From: an uncultured delta proteobacterium
GTDB lineage: Bacteria; Desulfobacterota; RBG-13-43-22
Length of the DNA stretch: 64,000 nucleotides
Assembly (NCBI GenBank): GCA_963790475.1
Contig: CAWBOS010000012.1
Coordinates: 288,001-352,000, forward strand
Direction of reading: 5' to 3'
In this document: positions 1 through 64,000 of the stretch, piece by piece
How positions within the stretch are numbered: the stretch's first letter is position 1
Layout of the letters: every line of letters begins with the position of its first letter
Translations under genes and position numbers: made by a program
The notes under the pieces: generated by a model
Seen by the model: the letters and a program-made list of their open reading frames with translations, nothing else
What the model was told of the DNA's origin: nothing
Database searches by the model: none

Positions 1-3000
1 CAACTGATTCAGCGTTAAAAAGTCGCCTCGGTGCCATGAGGGAAGCCATAGAGGGAGAAAATAATAACCAAAATCTTCACCTGGATTTTTACGATCGTGG
101 ACGAATTGCAACCTGGGTGCGTTCACATCCTTCATTGATCCTATGGGTACGCAAAAAGATCGGGCGCGAACTGAGCGGCTGGCGACCCTATGAGAATTGG
201 GCGAAAGCTCCGGGAGGGATAGAGGAAGAATATCTTTTGGATGACGGATTGAGGCTCCATGATGGGACTAACGCCAGAGATAAAGGGGTGTCAACGAAAG
301 AGGGTCTACAAAAACTCAGATCGGAACTTTCCATTCCTGGTAATTCTGTTCGGTTAACCGGTTTGTCGGGGGTAGGAAAAACCCGGCTGATTCAAGCCAT
401 GTTTGACGAAAGAGTCGGAGAACAAGCGCTTAACAGATGCCAAGCATTTTATGCCGATATGTCCGACAGTCCTGATCCTGATCCGAGGACATTTGCCGAA
501 CAACTTATCGCTCATAAGACAAGAGCAATACTGATTGTCGATAATTGTCCTCCCGATTTGCATCGTCGGTTAACACAATGCTGTTCTGAATCGCATAGCA
601 CTGTTAGTTTGCTCACAGTTGAATATGATGTTCGGGATAACCTTCCCGAGGAAACAAGCGTATTTAGATTAGAACCGGCCAGTGATGAGATTATTGAAAA
701 ACTGGTTGAAAAGCATTTTCCACATATCAGCCAGGTTGATGCCCGGACAATCGCAAACTTTTCAGGAGGTAACGCGCGGGTAGCCATTTCACTTGCCAAT
801 ACAATCCAACATGGTGAGACTCTGTCAGGTCTTCGCGATGAAGAATTATTCGAAAGACTTTTCCGGCAAAGGAATGAACCAAATGAAAACCTGCTCATAT
901 CGGCAGAGGTATGCTCTCTGGTTTATTCATTTGAAGGTACGGATACTAATTCAGAAAAATCTGAATTAAATTTCCTGGCATCTCTCATTGGCAAGTCGGG
1001 GGCCGAATTGTATCGGGATGTTAAAACGCTTAAGGAACGGGATTTGGTACAATCCCGGGGGTGTGGAGAGCCGTGCTCCCCCACGCTATCGCCAATCGTC
1101 TTGCCCAACGCGCGCTTGAATCCATACCGAAAGACACGCTCGTTCAGGCTTTTCTCCAAAGCGGATCGGAGCGGTTGATAAAATCATTTTCGCGGCGTCT
1201 TAATTATCTTCATGACTGCAATCCAGCCATTGAGATAGTTAATGAGTGGCTGTCGCCTGATAGTTGGCTTGGAAAAGCGAATTGTAATTTTAATGACTTT
1301 GGAATGGAGATATTCAGGAACATAGCCCCAGTATCTCCGGAAAAAGCATTGGAAGCAATAGAACGCGCCGCAAACGGAGAAGGAGGAGCAGGATTTACGT
1401 CCAGAGAGTGTCCGCGCTATTATGAATTTGTGAAGCTCTTGTGGCATTTGGCCTATGATCCTGAGTTGTTCGAGAGAAGCACTAAGCTCTTGTGCCGTTA
1501 TGCGCTTTCAGAAAAATCAGAGGAAAATCGTAATTCTACACGCGACTTTCTTAAATCTCTTTTTTATCTTTACCTGTCCGGCACTCATGCCCCAGTTGAA
1601 GAAAGAGCCAAGATCATTGAGGAGTTGGTAGATTCTGAAGATCAGGATAAGCAAGGACTAGGGCTCTCCCTTTTGGATGCAGCACTGGAAACATGGCACT
1701 TTAGCTCAATTCATGATTTCGGGTTTGGCGCAAGGTCCAGGGATTATGGATATTATCCTAGGACACGCGAGGAAATAGTTAGCTGGTATGAAGTTTTTAT
1801 CGGGATTTGCACCCACTTGGCCCTTTCAGACCAACCGATTGCCAAACAAGCCAAAAAAATCCTATCCGATAATCTGCGCGGCCTATGGACAAAGGCTGGC
1901 ATGTTTGAAGTGTTGGAGAATTCAGTCAAACAAATTCATGAGCGCCAGGCATGGAACGAGGCCTGGATCGCAGTACGGGGAATAATCCGGTATGACAATA
2001 AGGGATTCACAAATGATATTTCAGAAAGACTACATAGGATAGAAAAACTCTTAAAGCCTAATGATCTATTAGAACGTGCACGTACTTTCGCATTATTAGA
2101 TGAACAGTCTACCTTCGATCTGGAAGAGGATGTTGATGTTGATGAGGCTGGAGCCGGAGTATCCGCATGGACACGAACTCAAGAGACTACCCGCGAAATA
2201 GGTGCCCTAGTTGCTCAAAACCCTGACACACTTGAAGCGCTCTTGCCCGAACTCGTTTCCACGGACAATACGCGGCTCTATAGCTTCGGAAGAGGCCTAG
2301 CTGATGGCTGTGATGACAAAAAGGAATTCTGGCAACTCTTGTATGCCCAGCTTGAAAAGACGCCGGCCGAAAAACGGAAAATCAGGATCTTTATGGGCTT
2401 CCTTTCCTCATGCGCGGAAACCGACCCGGTATTCTATAATTCCACACTTGATAACTTAATAACCGATGAATTGCTTGGAGAATGGTTTCCTTTTTTCCAA
2501 ACAACGTCAACCATAGATCAGAGAGGGGTTGAACGCTTACATAAAGCTTTGGATACTGGAAAGGCAAAGATACATACTTTCGGACATCTTGCTTGGGGAC
2601 GTGTTCATGAATCCATAAGTGATGATGATCTGGCCGAGCTTTTAAGGAAAATCCTCTCCAAGGAGAACGGCTTGGATGTGGTAGTCGAAATTTTGAAGAT
2701 GAGATTTCATTCACCGGAAGAAAAGGCGCGCGATTATTCCGATAATCTGGTTTCGGTCGCGCGCAATGTGTTATCGATATATCCCTTGTCTGAAGGACGC
2801 CGAAGGCATAGCGGTGAGGATTATGCCCTCACACAAATAAGCCACATATGTCTTAAAGGGGAAGGAGGCGCTAACGCTGCCAAAGATATATGCCAACATC
2901 TCGCAGAAGCGATTGCTAATAATCGTGTTTATGTTTTCGATTATCCAAGTCTACTTAACATCCTTGCCAGCACACATCCCATGGTATTTTTGGACATGTT

Positions 3001-3478
3001 TGTAGGGAATAAAGACATTAAAGACTACCAGCGAAGAAGGATGTTTGACTATGATTTCAATAATAGGCGCGGTAATCCCCTTGATAACATTTCTGAGAGC
3101 GACCTTATTTCTTGGTGTGATAAGGACCCAGAATCTCGTTATTTAATGATCGCCTCGGCGATGCAGCCTTTTGAGGAATCAGCGGAGGCAGGCAAGTTAG
3201 TCTGGAAGCCTATCGTGGATACCATTTTTGAGAAGGCACCGGATTTGGGCAAAGTTTTTGAATCCCTATCACGGGCCATGAGGCCCACGGGATGGAGTGG
3301 TTCACTCGCGGATATTTTGCAGCAGCGATTGATTTTATTTCATGATCTGTATCAGCATCATAATGCAGAAGTTAGGGCTTGGGCCAAACGTCAGCATTCG
3401 GCGTTGCAGGAATCAATCAAGAGGGAACGTGAATCGGAAGAGAGTCGAAACCCCGATCGAAATGAGAGCTTCGAGTAA
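1..3478 (+). CDS. Large STAND-like P-loop ATPase, putative defence protein; 5'-truncated by the window edge and split by a one-base frameshift near 1057-1061
   Basis: The frame is open from base 3 (TDSALKSRLGAMREA...). Walker A GLSGVGKT and Walker B-like ILIVDNC are followed by a long helical C-terminal region. ORFs 36..1178 and 1061..3478 join as QSRG-VWRAVLPH if one G is added to the G5 run at 1057-1061. Visibly AT-richer than neighbours. Confidence 0.65.
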
Positions 3479-3828
3479 GATAATTTTAATCTCAATGAGT
3501 TCCTTTTAACTATATGAATGAAGATCTTCAACCAATATTTGAAATCTTGTTACCTGGTTTAGAAAAGTGTGGGATTGATTATTGGGTTTATGGAGGTGTC
3601 AGTATAGCTGCATATGCTAGAAAATTTGTTAGATCAAACAAAGGACGTCGATGTTTTTGTAATTGAAAATGACTTCGAAAAAGGGATAACTAGGGTCTGT
3701 TTTCTTAACAATCTGCTTTAATGTTAAGAAAATAAACCTGTGCTGGTTTGACGAAAGCCAAGGGAAAATTCAAATAAAAAGATGTTGGTTTGGATGGAAA
3801 AACAAAGGCTGACCTCCCCCGGTCGGAT

Positions 3829-5358
3829 CTACCAGTCGATAGGAAAATAATCTTTCAGAAATTTACCGGACCAGTGTTTCCCGGTTAAAATCCCATCAAA
3901 GAAGGGATCGCAGATCCTGGCCGCTCCATCCACAATGTCTAATGGGGGCTGGAAATCATGCACTTCCTGTTTAAATTTAGAAAGCTCCACGGGGTCTTCA
4001 TCGGTAACCCAACCGGTATCAACCGCATTCATATAGATCCCATCTCTGGCTAAATCTTCGGCGGAGGTATGGGTCATCATATTCAAGGCCGCTTTAGCCA
4101 TGTTGGTATGGGGATGTCTATCATCTTTCTTGAATCTGAAAAATTTTCCTTCCATGGCGGTCACATTGACAATATGCTTTTGCCCGGTATAATCGCGCTT
4201 CATTAAAGGGGCTAATCTATTGCATAACACAAAGGGAGCCACGGCATTCACCAATTGAACTTCAAGCATCTCGTCGGTTTGTATTTCTCCAAGCCGTAAA
4301 CGCCAACTGTTGGTCCTGCGCAGATCCACCTGTTGAAGGTCGGCATCCAGCTTTCCTTTTGGAAATACTTCCTTAGAGATCAGGGAATGATCATGACTAT
4401 AAGGAATCTGTGATAGTTGAGCGGATTCACGCAGCCCAATTCCAGGTCCCTGATCCTGCCAGGCTACCGGAAGGGCGGATCCTCGTTCCTGGATAGTAGG
4501 ACAAAAAGACTTAAGCTGATTTTTACACATCTCATGGTCTTCAAGCAGTTTCCGGACCTCAGCGGACCGGGTCCGAATCCCGTTTATTTCATTTTCAATA
4601 AGATGGGCATAAAAACCCGGAGGCCGCCTGACCGTCTGGGCCGCATTATTGATCAATAGGTCAAGACGCCCATACCTTTGTTCTACAAATCTGGTAAAAA
4701 TTTCAACACTGGGAATATGTCTCAGATCGAGACCATGAATCTGCAATCGATCTCCCCATTCAGCAAATCCCTCTTCCTGGGAATATCGGGTGGCGGAATC
4801 GACCGGAAACCGGGTGGTCGCAATAACCCGGGCTCCGGCACGCAGCATCATCAGAGTCGCCTGATACCCGATTTTCACCCGGGCGCCGGTAATCAGAGCC
4901 ACCTGCCCCTGAAGAGAGGCGGTCTGAAAACGTTTCCTATAATTCAGATCACCGCATTTTTTACACAAGGTATCATAGAAAAAGTGCAGATGGGTGAACT
5001 CTTCTTTACAGACATAGCAATTGCGGGGGGCAACTAATTCTTCGTCTTTAGGTTCAGATTCTGACGGATTGAATTCAATCTCTTTCGGTGCAGTAAAGGT
5101 TGTATCAAACCGGGCCATACGAATCCCGGTCGTATTTTTGGCACGGCGGTCTTTTTCAAGAATGGCCAGACTATGTTTTTTATTGGCCGCCTTATTTCTC
5201 TTTTTAATTTCCGCCCTGTCGGGACGGGATATTTTCCCGGTTACTTTCAGAAGGGCAATTCTTTGTTCTTCCGGAAGATTGGCCAGTCGGTCCGTATCTT
5301 CGGCCAGGATTTTAAGAATTGAAATACATTGATCAATTTCTTCGGAAGAATGTTTCAT
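3829..5358 (-). CDS. Extended SDR-family oxidoreductase with N-terminal CxxC...CxxC region
   Basis: [11 protein letters not shown] Rossmann motif, [18 protein letters not shown] active-site variant, CYVC/CKKC pairs. Confidence 0.85.
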
Positions 5359-5600
5359 GACAATTCATTTTTTACTCTCTTTCATTTATTTCATCTTGAA
5401 AAAAAGTCGGAGTATAGCAAGAATAGACTCTTTAGTCGAATATTTAAATTTCTTGAAATCAAGTTTGAAGGCCGGCCTTTAGATTCTGATTTCATAAATA
5501 AGACATAAGTGATAAAAGATGTTCCAGGTCCAGGCCACCTTGGCATAAGTGGAACCGGTGTTGGTTACCCTGTCAGTTCCCCAATGAGGAGAGAACGCCG

Positions 5601-6611
5601 ATGAAAATGAGAACCTTTCTCAGCCTGATTCGAGATGGCCAGTTTTCTTTGATGTTGAGGCTCAAAAAAAGCTCTGAAGAATTTTATCGGGTCTGTTTTA
5701 TCATGGCCGGGTTAAAAGGAGGGATCTATGATCGGTTGGGGCAAGGGCCGGTCAGCTTTGAGAAACTGAATGCGGAATTCGGATCCAAGCATGACCCGAA
5801 AAAATTAGAAGCCTGGTTGGAAGTAGGGGTTCGCCTGCGGGAATTAAAATACGGCAGGGACGGCTATTCCCTCGGCAGCCGATTATCCAAAAAGTTGGCA
5901 ACACCCTTTTATGATGCGCAACGGGCCTTCCTGGAGGAATTTGTTCTCCTGCATCATACCCTCCTGACCGAGTCGCCGAACAGAATCAAGCAGGACCGGA
6001 TGTTCTCCTGGCCAGACACTGACGGGGAGTTAATTGCCCGCTCATCAAGGGTCCTCGAACCTTTCATCAGGGAAACAATGGACCAGGTAGTCCCCGTGAC
6101 CGGGGAATGCTCTTTGCTGGAAGTGGGCTGCGGATCGGGGGTTTACATCCGGCAGGCCTGCCAACGTAATCCGCGGTTGAAAGCCGTGGGTTTAGAAATA
6201 CAGCCGGAGGTTGGTGCTTTTGCCCGAAAAAATATCCACGATTGGCAACTCGACGATCGGGTAACCATCGAAATCGGAAACATCCTCGACTATCAGACTT
6301 CCCAGAAATTCGATCTGGTTACCCTGCATAACAACATCTATTATTTCCCGGAAGGTAAGCAGGTGGACCTGGCCCGTCACTTAAAAACTTTCTTGAAGTC
6401 GGGAGGCCGTCTGGTGGTTACGACCGGTTGCCGGGACGGTGGAGTCGCCATGAAGGTTATTAACCTATGGGCAATCATGACCGAAGGGGCCGGAACACTT
6501 CCAAAACCGGAAGAATTGCAGGCTAAACTGGTCCAGGCGGGTTTTCAAAACATCCGGATGAAGAACCTTCTGCCCGGTGACCGGTTCTATCAATTCATTG
6601 CCGGTGTTTGA
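5601..6611 (+). CDS. Class I SAM-dependent methyltransferase
   Basis: LLEVGCGSG SAM motif I; GAGGAG RBS upstream of the start. Confidence 0.85.
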   Translation: MKMRTFLSLIRDGQFSLMLRLKKSSEEFYRVCFIMAGLKGGIYDRLGQGPVSFEKLNAEFGSKHDPKKLEAWLEVGVRLRELKYGRDGYSLGSRLSKKLATPFYDAQRAFLEEFVLLHHTLLTESPNRIKQDRMFSWPDTDGELIARSSRVLEPFIRETMDQVVPVTGECSLLEVGCGSGVYIRQACQRNPRLKAVGLEIQPEVGAFARKNIHDWQLDDRVTIEIGNILDYQTSQKFDLVTLHNNIYYFPEGKQVDLARHLKTFLKSGGRLVVTTGCRDGGVAMKVINLWAIMTEGAGTLPKPEELQAKLVQAGFQNIRMKNLLPGDRFYQFIAGV

Positions 6612-6809
6612 GCAAGTGTTTGTACGAGGGTTGGCCACTTCATTCATTTATTGTGGTAAGAGATAACACGCCCCATAAAATGTTAATTCCCGGGACTTCA
6701 TGAAGCTCCTCCGGTTTGACGAGAAGACAACCTTTATATATTTACATTTACACGGCTCTAATAGTATTCTTAGTAAAATAGGATCCCCCGGCAAGAGGAG
6801 ATCTCAAAA

Positions 6810-9629
6810 ATGCATAGAAACCGATTCCTGGCCCTGTCTTCCATGTCGCTGTTCTTATGGCTCATCCTCTTCACCACCGGCGTGGTTTACGCTGAGGACG
6901 GCTGGAAGCCGGTCAAACTGCCCTCCGGAAAGGTGCTGATCAAGGCGCCTGCCGGTACCTTTGTCTCCGACCTCAACGCCTTCCCCATCAATTCCGCAAT
7001 CAGCAGGGACGGACGATATGTGGCCTTTTTGAACAACGGCTATGGGCATGAGGCGTCGGCATTCCGCAAATCCGTGGCCGTCTATGACCGCACCACAGGA
7101 AAGGTCGCCGATTTTACGGAGCCCGGAACCGGCCTCAACTTCGATGGCCCGGCCGGTATCACAACGCCCTACTACGGCATAGCCTTCAGTTCCAGCGGCG
7201 AGCGTCTTTATGTTTCCATTGCCTCGACCAAGCAAGATCCCAAGTTGGGGGATCGCACCCAAAACGGAATACGCATCTATCGCCTTGGCCAAAAAAGACT
7301 GGATCCGGAGGGTGTAATCGCTCTTCCGCCCGGCGAAATTCCTTTGCCGGCGGGGATCGTCCGGAATAATCCGGCACCGACCCCCTCCGGTCTGGCCGTG
7401 CTCCCTGATCCGGAAAACCCCGGACAGGATTTGATCTATGCCGCCCTGACCCTCAGCGACGCCGTCGTGGAGGTGAGTACCCAGACGAAAAAAATACGAC
7501 GTGTGTTTGATCTGCATAATGCCGCCGTTCATCCGGCCCTGCCTGCGGAATACCCTTATGCCGCGGCTGTCGGACAGGACGGCAGGACGCTCTATGTCAG
7601 CCTCTACAACGGCTCGGCCGTAGCGGTTGTGGACCTTGCCAGCGGCAAGGTCAATTACCTGCCTGTGGGTCTTCAGGTCAGCGGAGCTTCGATGCCCAGC
7701 AGCCATCCCAGTCACCTGGCTTTCCACCCATCGGGCAAGGCGCTTTATGTGGCCGTGGAAAACAGCGACCAGGTCAGCGTTATTGACAACGACCCCCAAT
7801 CGGACCACTACCGAAAAGTCATCGCCAGCCTGGACATCAGACCGGAGGAATTGCAGGTCCGGAAGGTCCTCGGCGCGGGTCCCAATCACCTTACTTTCAC
7901 ACCGGACGGCGGCACTCTCTTTGTTTCCTGCGGCCTGCTCAATGCCCTGGCCGTAGTCGGCATCGAAGGAAATTCAGGCACCGGGAAGCTCTCGATCAGG
8001 GGATATTTGCCTACCCTGTGGTATCCGCATACGGCGGAAGTCAGTATCGATGGAACAACGCTGTACCTGACCAGCGGGAAGGGACGCGGGACAGGACCTA
8101 ACCGACCCCATTGGCCCTATCCTCCAAGACAGCTCCCCTTTACTTACGGCCCGACTCTACTGAAAGGCTCTTTGCATCAGCTTTCCCTGAAGCAGATGGA
8201 CACGGATCTGACCCGGTTTACGGCAGCGGTTAAACGCAACAACCAGATCGATCCCGATTCGCTGGCCTCGGCCCGGGAAGCCATGGACTTCAATCCCATT
8301 CGGCACGTGATTTATGTGATCAAGGAAAATCGGACTTTCGATCAGGTTTTTGGCGACCTCAAGGGCGCCGATACAAATAAAGTATGCCTCCACTTCGGCG
8401 AAAAATATACTCCGAACCAGCATCGGCTGGCCCGTGAGTTCGGTATCTACGACAACTTCTTTGTGAGTGCCGAGGTCAGTTTCAACGGTCATACCTGGTC
8501 CACGGCCGGTATCAACAGCGGCTGGAACGAGCAACAGTGGCAGATCAACTATTCCACGGGGAACTTCACCTTTGATTCAGTAGGCCGAAACAACCTAATT
8601 CTCCCGGTGGAACACCGTCAATCCGATGTGGACACGCCTCAAGGAGGCTATATCTGGGACACGGTCTTAGGGGCAGGAAAGACGATAGGCATCTATGGGG
8701 AGTATTGTGCTAATCCTAAACAACCCCGCAAATCGTTGAAGAAGGGCGACTCGTATCCGGCCTTCCTATCCCACCCGCGTCTTGGTCCGGTGAGCAAATT
8801 TCCGTGGGAGATTCCGCTGTTCGCAGACCTGGATGAGCAGGGGAACGTTTTGGGAGGAAGCATTGCCACCAAAGAAGCCTTCCGCGGCGCCTATCAGCCT
8901 TTATATCCCGATTTTCAATTGAACTACCCGGATATCTTGAGGTTTCTGGTCTGGAAGCGGGATTTTGATCGCATTGCCGGCACCTACGAGGAATCGGGGA
9001 AGGACCTCCTGCCGGCTTTCAGCATTGTAGCCTTGCCAAACAACCACACTCGCGGCGTCGCGCCCGGCGGACCGACACCGGACGCCAGCGTGGCCGACAA
9101 CGACCTGGCCCTCGGCCTGCTGGTGGAAGCGATCTCCGGTAACCCCTACTTTTGGAGCAACACGGCGATCATTGTCGTCGAGGACGATGCCCAGGCCGGC
9201 TGCGATCATGTGGATTCGCATCGCAGCCCAATGCTCTTTATCTCCAAATATAATCCGGGCTCCAGCCGGCAGCCAAAGGTCGATTCTCGATTCCTGACTA
9301 CCGCCAGCGTCATCCGCAGTATCGAAGCGCTTCTGGAACTCCCTTCGAATAACCTAATGACTTCTACGTCGCCTCTTATCTTCACCCGCCTGGAACGCGA
9401 TCCCGGCCTGCTGCATGATCGCTATGTGGCCGACTACCAGAATCTGGAGAACGGGATGATTTTTGAGGAAGGGACCGGGGTCATCCGGGCTCAGTCGGAA
9501 TTACAGGAGCTGGTGGAGCTGACCAAAACTTTGGACCTGGATGAGGCGGATCAAGCCGACGCCTACACCCTGAACTATATCCTTGAGAGATGGGTTGCGG
9601 CGCGCGACCGGCTTCAATACCGGAAATGA
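6810..9629 (+). CDS. Secreted YVTN/YncE beta-propeller plus phosphoesterase (alkaline-phosphatase/phospholipase C superfamily) protein
   Basis: Signal peptide ending VYA-E, propeller repeats (LYVS...S.AV.VVD), IKENRTFDQVFGD and EDDAQAGCDHVDSHR motifs. Confidence 0.85.
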   Translation: MHRNRFLALSSMSLFLWLILFTTGVVYAEDGWKPVKLPSGKVLIKAPAGTFVSDLNAFPINSAISRDGRYVAFLNNGYGHEASAFRKSVAVYDRTTGKVADFTEPGTGLNFDGPAGITTPYYGIAFSSSGERLYVSIASTKQDPKLGDRTQNGIRIYRLGQKRLDPEGVIALPPGEIPLPAGIVRNNPAPTPSGLAVLPDPENPGQDLIYAALTLSDAVVEVSTQTKKIRRVFDLHNAAVHPALPAEYPYAAAVGQDGRTLYVSLYNGSAVAVVDLASGKVNYLPVGLQVSGASMPSSHPSHLAFHPSGKALYVAVENSDQVSVIDNDPQSDHYRKVIASLDIRPEELQVRKVLGAGPNHLTFTPDGGTLFVSCGLLNALAVVGIEGNSGTGKLSIRGYLPTLWYPHTAEVSIDGTTLYLTSGKGRGTGPNRPHWPYPPRQLPFTYGPTLLKGSLHQLSLKQMDTDLTRFTAAVKRNNQIDPDSLASAREAMDFNPIRHVIYVIKENRTFDQVFGDLKGADTNKVCLHFGEKYTPNQHRLAREFGIYDNFFVSAEVSFNGHTWSTAGINSGWNEQQWQINYSTGNFTFDSVGRNNLILPVEHRQSDVDTPQGGYIWDTVLGAGKTIGIYGEYCANPKQPRKSLKKGDSYPAFLSHPRLGPVSKFPWEIPLFADLDEQGNVLGGSIATKEAFRGAYQPLYPDFQLNYPDILRFLVWKRDFDRIAGTYEESGKDLLPAFSIVALPNNHTRGVAPGGPTPDASVADNDLALGLLVEAISGNPYFWSNTAIIVVEDDAQAGCDHVDSHRSPMLFISKYNPGSSRQPKVDSRFLTTASVIRSIEALLELPSNNLMTSTSPLIFTRLERDPGLLHDRYVADYQNLENGMIFEEGTGVIRAQSELQELVELTKTLDLDEADQADAYTLNYILERWVAARDRLQYRK

Positions 9630-9793
9630 CGAATAAATTTCCCCCCATCACTACCACCTGGTTCAGGAAGCTTTTGATCCTGGAGTGGAGGATTTCAAGA
9701 CAGATAGGTTCAGTGGAGTTTGGACCATTCACTCCTCCATGGTTTAGCTGCGGAGAAAGATAAAGAGGAAGTTTTCAACTGCCGCGCCGAGGA

Positions 9794-12406
9794 TCAACCG
9801 GCCGCCAATCTTTTCGCAAAATATTCAGGCATCGGCCCCGCCCAGTCATATTCAAGATCGCCGATCACCTTTTTTTTCTCCAGATCGGCTATTTCTTTGT
9901 CTGTCAGGCCAATCACTTCACGATAAACATAATCATTGTCTTCTCCCAACATGCAGGGCGGATGGGTGACTTTAAGAGGGGTCTTTGGAAAATCGAAAGG
10001 GAAAGCCGCATAACGGTAGGTTCCGATATCAACCCCGGTTATGGTCCGAAAGAAGTTTCTATAATTGAGCTGCGGGTCCATATGGGAGTCTCTGTAGTCT
10101 TCGACCGGTCCGGCGGGCACACCATGGTCTTGCAGCACGTAAAACAATTCAAAGTTGTCCCGTTTTTGGGTGAAGGCTTCAATATGTTCGTCGAATTCAT
10201 CATGATGTTTACGCCGGTTTTCCTGATTGCTGAATTTCGGGTCCTTAGTCCAGTCGGGATTTCCCATGACCCGGCACAGGCCCTCCCATTCCTCATCATT
10301 GGTAATGGTGATATTGATCCACCTTTCACCCCCGTTCATGGCCGTCTCCTCGGTCGGTTCAGGACCCCGGCAGGGGTAACAGCCCTGGACGGCTGTGGGA
10401 TGGCGGTTTCCCATAGTTTTTTGGTCTCTCCCGTTCCAGGCGGCATCCAAATATATTTCCGCGAAATGGTGCGCCATGGCCTGCATCTGGGCGAAATCGA
10501 TCCACTGGCCCTTTCCTGTTTTTAGACGCTGAACCAGGGCCATAATGGCCCCGAAAACAGCCATGGGTGGGGAAGCCGAATCCATGGGATAGCGAAAGGT
10601 ATTATGAAAGGGGTGATCATCATCGTCATACCCCCTGATCCAGTCCTCGCCGCTGATGGCCTGGTGCATAGCCCCTATACCGACATAATCCTTATAGGGC
10701 CCGCTCCGGCCCCAGGCCGGCATGTTAATGCAGATGAGGCGGGGATTGATCGACAACAATACCTCATGGCCCAGCCCCAGGTTTTCCATGACTGTGGCTC
10801 CGTTATTTTCAACAAAGATATCGCTGGCCTGGATCAGCCTTTTAAAAACCTCCTTGCCTTCAGGTTGATCGATATCGATGCAGCAACTGAGCCGGTTCCA
10901 CAAGGCCCGGGTATAAAAGACCTGCCGGTTCCAGGGCCTGGCCCCGGGGTTACCTTCCGGGAAATACATCCCGGCATCCGGTCGATTGAGCTGAGATTCA
11001 GGGGTCCACATCACAAAGCCGCGGCCATAGTCCGGCTGATGGTGGGGGTTATCGACGTGAATCACCTCAGCACCAAGGGCGCCCAAAAGCCAGGCAGCCG
11101 ATGGACCGGCCCAAATGACCCCCATGTCCACGACCCGGATTCCCTCCAGAGGCAGGGATGGCTTGGCTGATTTCTCAATGCCCGGTATAAGGGGTTCATT
11201 AGGACCAGCGATTGATTGAGCGCGGTTTTTCCCGAGCTGGCTCAGGATTTCCTGATTATGCTGGCCAAGAAGGGGCGCCGGCCTTCTGACGCGCCAGGGG
11301 CTCGATTCGGCGTGAAGCGGATCACCCGGATAGATCTGTTTTCCTGTCACCGGATGATCGACTTTCACCCAAAATCCCCGCGCCTTCATCTGCGGATCAT
11401 TGATGAAATCCTTGGGTGTATTGATGGCCGTGACCCAATATTTCACCGACTGACACCTTTCCATAATCTCCTGCTTGGTCCGTTCAGCGCACCATTCATA
11501 CCAGGCCGCGTCTACTTCGGGCTTATTGTTTTCCACATCGAGGACATCCTCCGGATACTTGAATTCTTCGAATTGGGGGAACAGTTTCAAAAACCGTTCC
11601 CAGTGGGTTAAACCACCGTAGGCGCGGATATACCCATCCAGACAGGGATAAACACCGGTCGGATGGATGGCTGTGGCGAATTCCCTGGGATCGATCCGGC
11701 CCAAACCGATGGTTGTTAAAGCCATCCCGGAATAGGCAAAGGAGACCAAATTGGTCATTTTATGGTTGGTATCCGCCGCTAAAACCTGCTGCATGGAGAT
11801 GTCGAGATGCTGTCCCAGACCGTTGTTCAATTGGAACCAGTAAGCGGCTATGGTGGCTACGGCCGACATATGACCCACCAGGTACTGCAGGCAGTTGCCC
11901 CCCAGTTTAAGCGGGTACCGCCCCGGCAGACCGCAGGAGTACATGTCCGCCCCGAGACCGCTCAAGACAAGTTCCGATGCCTTGAAATCCCTGTAAGGAC
12001 CTGCCTGTCCGAAATTGGAGATACTGGTCATAATCAGATTCGGATTTATGGTCTTGAGGACTTCATAGTCAAGGCCCAGCCTTTTCATGACTCCCGGGCT
12101 GAAGCTTTCCACCAGGATATCCGTATCCTTAACCAGGTCTTTAGCGGCTTCCTGTCCGGAGGGGGATTTGAGATCCAGGACAAGACTTCGTTTGTTGAGA
12201 TTCAGATTGGAGAAGAGCAGACTTGTTTCCGGATCCGGGTCATCAAGCAGGAACGGTCCCAAGCTTCTGGATGGATCCCCGTCTATGGGTCTTTCTATCT
12301 TGATGACCTCGGCGCCGAAATCGGCCAAGAGCTTGGTGCAAAAGGGCCCGGCAATATGCCAGGTCAGGTCCAGTACTTTAATATCAGACAGAGTCTGGTC
12401 AGTCAT
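9794..12406 (-). CDS. Fused tandem class III (CaiB/BaiF) CoA-transferase, two domains
   Basis: Two N-terminal signatures in one 870-aa ORF: LSDIKVLDLT..IAGP and LEGIRVVDMG..WAGP; AGGAGG RBS. Confidence 0.9.
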   Translation of the reverse strand: MTDQTLSDIKVLDLTWHIAGPFCTKLLADFGAEVIKIERPIDGDPSRSLGPFLLDDPDPETSLLFSNLNLNKRSLVLDLKSPSGQEAAKDLVKDTDILVESFSPGVMKRLGLDYEVLKTINPNLIMTSISNFGQAGPYRDFKASELVLSGLGADMYSCGLPGRYPLKLGGNCLQYLVGHMSAVATIAAYWFQLNNGLGQHLDISMQQVLAADTNHKMTNLVSFAYSGMALTTIGLGRIDPREFATAIHPTGVYPCLDGYIRAYGGLTHWERFLKLFPQFEEFKYPEDVLDVENNKPEVDAAWYEWCAERTKQEIMERCQSVKYWVTAINTPKDFINDPQMKARGFWVKVDHPVTGKQIYPGDPLHAESSPWRVRRPAPLLGQHNQEILSQLGKNRAQSIAGPNEPLIPGIEKSAKPSLPLEGIRVVDMGVIWAGPSAAWLLGALGAEVIHVDNPHHQPDYGRGFVMWTPESQLNRPDAGMYFPEGNPGARPWNRQVFYTRALWNRLSCCIDIDQPEGKEVFKRLIQASDIFVENNGATVMENLGLGHEVLLSINPRLICINMPAWGRSGPYKDYVGIGAMHQAISGEDWIRGYDDDDHPFHNTFRYPMDSASPPMAVFGAIMALVQRLKTGKGQWIDFAQMQAMAHHFAEIYLDAAWNGRDQKTMGNRHPTAVQGCYPCRGPEPTEETAMNGGERWINITITNDEEWEGLCRVMGNPDWTKDPKFSNQENRRKHHDEFDEHIEAFTQKRDNFELFYVLQDHGVPAGPVEDYRDSHMDPQLNYRNFFRTITGVDIGTYRYAAFPFDFPKTPLKVTHPPCMLGEDNDYVYREVIGLTDKEIADLEKKKVIGDLEYDWAGPMPEYFAKRLAAG

Positions 12407-13017
12407 ATCTTCCTCCTAATATCAAGATAAAAAAAACAAAATCGCATTTTGTCTCTTCACCAAGAGAAAGGTCAGAGGCCGGGGTAATAAAACAGATTCT
12501 CTTTTTATTACCAAAATAAACGATCAAAAAGACCTGAGCAGTACTATCGGCAGCCAAAGGGCGATCCGGGAAAAAAAATAAACAGACCCATTCTCGCCAA
12601 TTCAACCAGAGTGTAGGGGATAACCGCGCGGTGGATGTCCGCTACGGAAATCCCGGGCGGTACAATTTTTTTGAGAGGGAAGAGATTAATACCAAAAGGC
12701 GAAGTCATGTACCCGATCTCCATTTTTTGGTAAGACCTCGTATTTTGTTATAAAGAGTATAGGGCAGAGAAAAAACAGGGTCAAGAAGAAAAAAAGGTGG
12801 AAAATGTAAAAGGGGACCTTGGCCCAAAAACAATTTACCAAAATAGGAACCGCTCCCAAATAGAAATTCTGGGACCCTTTCGGACTTGCGGTTGAGCCGG
12901 TGCAGAGGGTCTATGGCCAGGAGATCGTTCTTACTTGACATACAGGGGAAGACTCCTCTAAACTCCCATCCCAGACAGGAAATTCTTATTCTTTTATTGG
13001 TAAAGGGAGGTAAAAGG

Positions 13018-13812
13018 ATGGAAGGGAAGGAGACAATTCTGGATAAGGAAGGCCGCATTGCGGTGCTGACCCTGAATCGACCGGAGAAGTTGAACGCGAT
13101 CAATGACGAGATTAGAAAATCGTTAATCTCGACCTTTCAAGAGGTTGAAGACGATGATAACTTAAGGGTCCTTATTATCACGGGCGCGGGACGCGGCTTT
13201 TGTTCCGGGGCGGATGTGGCTGTTCAGGCCGCCCGTGCCTCCGGGCAGCAGATGGAAACCGGACGTAGTGCGCTCTTAAGCCTGGTCGGCGACTTTACAC
13301 TGGCTTTTGGAAAAATAAACAAACCGATTATTGCAGCAATCAACGGGGTCGTCGCCGGGGTCGGATTAACCCTGACCTTATGTTGCGATATCCGCCTGGC
13401 ATCAGAAAGCGCTCGCTTTTCAGCCATCTGGGTTAAGCGCGGATTGATTCCGGATGGCGGGGCGACCTTCTTATTGCCCCTGGTTGTCGGTATGGATAAG
13501 GCCATGGAGATGTCGTATACCGGAGATATTATCGATGCCAGAGAAGCGGAAAGAATTAATCTGGTGACCCGAGTGGTTCCTGACGAAGAGCTGATGACTC
13601 GGGCAAAATCCTTGGCTGAGCGAATTGCCGGAATGCCGCCCGTTACGATCGGCATGATAAAAAAAGTTATGTGGGAGGAAGTCCGCCAAAAGATGCGGCA
13701 AACTCTATTCCTCGAAAGCTACGGACAAAATCTTGTACGCGGCACCGCCGACCAGAAGGAAGCGGTGAAAGCGTTTATGGAAAAAAGAGAGCCGGTGTTT
13801 AGGGGGTGTTAA
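13018..13812 (+). CDS. Enoyl-CoA hydratase/isomerase (crotonase family)
   Basis: LNRPEKLNA, FCSGADV, IAAINGVVAG motifs; ATG at 13018 with GGAGG RBS. Confidence 0.9.
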   Translation: MEGKETILDKEGRIAVLTLNRPEKLNAINDEIRKSLISTFQEVEDDDNLRVLIITGAGRGFCSGADVAVQAARASGQQMETGRSALLSLVGDFTLAFGKINKPIIAAINGVVAGVGLTLTLCCDIRLASESARFSAIWVKRGLIPDGGATFLLPLVVGMDKAMEMSYTGDIIDAREAERINLVTRVVPDEELMTRAKSLAERIAGMPPVTIGMIKKVMWEEVRQKMRQTLFLESYGQNLVRGTADQKEAVKAFMEKREPVFRGC

Positions 13813-13875
13813 GCAAGAGGGCCCTCCGGTGGGGCAAGTGGAAGAGGGACGCTCCTCCCTCTCCTTAATAACCGA

Positions 13876-14307
13876 TTAATCTTTTTCCTTGGCCATCAGC
13901 AGCTTCATTTCCATAAAAGCAACAGCCTCATCTTTCTGATTTTTTACGGTTGTCTTCAAGGTGACGATCCCCTCTTTTTCGTTTCGATCCACCTTTTCTT
14001 CAACTTCCATTTCAACCCTGAGTGTGTCTCCGATTTTAGTCGGAGCCATGAACCGGACCCGGTCCATCCCGTAAAAGGCCAAAATAGCCATGTCCGCCAG
14101 CCCCATGAGCCCCGTGGCTACCGAAAGGACCAGGAACCCATGGGCAATCCGCTCGCCAAAAAAGCCTTTTTTGGCGTACTCCTCATCGACATGCAAGGGG
14201 TGCCAGTCCCCGCTGAAGGCCGCGAACATCACAATGTCGGCTTCGGTCACGGTCCGTGATCGGGTCAGGATCTTCTCCCCCAACTGGAAATCGTCATAGT
14301 ATCTCAT
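13876..14307 (-). CDS. MaoC/PaaZ-type hot-dog fold (R)-specific hydratase/dehydratase
   Basis: RTVTEADIVMFAAFSGDWHPLHVD and IAHG motifs. Confidence 0.9.
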   Translation of the reverse strand: MRYYDDFQLGEKILTRSRTVTEADIVMFAAFSGDWHPLHVDEEYAKKGFFGERIAHGFLVLSVATGLMGLADMAILAFYGMDRVRFMAPTKIGDTLRVEMEVEEKVDRNEKEGIVTLKTTVKNQKDEAVAFMEMKLLMAKEKD

Positions 14308-14479
14308 TAGTTCCCTCCCAAGTTCCTTTAGTTCGAAAATGGGGTTCGAGGGTTCCAGGATTCACGGGTTTTTGATTCCACGCCTTTCACTCCGCCCGGC
14401 GGCCCTCGACCCCTCGGCCCCTTGAACCCTTTTTCATGTTTCGTAGTGCCGCATCGGGCGGGGTTCGGAGTAACTTTTT

Positions 14480-15289
14480 CTATCTTCTATGATATTCTCG
14501 CGGTAATTTTCGTGGAGGGACCCCTTTATATTCGCCTTCAACCGCCCGAAGACGTGCCTGCTCTTTGATCTCTTCCACCGCATGGGCGATTATTCCAGGC
14601 ATATAGGAAAGGGCCGCAATACCGGCCATCTCCTTGGAGTCGAATCCCATCTCGGTGAGTACACAGCCCATCATGCCATCTATATTAATGGGAAGCGTCT
14701 TGCCGGTTTTTTGTACGAAAATTCTGTGGATCTCCTTATAGAGTTCGGATTTTTCACCCCATACCCCATTCTTCCTGGCCACTTCCTCCAAGGCTATGGC
14801 CCTCGGGTCGCCCGTCGGGTGAAGGGGATGACCCAATCCCGGTATCCGGTTTTTTTTGATTCGGGCATCCTCAACGACCCTTTCAGCCGTCTCTTCCCTT
14901 GAGAGGCCATTTTCTTCTTTGAGCTTCCAGGCCTCCAGTATCAGTTCGGCCGTATCCTGGGGAGAGACGGTCACTGACCCCACCGTAAGGATACCTCCGG
15001 CCACTCCGGGTATAATGTTATCCGGATTGGCCGAAGCCACAATCCTCGCTGCAATACCGGTGGGGGCAAAGAACCCGTGGTCTACAATGCCGCATAAGAC
15101 CGCATCAAAAACCCGGGCATGATTCTTGGAAGGCAATTCTCCTCGAATGGTCAGATAAATCGCCTCGGAAAAGGTCAAATGTTTAATGATCTCTTCCAAG
15201 GCATATCCCCGGATTTCGATTTTATGGAACCCCACTGAACTTATCTCTGTGCTCCAGCCCGGTATCGGAACCGATTTTGTCTGATCCAT
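14480..15289 (-). CDS. Citryl-CoA lyase / citrate-synthase-fold protein
   Basis: IRGY, DHG, IPGLGHP, DPR and LPINIDG citrate-synthase-fold motifs in a short 269-aa protein. Confidence 0.8.
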   Translation of the reverse strand: MDQTKSVPIPGWSTEISSVGFHKIEIRGYALEEIIKHLTFSEAIYLTIRGELPSKNHARVFDAVLCGIVDHGFFAPTGIAARIVASANPDNIIPGVAGGILTVGSVTVSPQDTAELILEAWKLKEENGLSREETAERVVEDARIKKNRIPGLGHPLHPTGDPRAIALEEVARKNGVWGEKSELYKEIHRIFVQKTGKTLPINIDGMMGCVLTEMGFDSKEMAGIAALSYMPGIIAHAVEEIKEQARLRAVEGEYKGVPPRKLPREYHRR

Positions 15290-15316
15290 TTTTTCTCCCC
15301 TTTTATTTGTATCGGT

Positions 15317-16105
15317 TTAGCGGCCCTGGTACTTCGGCGGGCGTTTCTCCAGGAAGGCCTCTAACCCCTCCCGGGCATCATCGCTGGTCATCACCCGCAC
15401 CAGGAGTTCACCCATCTCCACTGAAAAGCGGTCTGCTTCCGGGAGTGATGCCTTCCGGACTCCCTCCTTCAAAGCGCGCATGGCCAGAGGGGCATTGGCC
15501 GCCAGTTCCTCGGCCAAGGCCATGGTTTCCACCTCCAGATGGGCCGGGGGAAGGGCTTGGTTGACCAGGCCCAATTCCCGGGCACGGGCTGCGTTAAGCG
15601 GCGCCCCCCTGATCAGGATCTCGGCCGCAGCGAACGGTCCGACCACCTGCGCCAGCTTGCGAATGAGCGGAAAGGGGACCATCAATCCGCGCTTGACGAT
15701 CGGCATACCGATCTGGGCGGTATCCGCCATGAGACGGAAATCACAGTGCAAAGCCAGCTCACAGCCGCCGGCCAAGGCATCCCCGTTGATCAGGGCTATC
15801 ACCGGATTGGGATGCACCTCTACCGCCTGCATGGCCGTGTGAATCAGCTCATGGTCAAGCGGGGAAGCAGGACGCCCCTTAACATCCTCTAATATGCTGT
15901 TTAGATCCATGCCGGATGAAAACGACCGTTCGCCCGCACCGCGCAACACCACCACGCGAGTGCCCTGATCATCGGCGAGGCCTTCCAGTGTCTCTTTGAG
16001 AGTACGCAAGAGTTCGTAGGTCAGGGCATTGCGTTTGTGCGGTCGGTTAATGGTCAGGAGGGTAACAAAATTACGGGTCGAAACTTGCAGGTCCTTCTCA
16101 GCCAT
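15317..16105 (-). CDS. Enoyl-CoA hydratase/isomerase (crotonase family)
   Basis: INRPHKRNAL, FSSGMDL, ALAGGCELAL motifs; probable ATG at 16105. Confidence 0.9.
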   Translation of the reverse strand: MAEKDLQVSTRNFVTLLTINRPHKRNALTYELLRTLKETLEGLADDQGTRVVVLRGAGERSFSSGMDLNSILEDVKGRPASPLDHELIHTAMQAVEVHPNPVIALINGDALAGGCELALHCDFRLMADTAQIGMPIVKRGLMVPFPLIRKLAQVVGPFAAAEILIRGAPLNAARARELGLVNQALPPAHLEVETMALAEELAANAPLAMRALKEGVRKASLPEADRFSVEMGELLVRVMTSDDAREGLEAFLEKRPPKYQGR

Positions 16106-16306
16106 AACGGATCCCTTCGCTTCTTTATTCAGGTGAGAAAAGATAACCGGTGACAGATGCAAGGTCAAGGAGTCAATTTAGGAATTTTAGCCTGAATGGA
16201 TAGATAGTGGTACAAATTTTCCTTGACCCAAGAGGAATATATTCTTACACTTTTCTTTTTAAAAGGGAAATATTTTCATCTAACCCTTCATAAAAAGGAG
16301 CTGAAA

Positions 16307-17311
16307 ATGCATCCAGCACTGAAAACGCCGATTTGCGCTTTGTTGAATATAGAAAAACCTGTGGTCCAGGCGGGAATGGGTTTTGTGGCCCGGTCCGAAT
16401 TGGCTGCCGCCGTATCCCGGGCAGGGGGGCTGGGTGTTTTGGGCGCGGCCTTCTTATCTCCGGATGAACTTCGTCAAGAGATCCGAAAGACCAAAGACAT
16501 GACCGATAATCCCTTTGGGGTGGACATACTCTTCGCCACCTACGGCCGGCCTTCGGCTGACCCGAGGGTGGAGGAATTCACCGCTGAGGTCCGAAAGCAG
16601 ATCGATATAACCTTTGAGGAGGCCGTGCCCATAATCGCTTCAGGTCTGGGCAACCCTGCTGCCATCGTTCCCCAGGCCCATGAAATGGGGATAAAGGTCA
16701 TTTCCCTGGTGGGGGATATCAAAAACGCAAAACGAGTGGCCGCCGGAGGGGTTGATGTTATTGTGGCCCAGGGATACGATGCCGGCGGTCATACCGGGAC
16801 GGTAGGTACTTTGAGCTTGGTACCGGCGATAGTAGATTGCGTCGAACAACCGGTACTGGCAGCGGGCGGTATAGCCGACGGACGGGGGTTGATCGCTGCG
16901 CTGGCTATGGGAGCGGTCGGTGTCTGGATGGGAACTCGCTTTGTAGCCAGCAGGGAGGCTTATGCCCATATTAATTACAAGAACTTGATTACCGAGATCG
17001 ACGACCAGGGGACAACGCGCACTCGCTGCTTTACGGGAAAGCCTTGCCGGGTAATCAAAAACAAGACCACGGTCGAATGGGAAGGTCGAGAAGCTGAGAT
17101 CGAGCCTTTTCCTGTGCAGATTAGAAAAATCAGCGAATATATCGGCGAAGACGTCTATAAGGCTTCCCGGCTGTATGGCAAAGTTGACATCGGCACCTGT
17201 GCGGCAGGGCAATCGTCCGTCCTCATCCACGAAATCAAAGGGGCTGGTGAGTTGGTGAATGAAATAATCTCAGAGGCCGAAGAGATTCTATACAGGTTCT
17301 GCAGTCCTTGA
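16307..17311 (+). CDS. FMN-dependent nitronate monooxygenase / FabK-family oxidoreductase
   Basis: PVVQAGMG, AGGLGVLG, QGYDAGGHTG, LAAGGIADGRG, MGTRF motifs; AGGAG RBS before ATG 16307. Confidence 0.9.
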   Translation: MHPALKTPICALLNIEKPVVQAGMGFVARSELAAAVSRAGGLGVLGAAFLSPDELRQEIRKTKDMTDNPFGVDILFATYGRPSADPRVEEFTAEVRKQIDITFEEAVPIIASGLGNPAAIVPQAHEMGIKVISLVGDIKNAKRVAAGGVDVIVAQGYDAGGHTGTVGTLSLVPAIVDCVEQPVLAAGGIADGRGLIAALAMGAVGVWMGTRFVASREAYAHINYKNLITEIDDQGTTRTRCFTGKPCRVIKNKTTVEWEGREAEIEPFPVQIRKISEYIGEDVYKASRLYGKVDIGTCAAGQSSVLIHEIKGAGELVNEIISEAEEILYRFCSP

Positions 17312-17459
17312 AATAAGCATTCTTATCTGCGAAACCGATCGATAATCCCCTTCAAATACCTGCTTAGGCTAGTCCTCTGCTTAATCAGATTCGCCCTGTA
17401 TCGACAGACTTTAAGTTGTCTTGTTTCCCCCTTTGACGACGGTGGGGATGAATTTCTTC

Positions 17460-17510
17460 TTGACAATACTTGCCATGATAAATATTTTACTTATCCGTCA
17501 AGATATACTG
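17460..17510 (+). promoter_or_regulatory. Sigma70 promoter of the TetR gene with an overlapping operator half-site
   Basis: TTGACA 17460-17465, 17-nt spacer, TATTTT; TATTTTACTT (17483-17492) is identical to one arm of the palindrome at 18350-18375. Confidence 0.6.
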
Positions 17511-17535
17511 AAATCTCTGGATACGACAGGGTAAG

Positions 17536-18201
17536 GTGATAACAATGGGAAGGGAACAGATACGGAAGAAAAGAGATCTGGACCGAGATCAGATTACAAA
17601 AATGGCAACAAAAATATTTGCCGAAAAAGGCTATCATGCCGGCACCCTGGACGATGTTGCCCGGAAACTGGATGTGACTAGGGCTTCTCTATATTATCAC
17701 GTTAAGAACAAGGAAGAGCTTCTCAAGGGCATCTGCAATAATTTTATGGGGGTTGCTCTTAAAAATTCCAAAGAAATTTTAAAATCGGACCTTTCAACAA
17801 GAGAGAAGCTGCAAGAGTATATTCGTGGTCAGGTGATTGCTGCGGCTACCCGTAAGGAACTGTGTATCGTTCTATTTGAACAGGCCAATGCCCTTAATAG
17901 CCGAACTTTAAAAAAGCTCAAAAGACAGATGAGAGATTTTGATCAAGTATTAATAGAAATTCTTGAGGAGGGAGTTAAAGAAGGGATTTTTAAAATAAAT
18001 GATACTAGGTTAGCCTCTTTTCTAATTTTAGGTGCCTGTTTTTGGACCTATCACTGGTTTTACTCCGGAGGACGTTTGACTCCCGAGCAAATAGCTGATG
18101 AAGTCATAACGTTATTTGAAAACGGTTACCTATCCCCGTCATCTTCTGACCATCAACCCGTACGTAGACACAAAAATCAAAAGCGTCCGTTTGACCAATA
18201 A
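17536..18201 (+). CDS. TetR/AcrR-family regulator (KstR2-like C-terminal domain)
   Basis: FAEKGYHAGTLDDVARKLDVTRASLYYHVKNKEELL helix-turn-helix; W..HWF...GRLTPEQIA C-terminal motif. Confidence 0.9.
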   Translation: MITMGREQIRKKRDLDRDQITKMATKIFAEKGYHAGTLDDVARKLDVTRASLYYHVKNKEELLKGICNNFMGVALKNSKEILKSDLSTREKLQEYIRGQVIAAATRKELCIVLFEQANALNSRTLKKLKRQMRDFDQVLIEILEEGVKEGIFKINDTRLASFLILGACFWTYHWFYSGGRLTPEQIADEVITLFENGYLSPSSSDHQPVRRHKNQKRPFDQ

Positions 18202-18329
18202 TAACCAGCTTTATAAAAGAATTCCTCTCCGAATCTTCCGTCCCGCCCTGGTCCTGAATAATCGGATATTTCAATATAAAAACATCTAGTTAGAAGTAAT
18301 TCTCTTTTTTCTCTCGGGTCAAATTATTC

Positions 18330-18375
18330 TTGACAACACATCATAAATATATTTTACTTGCTTGTAAGTAAAATA
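18330..18375 (+). promoter_or_regulatory. Promoter with perfect palindromic operator TATTTTACTT-N6-AAGTAAAATA
   Basis: TTGACA 18330-18335; 10-bp inverted repeat at 18350-18359 / 18366-18375 covering the -10 region upstream of the acyl-CoA dehydrogenase operon. Confidence 0.7.
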
Positions 18376-18467
18376 AGTAGGCCATTTTTATTCCCGCTCC
18401 AGAAAAATTAAAGACAAGGGAAAAGAAATAATTGATAGAGGGCGGGAAATTGACGAATTCTTTTGTT

Positions 18468-18545
18468 GGCAACCTTCAGTAAAGGAGTGTCGATGAAATG
18501 ATAAGAGGCCCCATTTCTTAAAAGAGAGGTGGGGTTTTTTTGTTT
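18468..18545 (+). ncRNA. Candidate cis-regulatory leader RNA, copy A (hairpin + ATGAAATGAT + intrinsic terminator)
   Basis: GGCA-A-CCTT/AAGG-AG-TGTC hairpin, then CCCCATTTCT/AGAGGTGGGG stem and T-run; aligns with 35260-35337. Confidence 0.5.
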
Positions 18546-18627
18546 GAGCAAAAAATAGGATACATCGGAAAAGACAGACTACTCTAATTAAAGTGTTTTG
18601 AAAAAAGAAGTACAGAGGAGACCTATT

Positions 18628-19812
18628 ATGGATTTTTCATTCAGCAGGGAAACAGAAGCTCTCCGTGAAGAGATCCGCCAGTTCATCAAGGATTATCCCC
18701 CCGACGAATTCCCCGTGCAGGCCGCCGACGATTTCTGGGGTAACGGCGGGTACTCCTATGAATATACCCGAAAGATGGGAGAGGCGGGATGGCTGAGTCT
18801 CACTTGGCCGGAAGAGTGGGGAGGACGGGGAAGAACCATCCTGGACAAAATGGTGGTAGCCGAAGAACTGGCCTACTGCCGGGCCCCGAGCGCCTTTAAC
18901 CTTATGTTGGACGGGATGTCCAACCATATTATAAGTCATGGGAATGATCATTTGAGAAAAGAGATTTTACCTAAAATCGCTAAGGGCAGCATTGTTTTTT
19001 GGCTGGCGCTCAGCGAACCCAACGCCGGTTCCGACCTTTTGGCCCTTCAAACCAAGGCTGAAGACCGAGGCGATGTTTTTGTCGTCAACGGCCAAAAAAT
19101 ATGGAGCGCCAGAGCCCACCTGGCGGATTACGGATACTTGATAACCAGAACAGATCCGAATGTCCCGCGGCATAGAGGCCTGAGTATGTTTATCGTCGAT
19201 CGTAAACTTCCCGGGATTACCATTGAACCGATTATCAACCTGGTCGGGGAAAATTATCATAATCATGTCTATTTCGACAATGTCGAAATCCCCAAGGAAT
19301 TTTTGCTGGGTAAAAAAAATGAAGGATTTTATCAAATGCTCAAGGGTTTGGAGATGGATAGATTCTGGGCCAGATATCAGAAACCCGCTATTTGCAAAAG
19401 GGTTTTGGATGAGTTGATCGATTACTGTAAAAACAATTCCAGGAACGGCAAACCCCTTTATCAGAACACGGTTATCAGGCAAAAGATGGCCCAAACAGCG
19501 ACTGAAATCGAGACCTGCCGGCTGGCCTTTTACCGTATAGCCTGGATGCTGGATCAAAAAGTTCCCATCAGGCATGAAACGGCACTGGGAAAAACCTTTG
19601 CCGATGAGATGGGTCAACGGTTAATGGATCTGGCCATGGAGATACTCGGACTGGATTGCCAGCTTGAAGAGGGTTCAAAATCAGCGCCTTTTAAGGGGCT
19701 CTTCGAAAGATGGTATCTGATCTGCCGGGGACATACCATAGCCGGCGGAACAACCGAAGTCCTGAAAGATACCATTGCTCGAATGGGTTTGGGTCTTACT
19801 AAAAAAGGATAA
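18628..19812 (+). CDS. Acyl-CoA dehydrogenase, catalytic-type subunit of a probable heteromeric pair
   Basis: LSEPNAGSDL, VNGQKIWS, TIAGGTTEV motifs. Confidence 0.9.
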   Translation: MDFSFSRETEALREEIRQFIKDYPPDEFPVQAADDFWGNGGYSYEYTRKMGEAGWLSLTWPEEWGGRGRTILDKMVVAEELAYCRAPSAFNLMLDGMSNHIISHGNDHLRKEILPKIAKGSIVFWLALSEPNAGSDLLALQTKAEDRGDVFVVNGQKIWSARAHLADYGYLITRTDPNVPRHRGLSMFIVDRKLPGITIEPIINLVGENYHNHVYFDNVEIPKEFLLGKKNEGFYQMLKGLEMDRFWARYQKPAICKRVLDELIDYCKNNSRNGKPLYQNTVIRQKMAQTATEIETCRLAFYRIAWMLDQKVPIRHETALGKTFADEMGQRLMDLAMEILGLDCQLEEGSKSAPFKGLFERWYLICRGHTIAGGTTEVLKDTIARMGLGLTKKG

Positions 19813-19818
19813 ACAATG

Positions 19819-19925
19819 CTCATCCGGAAAAGAGTATTTCCGGATGAGAGCTTTCAGCGATTAGCGATCAGCTTTCAGAAGACCCTTAAAAAATCGCTTT
19901 TGCTGACTGCTTAATGCTGACAGCT
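19819..19925. repeat. Intergenic 12-bp hairpin followed by inverted heptamer-type repeats
   Basis: CTCATCCGGAAA-N6-TTTCCGGATGAG (19819-19848), then TCAGC/GCTGA-type ~7-nt repeats. Confidence 0.6.
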
Positions 19926-19961
19926 ATTCGCCCCATCAGGAAACTAAGAGGAGAAGCCATC

Positions 19962-21077
19962 ATGGACTTTAGACTTTCTGAAGAACAACAGCTATTCAAA
20001 ACATCGGTTAATAATTTTCTTTCCAAGAATTACCAGACCGATGTACTTCGAAAAATGTTAAAAGGAGAGATGGAATTTCCATCCGAGCTATGGGAAAAAA
20101 TATCGGAACTGGGATGGCTGGGCGTGGCCATTCCGGAGGATTATAGGGGAAGCGGGATGGGATTTCAAGAGCTGGTCATCCTTTTTGAGGAAATGGGAAG
20201 CGCCTGCCTGATCAGTCCCGTCCTTTCGACGGTGCTTTCTTCTTTGATCATTCTTGATGCCGGAAACAAGAAACAAAAAGAGGATTTTTTACCTAAGCTG
20301 GCGGCAGGGGAACTCGTCTTTGCCCTGGCCCTGCATGAACCGGGTTTTTATTATCAGGAAGGTGGAATTAATCTTAAGGCCTCCAAGGTCAATGACGACT
20401 TTGTCCTCGACGGCATAAAGGCCCCTGTTCCGAGTGGAGGAATAGCGGATTATTTTATCTGTCTGGCCAATACCGGCGACCGGAAGACCACACTTTTTAT
20501 CTTGAAAGCCGATACGCCCGGTATCACCTTGTCCCCTCTTAAGACCATGGCCGGCGACAGCCAAGCCGAGGTCCGTTTTGATCAGGTGACGGTTTCCCTT
20601 GAAAATATTTTAGGAGAGGCGAACCGGGGCTGGGCCTATGTGGAAAAAATAATATCAAAAGCAGCGCTTTTAAAAAGTGCCGAGATGCTGGGCGGGTCAC
20701 GAAAAACCCTGGAGATGTGTGTGGAGTATATGAAAGTGCGGGAACAGTTCGGGCAGACCCTGAGCAATTTCCAGGCGGTTCAGCACAAATGTGCGGAGAT
20801 GCTTACCTATGTCGAACTTTCAAAGGATATTGTTTACAAGCCGGCCTGGATGATCGATCGGGGGATGGCCTGCGACCTGGATATCGCCATGGCCAAGGCC
20901 TGGACCAGCGATGCCTATCGGAGGGTGGTCCAAACTTCTTTTCAGTTGTTCGGGGCCATCGCTTTTTGCGAAGAACATGACATGCACTTGTACTTACGCC
21001 AGGCCAAAGCGAGCGAAGTGAGTTTTGGGGATTCTACCTTTCAGCGCGATGTGATTGCTGACCATTTGTTTGCCTGA
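19962..21077 (+). CDS. Acyl-CoA dehydrogenase, partner subunit of a probable heteromeric pair
   Basis: MDFRLSEEQ start, REQFGQTLSNFQAVQH, FGAIAFCEEHDMHLY motifs. Confidence 0.9.
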   Translation: MDFRLSEEQQLFKTSVNNFLSKNYQTDVLRKMLKGEMEFPSELWEKISELGWLGVAIPEDYRGSGMGFQELVILFEEMGSACLISPVLSTVLSSLIILDAGNKKQKEDFLPKLAAGELVFALALHEPGFYYQEGGINLKASKVNDDFVLDGIKAPVPSGGIADYFICLANTGDRKTTLFILKADTPGITLSPLKTMAGDSQAEVRFDQVTVSLENILGEANRGWAYVEKIISKAALLKSAEMLGGSRKTLEMCVEYMKVREQFGQTLSNFQAVQHKCAEMLTYVELSKDIVYKPAWMIDRGMACDLDIAMAKAWTSDAYRRVVQTSFQLFGAIAFCEEHDMHLYLRQAKASEVSFGDSTFQRDVIADHLFA

Positions 21078-21139
21078 CCATCGTTCTCCTGCCCCGGGTG
21101 TATAATTATCGTGTCGATTCAGCTTCTTAAAACTGTTAT

Positions 21140-21293
21140 CACCGCAGAGATACGGAGTTCACAGAGAAGAAAATTTAACAATAGCCGTTGAGAGGCCGGC
21201 ATCGGCCGAAGGCCAGAACCGGTTAGAACAATCCCGCCTCGCATGGGATTGTTCTAAAAAAATTCTCTCTGCGCTCTTGGCGCCTCAGCGGTG
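21140..21293. repeat. MITE-like palindromic element, family B copy 1
   Basis: CACCGCAGAG... and ...CTCAGCGGTG termini; internal AGAACAATCCCG...GGGATTGTTCT palindrome also found at 30241-30272 and 42992-43020. Confidence 0.7.
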
Positions 21294-21351
21294 AATAATA
21301 GCTCTTTTTAAGCACCTGAAATCGAGTTTCAATTATATAAAAGGAGATATC

Positions 21352-22107
21352 ATGGAACGATTCAAGGATAAAGTGGCCGTGGTGACCGGGGGAGCCCAGG
21401 GCATAGGCGAGGCAATAGCCAAAAGGCTGGCCGCTGAAGGCGCTGCCATCGGCATCTTTGATATTCAGTCCGGAAAGGCCCAGGAAGTGGTAGACGATAT
21501 CGCCTCTCGGGGAGGAAAGTCCGCAGCTTTTACAGCGGACATCACGATTGCCAAAGATGTTCGGCAGGCGGTTGCCGGCGCGGAAAATAGATTTGGGAAA
21601 ATAGACATCCTGATAAATAACGCCGGTTGGAGCAAGTTGGTGCCGTTTCTGGATATTAACGACGAGCTGTGTGACCAACTGATAGCCGTCAACCTCAAAG
21701 GGCTCATAACCATCACCAAAGCGGTGGTCGGCGGTATGATAAAGAGGAACTATGGGCGGATTGTCAACATTGCTTCGGATGCGGGCCGAGTCGGGGCCAC
21801 GAAGGAATCTGTATATTCAGCCTGTAAGGGCGGCGTGATCGCTATCACCAAAACGCTGGCCCAGGAATTGGCCAGATATAATATCCTGGTAAATTGTGTG
21901 GCGCCGGGAGTTATCCAGACTCCTTTGCTGGCCAGTACGACTGAACCCAATTTGAAACGTTCCGAGGCTTTCATGAAGCGGATACCGCTGCGGCGAAAGG
22001 GGAAGCCTGAAGAAATAGCGGCGGCTGTAGCTTTCCTGACCTCAGAGGACGCTGACTATATTACCGGCCAAACCCTGAGCGTGAGCGGAGGGCTAACTAT
22101 GATATAG
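21352..22107 (+). CDS. SDR oxidoreductase, BadH-like (2-hydroxycyclohexanecarboxyl-CoA / 3-oxoacyl dehydrogenase type)
   Basis: TGGAQGIG, NNAGW, IVNIASDAGRVG, YSACKGG motifs. Confidence 0.85.
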   Translation: MERFKDKVAVVTGGAQGIGEAIAKRLAAEGAAIGIFDIQSGKAQEVVDDIASRGGKSAAFTADITIAKDVRQAVAGAENRFGKIDILINNAGWSKLVPFLDINDELCDQLIAVNLKGLITITKAVVGGMIKRNYGRIVNIASDAGRVGATKESVYSACKGGVIAITKTLAQELARYNILVNCVAPGVIQTPLLASTTEPNLKRSEAFMKRIPLRRKGKPEEIAAAVAFLTSEDADYITGQTLSVSGGLTMI

Positions 22108-22256
22108 GGCCGTTGAATTGCCGGACATTTCACTACTTTTTACAAATTCATCATTTTACCTTGCTCTCTTTTTTATTGATAAAGAAATGATTAAATAGAT
22201 TTGAACGGGACCTTTGATAAAAAAACCATAAATCATTAGAGAAGGGAACCAAAGCC

Positions 22257-23063
22257 ATGACCGATTACAGTCGCTACGAATTCATTAAGGTTGAAAAAGA
22301 AGGGAAGTTGGCCACCTTAACCCTAAACCGTCCGGAGTCGCTCAACGCCATCCACCCTCAGTTGCACCGGGAGATCGAGAATATCTGGATGGATGTGGCC
22401 CGTGATGAGGCGGTTAATGCTGTTATTCTTACCGGTGCCGGAAAAGCCTTTAGCGCCGGTGGGGATGTAAAAGGTATGGACTCAAGAAATGATCCAGACG
22501 CAGCGAGACGTTATTCCCTTATGACCGTAGCCAACGCTCGCCGGTTGATTCAGAATATGTTGATGGTCGAACAACCGATTATCGGGGCCATTAACGGGGA
22601 TGCCGTGGGACTTGGGGCCACCATCGCCCTCTTTTGCGACGTGGTCATCGCCGCGGAAAAGGCCCGCTTCGGGGACCCCCATGTAAAAGTCGGCATTGTG
22701 GCCGGGGATGGAGGGGCGATCATTTGGCCGGCGTTGATCGGTGTTTCCCGGGCCAAGGAGTTTCTGATGACCGGAAAGCTCATCAATGCCGTTGAGGCAG
22801 AACGGCTGGGCCTGGTCAACCATGCCGTCCCTTCAGATGAAGTCCTGCCAAAGGCCCGTGAGCTGGCCGGGGAATTAGCCGAGGGGCCCACCTGGGCCAT
22901 ACGCTACACCAAGGTGGCGGTCAACAAATGGTTGAGTCATCAGGTGAATTTGATTCTTGATGCGTCTCTCGGCCTGGAAATGCTTACCTTCGGAACGACC
23001 GATCATAAAGAGGCCACCCGCGCCTGGATGGAGAAGAGGAAACCCCAATTTAAAGGATTCTAA
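22257..23063 (+). CDS. Enoyl-CoA hydratase/isomerase (crotonase family)
   Basis: LNRPESLNA, FSAGGDV, DPHVKVGIVAGDGG motifs. Confidence 0.9.
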   Translation: MTDYSRYEFIKVEKEGKLATLTLNRPESLNAIHPQLHREIENIWMDVARDEAVNAVILTGAGKAFSAGGDVKGMDSRNDPDAARRYSLMTVANARRLIQNMLMVEQPIIGAINGDAVGLGATIALFCDVVIAAEKARFGDPHVKVGIVAGDGGAIIWPALIGVSRAKEFLMTGKLINAVEAERLGLVNHAVPSDEVLPKARELAGELAEGPTWAIRYTKVAVNKWLSHQVNLILDASLGLEMLTFGTTDHKEATRAWMEKRKPQFKGF

Positions 23064-23153
23064 ACGCGGTTCTCCCTCAGTTTGATCGTCTTATGTTCGA
23101 GGAAGGGAGGTTGCTTTCTATATTATCAAAAGGTTTCTATGGAGGTAAAAGAA

Positions 23154-23582
23154 ATGAAAGTTGAAAAGATAGATCATGTTCATATCTTTGTAAAGAATCT
23201 GGATAAAGCCCTAAAGTTTTTCGAAGAGGCGCTGGGCACAAGATTCGCCGGACCCCGTAATTCCAAAAATCTGGATGCCAGGACCACACTTGACCCCATC
23301 GGACTGGAAATTATTGAAGGTGTCTCCCCGGACGGTCCGGTCAACAAGACCATCGAGCGAAGGGGGGAGGGCCTGGCCGCCATCTCCCTGAAAGTTCCTG
23401 ACATTGAGGAGGCCATCGCCCACCTGGAATCACTTGGTGTCAGGCTTGTGCGACGCATAGAAACCGGCAAGATAAAAGAGGCTCAATTCCATCCCAAGGA
23501 TACATTCGGGGTAATGATTGAGCTTTGCGAATATGAACTTGAGCACGGGGCGCATATAGCCAGCAGCTTTGGGCGGAAATGA
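23154..23582 (+). CDS. VOC-family protein, methylmalonyl-CoA epimerase-like
   Basis: KIDHVHIFVKNLD, RGEGL, FHPKDTFGVMIELCE motifs; GGAGG RBS before ATG 23154. Confidence 0.8.
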   Translation: MKVEKIDHVHIFVKNLDKALKFFEEALGTRFAGPRNSKNLDARTTLDPIGLEIIEGVSPDGPVNKTIERRGEGLAAISLKVPDIEEAIAHLESLGVRLVRRIETGKIKEAQFHPKDTFGVMIELCEYELEHGAHIASSFGRK

Positions 23583-23649
23583 AGGCAGTGTTTTCTCCTA
23601 AATTAACCATCGCCACCGTCGCCCATTTTCTGGCCTCGGAGGCTTCATC

Positions 23650-23958
23650 CTATATGACCGGAGAGGCCATCCTGGTGGATGGCGGCGTTTTATTGTCGCG
23701 CCCGTAAACCCCTGCCTTTCCGGTCCGTTGGACGATGAGGGTGAAGAATCCGCCTCCCCGGCCCAGGTCGGCCAAGGTCTTGGCTTCCCGGATGTCATGA
23801 ATAAAAGAAATTCTCTGCTTAAATTTGTCTTCCGAGGGCTTCGAATCTTTATGATACCTCCTGGTATCGAAAATCATCATGCGATCTGAAAGTTTGAGCT
23901 GAATTTTGGCTGAGGTTTCGTATCCTTCTACTATTGAGGCGGTAATGGTGATGACCAC
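23650..23958 (-). CDS. Hypothetical protein (uncertain)
   Basis: 102-aa ORF filling the gap directly downstream of the VOC gene; no recognisable motif. Confidence 0.3.
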   Translation of the reverse strand: MVITITASIVEGYETSAKIQLKLSDRMMIFDTRRYHKDSKPSEDKFKQRISFIHDIREAKTLADLGRGGGFFTLIVQRTGKAGVYGRDNKTPPSTRMASPVI

Positions 23959-23975
23959 CCCCCAAAGGCTTATCG

Positions 23976-24370
23976 CTACACCTTTCTATGAACCAATTCA
24001 ATGCTCACTCCATCCGGGGCTTCGATAAAAGCGATACGCGCCGCGGGACCAAAATCCATGGGATCGACCGTAAACTTAACCCCGTTTTTCTTGAGGTCCC
24101 CGCAAAACTCGTCGAAATCACAATCCACCCGGAACCCGAAATGATCCGTTCCCCACTCTATTCCGGTTTTCCCCTTAACCTGTTCTCCCGGCCTCTGGCC
24201 GCGAATAATAATGGTGGCCCTTTGAAGGAGACAACAATTGAAGGCGCACCGCGGACTTCAGAGCTGTTGACCACCCTTCCTCCCAGTTTTTCCTCGTACC
24301 AGGCTGCTGAAGATTTAGGGTCTTTGCTGACCAGGTGAACGTGATCGAATACCATGTTTGGGTTACTCAT
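23976..24370 (-). pseudogene. VOC/glyoxalase-family gene with a one-base frameshift near 24218-24220 (possibly an assembly error)
   Basis: The N-part VFDHVHLVSKDP...VSFKG continues in another frame as ATIIIRGQR...GTDHFGFRV...IAFIEAPDGVSIELVHRKV* if one G is added to the GGG run. Confidence 0.75.
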
Positions 24371-24473
24371 AATAGTCTTCCTTTCTCAGAATAATGTTGA
24401 AATGGGATCACCTATAAAATGGCATTGTTAAGAGAAAAAAGATCTCCAAAGTAAAGAGGGGTACCGATTCTAT

Positions 24474-24707
24474 TCAGGTGGCCCTTTCAAGGCGCTCGGC
24501 TACCCAGACCTTGATGATGGACTGCCGAGGAACACCTAATCGTTTTGCTTCTTTATCCAACAGCTGAATCATCCATAAAGGAAAATCTACGTTTACCCTC
24601 TTCTGTTCCCGTCCAAGTTTTTTAGACTTTGAGAGATCAAGATTTTTAGAGATGTCTTTCCCTTCATCAAATTGTTTGTCGAATTCTTTAGCTTTCATAA
24701 ATTTCAA
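24474..24707 (-). CDS. brnA: BrnA-type (CopG/RHH) antitoxin
   Basis: KAKEFDKQFDEG...KRVNVDFPLWMIQLLDKEAKRLGVPRQSIIKVW; overlaps the toxin 3' end. Confidence 0.85.
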   Translation of the reverse strand: MKFMKAKEFDKQFDEGKDISKNLDLSKSKKLGREQKRVNVDFPLWMIQLLDKEAKRLGVPRQSIIKVWVAERLERAT

Positions 24708-24948
24708 CCTCTTCTTTTCGGGAACGGCGAACTGAAATAATTCTCTGGTTATTATTTCGGTAAGTAATTACACCTGACCAATGTTTTCCAGCAATCTTTC
24801 CGATAACCAGATATCTGGGTTCATCAATGATCTTGACCGGAATCTCAATAATCTCAGGATCATCCCATAAAGCCTGGGCCTCATAGAAATCAATGCCATG
24901 TTTTTTCTTATTCCTCAGACTTTTTCCGGGATCGAACTCAAAATCCAT
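24688..24948 (-). CDS. brnT: BrnT-family toxin
   Basis: FEFDPGKS..NKKKHGIDF.EA...RIISVRRSR.EE motifs. Confidence 0.9.
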   Translation of the reverse strand: MDFEFDPGKSLRNKKKHGIDFYEAQALWDDPEIIEIPVKIIDEPRYLVIGKIAGKHWSGVITYRNNNQRIISVRRSRKEEVEIYES

Positions 24949-24949
24949 A

Positions 24950-24985
24950 GTATAATTATTATACCTTTTATGTATAAAAAGTCAA
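24950..24985 (-). promoter_or_regulatory. brnTA promoter with palindromic operator; near-leaderless transcript
   Basis: Minus-strand TTGACT (24985-24980), 16 nt, TATAAT (24963-24958); palindrome GTATAAT-T-ATTATAC at 24950-24964; ATG only 9 nt downstream of the -10 box. Confidence 0.7.
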
Positions 24986-25144
24986 TAGGGTATAATCATA
25001 ACAGGAGATGTAGTTTTATGTCGAATAACCAGGGCGAAGGTTGAATGGGAGGCAGGTATCAGCAATAATGTATTTAGCAGATCTTTTTCTCTTCAAAACA
25101 AGCGGCAACGTTCAAAGGCGAGGGGGGATCATCTTTTCAACTCC

Positions 25145-25915
25145 TTAACGCAAACTGCGGATAAAGTCTCCCACCGCTCCGCTCCCCTGTTGCTCCACGA
25201 TCCGGATCGTCTGGGAACCGATGACGGCGATGTCCGCCTTCCCTTTTATAAAATCGATGTCCCCTTTTTCTTTGATCCCAAAACCCAGGGCCAAAGGAAG
25301 AGAGGTGGCCTGTCGGCATCGGGCCAGATAGCCGGCCAGGTCTGAAGAAAATTGCGTATCGGCGCCGGTGACCCCTTTTCGGCTCAGGCAATAGATAAAT
25401 CCCTGACCCAGGGAAGCGATAAATTGCATCCGGTCGTCGGGCGTGGTGGGGGAAAAGAAAAGGATCGGGGAAAGGGTGAGTTTTTTCATCACCTCGAGAT
25501 ACTCCTGCCCTTCTTCCGGCGGAAGATCGGGGACAATGGCGCCCTGCAGATTCCTTTGCTTTAAGGTTTGGGCGAATCGTTCCACCCCGTATTTGAAAAG
25601 GATATTGTAATAGCTCATGATGAAAAAAGGGATATCAAATGTCCCGGTCACCTTTTGGGCAAAATCAAGACAGGCTTTTACGGTTACTCCATTCTCCAGG
25701 GCCTTCTGATTGGCCTGAAGGATCACCGGCCCGTCAGCCATAGGTTCGGAAAAAGGGATCTGGAGTTCCATAAGATCCACCCCGGCCTCGACCATGGCCT
25801 CGATAACCTGAAAACAGGTCTCCCAGGATGGATACCCGAGCACGATATGGGTCATAAGCAGGATATCTTTTTCGGCCATTCTTTTTTTGAGATAAGCATC
25901 AAAGGGTATATTCAT
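25145..25915 (-). CDS. trpA: Tryptophan synthase alpha chain
   Basis: ELQIPFSEPMADGPVI, VPDLPPEE, SRKGVTG, LGFGI motifs; ATG 25915 overlaps the end of trpB. Confidence 0.95.
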   Translation of the reverse strand: MNIPFDAYLKKRMAEKDILLMTHIVLGYPSWETCFQVIEAMVEAGVDLMELQIPFSEPMADGPVILQANQKALENGVTVKACLDFAQKVTGTFDIPFFIMSYYNILFKYGVERFAQTLKQRNLQGAIVPDLPPEEGQEYLEVMKKLTLSPILFFSPTTPDDRMQFIASLGQGFIYCLSRKGVTGADTQFSSDLAGYLARCRQATSLPLALGFGIKEKGDIDFIKGKADIAVIGSQTIRIVEQQGSGAVGDFIRSLR

Positions 25916-27125
25916 GGGCTTTCTCCCGGATAAATTCTTTCCAGCTCGGGTCGTCAAAGGCATCGGCAATGGTGAAGATGTCCTTGTCTCCCCGCCCCGA
26001 TTGGTTGATGATGATACTCTCGTCTCGGGGTAATCGGCCGGCTTCCTTAAAGGCCTGGACAAAGCCGTGGGCCGACTCCAGGGCCGGGATCAATCCTTCT
26101 TTCTTCAGGGTAAGGGATAAGGCATCGATGACTTCCTGATCGGTGGCCGCTTCCACCCGAATCCTGCCCTGCTCTTTAAGGGAGGATAAAATGGGAGAGA
26201 CCCCGACATAATCCAGCCCGGCGGCCACGCTGTGGGTCTCTTTCATCTGCCCGTCACTATCCTGCAGGAAATAGCTTTTATAACCCTGGGCTACGCCGAT
26301 AGAGCCGTCCTTGGAGGCCAGCCTCGATGCATGACGGCCGCTGGTGAGTCCCTTCCCTCCGGCCTCCACACCGACCAGTTCCACAGGATCATTCAGGAAG
26401 GCATTAAAAATGCCCAAGGCGTTGGAGCCGCCCCCGACACAGGCATAAATCCGCTGGGGCAGTTTACCTTCCCTATCCAAAATCTGTTTCCGGGCTTCCT
26501 GGCCGATGATGGACTGAAAATAGGAGACCATTTCCGGAAAAGGGTGAGGGCCGCAGGCCGTGCCCAAAACATAATGGGTATCATCCATGTGGGTGATCCA
26601 ATCCCGGAAGGCCTCATTGATGGCATCTTTAAGTATGGCTGTCCCGTCTTTGACCGGAACGACTTCGGCGCCCAGGCGCTGCATCCAGAAGACATTGGGC
26701 CGTTGCCTTTTGACATCCACTTCTCCCATATAAATGGTACAACGAAAACCGAATTTGGCGGCCATGGTGGCCGTGGCTACGCCGTGCTGACCGGCCCCGG
26801 TTTCGGCAATGACCCGGGTCTTTTTCATCCGTTTCACCAGGAGCCCCTGACCCATGACGTTGTTGGCCTTGTGGGCCCCGGTGTGGTTCAGATCTTCTCT
26901 TTTAATGTAAATGCGAGCCCCTCCGAAATGGTTGGTCAGATTTTCGGCAAAGGTCAAAGGCGTAGGCCGGCAGGAATAGGTGGACATGATCTCCACATAT
27001 TCTTTCCAAAAGGCTGGATCGCCTTTGGCTTTTTCGAAGGCCTCCACCAGTTCATCAAAAGTGGCTACCAGGATTTCGGGAATAAAGGCTCCACCGAACT
27101 CCCCATAATAACCGCGGTTTTTCAT
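25899..27125 (-). CDS. trpB: Tryptophan synthase beta chain
   Basis: KREDLNHTGAHK PLP lysine motif, AETGAGQHG, CVGGGSN, SGRGDKD; AAGGAG RBS before ATG 27125. Confidence 0.97.
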   Translation of the reverse strand: MKNRGYYGEFGGAFIPEILVATFDELVEAFEKAKGDPAFWKEYVEIMSTYSCRPTPLTFAENLTNHFGGARIYIKREDLNHTGAHKANNVMGQGLLVKRMKKTRVIAETGAGQHGVATATMAAKFGFRCTIYMGEVDVKRQRPNVFWMQRLGAEVVPVKDGTAILKDAINEAFRDWITHMDDTHYVLGTACGPHPFPEMVSYFQSIIGQEARKQILDREGKLPQRIYACVGGGSNALGIFNAFLNDPVELVGVEAGGKGLTSGRHASRLASKDGSIGVAQGYKSYFLQDSDGQMKETHSVAAGLDYVGVSPILSSLKEQGRIRVEAATDQEVIDALSLTLKKEGLIPALESAHGFVQAFKEAGRLPRDESIIINQSGRGDKDIFTIADAFDDPSWKEFIREKAHEYTL

Positions 27126-27229
27126 CGTTGTTCGCTCCTTGAGATTAAGTTTCGAAGGCTGAAGACTGAAGGCAGAAGGAGAAATTTCAGAATCCAAATC
27201 TTCACAACTTCGTGCAAATCACAGAGATA

Positions 27230-27315
27230 GTCACCCCGGCGAAAGCCGGTCTCGCCAAAGGCGGGATGGATTCCGGCTGGAGTCTATCCCGCGCTTGATG
27301 CGGGACCGGAATGAC
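27230..27315. repeat. REP/REPIN-like palindromic element, family A
   Basis: GTCACCCCGGCGAAAGCCGG ... GGATTCCGG ... CCGGAATGAC. Confidence 0.7.
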
Positions 27316-27337
27316 GTAAAAAAGGATCGCCGACCTT

Positions 27338-27994
27338 TTACGATTCTGTCATTCTACTTTCATTCTGGCTTCTGGATTCTGTCTTCTTAATTTTTTCCAT
27401 CAACTGCTTCATCAATATGGGATCCTTCTTTCCCGGCCGGTTCTCAACCCCGCTGTTTACATCCACGGCGTAAGGATCGACTGTTCTGATAGCCTCTTGA
27501 ATATTTTCAGGCCCCAATCCCCCGGCTAGGATAACAGGGATTCCTGCTTCCTTGGCCTTAAGGGCCAGAGGCCAGTCAAAGGTCTGGCCCGTACCTCCGG
27601 ATTTCCCCTGCTGAAAGGTATCCAGAAGTACGGCCCTTACGATTCCCTGGTATCTGTTAATATTTTTTATGTCTCTTTCGTCCTGAATACGAAAGGCCTT
27701 GATAGCCTGAGGCATCAAGTCTCGACACATTCCCGGTGATTCCTCCCCGTGCAATTGAATAAGGTCAAGGCCGCAAAAGGATCTAATCTCCTTGATCCTG
27801 GACGGCTCTTCATTGACGAAGACCCCCACGGTCTTAACCAAAGGCGGCAGAGAATGAATAATTGTCCTGGCATCTATCGGCTTTATCCGTCTGGGACTTT
27901 CGGCGAAAATAAATCCAAGGGCGTCAGCTCCCATTCCTATAGCCAGCAGCGCATCTTCCAAATTCGTTATGCCGCAAATTTTTACTCTGGTCAT
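27338..27994 (-). CDS. trpF: Phosphoribosylanthranilate isomerase
   Basis: VKICGITN, IQLHGEE, GGTGQTFDW, LAGGL, DVNSGVE motifs. Confidence 0.97.
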   Translation of the reverse strand: MTRVKICGITNLEDALLAIGMGADALGFIFAESPRRIKPIDARTIIHSLPPLVKTVGVFVNEEPSRIKEIRSFCGLDLIQLHGEESPGMCRDLMPQAIKAFRIQDERDIKNINRYQGIVRAVLLDTFQQGKSGGTGQTFDWPLALKAKEAGIPVILAGGLGPENIQEAIRTVDPYAVDVNSGVENRPGKKDPILMKQLMEKIKKTESRSQNESRMTES

Positions 27995-28066
27995 CTCCCA
28001 TTCCCCTTAAACAGGAACATCTTAGGCGCTTAGTGAATCAACATCGACAAAGTTTTGTCGATAATA

Positions 28067-29725
28067 TTATGCTGCCATTTTATAAATTTCAAAAATTTGT
28101 TGCATCTCATGTTGGATATTTTTGTAATGAATATCGATAGTAGAGAAGTTTCCAGGTTTTGGTCCGGGATGATGCTTTTCAGCGCCAGCGAGCAGAGGAA
28201 TCAATATTTTTTCCCGCAGAACAAGGACAGCCGTCATCGAACGCAAGCCCACCGGGGTGGCCATATAACAGCGCGAATGGCCGATCATTTGAACCAGATC
28301 TTTACCTCTAAACTTTTTCAAGTCATAAGAAGCCTGCCGAGCCTGATACCGGCTCTGCGGGATTCTGAGAATTTCCCGGACTTTTTCTGCCAGATTCGCA
28401 GCCGTAAATCCACGGGGATGGATAGAAAGAGCAATAACAGCTTCCATGACCGCCCGGATACGAGGCCGATTGATATCGACCCCTCCCACGGAGGTGGCTC
28501 CAACCTTAGAGGGCAGAGGCCACTTCTCCAAGGTACCGTTATCAATAAAAGAAACATCGACCCCGTTCAGAACGGTGAGGAATCTTTCCAGGACTTCTTT
28601 AAGGGATTCGCAGATCTGTGGGAAACGATCGATCCGTTTTCCGCAACGCAACTGACTCGTATTGTGAATAATAACCTCGGTTCGGAGAACCCTTTCGCCT
28701 TTGCTATACATCTTGACCGTCATTTTTCCAAAATGGATTTTGAAGATCGTCAGATCATAGACAGGTCTCTCGACCGTGATCTCGAATCGAGGCAACGGTT
28801 TCTTGCCGTGATGACTGAATGGCCGGTGTCGATAGCCAAAAATAGTTCGAACCGTCTTGAGATTCAAAGGGGCTCTGGTTCGATCGATCAAGCCCTGGAA
28901 CACCTGATCCAAAGTTCGGCCTCGGTTAAAAAGCAGATTGCGGCTATACTCCATCTGATAAACAGAATAACTGTAATGGAAGCCACTGGCTTTCTGCTCC
29001 GAAAGATCCAAGGCAAAACAAAGACAGGCCGAATAAATCCATTGATCGCAGGTCCGAACCAGACGCCCTACAGAGCACGAGGCCCTCATGGTATCCGCGA
29101 TGTGGTCCAGACCTGCGCTATCGGTCACTGCCGTAAAGCAGTTACCTTCTTTAGTAAAGACAAGCCCTTGTTTCATGGCCTGACGGGATAGATATTCATG
29201 TCCGTTCAGGATGATCTGGGCATTAAAAGGAGGATGGGGACAGAGTTTGATGGTCAGATGTCCCCATTCCGGATCCATTATGTGGAACGAATAATGGTTG
29301 ACATAGGGGTAAGGGGTCTTGGTGGAAATGTTACTGATCCCCCCGCTTTTAGATCGCTGAATGTGGAAAAGGGGTGCCGGAGCAATCCCGGCCAGAATAC
29401 AAAATACACCCCGAAAGTTCGGATCCCCGGGAATATATTGCTCGGCCACCTCGTGCTTTCGTTCACCGCGCTGGCAATGGATCAAGGGAATACCTTCTTT
29501 CTTAGCATAGGCATGAATCCGTCGGCTGAGTCGTCCGGCAAAACGCATCAGGTTGGTATCATTCAGATCGTTATCTGTTCCCTTCAAGGCCCGCCACCAG
29601 GTTCTAAATCCTCCAGGGGACTGGCCAAAAATGAAATAGGCATTGAGCACAATACGATCAATACAATCATAAATGCCGTCAAGGTAGTCTTGATATTGCT
29701 TGCAAAATTCATCTGCCATGATCAT
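28067..29725 (-). CDS. Putative transposase/replication-initiator-like protein with Rep_trans-like nickase motifs and C-terminal winged HTH
   Basis: HFGKMTVKMYSKGERVLRTEV (Y340, E350) resembles the G...Y-x-K...R-x-E pattern of Rep_trans/phage replication initiators; C-terminal GFTAANL...ASYDLKKFRGKDLV...Y..T..G wHTH; no DDE or HUH motif recognised. Confidence 0.6.
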   Translation of the reverse strand: MIMADEFCKQYQDYLDGIYDCIDRIVLNAYFIFGQSPGGFRTWWRALKGTDNDLNDTNLMRFAGRLSRRIHAYAKKEGIPLIHCQRGERKHEVAEQYIPGDPNFRGVFCILAGIAPAPLFHIQRSKSGGISNISTKTPYPYVNHYSFHIMDPEWGHLTIKLCPHPPFNAQIILNGHEYLSRQAMKQGLVFTKEGNCFTAVTDSAGLDHIADTMRASCSVGRLVRTCDQWIYSACLCFALDLSEQKASGFHYSYSVYQMEYSRNLLFNRGRTLDQVFQGLIDRTRAPLNLKTVRTIFGYRHRPFSHHGKKPLPRFEITVERPVYDLTIFKIHFGKMTVKMYSKGERVLRTEVIIHNTSQLRCGKRIDRFPQICESLKEVLERFLTVLNGVDVSFIDNGTLEKWPLPSKVGATSVGGVDINRPRIRAVMEAVIALSIHPRGFTAANLAEKVREILRIPQSRYQARQASYDLKKFRGKDLVQMIGHSRCYMATPVGLRSMTAVLVLREKILIPLLAGAEKHHPGPKPGNFSTIDIHYKNIQHEMQQIFEIYKMAA

Positions 29726-29726
29726 C

Positions 29727-29891
29727 GGTCTTTCCCTGGTCGATCTTTTGATATGGAGGGCTCCCCAGTCATTGCCGGGGCCCCTTCTCGGCGGCTGCGA
29801 GAATGGGCCCCTGAGCGGCTCGTCGGAGCAGCCGCCTCAATTAGAGGTTCTTTTACAGCTAATATCGGGGCTACCCCTTAAGGGAAAGACC
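29727..29891 (-). ncRNA. Highly structured ~165-nt leader or candidate element-encoded RNA
   Basis: Perfect 11-bp closing stem GGTCTTTCCCT (29727-29737) / AGGGAAAGACC (29881-29891) enclosing GGGGCCC-TTCTCG/CGAGAA-GGGCCCC and GCGGCT/AGCCGC hairpins; it begins immediately after a promoter. Confidence 0.55.
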
Positions 29892-29920
29892 AGATTAAAG
29901 ACTCCGGGCTTTTAAGTCAA
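29892..29920 (-). promoter_or_regulatory. Internal sigma70 promoter of the insertion element
   Basis: Minus-strand TTGACT-N17-TAATCT directly upstream of the structured leader. Confidence 0.6.
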
Positions 29921-30016
29921 CTGCCCTGTTAGGGGCCACCTCTTCCGGGGAACTCCCGGACGAGGCGTAGTAACTTAGGAATAGAATTCTACTCAAATTG
30001 GATAGAATATTTCGTC

Positions 30017-30130
30017 GTCATAAGGTCTCGCGGAGGCGGGAATCCAGGCTATTCTCAACTTATTAAAAACACTGGATTCCCTTTTTCAAGGGAATGACGA
30101 AAATAGGCTTTCGGTGACTTTTTACGAATC
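30017..30130. repeat. REP/REPIN-like palindromic element, family A
   Basis: GCGGAGGCGGGAATCCAG ... CTGGATTCCC..GGGAATGAC followed by GACTTTTTACGA outer motif. Confidence 0.7.
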
Positions 30131-30200
30131 CACCAAATGTTACAATATTTCAAATATGGTTCCGGCTTGTCCGGGTTAGGTGTTTGAAAATAAATTCTCG

Positions 30201-30422
30201 TTCACTGCAAAGCCGCAAAGAAGGCAAAGAGAATTTTCTTAGAACAATCCCGTGAGTGGCAGGATTGTTCTAACCGACTCTATCCTTCGGATAGAAAAAT
30301 TCAAAGAGGGCTTCGGCCCGAAGGGGACTACTCCCGAAGGGTTGCCAAGCGTATCGATTGCCAGCCTCTCACTGGCAATCGATACATATTATTCTTTGCG
30401 ACCTCTGCGGCTTTGCGGTGAA
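30201..30422. repeat. MITE-like palindromic element, family B copy 2
   Basis: TTCACTGCAAAGCCGCAAAG ... CTCTGCGGCTTTGCGGTGAA termini; internal palindromes AGAACAATCC..GGATTGTTCT and ATCGATTGCCAG..CTGGCAATCGAT. Confidence 0.75.
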
Positions 30423-30476
30423 AACAAGTTTTCAAAAAACTAAACTGATACCGTAAACCGAATGGGTTAAGTATTC

Positions 30477-31256
30477 TCATCTTCCTGCCTCGACCATCTC
30501 TATGGTTTTTGATTCAATGTCGGTACTGCTCATCAAGGCCGAACCGACCAGGACGGCATTAAGCTTTAATCCTTTCAGACCCTCTATATGTTTTTGGTTG
30601 TGGATGCCGCTCTCACCCACGATGATATGGCCTTCAGGAATCTGGGCGGCCAGCTCACGGGTAGTCTGCAGGTTAATCTCGAAAGTATCCAGGTCCCGGT
30701 TATTTATACCGATAATTTCCGCCTTGGCATCAAGGGCCTTTTCCAGGTCTTCCCGGTCATGGACCTCAACCAGCGCGGCCAGGCCGCATTCATGAGAGAT
30801 ATGGAGCAACTCCTTTAACTGCGCCTCGGAAAGGATTCTGACAATCAACAGGATGGCATCCGCCCCCCAGGCCAGGGCCTCCCTAATCTGTATCCCATCG
30901 ATAATGAAATCCTTCCTCAGGACAGGCAGGTTTACCGCCTGCTTCACTTCGGGCAGATTTTCCAAGTGCCCGTGAAAAAATTTTTGATCCGTCAATAAGG
31001 ATATGGCGGACGCTCCGCCCCGTTCATAAATCCGGCCGATTTTTATCGGGTCTGTCTTTTCCCGAATCCTGCCAGCCGAAGGAGAGGCAAACTTAATCTC
31101 GGCGATCAGATTGATCCGGCCCGGTTGAGATATGGCGGATTTGAAATCGCGGATTCCGGGGATCTTTCTTTGACCGGGAGAGGATAGGCCGTTTTTTTTC
31201 AGTTGGGCCACTTCCTGCTTTTTTGTTTCAAGTATTTCTATCAGCCGTGAATGCAT
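30477..31256 (-). CDS. trpC: Indole-3-glycerol phosphate synthase
   Basis: LIAEIKFASPSAG, PVLRKDFII, IIGINNRDL, ESGI motifs. Confidence 0.97.
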   Translation of the reverse strand: MHSRLIEILETKKQEVAQLKKNGLSSPGQRKIPGIRDFKSAISQPGRINLIAEIKFASPSAGRIREKTDPIKIGRIYERGGASAISLLTDQKFFHGHLENLPEVKQAVNLPVLRKDFIIDGIQIREALAWGADAILLIVRILSEAQLKELLHISHECGLAALVEVHDREDLEKALDAKAEIIGINNRDLDTFEINLQTTRELAAQIPEGHIIVGESGIHNQKHIEGLKGLKLNAVLVGSALMSSTDIESKTIEMVEAGR

Positions 31257-31349
31257 AATAATTTCCGAAATATTACGTTAATATTAGTTCCTCATGTCCC
31301 TTGAGGTCGTCATGAATCTTGAAATTAATATTATGCTGAGGAGAGGTTT

Positions 31350-31426
31350 GTCATTCCGGCGAAAGCCGGAATCCAGGTTAAAGAAAGCATCCATAGCCCT
31401 GGATGCCGGATCAAGTCCGGCATGAC
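31350..31426. repeat. REP/REPIN-like palindromic element, family A
   Basis: GTCATTCCGGCGAAAGCCGGAATCCAG ... CTGGATGCCGGATCAAGTCCGGCATGAC. Confidence 0.8.
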
Positions 31427-31470
31427 GGGAAACAAACATGCTCCCAGAGTAATGTAGAATTGTTCTCGTA

Positions 31471-32532
31471 TTAAACCTTAATGCTGTTAGTAAATTCGAT
31501 CAATTGTTCCAACTTATGTTTGGCCTTACCGGAGTCAATCACATCCCGGGCACGTTCAATGCCGGCCTTCAGGTCTTGATCGAGTCCGGCAGCCACGAAG
31601 GCCGCAGCCGCGTTCAATAGAACAATATCCTTTCTGGCCCCCTCCTGGCCGTCCAGGATATTTCGAATGATCCAGGCGTTTTCCTGGGCGTCTCCGCCTT
31701 TTATAGCATCAATCGTAGCCCTTTGAAATCCGTAATCTTCGGGGGAAATTTGATAACTATGAACATCTCCGTCCTTGAGATGAGAGATCCGGGTCGGGCT
31801 GCAGATGCTGATCTCATCGAAGATTCCTTCTCCGCAAACCACAAAGGCTTCTTTCGAACCCAATCTACCGAGGACCCGGGCCATCTTTTCCGTTAAATCG
31901 GGGGAGTAGACTCCAAGGACCTGGGCGGTAGCCCCGGCCGGGTTGGTCAGAGGTCCAAGGATATTGAATATGGTCCGTAATCCGATCTCTTTCCTGGGCC
32001 CGGCGGCGTATTTCATGGCGCCGTGAAAGAGAGGAGCGAATAAAAATCCGATTCCAATTTCACGTATACATCTTTCAACTTCCTGAGGGGTGATGTCGAG
32101 TTTGACCCCCAGGTTTTCCAAAACATCCGCGCTTCCACATCGGCTGGAAACGGCCCTGTTCCCGTGCTTGGCGACCTTGACACCTCCTCCGGCGGCCAAA
32201 AGGGCGGTAGCGGTCGAAACGTTAAAGGTGTTGGTCCCGTCTCCGCCGGTCCCGCAAGTGTCCAGTATCGTCTCCGCATCGATATTGATCTCATCACGGT
32301 CAAGGCTCAATGAGGTATCGATCACGTTGATCTTAGTAGCCTTTTCCCGCATCACCCGTGCCGCGCCGACGATCTCATCCACCGTTTCTCCTTTCATCCT
32401 GAGGGCCGTAATAAAGGCCCCGATCTGGGCCGGAGTCGCTTCCCCGCTCATGATTTCATTCATGACCGTTTCCATCTCCATCTGGCTCAAGTCCTCTTTG
32501 TTTACGACCTTCCCGATCGCTCCCTGAATCAT
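31471..32532 (-). CDS. trpD: Anthranilate phosphoribosyltransferase
   Basis: [40 protein letters not shown] motifs. Confidence 0.97.
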
Positions 32533-32538
32533 TTCGCA

Positions 32539-32646
32539 TCCTCCTTTAACTAAAAATCCGGTCTAAGGTCCAAGGTGTAAGGTATTCGATTTTACCTTAA
32601 ACCTTAAACCGTAAACCGTGAACCTTGAACCTTAAACTTCGAACCT
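32539..32646 (-). repeat. Inverted heptamer-repeat cassette (AAGGTNN)n/(NNACCTT)n, family C, ending in the trpD RBS
   Basis: Its reverse complement matches the layout of 38486-38581, both ending ACCGGA(A)TTTTT(T)AGTT.AGGAGGA-N5-ATG. Confidence 0.75.
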
Positions 32647-34788
32647 TTTTCGTCCTAACATCCGCACCACATTAGTGAGTAGCTTTAAACCCAGATCGTC
32701 CTTGAGGGTCATGATAGATTCCGGATGAAATTGCACGGCCGCCATCGGCAGCTCTTTATGGGCAATTCCCATTACCACCTGGTCATCGCTTATGGCCGTT
32801 TTTTCCAAACAGGAAGGCAGGGCTTCCGTCTCCGCAAAGATAGAGTGATATCGTCCGGCCCTAAAGGTCTCCGGGAACCCTTCAAAGATCCCTTTCCGGT
32901 TATTCCGGATCATCGAAGGTTTTCCGTGCATCGGATAATCCAGAAGACCGAGTTTTCCACCAAAGGCCTCGACCATCCCTTGCAGACCTAAACAGACCCC
33001 AAATACCGGCAGGTTCCGTTCAACACAGGCCTTGACCAGGTCAGCCACACCGAAATCGGAAGGGCGGCCCGGACCGGGAGAGAGAAAAATCATATCCCAC
33101 TTCTCCTTTTCCAGGATCTCCAGCGGGAAGCCGGCCCGCAAAGTAACAACCTGGGCCCCGGTCTGACGGACGTAATTGGCCAGTGTATGCACAAAGGAGT
33201 CCTGATGATCCACAAAAAGGATTTTGGGCGGCCTTCCCTCGGGAGAATGGGGAATGAATGGTATCCGCTCCGGCGGTTTTTTCCCTAAAATGGCGTCGAT
33301 AAAGGCCGAGGCCTTAATGCGGGTCTCTTTTTCTTCTTCATCCGGGTCCGAGTCTACCAGAAGGGTCGCACCGACCCTTACCTTGGCCATCCCGTCTTTC
33401 AGATGGATAGTACGAATGGTAATGCCGGTATTCAAGTTGCCGTTAAAGCTGATAAAGCCTATGGCGCCCCCATACCATTCCCGCGGCGAATTTTCCAGGT
33501 CTTCAATTCGCTGCATGGCGGCCTTTTTGGGGGCTCCGGTCAAAGTAACCGCCCACATATGGGATAAAAAGGCGTCCAGAGAATCGCAATCTTCCCGCAA
33601 GGTCCCGGTCACATGATCGACCGTATGGAAGAGACGGGAATAGGTTTCAATAAGGCGGCGGCCCTTCAAGTGCACAGTTCCGGGTTTACAGATGCGTGAT
33701 TTATCATTGCGATCCACATCCGTAACCATGGTCAGTTCGGATTCATCTTTAATTGAATTGAGCAAGGAACGAATCTGGTCCGAATCTTCCATGGCGTCCT
33801 TTCCCCGGGAGATGGTTCCGGAGATGGGACAGGTTTCCACAAAATCCCCATCCACCCGCACAAACATTTCTGGTGAGGAACCAACCAGTTGCTCGTCTCC
33901 CATATTAATTAAAAATTCGTAAGGGCTGGGGTTGACCTTCCGGACTACATTAAACAAGTCCCCCGGTGTTCCGGCATAACCGGTATAAAAAAGCTGACTG
34001 GGGACAACTTCGAAGAAATCACCCTTCCGGCAACCCTCCTGGACCTGGCGAACCTTATCGGCATATTCTCCCGGTCCGTGATCCACCTTGATTTCACCGG
34101 GTGTGCCGCGTTTAATCTCTATCACTTCTCCCTTCCGTTCTACTCCCACTGTGTCCTGTCCATTAAAAATAAAATCATAGCGTCTTCTTTCGGCAACCTC
34201 TTTACGATGATCGACCAGGATTAGTTCATCGGGCAGGAACAGGTGCGCCTCCTTATAAAAGGCTGGGCGTCTATGTTTCAATCGAATCGGTTCGAATTGA
34301 AAGGCCAGATCATAACCAAAGGCTCCGTATAACCCGAGATGAGGATCGGCATCAGAACCGAATACCTTAATCATCGTACGGATAATGGAAAAGAAACTGG
34401 GTTGTTTACTGCGCTCCTCTTCGGAGAAATGACCGGACAGGGGGACAATCTTTCCTGTTATTCCGGTATCGGTTTTTTCGATCTCCTGCAAATGGGGATT
34501 TTGGGTAAGGGGCTGGTTAAGAAAATTTATCAGGATTTTCCCCCGGTCATTCAGGGCCTCCAGACGGAATTTCCGGTCGTAACCGATGATCTGAAGCGGA
34601 GGATTTATAAAGGCGATATCCCAGCGGCTGTATCTTCCCGGATATTCATAGCCACTGGCAAAGACAGCGCCTTTGAATTGGTCGATGCCGGCCAGGGGAA
34701 TTTTAAGCGCCGATTTATAGGGCAATACTTCAACACTTCGGAGAACCTTTATCCCGGTACCGGTTACGTAGAGATCGTTCATGGTCAA
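32632..34788 (-). CDS. trpE: Anthranilate synthase, fused components I+II (TrpE(G))
   Basis: N-terminal chorismate-binding domain (NPSPYEF, SSPEMFV, PISGT, TGAPK, YGGAIG) fused to a GATase domain (DSFVHTL, SPGPG, GVCLG, RYHS, QFHPES). Confidence 0.95.
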   Translation of the reverse strand: MTMNDLYVTGTGIKVLRSVEVLPYKSALKIPLAGIDQFKGAVFASGYEYPGRYSRWDIAFINPPLQIIGYDRKFRLEALNDRGKILINFLNQPLTQNPHLQEIEKTDTGITGKIVPLSGHFSEEERSKQPSFFSIIRTMIKVFGSDADPHLGLYGAFGYDLAFQFEPIRLKHRRPAFYKEAHLFLPDELILVDHRKEVAERRRYDFIFNGQDTVGVERKGEVIEIKRGTPGEIKVDHGPGEYADKVRQVQEGCRKGDFFEVVPSQLFYTGYAGTPGDLFNVVRKVNPSPYEFLINMGDEQLVGSSPEMFVRVDGDFVETCPISGTISRGKDAMEDSDQIRSLLNSIKDESELTMVTDVDRNDKSRICKPGTVHLKGRRLIETYSRLFHTVDHVTGTLREDCDSLDAFLSHMWAVTLTGAPKKAAMQRIEDLENSPREWYGGAIGFISFNGNLNTGITIRTIHLKDGMAKVRVGATLLVDSDPDEEEKETRIKASAFIDAILGKKPPERIPFIPHSPEGRPPKILFVDHQDSFVHTLANYVRQTGAQVVTLRAGFPLEILEKEKWDMIFLSPGPGRPSDFGVADLVKACVERNLPVFGVCLGLQGMVEAFGGKLGLLDYPMHGKPSMIRNNRKGIFEGFPETFRAGRYHSIFAETEALPSCLEKTAISDDQVVMGIAHKELPMAAVQFHPESIMTLKDDLGLKLLTNVVRMLGRKRFEV

Positions 34789-34914
34789 GTTCCTTTATCT
34801 CGATATTTCCGTTCAGCGTTCAGCGTTCGGCGAAAACCTGTTTTCATGATTCGTCATTGCCCGCTTCAGGAAGCCATGAAGACTTTGTTGAACGCGGGTT
34901 TCCAAACAACTTCC

Positions 34915-34956
34915 TCTAAAAAACAAAAAAGGCCGCGATTTTTCTTCACGGCCTTT
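34915..34956 (-). terminator. Second terminator-like hairpin in the trp leader
   Basis: Minus strand AAAGGCCG(TG)...(CG)CGGCCTTT followed by TTTGTTTTT. Confidence 0.65.
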
Positions 34957-34965
34957 CGAGTGCGT

Positions 34966-35008
34966 AAATAAAAAAGCCGTGGAGACCTTGAGAGGGCCTC
35001 CACGGCTT
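34966..35008 (-). terminator. trp attenuator terminator
   Basis: 11-bp stem AAGCCGTGGAG/CTCCACGGCTT (34974-34984 / 34998-35008) followed by a minus-strand U-run; its CCCTCTC can alternatively pair with GAGAGGG in the leader ORF. Confidence 0.85.
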
Positions 35009-35025
35009 ATGATTTTTATATCAGG

Positions 35026-35100
35026 TCAGCAGCGGACGAACCCCTCTCTTGAATCCTGCCACCACCACCAATTATTGCTGACTTTTAATAAGTAATTCAT
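35026..35100 (-). CDS. trpL: trp operon leader peptide MNYLLKVSNNWWWWQDSREGFVRC (24 aa)
   Basis: Read directly from the sequence: four consecutive TGG codons at 35070-35059, AAGG RBS, located between the promoter and the terminator upstream of trpE. Confidence 0.92.
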   Translation of the reverse strand: MNYLLKVSNNWWWWQDSREGFVRC

Positions 35101-35135
35101 TATTGCCTTTTCAATATTCAAAAAAATTAGGAGGT

Positions 35136-35163
35136 ATTATATCATAGTAATCGTTGGAGTCAA
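35136..35163 (-). promoter_or_regulatory. trp operon promoter
   Basis: Minus-strand TTGACT (35163-35158), 16 nt, extended -10 TGA-TATAAT (35141-35136). Confidence 0.75.
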
Positions 35164-35259
35164 TACTTTTTTGCATTTTTTGGATATTTTTTGAGATTGA
35201 CTTTAACTGTTTGTTATGATGTAAATTGTTCAAAACGGGATTAATTTTCTTTAGCCTTC

Positions 35260-35337
35260 GACCCTTTCACGAAAGGTTGGTCCATGAATGATTCGACAAG
35301 ACCCCGTTCTTTTAAAAAAAGAAATGGGGTTTTGTTT
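35260..35337 (+). ncRNA. Candidate cis-regulatory leader RNA, copy B
   Basis: GAC-C-CCTTT-CACG-AAAGG-TTG-GTC hairpin, ATGAATGAT, then AAGACCCC...GGGGTTTT terminator-like stem; aligns with 18468-18545. Confidence 0.5.
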
Positions 35338-35434
35338 CCGGCACAGGAAGAAATTAATAACCTATATCAATGCTTCATCTTAAAGCGTTTCGTTCTGCGA
35401 AACTTGATGTGCAAAAATCGAGAGGAGAAAGCCA

Positions 35435-37111
35435 ATGGCAGAAGTGAGAGCGGGTAAAATCCTGGTTAAAATACTTAAAGAGGCGGGTGTAAAGTTTATA
35501 TCGGGGATTCATGGCGGCCATCTGTGGCCTCTTTTGAGTGCCCTGGATGAAGACATGAGGATGCTTCATCTCCGGCATGAACAGTCAGGGCCTTATATTT
35601 CGGATGGGTGGGGCAGGACCACGGGCCGTCCCGGGGTTTGCTTCGGGACCGCCGGACCGGGGATGTACAACATGGTTCCCGGATTAGCCCACGCCTTTTT
35701 ATGCAAAAGCCCGGTGGTGGCCATCGCCGGTCAGCATGAGGCCTTTCACGATGGATGGGCCCCCTTCCAGGAAGGTTACGGTGAGGAGGTCTGCAAAAGC
35801 TTTACTAAATGGTCTAAAAGGATCGTTGATCCCCGGACTTTGACCTTTCATCTCCAGAAGGCCCTGAGGGATGCGGTGGCCTATCCTCCCGGGCCGGTAG
35901 TCCTGGAGATCCCGGTGAATGTCCTGGGTAGAAGGGAGGAGGACACCAGGCAAGTGGGGTATATCCCGACCGATCAATGCGCTGATATGAGTAAATCGGG
36001 GGCTGATCCGGTCCTGGTGGAGAAGATGGTGCGCATGTTTCTTGAGGCTAAAAGTCCGGCTATTATCGGGGGAGACGGGATCTACTGGTCAGGGGCCTCG
36101 GAAGAATTGAGGGAATTTGTTGAACTGCTCAATATCCCGGTCATCACCCGGCGGATGGGAAGGGGGGCGGTTCCTGAAGCCCATCCTCTGGCCTTTACCG
36201 GTGCTTTCCGGAGACCCATTCTCAATGGTGCCGATGTGATCGCGGTCTTTGGTCTGCGGATGAGCAATCTGGAACACTATGCCCAACCCCCGACTTATAG
36301 TCACCAGGCCAAATATATCCTGGTGTCGGAGGCCTATGAAGATCTGGAAGCCAGGGTCCCCACTGAGGTCAGGCTCATGGCCAATCCCAGGTTGGTCCTC
36401 AAACAGATGATCGATTGTGCCAAGGATCTGATGAAAGCCAAGCCCGAGCGGGTCGAATGGCTCAAACTGGTAGCCACGGCCAAAGAGGCGGCCCGGGTAA
36501 AGCGGGTCGAGATGGTCCAGGGGGTTCGCCAGGCCCGACCCATCAATCCGAATTTCTTAGCTCAGGAAGTGGTGGATTTCCTCGATGACAGTGCCACCAT
36601 TATCTTAGATTCTTATTCCATGGCCGGTTTTACCACCGACAAGATTGAAGCCAAATTCGCCGGCCAGATCCTGGACGCAGGCACGGACGGAGGGGTCGGC
36701 CACTCGGTGGGGATTGCCATCGGCGCCCAGATGGGCAGACCCGGAAAGCAGGTGCTGGCCTTGCTGGGAGACGGCGGCATAGGTATTTCCGGATTCGATA
36801 TTGAAACCGCTTCCCGGTATAAAATTCCGGCCGTGTACCTCCTTTTCAATAACAGCTCCTGGATAAGCACGGAGTTTCAGAAGGCGACTTTACCCAAGGT
36901 GGATTCCTGGGGGATGCTGCCCGATATTCGTTACGACAAGATGTTTGACGAGGTGGGCTGCCATACCGAGTTTGTTACCGAACCGGAGCAGATCCGTCCC
37001 GCACTGGAGCGGTCTTTTAATTCCGGGAAGACTTCCCTGATTAATGTTATTCCCGATAATACGGTTTTGCCTCCCCAACTGGGCGCCAGCCAGGCCCGGG
37101 CACGCGAGTAA
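35435..37111 (+). CDS. Thiamine-diphosphate enzyme, 2-hydroxyacyl-CoA lyase / oxalyl-CoA decarboxylase / acetolactate-synthase-like family
   Basis: RHEQ catalytic Glu, TAGPG, ILDAGT.GGVG, GDGG...NN TPP-binding motif, DIRYDKM. Confidence 0.85.
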   Translation: MAEVRAGKILVKILKEAGVKFISGIHGGHLWPLLSALDEDMRMLHLRHEQSGPYISDGWGRTTGRPGVCFGTAGPGMYNMVPGLAHAFLCKSPVVAIAGQHEAFHDGWAPFQEGYGEEVCKSFTKWSKRIVDPRTLTFHLQKALRDAVAYPPGPVVLEIPVNVLGRREEDTRQVGYIPTDQCADMSKSGADPVLVEKMVRMFLEAKSPAIIGGDGIYWSGASEELREFVELLNIPVITRRMGRGAVPEAHPLAFTGAFRRPILNGADVIAVFGLRMSNLEHYAQPPTYSHQAKYILVSEAYEDLEARVPTEVRLMANPRLVLKQMIDCAKDLMKAKPERVEWLKLVATAKEAARVKRVEMVQGVRQARPINPNFLAQEVVDFLDDSATIILDSYSMAGFTTDKIEAKFAGQILDAGTDGGVGHSVGIAIGAQMGRPGKQVLALLGDGGIGISGFDIETASRYKIPAVYLLFNNSSWISTEFQKATLPKVDSWGMLPDIRYDKMFDEVGCHTEFVTEPEQIRPALERSFNSGKTSLINVIPDNTVLPPQLGASQARARE

Positions 37112-37133
37112 GTCGGGAAGGAGGATAGGTTCA

Positions 37134-37859
37134 ATGAAGATCGATGAAAAGGAATGCGTGGGGTGTGAACAATGTTTGGCCTACTGCCCCATGGGGGCTA
37201 TCAGTATGGACGAGGAAACTGAAGCCGCGATGATTGACGAGGATGAGTGCGTGGAATGCGGCGTTTGTTTCAGATCCAAGGTGTGTCCGGTGGAGGCTTT
37301 CGAGGAGGAGGTCCATTCCTGGCCCCGTTCCATCCGGGCGGCCTTTTCCAATCCTCTCCTGGTCCACAAAGAAACGCGGGTACCGGGTCGAGGAACAGAG
37401 GAGGCCAAAACCAACGATGTAACCGGGCAGTTCAGAAAGGGCTTTGTCGGCGTCACCACCGAGATGGGCCGACCGGGCCTGGGGGCGAGATTCAACGATG
37501 TGGAGAAGGTGGCCCAGGCCCTGGCCAGGGCCGGCGTGGTCTTCGCTCCCAACAATCCCGTTACCCATTTGATGGTAGATCAGAAAACGGGAAAATTAAA
37601 TGAGGAGATCATCAACGAGAAGGTTTGTTCGGCCATGATAGAAAGCACCACCCCCCTTGAGAATCTCCATGAGGTAATAAAGGAGTTGAAAGGGGTCGCT
37701 CCTCAGATAGAGACCGTATTCAGTCTGACGATTTCAAGCCGGCTGGAGGATGACGGCACGGCGCCATGCGAGAAGGTATTAAAAGACCTTGAGGTGCCCT
37801 TTTACATCAACGGGAAAATCAACGTGGGCCTGGGGCGTCCCCTGTTTAAGGAGGTATAG
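37134..37859 (+). CDS. Uncharacterised protein with N-terminal 2x[4Fe-4S] ferredoxin domain
   Basis: CVGCEQC...CP and CVECGVC.....CP, followed by a GRGTEEAKTNDVTG...EMGRPG domain; ATG 37134 with GAGGA RBS. Confidence 0.8.
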   Translation: MKIDEKECVGCEQCLAYCPMGAISMDEETEAAMIDEDECVECGVCFRSKVCPVEAFEEEVHSWPRSIRAAFSNPLLVHKETRVPGRGTEEAKTNDVTGQFRKGFVGVTTEMGRPGLGARFNDVEKVAQALARAGVVFAPNNPVTHLMVDQKTGKLNEEIINEKVCSAMIESTTPLENLHEVIKELKGVAPQIETVFSLTISSRLEDDGTAPCEKVLKDLEVPFYINGKINVGLGRPLFKEV

Positions 37860-37861
37860 TT

Positions 37862-38485
37862 ATGACCCATACATTACATAGGCGAGGATCGGAAAAAAGC
37901 TTGGGGAGGGATTACGTCTTGTTGTGCATGGCCGCCAAGGGGATTAATGAAGAAGGCTCTGCTGAAAAAATGCGGGAGTTTCTGAGGATCAACCTGCGCC
38001 ATCAACCGGTCAATGTCGGAGATATGAGAACGGGCAATATGTACAATGTGCCCATAGACGAGATAATGAAAAAAGTCACCAGTACCAGCATTGTCCATGG
38101 CGTTTTCACCGATCAGGAAACGGTGAAGAATGTCCTGAAGGACCTTAAAGAAGCCGATCTGGGCCTGTCCGTCGTGGTCAGCGGCCCTTTTGGCTGTGTG
38201 GGAGAGCTTTGCCGGGCCGCCGGGTTGAGTCCCCATTCTGTCGATTACTCAGGGGCCATCTGGGGGAGAAGGGATAAATTACCAACCGATGAGATACTGG
38301 AAGTGACCACTATGTGCGGTCATGCCATGGTGGCCTCTAACCTGGTCAAGTCCTTGATCGATGAAATAAAGGGCGGGGAGAGAAGCGCCGAAGACGCCGG
38401 TAAGGAACTGGCCAGAATCTGTGAATGTGGGATATTCAACCCGGCCCGTGCCGCAGAGCTTTTAAAGGAACTGGCCTCAAAATAA
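37862..38485 (+). CDS. Conserved hypothetical Cys/His protein, translationally coupled to the Fe-S protein
   Basis: MTHTLHRRG N-terminus, TMCGHAMV and CECGIFNP motifs; starts 2 nt after the upstream stop. Confidence 0.8.
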   Translation: MTHTLHRRGSEKSLGRDYVLLCMAAKGINEEGSAEKMREFLRINLRHQPVNVGDMRTGNMYNVPIDEIMKKVTSTSIVHGVFTDQETVKNVLKDLKEADLGLSVVVSGPFGCVGELCRAAGLSPHSVDYSGAIWGRRDKLPTDEILEVTTMCGHAMVASNLVKSLIDEIKGGERSAEDAGKELARICECGIFNPARAAELLKELASK

Positions 38486-38581
38486 AAGGTGTAAGGTATA
38501 AGGTTTGAGGTTCAAGGTACAAGGTTTAAGGCCTTACACCTTAGACCTTGTACCGGAATTTTTTAGTTTAGGAGGACTACA
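38486..38581 (+). repeat. Inverted heptamer-repeat cassette, family C, ending in the RBS of the CoA-transferase gene
   Basis: AAGGTGT AAGGTAT AAGGTTT GAGGTTC AAGGTAC AAGGTTT ... CCTTACA CCTTAGA CCTTGTA CCGGAATTTTTTAGTTTAGGAGG. Confidence 0.75.
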
Positions 38582-39760
38582 ATGGGTTTACCATTGGAAG
38601 GAATAAAGATCGTAGATTTTACCCAGTTTCAACAGGGAACCATGTGTACCGAAATGTTGTCGGACTGGGGGGCTGAGGTGATCAAGGTGGAACCCCGCCT
38701 GGTAGGCGAGCCCGGCAGGGGAGGGAACCCCTGGGGTCCTAAGGGGGTCCCCGTTTACTTCGAAGCCTACAACCGGAATAAGAAAAGCATCACGGTCGAT
38801 CTTAAAAAAGAGAAAGGCAAGGAGATTGTCTACCGGCTGGTAAAAAAAGCCGACATCTTTGCCCAGAATTTTCGTCCGGGCGTTGCCGAACGACTGGGTT
38901 TTGGCTATAAAGCCCTCTCAGGCCTGAATCCGAGAATCATCTACCTCTCCGGTTCCGGCTTTGGTTTGAAGGGTCCTATGTGGGATCGCCCCGGGTTTGA
39001 TTCCGTGGGGCAGGCCATGGGAGGGATCATGAGCATCACCGGTCCTCCCGGTTCCCCCGATCAGACCATAGGCGCCGGAATAGGTGATCAGACCGGAGGC
39101 TTTTTACTTAGCTGGGGTGCCCTTCTGGCCATCATTGATCGGGAACGCACCGGCCAGGGCCAGGAAGTCGATGTCTCTCTCATCGGCAGTGTGGTCGCCC
39201 TCCAGGGCGCTACTCTTTTGGCCAATCCCCTGACCGGGCATATTCCTAAAAAAAGTAAAGGCCGCATCACGACCACCATCTTTGCCTGCAGCTTTATGGC
39301 CGCGGACGGGAAGTCCTTCATCATCCAGACCGTCGGCGGGGAAAAGAGGGATAAGGTCTTTGCCATCGCCGGCCTGGACAAAGATCCCAGATTCGACACC
39401 AAGGAAAAAAGGAAAAAGAATCAGGAAGAGATGATTGATGCCTTTCAGGGGGTTTTTTCCACTAAACCGCGGGAGGAGTGGCTGAAGATTCTGGTTGATG
39501 CGGATATTGTCTGCGCGCCGGTCTACAATCATGCCGAGGTCTCGGCCGATCCCCAGGTGATAGCCAACGAATATATTGTTGAAATAAATCATCCCACGGA
39601 AGGACCCATCAGGGTTCTCGGGAACCCCATTCATCTCGGTAAACATAAGGCCAGAATCGGTGTGGCTCCGCTGTTGGGACAGCATACCAATGAGGTTTTA
39701 AAAGAAGCAGGGTACTCCGGGGATGAAATCGCCCGACTGAAAGAAGAAGATGTTGTCTGA
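38582..39760 (+). CDS. Class III CoA-transferase (CaiB/BaiF/Frc family)
   Basis: LEGIKIVDFTQ, NRNKKS, QNFRPG, catalytic-position Asp in IGDQTGG, APLLGQHT. Confidence 0.92.
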   Translation: MGLPLEGIKIVDFTQFQQGTMCTEMLSDWGAEVIKVEPRLVGEPGRGGNPWGPKGVPVYFEAYNRNKKSITVDLKKEKGKEIVYRLVKKADIFAQNFRPGVAERLGFGYKALSGLNPRIIYLSGSGFGLKGPMWDRPGFDSVGQAMGGIMSITGPPGSPDQTIGAGIGDQTGGFLLSWGALLAIIDRERTGQGQEVDVSLIGSVVALQGATLLANPLTGHIPKKSKGRITTTIFACSFMAADGKSFIIQTVGGEKRDKVFAIAGLDKDPRFDTKEKRKKNQEEMIDAFQGVFSTKPREEWLKILVDADIVCAPVYNHAEVSADPQVIANEYIVEINHPTEGPIRVLGNPIHLGKHKARIGVAPLLGQHTNEVLKEAGYSGDEIARLKEEDVV

Positions 39761-39781
39761 GTTCGGTTTGTAAAACAAAAA

Positions 39782-40170
39782 AAAGTTCAGAGTTCGGAGT
39801 TCAGAGTTCAGAAAAAGAGCTCAAAGCTGAAAGTTCAACACAAGAAAAATGGCAAAAACAACTTTTGACATAATGGACTTAAAAGAAGTCTTCCCCCAAG
39901 CCTGCCCCGGAAAGTTTCAATCCGGGGGTGAAAACCGGGGTCCAGGAGAAGTTTTAGTTATTAAATAATGGATTCCGGATTTCGAGGATGTGTCACAATT
40001 GCAGTTATGTCATTCCATGCAAGCGAAGCGCGACACGGAATCCAGTATTTTCAATAAATTCTGGATACCGGCTTTCGCCGGTATGACGGCTTTGAGGGAC
40101 TTTTATTAATTGCGACACAGCTTCTTCTCCGGAATGACATAATTCGGATTTTGGCGACTTTTTACGAAGC
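39782..40170. repeat. Cluster of heptamer repeats (GAGTTCA-type) and nested family A REP units
   Basis: AAAGTTC AGAGTTC GGAGTTC AGAGTTC; GTCATTCC...GGAATCCAG...CTGGATACCGGCTTTCGCCGGTATGAC (40009-40087); GACTTTTTACGA. Confidence 0.7.
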
Positions 40171-40269
40171 CTTTTACTTCGAATCATCCACATATCGTTG
40201 AACGATTTTTGCATTGTCACAAGTGACCGGGATTTTTTTCACAGTTATCGTATATAAGGAGGTTGGAAG

Positions 40270-41430
40270 ATGGATCTTCCATTAAAAGGAATAAAGGTCG
40301 TTGATTTTACCCAGTATCAACAGGGAACCGTAGGGACCTTATTACTGGCCGACTGGGGGGCTGATGTCATCAAGTTGGAACCCCGGTTGGTCGGCGAACC
40401 GGGAAGGTCGGCCGGCCTGGCCTACTATCAAGCCCACAATCGGAATAAGAGAAGCGTGACCATTGATCTGAAAAAAGAAAAAGGCAAAGAGATCGTTTAT
40501 CGGTTGGTCAAGGATGCCGACATCTTTGCCCAGAATTTTCGTCCGGGAGTTGCCGAGCGTCTGGGTTTTGGCTTTGAAGCCTTATCAGCGATCAATCCAA
40601 GAATCATCTATATGACCGGCTCCGGCTTCGGGCTAAAGGGTCCCTGGAAGGACAGACCGGGTTTCGATGCCGTGGGGCAGGCTATGGGTGGAATCATGAG
40701 CCTGGCCGGACCTCCGGGATCACCCGATCTGCCGATCGGGGCCGCCGTGGCCGATCAAACCGGAGGATTCATGCTTGGGTACGGGGCCCTTTTGGCTTTG
40801 ATCGACCGTCAGCGGACCGGAAAAGGGCAGATGGTTGAAGCCTCTCTCATGGGCAGCGTTATCGGACTGATAGGCTGGGTTATGCAGGACTATCTCCTCA
40901 GCGGTCAGATCCGGGGGAAGACTCGGGCCCGTGTCGGCTCCGGCGTCTTTTCCTGCACCTTGCGGTCCGGTGACGGGAAATCATTCATCATCCAGACCTT
41001 CGGCCGAGCGGCGAAAGAAAAAGTCTTTAAAGCCGCGGGTATGAACCCCAAAGACCCGAGGTTCGAAACCGGGGAAAAGATGAGACAAAATATTGATGAG
41101 TTGATTGCTGCCCTGGAGAGTTTCTTTTCCAACAAGACCAGAGAGGAAGCCCTGGAGATTTTGGGAAAGGAAGATGTTGTCTGCGCGCCGGTTTATAACC
41201 TGGCCGAAGTCGCGGCCGAACCCCAAGTGGCAGCCAATGAATATCTGGTCGAGATAGAACATCCCCAAGAGGGGAAAATCCGCATCCTGAATAACCCGGT
41301 GACCTTAGGAAGGCAGAAGGCCCGGGTCGGGGCCGCCCCGGAACTGGGGCAGCACACCGATGAGGTCCTAAAAGAGATTGGATATTCTGAAGAAGAGATT
41401 GCCGCTTTTAGAAAGGAAGAGGTGGTTTAA
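40270..41430 (+). CDS. Class III CoA-transferase, tandem paralogue of 38582..39760
   Basis: Same motifs (VADQTGG); 32-nt identical DNA block at 38849-38880 and 40516-40547. Confidence 0.92.
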   Translation: MDLPLKGIKVVDFTQYQQGTVGTLLLADWGADVIKLEPRLVGEPGRSAGLAYYQAHNRNKRSVTIDLKKEKGKEIVYRLVKDADIFAQNFRPGVAERLGFGFEALSAINPRIIYMTGSGFGLKGPWKDRPGFDAVGQAMGGIMSLAGPPGSPDLPIGAAVADQTGGFMLGYGALLALIDRQRTGKGQMVEASLMGSVIGLIGWVMQDYLLSGQIRGKTRARVGSGVFSCTLRSGDGKSFIIQTFGRAAKEKVFKAAGMNPKDPRFETGEKMRQNIDELIAALESFFSNKTREEALEILGKEDVVCAPVYNLAEVAAEPQVAANEYLVEIEHPQEGKIRILNNPVTLGRQKARVGAAPELGQHTDEVLKEIGYSEEEIAAFRKEEVV

Positions 41431-41539
41431 CCGGTTCCCCTAGAATCAAAAGGTTTTAAGTTCAAAGAAGAAACCTAAACCCCATACCTTATACTTTAAA
41501 CCGGCTTTTTTTATCTCTGAACTTTATTTTTTAACTAAA

Positions 41540-41581
41540 AAGCCCCCAAGCCCCTTGGCACTCCAAGGGGCTTGGGGGCTT
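41540..41581. terminator. Perfect 19-bp hairpin between convergent genes (probable bidirectional terminator)
   Basis: AAGCCCCCAAGCCCCTTGG-CACT-CCAAGGGGCTTGGGGGCTT. Confidence 0.75.
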
Positions 41582-41620
41582 AGTTTTCGCCGAACGCTTA
41601 ACGCCGAACGTTCTTTTCGA

Positions 41621-42718
41621 TCATACCTTCCGTCCTCCAACACCTTTAGTGCCCTTGGTGACGATCTTGGCTTTCTCTGCGGGGCGTAAAGCCCGAACCG
41701 CTGCCCCGGCCCGCCACATTTCGGAATTGCGCATTCCTCCCAGTTCCTTGGCCAGCACCTTCTGGTAATCCCTTCCGCCGCAGGTATTGATGACGTGTTC
41801 GGCTTCCTGACCGGAGGAGACGCGTTTGTAGAGATCTTTAAAAACAGGCGTGACCGCCTTCTTGAATTTCGGCTTCCAGTCCAGGGCTCCGCGCTGAGCG
41901 GTGACGGAGCAGTTGGAATACATCCAGTCCATTCCGTTTTCATCCACCAACCGAATCAGACTCTGGGTGAGTTCTTCAACGGTTTCGTTGAAGGCTTCGC
42001 TGGGGGAGTGACCATGCCGGCGAAGTTCGTCGTACTGGGCCTCCATGACCCCGGCCAGACAGCCCATGAGTACCCCCCGCTCGCCAACGAGATCGCTGTT
42101 GGTTTCATGCGGGAAGGTTGTCGGAAAAAGATAACCCGATCCGATGGCGATGCCGACGGCCAGACATCGTTCCTCGGCCCTTCCGGTAGCATCCTGCAAG
42201 ACCGCATAGCTGGAGTTGATTCCGGCTCCGGAAAGGAAGTTTCTCCTGACGTTAAGTCCCGACCCTTTGGGAGCGACCATAATGACGTCTACATTTTTCG
42301 GCGGGACGACGCCTGTTTTTTTCTTATAGGTAATGGAGAAGCCGTGAGAGAAATAGAGGGCATCGCCTGCCTTCAGGTTTGCTTTTACGGTAGGCCACAC
42401 CGCCCGTTGAGCGGCGTCGGAAATCAGCATCTGGATAATGGTGCCCCGTTTGACCGCTTCTCCGATGGGAAAAAGGGTTTTACCGGGAACCCAGCCATCG
42501 ACGACGGCACGGTCCCAGTCCCTCTTGAGGCCCGGTTCTTGACCGACAATGACGTTAAAACCATTGTCTTTCATGTTGAGGGCCTGGGCAGGCCCCTGAA
42601 CACCGTAACCGATGACAGCGATGACTTCCTTTTTCAACACCATGCGGGCCTTGGACAGGGGAAATTCCTTCCGGGTGATCACGGTCTCCTTGACACCGCC
42701 AAAATCAATTCTTGCCAT
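41621..42718 (-). CDS. ilvC: Ketol-acid reductoisomerase
   Basis: VIGYGVQG, FSHGF, MVAPKGSG, SDLVGERGVLMG, SEAFNETVEE motifs. Confidence 0.96.
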   Translation of the reverse strand: MARIDFGGVKETVITRKEFPLSKARMVLKKEVIAVIGYGVQGPAQALNMKDNGFNVIVGQEPGLKRDWDRAVVDGWVPGKTLFPIGEAVKRGTIIQMLISDAAQRAVWPTVKANLKAGDALYFSHGFSITYKKKTGVVPPKNVDVIMVAPKGSGLNVRRNFLSGAGINSSYAVLQDATGRAEERCLAVGIAIGSGYLFPTTFPHETNSDLVGERGVLMGCLAGVMEAQYDELRRHGHSPSEAFNETVEELTQSLIRLVDENGMDWMYSNCSVTAQRGALDWKPKFKKAVTPVFKDLYKRVSSGQEAEHVINTCGGRDYQKVLAKELGGMRNSEMWRAGAAVRALRPAEKAKIVTKGTKGVGGRKV

Positions 42719-42871
42719 AACATCTTCCTCCTCTAATTTGAGTGCGGCGAGTTGTACCCGTCGTCACCTATTTTACAAACCAATTTGTAAATTTATTCTT
42801 CTCTATATCATATTGTAATGACACTGACAATACTATTTTAGATTCTTTAATTTTATGAAAACTAACTAGTT

Positions 42872-43060
42872 TTACCGCAAAGCCGCAAAGGCCGCAAAGA
42901 AGAAAATTTATCAATTGCCGGTGAGGGGCCGGCAATTGATAACCTTCGCTGCCCAATGGGCAAATATTTGATTGGAGGCCGGGCTATTTTCTTCAATCCC
43001 GCCTCTCACGGGATTGAAGAAAAATAATCCTCTCTGCGTGCTTTGCGACTTTGCGGTGAA
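42872..43060. repeat. MITE-like palindromic element, family B copy 3
   Basis: TTACCGCAAAGCCGCAAAG ... CTTTGCGACTTTGCGGTGAA termini; internal ATCAATTGCCGG..CCGGCAATTGAT and TTCAATCCCG..CGGGATTGAA. Confidence 0.75.
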
Positions 43061-43078
43061 AATTTGTCTGGCTGGATC

Positions 43079-44368
43079 TTAAAAAATCCTGGAGATCAGA
43101 AAGAAAGCCGCGGCGGCGATCATAACTGTCAGCAAGGGTTTGAAGATGGAACGGTAACTGTCGAGAAGGCCGGCCTTAAAATAATCCTTGGTCACCAGGA
43201 AACAGAGGTGGACCGGAGAAAGCATCATCCCCATAAAGCCGAACACATAGGCCAGGGCGGCATAGGAAAGAAAATTAAAAAGAGGAGTCGGGGGAAAGAG
43301 GGGAATGACCAAGGGGAAAGAAGTCCCCACAAATCCGATTCCGATCCCGGTAATGAGTCCGGAGAGAAAGGGCATAATGACGATGACCAGCAGGATTGGA
43401 ATCCGGTAAGTCATCAGTTCGGTTCTTATGTCAACCACGGCCCGGCTGTCTTTCATAATGCCCTGGAAGATCATGATGGCCGCTACCAATAATAAAATGG
43501 AGACGATATTCCGGTCATAAACCGCCTCAGCCAACTGCCTGAGAGAAATTCGGTTGACCACACCTACCCAGATCAGGGAGACCAGAAGACCGGGAAGAAT
43601 AGATACCGCCCCGGGCAGGCTGATCTTGACCCCGGCCCAATTCAGCAAAAGGGTCAACCCTTCCAGAAGGATGATGACCAGGACCACGACCAAAATAGGC
43701 ATGATCTCCCAAAAAAATGTTTTCAACTCCGAAGAGGAGAAGACCTTTTTCTCTTGAACCGATTCCCGTTGGATAGGTTTTAAAATAAAGACCACGCCGG
43801 CCAGAACCATGACCAGGGTCATAGGTATCATGACGGCTATAAATTGCCAAGTCGCCACCTTCAGCAAGGCGACGGCCAGAACCACTGCCGGATAGAGGGG
43901 CCACCAATATTCCCAGATATGTCGGAACCAATAATTGACCGCTGTCTGCTGTTCGCCGGATAAGGCGCATTTGTTGAAAGTGGTTTCGACCATGGGGGCC
44001 GAGAAGAGCGCGCCCCCGGGCATGGGCAGGAGTCCGATCAGGGCCGGCAATACCGATCCGGCGGTGCGTTCATCACCCGAAAGCCCGGCAAACCCCTCGA
44101 CGATGCGGTCCATATGGCGGGTCTCCTTCATTAGGCGGCTGATGACCAGGATTGATCCGACAATCAGGAACAAGCTGATGGTCTGGAGTTGTGACAGGCT
44201 TTGAAGGGCACTCCCGATCACGTCGCCGGGACCCAGTTTCATCCACAAACCCAGCACCAGAGAACCGATGAAGAGGCAGAGACTCAAACCAAGGCGTAAT
44301 CTGTTCAGAACAAGTATCAGGCCGAAGACGCCGAGTACCTTTATCAGAGCGGGGACGGAAAAAAACAT
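43079..44368 (-). CDS. DUF401-family integral membrane protein
   Basis: PALIGLLPMPGGALFSAPMV, NYWFRHIWEYWWPLYP, MLSPVHLC motifs; ATG overlaps the upstream TGA. Confidence 0.85.
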   Translation of the reverse strand: MFFSVPALIKVLGVFGLILVLNRLRLGLSLCLFIGSLVLGLWMKLGPGDVIGSALQSLSQLQTISLFLIVGSILVISRLMKETRHMDRIVEGFAGLSGDERTAGSVLPALIGLLPMPGGALFSAPMVETTFNKCALSGEQQTAVNYWFRHIWEYWWPLYPAVVLAVALLKVATWQFIAVMIPMTLVMVLAGVVFILKPIQRESVQEKKVFSSSELKTFFWEIMPILVVVLVIILLEGLTLLLNWAGVKISLPGAVSILPGLLVSLIWVGVVNRISLRQLAEAVYDRNIVSILLLVAAIMIFQGIMKDSRAVVDIRTELMTYRIPILLVIVIMPFLSGLITGIGIGFVGTSFPLVIPLFPPTPLFNFLSYAALAYVFGFMGMMLSPVHLCFLVTKDYFKAGLLDSYRSIFKPLLTVMIAAAAFFLISRIF

Positions 44369-46305
44369 CACAATTGCCAAGCGGCCTGAGCCCCTTCTTC
44401 TACAGCCTCAAAAATCCGCCGGGGTTGGCGGGCGTCGCCGATCACTGCAAAGGGAATCTTCAATACTTCCAGGATTTCTTTTAGCTCATCCCGGGCCTTC
44501 AAACCCACGGCCAGCACCACCTGATCGATGGGAAACAGTGTTGTTTTCTCTCCTTTGGTTTCGATCTCCACGCTCCCTTCATTAATTTTCTTCAAGGTGG
44601 TATTGAAGATGAGAGGGCAGTTTTTTTCCTGAAGGCGCTGATGCAGCATATATCCGTGTGAGGTTATCTTTCGAACCGGTGACCGCTCCAGCATCTCCAC
44701 CAGGGTCACTTTTTTCCCCTTCTCACTCAGGAAATCGGCTGTTTCCATTCCGATCAGTCCACCGCCGACCACCAGAATGTTATTTTTGGGGATAACCGCA
44801 CCGCTCAAGATCTGCCAGGCATCGCAGACCTGTCCTTTATCCATTCCTTCTATCTTGGGTATTATCTTTTCTCCTCCAGCGGCGAGGATGACCTGTTCGG
44901 GCCGTTGATCTTTAAGCAAGGTCTCAGTGACCATGGTACTGCTTTTGATTGTTACCCCGGCCTTTCTGACCTGATCGATCTGCCAGTCAATCCATTCCCC
45001 GTATATTTTTTTATAAGGCGGTATCCGGGCATAGCGAAGCTGGCCGCCCAGTTCCTGATCCTGCTCGAAAAGGGTCACCCGGTGTCCCAATCGGGCGGCT
45101 TCGAAGGCTGCCGTAAGACCTCCGGGGCCTGATCCTATGACCCAGACCTTTTTGGATTTGGCCGCCGGACCTTCAGGATAAATAGTCTCCTGCCCGGTTT
45201 CGGGATTGATCGAACAGCGGATATTGCCTTCACCGAGTATCTCCCGCTCGATACATCCCTGGTTGCAGGCGATGCATTTTCGGATATCCGCTGTTCTTCC
45301 GGCTTTAGCCTTGATCAGGAAATCGGGATCGGCTAGAAATTGCCGACCGAAGGCCACTAAATCCGCATCGCCGCGGCCGATCACCTCGTCGGCCAGGGCC
45401 GGATCGCTAAATCGTCCTACCGCGATAATCGGTACGGAGACGACCTCCTTCATTTTTTTTGCCAGAGGGACATTGAATCCCGGCTCATATTCAGCTGTGG
45501 CTTGGGTTATAGCTCCGGGGCTGCCGTGGGTACCTATGGAAGCATGAATCATATCGGCCCCGGCTTTGACTATATCCGGAAGGATGGTCCGCAAGTCCTC
45601 AGCCGTGTACCCGCCCCTTATGTATTCTTCGCCAGAGACCCGGACGGAGATGGGAAAATCCGGACCAACCTGTCTTCGGACCTCGCTGATGACCTCGATT
45701 ACGAAGCGCGATCGTTCTTTTAAATTGGTCCCTCCATAAGCGTCGGTCCGCCTATTCGATATGGACGATAGAAACTGGGTCAGCAGGTAACCGTGCGCGG
45801 CATGGAGTTCCACGGCATCAAAGCCGGCCTCCCTGGCCCGGACCGCCGCAGTCCCGAAGGCCTGAATGACTTCTTTTATTTCCTCAATGGTCATCTCTCG
45901 TGGTGTCTTTCGGAAGACAATACTCGGGACCGCCGATGGCGCCACAGCCTTTCCCTGACCCAAAAGATGGAGGCTCTCCCGGCCGGCATGATGGATCTGC
46001 ATGGCGATCTTGGACCCCGCTTCGTGGGCCACGGCAACCATCCTGGAAAGTCCCGGTATGAACCGATCCTCGTAGGCCCCCAACTGGTTCGGGGTAGTGA
46101 TTCCTCCCGGGTGAGCAGCGGTTATTTCAGTGATGATCAATCCCGGTTGTCCTTTGGCCCGGCGTCTCAGATAGGCCAGATTTTCCGGGCTGACTGTCCC
46201 GTCGTCATGACCCAGGTTGGTGCCCATGGGGGGCATCACCACCCGGTTGCTTAAAGTCATAGTTTTAATGGTTATAGGTGAGAGAATGTGCCTTAATGAA
46301 TTCAT
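44368..46305 (-). CDS. NADH:flavin oxidoreductase (OYE TIM barrel + 4Fe-4S + FAD; 2,4-dienoyl-CoA reductase/BaiH-like)
   Basis: NRVVMPPM, ELHAAHGYLLTQFLS, CIACNQGC, CSINP, VIGSGPGG motifs. Confidence 0.92.
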   Translation of the reverse strand: MNSLRHILSPITIKTMTLSNRVVMPPMGTNLGHDDGTVSPENLAYLRRRAKGQPGLIITEITAAHPGGITTPNQLGAYEDRFIPGLSRMVAVAHEAGSKIAMQIHHAGRESLHLLGQGKAVAPSAVPSIVFRKTPREMTIEEIKEVIQAFGTAAVRAREAGFDAVELHAAHGYLLTQFLSSISNRRTDAYGGTNLKERSRFVIEVISEVRRQVGPDFPISVRVSGEEYIRGGYTAEDLRTILPDIVKAGADMIHASIGTHGSPGAITQATAEYEPGFNVPLAKKMKEVVSVPIIAVGRFSDPALADEVIGRGDADLVAFGRQFLADPDFLIKAKAGRTADIRKCIACNQGCIEREILGEGNIRCSINPETGQETIYPEGPAAKSKKVWVIGSGPGGLTAAFEAARLGHRVTLFEQDQELGGQLRYARIPPYKKIYGEWIDWQIDQVRKAGVTIKSSTMVTETLLKDQRPEQVILAAGGEKIIPKIEGMDKGQVCDAWQILSGAVIPKNNILVVGGGLIGMETADFLSEKGKKVTLVEMLERSPVRKITSHGYMLHQRLQEKNCPLIFNTTLKKINEGSVEIETKGEKTTLFPIDQVVLAVGLKARDELKEILEVLKIPFAVIGDARQPRRIFEAVEEGAQAAWQL

Positions 46306-46436
46306 GTTTATCTCCTTTATAGAAATTACTCAGTTAAGAGGTGATCGTGATTTGCCAAGGCATTTTAGGAACGGCTGCTACTCTACGGTTTGGTGCTGAA
46401 CTGCTTCCGGTAAGCCTACTCCCTTACCTTTCTCAG

Positions 46437-47041
46437 CTAACGGGGAGTAATCAATTCGGCCAGATTAACATTGAGCAGACTGCCCGGCTCCTCCCCCCTG
46501 AATTCACTGTAGGCCCTGGCGCATTGAGCGATCCGAAAGAAAAAAGGAATACATAAGTGTCCGATGGGCTATGGCCAGGTCCAAGGCAAGCCAAACGGAT
46601 TTCCCTTTCATCCTGATATAGGGTGAGACTCTTTTCGAAAACCAAGTCTTGTGGCGTGTCTTTTGCACCGTCGAAATTCATGGCCGGAACTTCTTTCCTG
46701 GCTTTCTCGATCTGATCCAGGGGCATTCTCAGGGTCTCTTCCCGGCATTTGGAAGAACAAATGACGGTTGCCTCCTTGAAGAAGTGGTTGGTGTAGGTAT
46801 GGTCGCCATGAGCGTGGGTATTAATCAGAAAACGTACCGGACTATCGGTGATTTCTTTAATCCGGTTGATGAAACCCTCTATCATATATTGATTGGTCAG
46901 AGAGTCTATGACGATGGCTTCTTTTTCCCCGACGATCAAACCGGCATTGCTGCTGTAAAAAACAAAGGGTTGCAGATAAGTATACACACCCTCAATTATT
47001 TTTTTCATTTCAGCCCTCGGGGCTTTATAGGGGTTATCCAA
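46437..47041 (-). pseudogene. Metallo-beta-lactamase-fold (cyclase-like) gene with internal deletion and frameshift
   Basis: INTHAHGDH and GHSPSD are present, the frame degenerates after TYVFL, and a plausible family C-terminus (ARAYSEFRGEEPGSLL...PR*) lies directly after in another frame. Confidence 0.65.
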
Positions 47042-47042
47042 G

Positions 47043-47909
47043 TCAATTCCTCCAATCAGTTTCTTCTCTTTCCAATTCCGATTTCCCGATTCTCTTGGAT
47101 CGGGAATTCAGATAGTTCTCATCCCGCACCCCTTCAACCACTTGTAAAGTGTCCATGTCCGGCGGCTTGAAGTCAAGAAGAATTTCCAGGAAGGTCATGA
47201 CGATTCGGTAGGTCACCCCCCAGAGCACTTCGGATTCTTCTCCACCTTCATGGAGAAAACCCGGGAAATCCTGAATCATCTCTTCCCCGTCCAGATAGGA
47301 TTCAAAACGCATTCTGAAGCGGACGTATTTTTCGGACTTCAAAAAATCATTTAGCGGAATGGAAACAACTTTTTCCACTTCCCGGTTGGGGAAGAATCGT
47401 TTCTGATGCCTGATCCAGACCGCCATGGGGTATAGGAATCTCTGAAAGGATGCCAGGGCCTGGGGCGGCATGGGACCGAGAAATTGGGTCCGGAAGGGAT
47501 TAAGACGCATCTCTTCAAAACACTCCCTCAGACCGGTGGCCAACAGAAGGGCCAGCAGATCGGACTCTTTCCTTCTCTGAACTTTCCATTGCTTCCAATG
47601 GGGCCAGCGACCCAGAGGGAAAAAGGGCAGCCCCAGGATCCTGGCCGCCAGGGAATCGAAACGGTGGTGGATGCCTCCACCGGGGAAGCAAAGGTCGCCG
47701 GCCTGTCTCACCCACTTCGATCGTTTATTGAATACAAAACAGAGTTCGGTGCCCGGACCGTTCTCTTTTTGGCACTCACTAAAGAGGCAAAGGACTGCCG
47801 AAGATCCTGCGGGAACGATTAGATTCTCCGAGTAAAGGCAGGCATCCCGGTTCCACTTTTCAAGTGTTTCGGTAACCTGTCTAATAAATTGTCCGGAGTC
47901 CTTGGTCAA
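47043..47909 (-). CDS. Nudix hydrolase, CoA pyrophosphatase-like
   Basis: SAVL, NKRS..VRQAGDLCFPGG, ATGLRECFEE Nudix box (with insertion), PNREV, LWGVTYRI. Confidence 0.8.
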   Translation of the reverse strand: MTKDSGQFIRQVTETLEKWNRDACLYSENLIVPAGSSAVLCLFSECQKENGPGTELCFVFNKRSKWVRQAGDLCFPGGGIHHRFDSLAARILGLPFFPLGRWPHWKQWKVQRRKESDLLALLLATGLRECFEEMRLNPFRTQFLGPMPPQALASFQRFLYPMAVWIRHQKRFFPNREVEKVVSIPLNDFLKSEKYVRFRMRFESYLDGEEMIQDFPGFLHEGGEESEVLWGVTYRIVMTFLEILLDFKPPDMDTLQVVEGVRDENYLNSRSKRIGKSELEREETDWRN

Positions 47910-48014
47910 CAGGGCTCTCTCTCCTTTTCCTGTTGAGATTTTTTCAGTCCTATTATATCTTTTATCAAATATTGTTTTGTTATGTCAATTTATTCAACCG
48001 AAAGGAACCGGGAT

Positions 48015-49010
48015 ATGAAAACAGAAGAATGGAACCCTGGAAAGCTTTTGGGTATTTCCGGCAATTACTGGATCGCCTGTGCCCTTCACGCCGGGGTCAA
48101 ATTGGGTATTTTCAGCCTCGTCGGTAATCAATCGCTCAGTGGACAGGAAATCGCTAATAAAGTTAATGGTGACCCAAGGGGTGTAAGCATGCTCCTGAAT
48201 GCCTTGACGGCCATGGATCTTTTAATCAAAAAGGAAGGGAGTTATTCCAACACCCCATTCAGTTCTACCTTTTTATCCAAAGAATCTCCCCAGTATATCG
48301 GTTTCATGATTATGCATCATCATCATCTGATGCCCTCCTGGGCGCAATTGGATAAGGCAGTGCTCACCGGCCAACCAATCCGGGGCCGGGCCTCTTTTGA
48401 GGATGAAACGGTTAGGGAAAGTTTCCTGATGGGCATGTTCAATATGGCCATGATGCTGGCCCCGCACCTGGCCTCGGTGATCGATCTTTCCGGCAAAAAG
48501 CATCTGCTGGACCTGGGCGGCGGTCCGGGAACATACGCTATCCATTTCTGTTTGAAAAACGCCGGACTCAAAGGCACGGTCTATGATCTTGCAACCACCC
48601 GGCCTTTCGCTGAAAAGACTATCGCCCGGTTTGGTCTGTCGGAGAGAATCACCTTTCAGGACGGGAATTATGTGCAGGAGGATATCAGGGGGACTTTCGA
48701 TGTGGCCTGGCTGTCCCAAATTCTTCACGGGGAGGGACCGGAAGAGGCCCAGCGGATAATCAAGAAGGCGGTCTCGGTCCTTGAACCGGGAGGTCAAGTT
48801 CTAATTCACGAATTCCTGTTGAACAATACCCTGGACGGCCCACTGCATCCGGCCCTGTTTTCTCTGAACATGCTTCTGGGTACGGCTCACGGCCAATCCT
48901 ATTCGGAGCAGCAGATCATGGATATGCTGGCCAGGGCCGGGGCCAGGGAAATCAGGCGCTTGCCCATGGAAACGCCCAACGATTCCGGAGTGATCCTGGG
49001 AACGGTGTAA
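48015..49010 (+). CDS. SAM-dependent O-methyltransferase with dimerisation domain
   Basis: LLDLGGGPG motif, LSQILHG, ALFSLNML. Confidence 0.9.
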   Translation: MKTEEWNPGKLLGISGNYWIACALHAGVKLGIFSLVGNQSLSGQEIANKVNGDPRGVSMLLNALTAMDLLIKKEGSYSNTPFSSTFLSKESPQYIGFMIMHHHHLMPSWAQLDKAVLTGQPIRGRASFEDETVRESFLMGMFNMAMMLAPHLASVIDLSGKKHLLDLGGGPGTYAIHFCLKNAGLKGTVYDLATTRPFAEKTIARFGLSERITFQDGNYVQEDIRGTFDVAWLSQILHGEGPEEAQRIIKKAVSVLEPGGQVLIHEFLLNNTLDGPLHPALFSLNMLLGTAHGQSYSEQQIMDMLARAGAREIRRLPMETPNDSGVILGTV

Positions 49011-49024
49011 ACAGATTGGTTATT

Positions 49025-49200
49025 TATGACAAGCATGCAAAAGTCGCCAAAGGCCCATTTTTGTCATTCCGGTGAAAACCGGAATCCAGCCTTGAAAACG
49101 ATCGGATTAAAGCAGTTATAATTCTCCTGGACCCCGGCTTTCGCCCCCGGATAAATACATTCCGGGGCAGGCTTGGTGACGACTTTTTACGAGTTCATCA
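49025..49200. repeat. REP/REPIN-like element, family A, with outer inverted repeats
   Basis: GCAAAAGTCG ... GTCATTCCGGTGAAAACCGGAATCCAG ... CTGGACCCCGGCTTTCGCC ... CGACTTTTTACGAG. Confidence 0.75.
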
Positions 49201-49209
49201 TTCATTACC

Positions 49210-49938
49210 TCAAGCGGGCTTGACGAAAATCTCCCGGCCGATGCTTTCATCCAGGGCGATGGAGGTTTCCCCGATCTGGATAATGAAAGACGGATGGCGC
49301 TGTTTGAGTTGAATGATGACACCGGGGATCACCCCAAAAGAACCCAGGGGCCCAAGGCGGCCCTTGGCCTTTGTGGAAATAAAGACTACGCGACCTTCCT
49401 GGCCCAGGGCCAGGTCATTCAAGGGGTGGATCAGGGGTTTCATCTCCCGGGTCAGTTTTTTACAGCAGTCCCCCTGGGGAATCGGCTTCCCGTGGGGGCA
49501 GACCGGAGGGTGACCCAGAAAGGAACAGACGCTGTCGGTCACCGCCGGACTGAGGATATGTTCCAGCTTGCAGGCTTCTTTTTCGGCTTCTTCCTCGGAC
49601 ATCTCGAACAGTTCCATCAACAAGCGTTCAGTCAACCGGTGCCGGCGGACGATCCCTTCGGCCAGGGCTTCTCCCTTTTCCTTGAACCGCAGAATATCTC
49701 CATCCATTTCAAAAAGGCCTTCCCTCATCATATGATTCAAAACGGCCCTGGCCTCCGGATCCGAGGTGTTCTGAAGCAGACTGTGGATATCGGTGACCCC
49801 TTTTTCCCGGAGGGTCCAGATCAATTCCAGCAGTTCATCGATGCTTTCCTCCTGGGTTCTGGCCAAGCGGCCGTTATTCCAGGGATGGCCGGTGTGATCT
49901 CCGGAATTGTTGGTTGGATGTTCAGGGTTGGAGTTCAT
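49210..49938 (-). CDS. DtxR/MntR-family metal-dependent regulator with C-terminal FeoA domain
   Basis: VRRHRLTERLL, EACKLEHILS, LGHPPVCPHGKPIP, FeoA-like C-terminus. Confidence 0.9.
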   Translation of the reverse strand: MNSNPEHPTNNSGDHTGHPWNNGRLARTQEESIDELLELIWTLREKGVTDIHSLLQNTSDPEARAVLNHMMREGLFEMDGDILRFKEKGEALAEGIVRRHRLTERLLMELFEMSEEEAEKEACKLEHILSPAVTDSVCSFLGHPPVCPHGKPIPQGDCCKKLTREMKPLIHPLNDLALGQEGRVVFISTKAKGRLGPLGSFGVIPGVIIQLKQRHPSFIIQIGETSIALDESIGREIFVKPA

Positions 49939-50131
49939 TTTTTCCCCTCTTCTTTAAAAGATTTTTGATAAATTCGACGGTTCGGGAGCCTCTGGGAAAA
50001 CTGTAGCCGCAGTTGGGACAGCAGACCAGGTTGCAATGGCGGCTCATGGGACAGGACGAGGGACAGGAATGTCCGTCCAAAAGAAAGACCTGGCCGCACA
50101 AGGCGCATTTATATTTTAATTCCTCTTTCAT
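49922..50131 (-). CDS. Small Cys-rich protein in the feo operon (possible Fe-S/Zn-binding, FeoC-analogous)
   Basis: 69 aa with CALC, CPSSCP..C and CCPNCGY; ATG overlaps the feoB stop (TGATG). Confidence 0.75.
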   Translation of the reverse strand: MKEELKYKCALCGQVFLLDGHSCPSSCPMSRHCNLVCCPNCGYSFPRGSRTVEFIKNLLKKRGKNELQP

Positions 50132-52096
50132 CAAAACCAGACCTTTAAGACCCAATTCACCAATCCGCCCATTAACAGGGCGATAAAGATAACCACCCCG
50201 ACAATGGCCAAGGCCGTTTTCCAACCTCGTTCCTTGATAATTACAAAAAAGTTGGCAATACAGGGGACAAAAAGGGTGATGGTCACCAGGGCCACCAAAA
50301 TCTGATTATGGGTCAGCAGCCCTTTCTGGGCCAGGGCGAAAAAACCGGCCGCCCCGTAATCCCGCCGTAAGAACCCGATGATAAAGGAAGAGGTGGATTC
50401 GACCGGCAGACCCAGCCAGTTGACCACCAGCGGTCGGCCCCATCGTTCCAGGGAAGACAAGGCTCCGCTTTTATCCAGGGTAAAGAGGATCAAGGTCCCT
50501 AAAATGAACAGGGGAACGGCTTCCTGAAGATACCATTCGATGCGCGACAGGGTCTTAATCAAAATGTTTTTCAACTGGGGCCAGCGCAAGGGCGGGAGTT
50601 CCAGGATAAAACTGGCACACTCCCCGGGGATCAGTTTCCCGGCCAGGAAACCCACCAGGACGACCACCCCGAAGACGATCACCGCCCAGGAAATAAAGAT
50701 CCAGGCCGGGAATTTGGCCAGCATCCCGAAAACGACCGCCAATTGGGCCGAGCAGGGGACCCCCAGGGCCAGAAGCAGGGTAACGATGATCTTATCTTTG
50801 CGGCTCTCTAAAATCCTGGTGGTCATGGTGGCCATGGTATCACACCCCAGACCCAGGATCATGGGTAAAACGGCCTTGCCGTTAAGCCCCATGATTTTGA
50901 AAATCCGGTTGCTCATCACCGCCAGCCTCGGCAGGTAACCGGAGTCTTCCAGAAAGCCGAAGATAAGAAAAAAGAAACCGACAATCGGAAGAATCAAGGC
51001 CAGGGCATAGGTCAGGGCCATGGTGAAAATTCCGTAAGGTCCGACCAGAAGGTCCTGGATTATAGGGAATGGAATGCCCCACTTGATCCATCGGGTCAGA
51101 AAGGGATTGATATATCCCCCAAAGACCGTTTTTTCCATAAACCCTACGGAGATGTCGGCCCCCAGGACTCCAATGATTTCATAAGAAAGAAACAAGACCG
51201 CCAACATCCAGACGAATCCCAGGACCCGATGGGTGGACCATTCACCCAGCCGCCGGCCCCAGCCTTGAACGATGTTTTCCCTTTGGGTTTGAATGGAAAG
51301 AAGCAGTTGATCGATCTTTTCCAGGCGCTCGATATTGATCCGGTAGCCCAGAGGTTCTTGAAAATTTTTCCGGTATTGCGAACAATGGTCCTCGATCCGG
51401 GCCAGTTCCTGGGGGGTCAACCTTTCCTCCAGCCAAGCCCGGAGGCTCTCATCCCCGGCCAGAAGCATCAGGGCCAGGGACCTGCCGCTGATCGGGGCCG
51501 AAGGGAGCAGGGGGAGAAGGCAGGCGATCCCTGCTTCAATGCCTTCGGAATACTGAAAAGAGAAGGTGGATCTGGGAGAATCCTTCAAGGCCGGGGAAAG
51601 CTGCTCCAAACCTTTTTTTCGCGTGGCAATTGCGGCAATGACCGGCAGTCCGAAAAGTTTGTTTAATGGCTTTCAGGTTGATCTCCATCCCCCGGCTTTT
51701 GGCCTCATCCATCATATTCAAGACCAAAACCAGGGGCAGTCCCATCTCGATCAATTGCAGGGCGATCAACAGACCCCGGCGCAGATTTTTGGCATCCAGG
51801 ACATTGATTATCCGGTAGTCGTTTTCGGACAGAAGGATGTCCCGGGTAACTTTTTCATCCTCCGAATTGGGAATCAGATTATTCACTCCCGGTGTATCCA
51901 GAACGGTATAAGAAAATTCGCCGCTTTTGGCCGTACCGGATGAGACTTCCACGGTGGTACCGGGATAATTGGAGACCACCCGGTAACTTCCGGTCAGGTA
52001 ATTGAAGATGACGCTTTTCCCCACATTCGGATTACCGACCAGAATCACCTTGGTCGGGCTTGAAGTTTTCGAGGTATTCAATGGTTCCTGCTTCAT
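50131..52096 (-). CDS. feoB: Ferrous iron transporter FeoB, split by a one-base frameshift near 51658-51660
   Basis: GNPNVGKS, NYPGTTV, DTPG, NMMD GTPase motifs, then LEDSGYLPR, GLGC, PCSAQ, ELPP; frames join as AIKQ-LFGLPVIAAIA if one A is removed. Confidence 0.9.
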
Positions 52097-52542
52097 TTCC
52101 TTTTTGATTTCTTTTCCTGCTTTTTGGAGCACGCCAGACAGTAGCCGTACAGTTCCAGGATATGGTGGGTGATGAAAAAATCATGTTCCCGGGCCACGTC
52201 CTCCTGCAGGGTCTCTATGTTTCTATTCTCAAATTCCATGATCTTTCCGCATCCAAGACAGATAAGATGATCGTGATGCTGTCCCAGTCGGGCCGGCTCA
52301 AAGGTGCTCATCTGACGGTTAAATTTCCTTTCCACCGCCAGGCCGCATTCAGTCAGAAGCTTAAGAGTCCGGTAAACGGTTGTCAGACCCACCCGCGGAT
52401 CTTTTTTGCGGACCTGGTATAGAAGAGCCTCGGCTGAAGTGTGCTCTTTTTGAGATAGAAAGGTTTCGACCACCTGGTCCCTTGGCCCGGACTGGCGCAA
52501 TCCCCGGCTTTTTAGAAAGTGAGTTAAAACCGATCGTTCCAT
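52093..52542 (-). CDS. fur: Ferric uptake regulator family protein
   Basis: HTSAE, TTVYRTLKLL, HHDHLICLGCG, LYGYC..C motifs. Confidence 0.93.
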   Translation of the reverse strand: MERSVLTHFLKSRGLRQSGPRDQVVETFLSQKEHTSAEALLYQVRKKDPRVGLTTVYRTLKLLTECGLAVERKFNRQMSTFEPARLGQHHDHLICLGCGKIMEFENRNIETLQEDVAREHDFFITHHILELYGYCLACSKKQEKKSKRK

Positions 52543-52552
52543 GACGGTTCCC

Positions 52553-52606
52553 TTATAATGAAAATGATTTTCATTATCATTATAATCATTTTTTGCACCC
52601 TGTCAA
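52553..52606 (-). promoter_or_regulatory. Fur box array overlapping the fur-feoB promoter
   Basis: ATAATGAAAATGATTTTCATTATCATTATAATCATT resembles overlapping GATAATGATAATCATTATC boxes; minus-strand TTGACA (52606-52601), 16 nt, TATAAT (52584-52579). Confidence 0.85.
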
Positions 52607-52843
52607 ACAAAAAAATCCTTCGATGGGATAGAGGGACTCGAAGTAGGCGCTCGGTCAATGACCCGAGTCAGAGGTTTTTCAGCGGGGGAGGATTGAAATG
52701 AAATTCCTTAAAGGGGGAAAAGGGTTATCGGTTATGTTTTTATTTTATTAGAACGGCAATAAAATATATAAAATTGTAATTGTTAAAAAAACGAGAATTC
52801 ATCAAAGATGATCTCGGAAAAAAATCACGGAAAGCCTATCCTT

Positions 52844-52921
52844 GTCATTCCGACGAAAGTCGGAATCCAGGAACTTTAACAAGTAATAAAACTCCTGGAC
52901 CCCGGTTTTCCCCGGGGTGAC
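52844..52921. repeat. REP/REPIN-like element, family A
   Basis: GTCATTCCGACGAAAGTCGGAATCCAG ... CTGGACCCCGGTTTTCCCCGGGGTGAC. Confidence 0.8.
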
Positions 52922-53111
52922 GAGATACTACGAGACTGTCAGTAACAACGTAATCACGAAATTAAACTTCCTGAAGTTTCGATCCGAACTTATTTAAAAC
53001 TTTATTTGTCGGAGTAATAACATGAAAATTGAGCCCATCCCTCTTCAAACTAATTTTGTTTAGGTCACTTATTAAAGAGGGAAAAATATGACATAAAATT
53101 GGATTTAGGAC

Positions 53112-54659
53112 TCAAATCCTTCTCTCATGCCCCTTCCAGTATCTTTCTTTGAGAAGCCGTTTTAAAAGTTTCCCGGTGGGGGTTCGCGGGAGCTCTTTTT
53201 CAAAATCGATGCTCACGGGGCATTTTATTTTTGCCAGATGCTGCTGACAGTAGTGGATCAGTTCCGCTTCGAGTTCCGGTCCCGCTGCGGCCGGGTCGCT
53301 GATCTGAACCACACCTTTAACTTCCTCCCCGAACTCTTCGTTGGGTACGCCCAACACCGCTACGTCCATGACCATGGGATGGGTAATGAGGATGTTTTCG
53401 GCTTCCTGGGGGTAGATGTTGACTCCTCCGGAGATGATCATGTTGGTTTTTCTGTCCGTTAAATAAAGGTATCCCTCTTCATCCAGGTAGCCCACATCAT
53501 TGAGGGTAGTCCACCCTTTCTCGTTCCTGGAAGCCGCGGTCTTTTCCGGGTCGTTGTGATATTCGAATTCCCGGCCCTCAGAAAAATAGATGGTCCCGAC
53601 TTCACCGGGGGGAAGTTCGTTTCCCTGTTCATCCAGGATGTGGGGAATTCCGATGATGGGCAGCCCCACGGTTCCCTTGTGAGCCAGCCAATCCTGGGAG
53701 TTGACGGCGGAAAGCCCGTTTCCCTCGGTCCCCGCGTAGTATTCGACCAGGATGGGCCCCCACCAATCGATCATCTGCTCTTTTACCTGGATTGAAATAG
53801 GAGCTGCGGCATGAATGGCAACTTGGTGGGAGGAAAGGTCATACCGGGTCCTTTCCTCCTCGGGAAGTCTAAGCATGCGGACAAACATAGTCGGTACCCA
53901 CTGACTATGGGTGACTTTGTATTTTTCAATGAGTTTCAGACACTGGAGGGCATCAAATCGATCCATGATGATGGCTGTCCCGCCGCTCCGGATCGTAATC
54001 AGAACAAATCTCAGAGGGGCCGCGTGGTAGAGGGGGGCCGGGGAAAGATAAACGACCTCTTCATTAAACCCGAAAAGGAGAATCAGTCCCAGTGTTGCGG
54101 CCGGAAATTCTCCGTATGGGATATCTTCCAATTCAGCCTTGACCCCCTTGGGTCGGCCCGTTGTCCCGGATGAATAAAGCATGTCCCTGCCCGTAGCTTG
54201 ATCGGGTATGGGGTCAACGGAGTAACCCTGAACTTTTTTTTCATAAGACTCGAACCCTTCCCTGGTTCCTCCGACCATGAACCGGATTACCTTTTCCGGA
54301 ATTTTTCCGATAAGCTCGGAGGCCACTTCACTCATGGTCATGGAGGTAAAAATGACCTTGGCCCCACTGTCGTTGATGATGTACTCAATCTCCGACCGGG
54401 TCAGATGGGTGCTGATGGCGGTGTAAAAAAGCCCCGAACGGGCCGCGGCAGCGCAGATCTCCAGAAACTGGCGGTTGTTTTCCATGAAAATGGAAATATT
54501 ATCACCGGATTTCAGTCCCAGGTCTCGAAGCATATGGGCGCATTGGTTGGACCGTTGTTCGAGCTGAAGTCGAGTGACAATCTCCCCGGTTGAAGCCATA
54601 ATGTAAGCCGGCTTGTCGGGCTTCTCCTTAACCATCTCCCATGGGTGCTTGATTTCCAT
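53112..54659 (-). CDS. Acyl-CoA synthetase (AMP-forming)
   Basis: MLYSSGTTGRPKG, EYYAGTEG, DVGYLD, DRKTNMIISGGVNIYP, PRTPTGKL motifs. Confidence 0.93.
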   Translation of the reverse strand: MEIKHPWEMVKEKPDKPAYIMASTGEIVTRLQLEQRSNQCAHMLRDLGLKSGDNISIFMENNRQFLEICAAAARSGLFYTAISTHLTRSEIEYIINDSGAKVIFTSMTMSEVASELIGKIPEKVIRFMVGGTREGFESYEKKVQGYSVDPIPDQATGRDMLYSSGTTGRPKGVKAELEDIPYGEFPAATLGLILLFGFNEEVVYLSPAPLYHAAPLRFVLITIRSGGTAIIMDRFDALQCLKLIEKYKVTHSQWVPTMFVRMLRLPEEERTRYDLSSHQVAIHAAAPISIQVKEQMIDWWGPILVEYYAGTEGNGLSAVNSQDWLAHKGTVGLPIIGIPHILDEQGNELPPGEVGTIYFSEGREFEYHNDPEKTAASRNEKGWTTLNDVGYLDEEGYLYLTDRKTNMIISGGVNIYPQEAENILITHPMVMDVAVLGVPNEEFGEEVKGVVQISDPAAAGPELEAELIHYCQQHLAKIKCPVSIDFEKELPRTPTGKLLKRLLKERYWKGHERRI

Positions 54660-54908
54660 CGGTTCCTGCTCCTTCAAAGGTTAATATCTATCCTGTTGGT
54701 TTGATATTTCAAAGAAGTACAAGCGTGTCGAGGGTCTTTCCCCTCCGCTCTCCCGGCCTTCCTTTAGACCGCTTCAACTGCTCGGCCGAAGCGCTCCAAA
54801 TCCTCTCTACCGTGACCCTAGCCCTTCTACCACGTTACACCCGAGAGTGCTTTGACAAACAGGGCAGTTCTTCGTTCAACTGGTCGATCCGGAAGGCCCT
54901 TCTGGAGC

Positions 54909-56058
54909 TCAGGAATCCGAAAACCAGCTTCCGGCGATTCTATCCAGATGGAACCGGGTGTCCCCACCAATCGACAGGTTAGCCTGGGTTCTTAAATGAT
55001 ATAGCCCGATGTCCAGTTCCTCAGTGAATCCAATGGCCCCATGGAGTTTCATGCCGTCGATGCAGGTTCTCTGATAGACCTGGTTGGCCTTGGCCTTGGC
55101 CATGGAGATCAATGGGGCAGACGGGAAAGGCCGGCAACCCGGCGTCAACCCTCCAGGCCGCCTCGTACACCAGATAGCGCAACCCTTGCAGGTCATTGAA
55201 AAGCTCGACGAGGTTATGCTGAACGGCCTGAAAGGACCCGATGGCCGAACCGAACTGGATCCTTTGTTTCGAATATTCGATGGTCATCTCCAGGACGGCC
55301 TGGGCTCCTCCCAACATCTCGGCACTTTTCAGGAGGGCGGTCCTTTGATGGATGAGTTCCACCACGGGCCATCCTTTATTAAGTTCTCCCAGAATGTTGT
55401 CTTTGGGTACGCTCACCTGGGAGAAACGAATTTCACACTGTTTATCCTTGGCTGTGGTGGGGAGAAGGTTAATCTCGACACCTCGGCTTCCAGCGTCGAC
55501 AACGAACACGGTGATGCCTTCCTGGGGATTCGCTCCCTCGCTTGTCCGGGCAACAACGAGGAAAGTATCAGCCACGTGAGCGTAGGGAACGAAAAGCTTG
55601 ATCCCGTTGAGTAGATAGGTGTCTCTCTCAGGTTTTGCCACCAACCCGATGCCCGAGGCTTCGTTGGTCCCCCCTTCCTCGGTCAAGGCCAGAGACCACA
55701 AGGCCTGGCCGCTGGCCATTGGCGGCAGATATTTTTCTTTTTGTTCCGTGGTGCCGAAAGCCAGGATCGGGAAGGCACAAGCCGCGATGGTGGAGAAAAA
55801 CGGACCGGGCAGCAGACCCCGGCCCATTTCTTCCATCACCAGGGCCAGATCGATCATCCCGCCCCCCACACCGTCATATTCTTCGGGCAGGGCCAGACCC
55901 ATCCATCCCAGGTCGGCCATTTTTCGCCACATCCCCGGATCGTATCCTTTTTCCCCCAGGTTCAGCTCCCGCACCAGGTTCCGGGGACATTCGTTCTCTA
56001 TAAACTTCCTGGCCGAACTTTTGATCAACTCCTGGTCACTTGAAAGACTAAAGTCCAT
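54909..56058 (-). CDS. Acyl-CoA dehydrogenase partner subunit, frameshifted near 55121-55135
   Basis: MDFSLSSDQ start and RIQFGSAIGSFQAVQH; the C-terminus ISMAKAK...LHGAIGFTEELDIGLY is in another frame after an apparent ~10-nt insertion. Confidence 0.8.
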
Positions 56059-56071
56059 AGCAGGTCTCCTT

Positions 56072-57271
56072 TTAATAGGATCTCGGCAAACCAAGGCCGA
56101 ATTGTCCGATGATATTTTTCTGGGTGAACTCGGTTCCGGCGGCTGAACTCATTCCGATGAGATTCCAATAGAGGCTGCGCACGCCTCCCAAATCCTGAAA
56201 CCACTTTAAGGCCCGGCCGGACCGATGAAGCTGTGAAAAAGGCCCCAGGATATCCATACCGACAGTGGACAGGCGTTTGAGAATCTCATCGTTTAACACC
56301 TTGTCCCGGGAAGGCTCAAAGGTCGGGGCCTTGCCCTGAGACATTTTCCAGATCGTCTCGTAGGCCAGCAGACGTTGTATTTCGATGTCGATGGCCACCT
56401 GGGCCAACTCCTGCCGAAGTTCAGACTTGTCCATCAACCCTTTGCCGTCGGCATACCTGACCAGCTCTTCCAAGACCCGCTTATTGTGACCATAGGACCC
56501 GGCCGCCACGCCGCCTCGCTCATAACCCAGGGAGCGCATGAGCTGGTACCAGCCCCGATTCTCCTCCCCGACCAGGTTTTGGACCGGGACCCTTACGTCG
56601 TCGAAAAAGACCTCATTGAAGTGATGATTGCCGATATAATTCATAATGGGGCGCACCGTCACCCCCGGGCTCTTCATATCGACGATGATGATGCTGATGC
56701 CCTCGTGTCTGTTTCGGGTGTTCGGATCGGTCCGTACCGCCAGCCAGCACCACCGGGCCCGATGGGCCGCGCTGGTCCATATTTTTTGTCCGTTGATCAC
56801 ATACTCGTCTCCGGCCCGAAGGGCCTGGGTACGGAGATTGGCGAAATCACTGCCGGCATTCGGTTCGCTGTATCCCGTACACCAGACACCGTCCGGATCG
56901 CCCGAGGCGATGAGCGGCATGTATTTTCGTCTTTGTTCTTCGGTCCCGAACAGGATCAGCGACGGACCCACCCAGGACACCCCGCTCACTCCCATGCCCG
57001 TTCCCGGGATCCCCCAATAGCCCACCTCCTCGGCGTAGACCAGGGCCTTCCAGGCCGAGGCTCCCTGCCCCCCATACTCCCGCGGCCAGGTCATAGTCAG
57101 CCACCCTTTTTCGGAGAGCTTCTTGGAGATGGACATAATAAAGGCCCACCCCTCCTCGCCTTCTCCCTCTTCAAACATACCCAGGGCCCAGTCCGACGGC
57201 AATTCTGCTTTCACGAAGTCCCGGATCTCTTTCCGAAACCGTTCTTCCTCCTCGCCAAATTGAAATTCCAT
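56072..57271 (-). CDS. Acyl-CoA dehydrogenase, catalytic-type subunit of a probable heteromeric pair
   Basis: GYSEPNAGSD, INGQKIWTS, FNEVFFDDV, AAGT motifs. Confidence 0.92.
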   Translation of the reverse strand: MEFQFGEEEERFRKEIRDFVKAELPSDWALGMFEEGEGEEGWAFIMSISKKLSEKGWLTMTWPREYGGQGASAWKALVYAEEVGYWGIPGTGMGVSGVSWVGPSLILFGTEEQRRKYMPLIASGDPDGVWCTGYSEPNAGSDFANLRTQALRAGDEYVINGQKIWTSAAHRARWCWLAVRTDPNTRNRHEGISIIIVDMKSPGVTVRPIMNYIGNHHFNEVFFDDVRVPVQNLVGEENRGWYQLMRSLGYERGGVAAGSYGHNKRVLEELVRYADGKGLMDKSELRQELAQVAIDIEIQRLLAYETIWKMSQGKAPTFEPSRDKVLNDEILKRLSTVGMDILGPFSQLHRSGRALKWFQDLGGVRSLYWNLIGMSSAAGTEFTQKNIIGQFGLGLPRSY

Positions 57272-57402
57272 CTAATAAACACCTCCTTCATGATTGATAA
57301 GATGATGTGGCGGATACCTTTTCAGAGTTCTCGAGTCGCCACCCAAAATCACCTTGGTTATTTCCCAAACAAATTATTCTGGATATACTCCCGAATCGGC
57401 TG

Positions 57403-58119
57403 TCATTCCTCTTTCAAATTCGTGCTTTTTACGACCGGCGGATTCCAGCCGACGACTGATCCGCTTTTGATTTTTGATAAATAAGGCGAAACCGTAGTGT
57501 CCGGAAGCGTTCTGACATTATCCTCAATCTTTATCGGGCCGATCCCCGTCCCCGCGCCCAAAGTACAATTGTTACCGATTTCAACGAGTCCATACCGGAA
57601 TTTTCCCGCGCCTTCATAGCCATGAACAGTAAGCCGGCTGAAGGCGCCTAATAAGGTATTTTCACCAATAAAGATAAGCTCCGGGCGGAAATGGTCCAGC
57701 CAGACCATCTGCATAATCTCGGTGCCTTTTCCGATATGAACACCCATCCAACGATAGATTTTATTTTTACGCGGGGTCCCTTTCAGAAAAAACATAATGG
57801 CGATCAAAAACAATAATCGTATCCTCCGCCCGAGAGGGAGATTGAGGGCCCTCCAATTAACGGCATTGGGTTCTTCCTGAGACCCTAAACCGGAAATGGT
57901 GTAATGCCTTCGAACGGGGGATAAAAATTTCTCTAAATTGATTTTTCCTTCCTTAGTCTTTGGATTTAGGGTCTGAACGTCAACCCCTTCTCCCCCGGAG
58001 GTTTTGCTGATAAAGATGGAACGGTTCTTTCGGGTAGCAAATTTTAGGGCCCGTTCAATAATCTCGGTGGTCACCATGGCCATGACCTCTTCGGGGGTTT
58101 TGTCTCGATACTTTCTCAT
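57403..58119 (-). CDS. Hexapeptide-repeat (left-handed beta-helix) acyltransferase-like protein
   Basis: GVHIGKGTEI, IFIGENTLLG, VEIGNNCTLGAG repeats. Confidence 0.65.
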   Translation of the reverse strand: MRKYRDKTPEEVMAMVTTEIIERALKFATRKNRSIFISKTSGGEGVDVQTLNPKTKEGKINLEKFLSPVRRHYTISGLGSQEEPNAVNWRALNLPLGRRIRLLFLIAIMFFLKGTPRKNKIYRWMGVHIGKGTEIMQMVWLDHFRPELIFIGENTLLGAFSRLTVHGYEGAGKFRYGLVEIGNNCTLGAGTGIGPIKIEDNVRTLPDTTVSPYLSKIKSGSVVGWNPPVVKSTNLKEE

Positions 58120-58340
58120 TCGGGACCAGCCGGTTGGCATTCAAAGGATCGGAGAGGCAGTCTCCTAAATTTTTTCACTGGATTCCTTTTCCGGCCCACT
58201 GGACAGGCAGGGTTTCCTAAGCATTATCAGCCAGACTGATTTTTTCCAGGGGGAATTCAGCCCGGCCTTCCCGGGTGTTTAGGCTTACATCCTGCGTTAA
58301 AGAATTTTCCTTCTTTAGATATATGGTGAGGTTCATTGGC

Positions 58341-58769
58341 CTACAACTCTGAAGTACAATGGGGACACCGGGTGGCCTTGATCGGAATCACCGAAAAACA
58401 ATGAGAGCAATCTTTGGTGGTCGGCACGGCCGGTTCCGGTTCCTTTTTAAGCTTGTTGATTTGACGGATCATCATGAAGATGACAAAGGCCACGATTAAA
58501 AAATCAATGACGGTATTGAGAAAAAGGCCATAGTTAACGGTTACTACCCCGGCTTTTTTGGCATCGGCCAGGGTGGCAAAAGATTGGCTGGAAAGGGTGA
58601 TAAAAAGGTTGTTAAAATCCACCTTGCCCAAAATCAGCCCGATGGGAGGCATCAACACATCACTGACAAAAGAGGTGATAATCTTACCAAAGGCCGCTCC
58701 GATAATGATACCCACGGCCATGTCCATCACATTTCCCCGCATGGCAAATTCCTTAAATTCTTTCCACAT
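58341..58769 (-). CDS. mscL: Large-conductance mechanosensitive channel with C-terminal zinc-ribbon-like tail
   Basis: [43 protein letters not shown]; C-terminal CSHC...CPHC. Confidence 0.95.
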
Positions 58770-58830
58770 GTTCGATCCTCCTTTTTTTAAGGTTTACTGC
58801 TCGGGTTCTATGACGGTAAAGTTGACCGGT

Positions 58831-59064
58831 TTATTTTCCGTCAAAAAGTTCTTTGAGGACGATATTCACCTGGTCCCAGGTCATCAAATCTTTTTCAAAG
58901 AGGATAGTGCCGATCAGCCGATGCTCCCTTCCGTTCAAGTCATCATCCAACTGCTCCATAAAGGCGTCTTTGATCTGATCCTTGGAAACAAATCCTTTTT
59001 TGACGGCAATCGTTCCGAAACGACGGCACAGCTTTGATACTTCTTTTTCAAACTTCGATTTCAT
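58831..59064 (-). CDS. Small stand-alone MshEN-like protein
   Basis: RFGTIAVKKGFVSKDQIKDAFMEQ and RLIGTILFEKDLMTWDQVNIVL resemble tandem RLGxxLxxxGxxxxxQLxxALxxQ repeats; AAGGAG RBS. Confidence 0.6.
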   Translation of the reverse strand: MKSKFEKEVSKLCRRFGTIAVKKGFVSKDQIKDAFMEQLDDDLNGREHRLIGTILFEKDLMTWDQVNIVLKELFDGK

Positions 59065-59126
59065 ATGAAGGAATCTCCTTTCCGCAGAGGTGATTGAAAC
59101 CTGCGGTAATATACCACCCTTTTTTG

Positions 59127-59675
59127 TTAAATCAACCCGGGGATAAACATCTTGGTGCCCTTTAAATAACGGGAATATTCTTCACCGAATCTGGCCAGGT
59201 TTTCCTTTTCTTCCGCCTTGGCTGTGGCTATCAGAAAAGCGGTTATGAACAGGGCTAAGGACACACTCAGTAAAGTTCTTTGTTTAAAAAAAATTCCCCA
59301 ATCGAACAATAACAAAGAAGTGTATAGAGGATGACGGATATAGTTGTAGGCTCCAATGGTCACTAAATTAGCCGTGTTTTCAAATCCAAGATCGGAGGAG
59401 CCTTGAACCGCGCCCCGGGGTTTCCCGATCACCCGGAGGAGATAAAACCCATGGATGACCAGAATAAGAGAGGCCGACAACAAGACCCATGAAATCAATT
59501 GATAAAGGGAAAAAGGATCTTGGATCCAATAGTCAATGTTGCCCAATAAAAGGATCAGTAGCAGCTCAAAGGCAAAAAAACGGTAAAACCCGTGGGAGCG
59601 GGGCCTGGGCAATGATTTCCAGGAAATAAAAATGATGCCCAAAGAAACAACTATAAAAACGATCCATTTGCGCAT
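59127..59675 (-). CDS. Isoprenylcysteine carboxyl methyltransferase (ICMT/PEMT) family membrane protein
   Basis: LVTIGAYNYIRHPLY, EE..L..FGEEY..Y motifs. Confidence 0.85.
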   Translation of the reverse strand: MRKWIVFIVVSLGIIFISWKSLPRPRSHGFYRFFAFELLLILLLGNIDYWIQDPFSLYQLISWVLLSASLILVIHGFYLLRVIGKPRGAVQGSSDLGFENTANLVTIGAYNYIRHPLYTSLLLFDWGIFFKQRTLLSVSLALFITAFLIATAKAEEKENLARFGEEYSRYLKGTKMFIPGLI

Positions 59676-59770
59676 GATCGGCTCGCCCTTCCTCCGTAAC
59701 ACCTATCAGCCTGAATAGTCGCCCGGCGAATAACGCTCATCCTGACTCAAAACAAATGGTTCAGGTCAAT

Positions 59771-61105
59771 CTATTTAACTATCTTTTGTAATTTTAATCC
59801 TTCGATTTTATCGTCTGTGTATCCGAGCATTTTTAGAATTTCGACGGTGTTTTCCCCCAAGGCCGGGGCCCCCTTGGTGGGCTTGATGGGGGTTTTGGTA
59901 AATTTAATAGGATGGCCCATCATTTTGTAGGGGCCGGAAACCGGGTTTTCAAGGGACCAGACCATGTTTTGATCGATGGCATGGGGGTCATGATACAGGG
60001 TGACGCCGTAATTGACCGGACCGCAGGGAACACCGGCCCCTTCCAGGGTTTGAATCCATTCGTTGGTGGGTTTCTCACCCAGAATGTCTTCCATCTTTTT
60101 CATGACTTCTTTTTGATAGAAGTAGGTTTCATCATTGCCATTGCCTAAATCGAGATAGGCATACTGATCTTCAATACCTAACACTTCGCAGGTCCAAATG
60201 CGTTGTTTGGCGGTCAAGGCGGCGATACTCATGTACCCGTCTTTGGTCTGATAGATGCGGTAATAAGGGTATACCTGGCGATCCGAAGGCCTGTGGTTAC
60301 AATCCGGCACTTCTACATCCCTGGTTGATCCGGGTTGTTCGTTGCGCAACCGCAAAATAGAAAATTTATCGATGACCTGGGTATGCCGCATGTTATTATC
60401 ATGGGCGGTTCTGAGCACCTCGAGCATTTCTTTGTGCATGTCACTATCGAGTTTGTCGATTTGGATAAAACCGGGTGCCTGAAGGGCCATGCCGGTATTA
60501 AAAAGAGAGGTTTCGATTTTTTGGCCGATACCGGTCTGGGTCCGGTAGTAAAGGGCAGAAACCGCGCTCATGGCATTTAACATGGCGGTACCGATATCAA
60601 TATAGGGACTTCCTCCGGGCCCCCTGGGGTTGCCATCCTCATCGGCATACCCGGCCATGATACCGGAGGCGGCATGGGCGATGATATCAAAACCTTTTCT
60701 GAATTTATATGGACCGCTTTCGCCAAAAGCCGTACTGGACACAAAAATAATCTTGTCGTTGATTTTAGAAAAGGCTTCATAGTCAATCCCCAATTTTTTG
60801 GCAACACCGGGTGCATAATTTTGAATGACGATATCCGCTTTTTTTACCAGGTCATAGACAATTTTCTTACCTTCTTCACTTTTTAAGTCGACGCACAACC
60901 CTTTTTTGCCGCGGTTTAAGGTCAGGGACATCCGGGTATTTCCTCGATATCTTTTGGCATTCCCCATGCGTCGTTCTTCCGCGCCTTCGGGGGGTTCGAT
61001 CTTAATAACTTCCGCTCCCATGTCCGCCAAAAACAAACCGGCATAAGGGCCGGCAATCCAATGGGTAAAATCCAAAACTAAGATGCCCTCTAACAATGAT
61101 TTCAT
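59771..61105 (-). CDS. Class III CoA-transferase (CaiB/BaiF family)
   Basis: LEGILVLDFTHWIAGP, NRGKK, PYIDIGTA (catalytic-position Asp), APALGENT. Confidence 0.92.
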   Translation of the reverse strand: MKSLLEGILVLDFTHWIAGPYAGLFLADMGAEVIKIEPPEGAEERRMGNAKRYRGNTRMSLTLNRGKKGLCVDLKSEEGKKIVYDLVKKADIVIQNYAPGVAKKLGIDYEAFSKINDKIIFVSSTAFGESGPYKFRKGFDIIAHAASGIMAGYADEDGNPRGPGGSPYIDIGTAMLNAMSAVSALYYRTQTGIGQKIETSLFNTGMALQAPGFIQIDKLDSDMHKEMLEVLRTAHDNNMRHTQVIDKFSILRLRNEQPGSTRDVEVPDCNHRPSDRQVYPYYRIYQTKDGYMSIAALTAKQRIWTCEVLGIEDQYAYLDLGNGNDETYFYQKEVMKKMEDILGEKPTNEWIQTLEGAGVPCGPVNYGVTLYHDPHAIDQNMVWSLENPVSGPYKMMGHPIKFTKTPIKPTKGAPALGENTVEILKMLGYTDDKIEGLKLQKIVK

Positions 61106-61459
61106 CTATGATTCTCCTATTTTTATTAAGGCGCTCAGCTCAAATTGAAAGACCTATTTAATTTCCAAATTGTGAAACTATACCAAAATATTGAGTCATT
61201 ATACAAGTTATTTTCTGCCTTTTGGGATGTGCCACCTTCTTGCGGTGTCAGAAGTCATTGTCAGGGAAAACCTGGTAAGATGCCCCCAAATTCCCTGAAG
61301 TCGTGAGAAGGGCGGAGGATGATGGGGGGAAGGCAATACCTTTCTTATTGGTTAAATAAAAATGATCAATTGGCTCTTTTAGGGAACCATGGTAGGATGT
61401 ACCATAATAAAAAATTAGAAATCGAGTAACAGCTCAGGAGTTTGAAAAAATATTTTTTC

Positions 61460-61488
61460 TTTGCGCCCTCTGCGGCTCCGCGGTGGAA
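61460..61488. repeat. Solo right arm of a family B element
   Basis: CTTTGCGCCCTCTGCGGCTCCGCGGTGG matches the right termini at 30394-30422 and 43032-43060. Confidence 0.55.
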
Positions 61489-61574
61489 ATATTTATTTCA
61501 AAGAGCTAAACTGATACGAAATTAAGTGGTCGGCTGAAACGACCAAAAGACGAAAGCAAAAGGGAAGGAACACG

Positions 61575-63710
61575 ATGGAAATCAAGGATGGCCATTATAT
61601 CTCTACCTGCGGTCTTGACTGCGGATCCCGCTGTCTTCTCAAGGTTCAGGTAGAGGGAGGAAAGGTAAAAAAGATTACCACCGATGACCAACCGGGGCCC
61701 GGCCTGAAGGCCTGTGCCAGGGGACTCTCCCAGCGGGAAGTCCTGTACGCCGAAGACCGCCTGAGATTTCCGATGAAGAGGGTGGGGGAGAGGGGCAGCG
61801 GCCGGTTCGAAGCCATATCCTGGGAAGAAGCCCTCGATCAAATCGCCAAAGAACTTCGAAGGGTCAAGGATCAACATGGGCCCGATTCCGTTTTGTTTTT
61901 AGGCCATTCCGGTTCTTCGGGCGCCCTGCACAGCACCGGGACACGTACCGGAACCGGACGCCGCTTCTTTTCCCTCTTCGGCGGGAGCACCGCTACCTGG
62001 GGCAATACCTCTCTGGAAGGGGGACTTTTTTCCTCCCAGATGACCTTCGGGACGCCCTATAACAAGAATTCCCGGGATAACCTTCTTCACTCTAAATTGA
62101 TCATCCTCTGGGGATGGAACCCCCTGGAGACGCGCTTCGGCCCGGATACGGTCCATTACCTCGATCAGGCCAAGAAGAATGGAACCCCCTTTATTTGTGT
62201 GGACCCCCGTCTTAATCCCACCGGCCGACATCTGGCTGCGCAATGGATTCCCATCCGCCCGGCCACAGATACGGCCATGCTCATCGCCATGGCCTATGTC
62301 CTGATCGAAGAAGACCTCTATGATCACCAGTTTGTTGAAAAATACACCTCCGGCTTTGATTGGTTTGAGGAATATGTTATGGGAGGTGAAGACAATCAGC
62401 CCAAGACGCCCGACTGGGCCGAAAAACGGACCGGGGTCCCTTCCGACACCATTGTCCAGCTGGCACGTGATTATGCCCTTCAAAAACCAGCCGCCCTCAT
62501 TACGGGATGGGCACCGGGACGAACGGCTTACGGGGAACAGTTTCACCGGGCCGCCTCCGTTCTGGCGGCCCTGACCGGCAACATCGGAATAAAAGGGGGA
62601 CATGTAGCCGGAGGAACCGACGCCATGACCGTGGGATATCTACCCGGTCTGCCAAAGCCCAAAACCCATTTTCCCCTGGTCCATGTCTCCGATCTATACG
62701 ACCTTCTTCTCCGGGGCAAAGCAGGCGGATTTCCCGGCGACATCAAGGTGCTTTATATTTTGGGCTGCAATCTCTTAAACCAGTGGTTGAATATCAATAA
62801 GGGGGTTAAGGCCCTGGGAAGGCCGGAACTGATTGTCGTTCACGAACTTTTCATGACGCCTACGGCACGCTTTGCCGACCTGGTACTTCCCGTAGCCCAT
62901 TTCCTGGAGAGGCAGGATATCGGCCAACCCTGGGGTGGCGGGCCGTACAATATTATCATGGAAAAGGCCGTGGCCCCCCTGCCTCAGGTGAAGTCCGATC
63001 TGGATATCTTCACCGAACTGGCCTTTCGTTTGGGCATCAAAGGATACAATGATAAAACGGAGGATGAATGGCTCCAGGAATTTTTCTCCGCCGTCCCAGG
63101 CCTCCCGGATTATACCCAATTAAAAGACAAAAAGGTCTATCACTACCGGATTCAGGAACCCTGGGTAGCTTTTCAGAAAGAGGTTGAAGATCCGGCCAAC
63201 CACCCCTTCCCGACCCCATCCGGGAAGATCGAAATTTACAGCCAAAAGATGGCCGAAATGGGTGATCCTTTGATCCCGCCCGTACCCAAATATATTGCGC
63301 CTTGGGAAGGGCCTCAGGATCCCTTGACGAAAGACTTTCCCTTCCAGTTGGTAAGTCCTCATTCCAGAGGAAGGATCAACTCTTCGCTGGACAACATCCC
63401 CCGCCTTAAAGCTTTGGCCGATGATGACCTGTGGCTCAACCCAATGGATGCGGCCGGGCTTGGGGTTCAATCGGGAGAAGAAGTCTGCGTGTATAACGAG
63501 CGGGGAAAAATGATTCGGAAAGTCAAGGTGACGGACCGGATCATGCCCGGGGTGGTGAGCCTGGATGCCGGGGCCTGGTACAGTCCCGATGAACAGGGAA
63601 TAGATCAGGGCGGTTGCGTCAATGTCCTTACGATAGATAAAAAATCACCGGCAGGGGACTTTCCCTGCAACAGTTGTCTCGTTCAAGTGAGCGGTAAAAG
63701 AAAGGAGTGA
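61575..63710 (+). CDS. Molybdopterin (bis-PGD) oxidoreductase catalytic subunit, DmsA-like, no Tat signal
   Basis: STCGLDCGSRC...C Fe-S motif, RLRFPMKRVGERG, PIRPATD, FADLVLP, PTPSGKIE, WLNPMDA. Confidence 0.9.
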   Translation: MEIKDGHYISTCGLDCGSRCLLKVQVEGGKVKKITTDDQPGPGLKACARGLSQREVLYAEDRLRFPMKRVGERGSGRFEAISWEEALDQIAKELRRVKDQHGPDSVLFLGHSGSSGALHSTGTRTGTGRRFFSLFGGSTATWGNTSLEGGLFSSQMTFGTPYNKNSRDNLLHSKLIILWGWNPLETRFGPDTVHYLDQAKKNGTPFICVDPRLNPTGRHLAAQWIPIRPATDTAMLIAMAYVLIEEDLYDHQFVEKYTSGFDWFEEYVMGGEDNQPKTPDWAEKRTGVPSDTIVQLARDYALQKPAALITGWAPGRTAYGEQFHRAASVLAALTGNIGIKGGHVAGGTDAMTVGYLPGLPKPKTHFPLVHVSDLYDLLLRGKAGGFPGDIKVLYILGCNLLNQWLNINKGVKALGRPELIVVHELFMTPTARFADLVLPVAHFLERQDIGQPWGGGPYNIIMEKAVAPLPQVKSDLDIFTELAFRLGIKGYNDKTEDEWLQEFFSAVPGLPDYTQLKDKKVYHYRIQEPWVAFQKEVEDPANHPFPTPSGKIEIYSQKMAEMGDPLIPPVPKYIAPWEGPQDPLTKDFPFQLVSPHSRGRINSSLDNIPRLKALADDDLWLNPMDAAGLGVQSGEEVCVYNERGKMIRKVKVTDRIMPGVVSLDAGAWYSPDEQGIDQGGCVNVLTIDKKSPAGDFPCNSCLVQVSGKRKE

Positions 63711-63781
63711 CATTCGAGTAAAATAAGGAACGTGCCGCCTTTTTCTTTTAGGCCAATGCATAGTCGGCTTCTTATAGTCTC

Positions 63782-64000
63782 TTATTGTTTTGAAGAAGTT
63801 ATAAGCTCTTTAATAAAATTGCGTTTGCTATGAATTAATGTGAGAACTTCGATCTTATCGGGAAATATTTCATAAATTAGACGGAATGAGTAAATGAATA
63901 ACTCTCTGATGTTGGGGTCTTCTATTTCGGGTACAATTCGTCCCGCCTTTGGGAAGGAATTTAATGTTTCAGTTTTTTCAATGATTTCCAATGAAACTTT
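63782..64000 (-). CDS. RelE/ParE-family toxin, 5'-truncated by the window edge
   Basis: L..FPKAGRIVPE...IRELFIYSFRLIYEI....EVLTLIHSKR. Confidence 0.8.
   Translation of the reverse strand, partial: KVSLEIIEKTETLNSFPKAGRIVPEIEDPNIRELFIYSFRLIYEIFPDKIEVLTLIHSKRNFIKELITSSKQ

Follow-up and report, generated by a model that had tools for sequence, protein, structure and literature searches.

A recently active copy of a widespread, unannotated insertion sequence between trpC and trpF, with a possible Rep_trans-type nickase

The block that separates trpC from trpF in this uncultured delta proteobacterium belongs to a very widespread, unannotated insertion sequence (IS), of which it is a recently active copy. 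It lies in a window of 64,000 nucleotides (the whole stretch of DNA analysed), within an operon of order trpEG-D-C-(insert)-F-B-A (Table 1). Taken as a whole, the best explanation is that this copy represents a large unannotated IS superfamily moving by the nickase mechanism set out below, an account that we consider probable. We lean somewhat less firmly toward the full joint reading: the first recognised IS superfamily to move by means of a tyrosine nickase of the TBP-fold, Rep_trans type, and a further prokaryotic transposase class beside the DDE, DEDD, HUH, serine and tyrosine recombinase enzymes. This superfamily would comprise at least three deep subfamilies with their own MITEs; its self-targeting ends would lead to stacking and to travel as trains; and it would be abundant in environmental bacteria of many phyla while being missed by current annotation.

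Table 1. Features in and around the trpF-trpC interval (window positions)
Feature	Positions	Strand	Remarks or basis
trpF	27338-27994	-	PF00697, E 2.5e-46
IS proper ("short form")	28023-29967	-	1945 bp; gene strand 5'-CGCCTCG...TAAGCGCCTA-3'
IS + MITE composite ("long form")	28023-30179	-	in four of five copies
3'-terminal motif TAAGCGCCTA	28023-28032	-	alignment of 3' ends; pattern search of window
3' subterminal palindrome, ATCGACAAA and TTTGTCGAT	28043-28062	-	sequence
Gene for P0001, 552 aa	28067-29725	-	single ORF of the IS
Structured 5' leader	29726-29967	-	242 nt within the element; fold energy
Hairpin 2 (GGCCCC-loop-GGGGC)	29922-29937	-	weaker in this copy; RNAalifold
5' subterminal hairpin 1	29939-29965	-	three bases inside the end; covariation, RNAalifold
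CTA (TAG on + strand) at 5' junction	29968-29970	-	empty versus filled sites
MITE, 212 bp	29968-30179	-	head-to-tail upstream of the IS; copies elsewhere in the genome
Dispersed repeat, unrelated	30181-30451	.	fills the remaining gap up to trpC; many genomic copies, 66-82% identity
trpC	30477-31256	-	PF00218, E 6.1e-84

An earlier note on this DNA had described a block of 1.96 kb splitting trpC from trpF. The insert is real, but it measures 2.48 kb, in which the IS and the MITE are followed by a third repeat (about 30181-30451). The same note took CTTAGG for a repeat at both junctions. Those letters are indeed present at 28021-28026 and 29974-29979; as a junction repeat they are rejected, because the five genomic copies have only TAG in common at the left junction (CTTAGG in two, TTTAGG in two, CATAGG in one). 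The right-hand CTTAGG is internal to the neighbouring MITE. The lone copy L005, together with relatives in other phyla, places the true right border at ...GGCG/TAG (29967/29968-29970; here and below a slash within a sequence marks an element border). The mobile unit thus runs from 28023 to 29967 or 29970 and is flanked by TAG, which is CTA on the gene strand. The borders 28023-29967 are common to all five genomic copies and to relatives in other phyla. Terminal inverted repeats, already judged absent, were not found: in a list of the 25 longest inverted repeats for 28000-30200, no entry pairs both termini. The IS and its flanks are alike in base composition.

The five genomic copies, 99.6-100% identical and at unrelated sites, bear out the idea of a mobile, IS-like element, as do seven genus relatives with a compact trpF-trpC junction (distances of -14 to 443 bp). 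A sequence identical to the IS is present in contigs of three other DNA sequencing runs, and one RNA sequencing run contains contigs with relatives at 90-95%. Neither a circle junction nor a precise-excision joint was seen in the assembled contigs of sequencing runs, which also gave no usable sign of transcription. In this strain the trp operon carries a 2.5-kb insert between trpC and trpF, which may affect trpFBA expression.

Four of the five copies are IS + MITE composites, and L005 stands alone. The MITE ends in TAAGTTACTA at its 3' side (29968-29977) and begins with CTAACCCGG-loop-CCGGAACC, a 5' end homologous to the ends of elements that encode a 501-aa paralogue. Solo MITE copies comprise eight that are near full length (L006-L013) and three that are truncated (L014, L015 and L017). 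(Rfam gave only a chance tracrRNA-like match in the MITE, E 0.82.) The composite has moved as a single unit: it is present in four of five copies with differing flanks on both sides, and three of these have a private MITE variant in common.

Relatives of the IS share its ends across phyla. At the 5' end, CTA/CGC is followed by a hairpin and by GTGGCCCC; the 3' end has ATCGACAA, within a hairpin, and closes with TAAGCGCCTA. The same pair of ends occurs in Thermodesulfobacteriota, Alphaproteobacteria, Acidobacteriota, Chloroflexota, Planctomycetota and Actinomycetota, the last including an element on a Mycobacterium riyadhense plasmid (found by DNA search in one full and one partial place only). 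Shared ends had been proposed as a check on the flanks of homologues; both ends proved conserved, but not as the CTAAG that had been expected. In all 35 aligned 3' ends AAGxGxCTA is invariant. Conservation of the 3' hairpin region is confined to this terminal motif and to the ATCGACAA arm, itself nearly invariant across phyla. Covariation in the 3' hairpin does not exceed that in shuffles, partly owing to loop lengths that differ within an ungapped register.

The 5' hairpin behaves differently from the 3' one. Among 41 ends, nine of its 11 pairs vary on both sides; paired cells amount to 95.4%, against 79.9% in shuffles (0 of 500 reach the observed value) and 41-55% with the partners slid, and a de novo RNAalifold prediction returned the same hairpin. 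One-sided changes number three cells and two-sided changes 108, which suggests that pairing is constrained on both strands, that is, in DNA rather than RNA. The earlier note had named both subterminal hairpins (ATCGACAAAGTTTTGTCGAT at 28043-28062 and CCTCTTCCGGGGAACTCCCGGACGAGG at 29939-29965); the letters stand at both positions, and only the 5' hairpin covaries significantly. Taken singly, neither hairpin is above chance (z -1.3 to -2.8 versus shuffles). The leader that contains the 5' hairpins folds strongly as RNA (-110.2 kcal/mol, z -4.35, equally stable shuffles 0 of 200) and, on the + strand, as DNA (z -3.69), both folds taking in the CTA at 29968-29970. It matches no Rfam family, and a promoter scan upstream of the gene gave nothing convincing.

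A target of CTAAG or CCTAAG had been proposed; the evidence favours instead insertion beside a CTA preceded by TAAG-N3. Judged from flanking sequence, the IS lies directly 3' of CTA, usually with TAAG-N3 before it, and this TAAG-N3-CTA flank mimics the element's own 3' end, TAAGCGCCTA. In a tally of 43 upstream flanks made by eye, 21 have TAAG exactly at -7 to -4 and five have (T/C)AAG displaced upstream by one or two bases; the remainder have TAAC (6), xTAG (7), AAAG (2) or none of these (2). Empty sites contain CTA once, and filled sites contain it on both sides of the IS. For example, solo MITEs read flank-TTAG/TAAC and filled ones TTAG/GCGC...GGCGTAG/TAAC. This arrangement would fit a 3-bp duplication or a crossover core just as well as the nicking proposed below. 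The target motif is not enriched in the 64-kb window (5 matches versus 3.1 expected).

Under the mechanism proposed below, every element's 3' end would itself serve as a target, so that elements would stack head to tail. In an alphaproteobacterial MAG, a type-1 copy directly follows a type-2 copy in 19 of 20 cases, and the one solo type-2 copy reads ...TAAGGGACTA/flank. Further MITE + IS stacks occur in L035 and L038, and tandems with another family member in L099, L104 and L116. Along a 220-kb stretch of a MAG contig three copies point each way, so a strict IS608-like bias by replication strand is absent.

The earlier note counted a single ORF of 550 aa; there is one ORF, and its product, P0001, has 552 residues. 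It contains the motif string that had been read there, HFGKMTVKMYSK...LRTEV, and the C-terminal winged helix-turn-helix likewise recurs as a winged helix at residues 396-517 (28175-28540). As the note said, no named family is recognisable: P0001 has no Pfam (E<=1) or NCBIfam match, and no PHROG or PADLOC family. Searches of Pfam with 35 relatives at E<=10 gave nothing beyond weak winged-helix matches; NCBIfam transposase models matched none of five family members (P0001 and four relatives) at E<=1; a PDB search by sequence reached no known family; and the ESM Atlas matched only unnamed clusters. A literature search of main texts found no described IS with an enzyme of this type. Readings of the IS as a group II intron, retron or defence system were considered and set aside, there being no reverse transcriptase and no PADLOC match.

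The family is nonetheless very large. At least 5854 homologues pass E<=1e-3 among 8000 candidates scored, and 5216 clusters at 50% identity match. A paralogue family at 22% identity is matched by at least 7987 of 8000 candidates. RefSeq labels the homologues "hypothetical protein" or "ArsR family", and none of 120 among the matches listed has a Pfam domain. Pattern matches in genome contigs were relatives in 211 of 217 cases, from many phyla; within its own phylum the family occurs in 11 of 301 sampled genomes. Homologues lie mostly on contigs of about 2 kb that end in flanking DNA, as repeats do.

In its predicted structure (pLDDT 88.7, pTM 0.85), P0001 is a catalytic domain of the TBP-fold, Rep_trans kind (residues 1-390) followed by the C-terminal winged helix. 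The modelled catalytic domain has the Rep_trans crescent of two 5-strand modules with TBP-like sheet connectivity, as defined by Carr 2016. A Foldseek search with the whole 552-aa model, a check that the earlier note had suggested alongside HHpred, placed RepSTK1 (4cij) at ranks 1-4, RepDE (4cwe) at rank 46 and TBP at ranks 34 and 47. The alignment with 4cij is loose (TM 0.20 by query and 0.36 by target, rmsd 13 A), and hhalign gave no significant result. Among the 50 rows listed from a VIA search with the same model, in which the winged-helix domain dominates, RepSTK1 is absent.

Conservation adds detail to this picture. Invariant in 43 sequences are D23, R24, G106, D151, G155, P166, N174, N195, Q257, E259, Y340, R348 and E350; K342 is retained in 42. 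Model strands 325-332, 335-342 and 346-353 bear T326xF328, K338xY340xK342 and R348xE350, respectively. In Carr 2016, RepD strands 9-11 carry T176xY178, R189xY191xK193 and R212xE214, in the same order and with the same spacing. K338xY340xK342 thus corresponds by position to Rep_trans motif III ((R/K)xYxK, with the tyrosine on a beta-strand), its catalytic role being a prediction, and V346-L-R348-T-E350 on strand 346-353 corresponds to motif IV (W/LxRxE, in the next strand). Positions 28706-28708 encode Tyr340. Reviews likewise place the Rep_trans tyrosine in a beta-sheet, unlike that of HUH enzymes. As candidates for motif I (RxD) and the motif N' Asp, which complete the Rep_trans metal triad, the invariant D23 is predicted on the first long strand and Q257xE259 on the long strand 251-266; there is no RxD, and the motif I register differs between hhalign runs of the subfamilies.

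By sequence, the Rep_trans assignment made in the earlier note did not hold: hhalign probabilities against Rep_trans alignments built for this analysis are 0.4-3.9% (P 0.011-0.016), and PF02486 does not match. The best local hhalign alignment does set Y340 on the Rep_trans tyrosine; it scores 27.7, where 20 column shuffles reach no more than 20.1 and reversing the alignment gives 23.2. Pfam gave nothing for residues 1-400 at E<=10, PF02486 and PF05144 run against the genome at E<=10 did not match the IS, and an HMM of the IS family matched none of the Rep_trans genes of three genomes. A 2026 paper still names no hosts of the Rep_trans fold other than plasmids, filamentous phages, conjugative transposons and archaeal viruses.

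We infer single-strand nickase chemistry for P0001. The protein would bind the hairpin-bearing ends. With Tyr340, and with a metal that invariant acidic residues would coordinate (candidates D23, E259, E350 and perhaps D151), it would cut a single strand at each border, immediately 3' of CTA. Peel-out or rolling-circle displacement would then release the strand or copy it out, and the strand would be joined anew, 3' of a CTA, to a target of similar sequence. One CTA would thereby stay at the donor, and the new copy would have one on either side. If an internal junction were skipped, a stack (here MITE + IS) would move as one unit.

A different route for the same element and protein is conservative site-specific recombination of a double-stranded circle, in which a ...TAAGCGC-CTA-CGC... 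junction would meet a TAAG-NNN-CTA target and exchange strands within the 3-bp CTA core, by the logic of IS110/IS1111 or small integrases. The single CTA of empty sites and paired CTA of filled ones, the likeness of target to donor 3' end, and the occurrence of both orientations on one contig would all follow, and in L102 the 5' end is immediately preceded by a 3'-end-like CAAGCGCCTA, the pattern expected of an integrated junction. We nevertheless judge this route unlikely. Known Rep_trans enzymes, as reviews describe them, nick one strand and bind its 5' end, and the predicted fold of P0001 matches these enzymes rather than recombinases. Moreover, so free a covariation in the 5' hairpin points to an extruded stem-loop, not a duplex core site, and sequencing-run contigs revealed no circle.

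The IS might instead be an integrated miniature rolling-circle replicon, akin to a plasmid or satellite, with a Rep protein, a hairpin serving as the double-strand origin and a structured region as the single-strand origin, that excises, replicates as a circle and re-integrates. Small rolling-circle replicons have a similar size and one-gene layout, and the 1.9-kb IS with its one gene, its strongly structured 242-nt leader and the modelled Rep_trans-like fold would suit such an origin. This is improbable, however. The five copies here, like at least 23 in the MAG, all lie in chromosomes and have sharp, conserved borders, and the roughly 2-kb contigs that carry most homologues end in flanking DNA. 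Sequencing-run contigs included no circular contig or back-joint, and in a viral collection the Rep_trans profile A3 found seven Rep_trans loci, none of the IS family.

Could the leader encode a guide or regulatory RNA, like a bridge RNA, that chooses the target? Its strong structure, covarying hairpins and position upstream of the gene (as in IS110) would accord with this, but target and donor motifs are near-constant across the family rather than element-specific, G-U intermediates are almost absent (three cells), Rfam has no match and P0001 is not a DEDD enzyme; we give the idea very little weight. Least credible of all is that P0001 is a divergent DDE transposase of RNase H fold, using the invariant D23, D151 and E259 and only accidentally like Rep_trans: the two ends are dissimilar and lack inverted repeats, E259 is predicted on a beta-strand rather than a helix, Pfam and NCBIfam yield no DDE family, the best structural matches of the model are RepSTK1 and TBP, and the invariant Y340, R348 and E350 would be left unexplained.

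If the nickase chemistry is true, Rep_trans enzymes are also transposases, beyond their part in plasmid and phage replication and ICE transfer, and the parallel with the HUH superfamily (replication, conjugation and transposition) is closed. Thousands of "hypothetical protein", "ArsR" and "MarR" annotations would become transposases, and many broken assemblies (the contigs of about 2 kb) would be accounted for. A fixed, short, strand-specific TAAG-N3-CTA site used by one protein offers a simple system for sequence-directed DNA insertion, and head-to-tail stacking is a clean model for the origin of composite mobile units.

IS200/IS605 elements (IS608 and ISDra2) lack inverted repeats, have subterminal hairpins and give rise to MITE-like derivatives; they are cleaved outside both hairpins, upstream of the 5' one and downstream of the 3' one, and insert 3' of a short specific sequence with no evident duplication. 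Hairpin ends, absence of inverted repeats, insertion 3' of a short specific sequence and MITE-like derivatives are found in the IS as well, and its presumed cleavage sites have the same position relative to the hairpins. The IS200/IS605 enzyme is a 130-150-aa HUH Y1 protein, whereas P0001 has no HUH motif, no Pfam or NCBIfam match and a tyrosine predicted on a strand; the two hairpins of the IS are also dissimilar, and strict orientation bias is lacking. IS91 and ISCR elements have two different ends and a short specific target, and variability at one end allows adjacent DNA to be carried. The IS resembles them in its differing ends, short specific target and co-carriage of adjacent DNA as a composite, but the IS91 transposase is an HUH Y2 enzyme, a class to which no Pfam or NCBIfam match ties P0001. 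Furthermore, the extra DNA is always an element of the same superfamily that ends at its own proper end, so stacking with junction skipping fits better than random read-through.

With IS110/IS1111 the IS shares the absence of inverted repeats, an extended structured non-coding stretch ahead of the gene, a short core flanking the element on either side and insertion into repeated sequences (REP sequences for ISPpu9, for which an abstract also describes modular co-movement). IS110 combines a DEDD enzyme with a programmable RNA; the IS has a constant target motif and a predicted TBP/Rep_trans-like fold. Neither of the marks of DDE families was found in the IS: it has no inverted repeats at its termini, and no DDE domain of RNase H fold was recognised.

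The best structural match to the P0001 model is with the Rep_trans initiators (RepSTK1, 4cij; RepD/RepDE of pT181-type plasmids; PF02486). Both have a tyrosine on a beta-strand in (K/R)xYxK with RxE on the next strand, a separate DNA-binding domain and a hairpin beside the presumed nick site. P0001 differs in the size of its predicted catalytic domain (about 390 aa versus about 200, with inserted helices at 175-247), in having QxE rather than RxD as its putative motif I, and in the lack of detectable sequence membership. Its gene resides in a chromosomal, multi-copy, precisely bordered element, whereas known Rep_trans genes reside in plasmids, phages or ICEs. MOBT relaxases (RelSt3 of ICESt3, NicK of ICEBs1, Orf20 of Tn916) also join a Rep_trans-type domain to a helix-turn-helix and act on an integrated mobile element, by the same logic of acidic triad and tyrosine as the P0001 candidates. 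Their helix-turn-helix is N-terminal, however, and their PF02486 match is clear. They serve conjugation of a large ICE that has its own recombinase, whereas P0001 is encoded by the sole gene of a 1.9-kb element.

The 2.48-kb insert between trpC and trpF (see table) includes an insertion element, here called the IS, that lacks terminal inverted repeats, ends in hairpins, is multicopy, and inserts next to CTA in a site like its own 3' end. Its protein, P0001, has a predicted fold resembling Rep_trans (rolling-circle initiator family, PF02486) and TBP, with an invariant, strand-borne tyrosine.

Features of the trp region (window coordinates)
Feature	Position	Size	Strand	Content
trp operon			minus	order trpEG-trpD-trpC-(2.48-kb insert)-trpF-trpB-trpA
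IS	28023-29967	1.95 kb	minus	one gene, P0001, 552 aa (ORF 28067-29725)
MITE	29968-30179	212 bp		directly upstream of the IS on the gene strand
Dispersed repeat	about 30181-30451			unrelated to the IS; third part of the insert

The dispersed repeat fills the remaining trpC-trpF gap. It has many genomic copies at 66-82% identity (for example, window 21206-21295 and 42846-43060), includes several perfect palindromes, and again adjoins a MITE at locus L006.

The earlier note took this block for a mobile element with possible copies elsewhere, and the genome (20 contigs, 6.34 Mb) indeed holds five near-identical copies of the gene: protein identity is 100%, DNA identity is 99.6-100%, and each copy lies in a different context. 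The IS is mobile and recent. Every sequence quoted in that note was found in place; its reading of CTTAGG as a repeat at both junctions did not hold. The left junction common to the five copies is TAG only; the right-hand CTTAGG belongs to the MITE, and L005, the lone short form (IS alone) in the five-copy comparison, ends ...GGCGTAG, six bases earlier.

In the other four copies, the long forms, the IS is joined to a MITE, and the flanks differ on both sides. Three share a private 4-bp MITE variant, evidence that the composite has travelled as one unit; the remaining long form has the common variant and may be an independent IS insertion beside a resident MITE. MITEs without the IS comprise eight near-full copies (L006-L013) and three truncated ones. 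L013 bears the downstream end of the IS itself, which marks it as a long form that has undergone deletion. L006 (G000:C10:517758-521062) retains a 6-base remnant between flank and left MITE edge, equal to the final bases of the IS 3' end (or its first bases with TA added); this looks like the footprint of imprecise IS loss between CGCCT direct repeats at the two IS ends.

All seven same-genus relatives compared lack the IS at the trpF-trpC junction, where the intergenic distance is -14 to 443 bp: the genes overlap or abut in three (L120, L123, L124), and 108-443 bp of differing repeat-like DNA intervenes in four (L118, L119, L121, L122). The genus has a hot spot of small insertions at this junction. 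Among the matches listed for 13 other genus genomes (186 more lie beyond these), a single 100-bp match overlaps the IS core, and the MITE core is abundant.

Every type-1 (P0001-like) element carries the same ends. On the gene strand, the 5' end is CTA, the border, CGC, a hairpin, and then (G/A)GTGGCCCC-loop-GGGGCAG; the 3' end is ATCGACAA-loop-TTGTCGA, a spacer of about 10-14 nt, and TAAG(C/G)G(C/G)CTA. The 5' pattern matched at 46 of 48 loci (44 distinct ends) and the 3' pattern at 41 of 53; several loci missed carry near-variants by eye. Conserved ends among homologues, on which the earlier note had made its reading depend, extend to a 53%-identical element, present in at least 23 copies in a long-read MAG of an alphaproteobacterium (G306), and to a 50%-identical copy in M. 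riyadhense.

Across 41 aligned 5' ends, hairpin 1 has two-sided changes in nine of 11 pairs, and 95.4% of its cells are paired, versus 79.9% in shuffles (0 of 500 as high) and 41-55% once partners are slid. RNAalifold recovered the two 5' hairpins unaided. Because two-sided changes (108 cells) far outnumber one-sided ones (only 3, of the G-U type), pairing appears to be constrained on both strands, and hairpin 1 probably acts as DNA. At the 3' palindrome it is chiefly the sequence that is conserved, and covariation is not significant; no inverted repeat joining the IS termini was found. The 242-nt leader from 5' end to start codon (29726-29967, minus strand) shows much more structure than shuffled versions (z -4.35 for RNA; -3.69 for plus-strand DNA), and this structure is not limited to the two conserved terminal hairpins. 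At L029 (...TAAGGGCCCTAAGGGCCCTAA), L070, and L104 (...GCAAGCGCCTAtccGCAAGCGCCT), the 3'-terminal motif is repeated in short tandem duplications, and at L102 the 3'-end-like CAAGCGCCTA immediately precedes the 5' end; repeated termination or junction integration could have left such traces.

The 12 bases before the 5' CTA were tallied by eye in 43 flanks, not all independent. TAAG lies at -7..-4 in 21 (chance at a fixed place, 1/256); in five more, (T/C)AAG is displaced upstream by one or two bases; the remainder have TAAC (6), xTAG (7), AAAG (2), or none (2). The target thus mimics the IS's own 3' end, TAAG-CGC-CTA. The CTAAG/CCTAAG target proposed earlier gains no support; the flanks indicate insertion beside CTA preceded by TAAG-N3.

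Each 3' end is itself a target, and elements therefore line up head-to-tail in a single orientation. Empty sites have one CTA; solo MITEs read ...TAAGTTACTA up to the flank, and the sole solo type-2 element in G306 (type 2 encodes P0274, a 501-aa paralogue) reads ...TAAGGGACTA up to the flank. The other 19 of 20 type-2 copies there run directly into a type-1 element, a stack seen in 15 of the 19 type-1 copies first examined. MITE+IS stacks form four of the five copies in this genome and recur at L035 and L038; another family member precedes a type-1 element at L099, L104, and on an M. riyadhense plasmid. G306 (L071-L098, L139-L158) has 20 copies of type 2 and at least 23 of type 1; 19 are joined as 3.5-kb two-gene trains, and all are nearly identical, a pattern indicating that the composite, and not either element by itself, underwent a recent burst. 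The MITE's 5' end shares homology with those of type-2 elements in Alpha- and Betaproteobacteria. The genome with the trp insert contains no type-2 gene; if its MITE still moves, it must therefore do so by means of the type-1 protein, a dependence to which the moving composites also point.

An AlphaFold2 model of P0001, built from a 35-sequence alignment, is of high confidence (mean pLDDT 88.7, pTM 0.85), with only residues 305-319 disordered. Foldseek against the PDB gave three matches at E<=0.001 and a fourth at 1.0e-3; the top four are chains of the Rep_trans initiator RepSTK1 (4cij; prob 0.98-1.00), with TBP at ranks 34 and 47 and RepDE (4cwe), also Rep_trans, at 46. The superposition on RepSTK1 is loose (TM 0.20/0.36, rmsd 13 A), as expected from about 190 extra residues. 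The 50 VIA rows shown are filled by winged helix and do not include RepSTK1.

According to Carr et al. (2016), the Rep_trans fold is a crescent built of two 5-strand modules connected as in TBP, its conserved residues on strands 6, 9, 10, and 11: R140/D142/D146; T176/Y178; R189/Y191/K193; R212/E214. Consecutive strands of the P0001 model (251-266, 325-332, 335-342, 346-353) carry Q257/E259; T326/F328; K338/Y340/K342; R348/E350. Invariant in 43 sequences from three deep subfamilies are D23, R24, G106, D151, G155, P166, N174, N195, Q257, E259, Y340, R348, and E350; K342 is conserved in 42. MOBT relaxases and Rep_trans enzymes are described as requiring three acidic residues (motifs N', I, IV) and the motif III tyrosine with its lysine. 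Sequence comparison fails to place P0001 within Rep_trans. The best local hhalign alignment pairs Y340 with the catalytic tyrosine and outscores all 20 column shuffles, but at P of only 0.016, and subfamily runs disagree on motif I. The Rep_trans-like catalytic motif claimed earlier gains support from the model, as fold and residue placement (the RepSTK1 match, strand order, and invariant Y340, R348, and E350), and the predicted Rep_trans-like/TBP fold is fairly secure.

Rep_trans enzymes are described as attaching to a 5' phosphate, and by analogy we infer a nick-and-join mechanism. At each border, P0001 would nick 3' of CTA. The strand so freed would be circularised, its 3' end joined to CGC..., or else the flank 3'-OH would prime displacement synthesis as far as the next TAAG-N3-CTA; the strand would then be joined 3' of a target CTA. 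A composite would result from starting at the MITE 5' end and skipping the internal junction. The main rival, conservative recombination across the CTA core, would also fit these data. Assembled contigs of the sequencing runs yielded no circle or excision joints. Three copies in each orientation within 220 kb of one contig argue against a strict lagging-strand rule as in IS608. RNA-library contigs (metatranscriptome run X15), at 90-95% identity to window 28681-29158 and 29782-29856, represent related elements and cover stretches of their gene and leader. They hint weakly at transcription of relatives in sediments; carry-over of DNA may also account for them.

The P0001 family is huge and unnamed. 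P0001 belongs to no family in Pfam, NCBIfam, PHROG, or PADLOC; by sequence, it has no PDB relative. Homologues make up 5854 of 8000 scored candidates; the 120 listed lack Pfam domains, are annotated as hypothetical or, at JGI, as ArsR-type regulators, and mostly lie on contigs of about 2 kb. An exhaustive search of 50%-identity representatives matched 5216 clusters (E<=1e-3). Relatives occur in Thermodesulfobacteriota, Planctomycetota, Chloroflexota, Acidobacteriota, Alpha- and Gammaproteobacteria, Nitrospirota, Actinomycetota, and Gemmatimonadota, and on plasmids of Mycobacterium, Rhodococcus, and Burkholderia. P0274 (22% identity to P0001, E 4e-26) heads a second family, equally large. Within the phylum of this genome, the P0001 family is present in 11 of 301 sampled genomes, a patchy spread typical of insertion sequences.

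Full-text searches of the literature, limited to the main texts of papers, turned up no insertion sequence that carries an enzyme of this kind. A 2026 paper dealing with Rep_trans-like proteins of archaea still assigns the fold, in bacteria, to plasmids, filamentous phages, and conjugative transposons only. We rate P0001 as a new kind of predicted transposase within the familiar category of insertion sequences.
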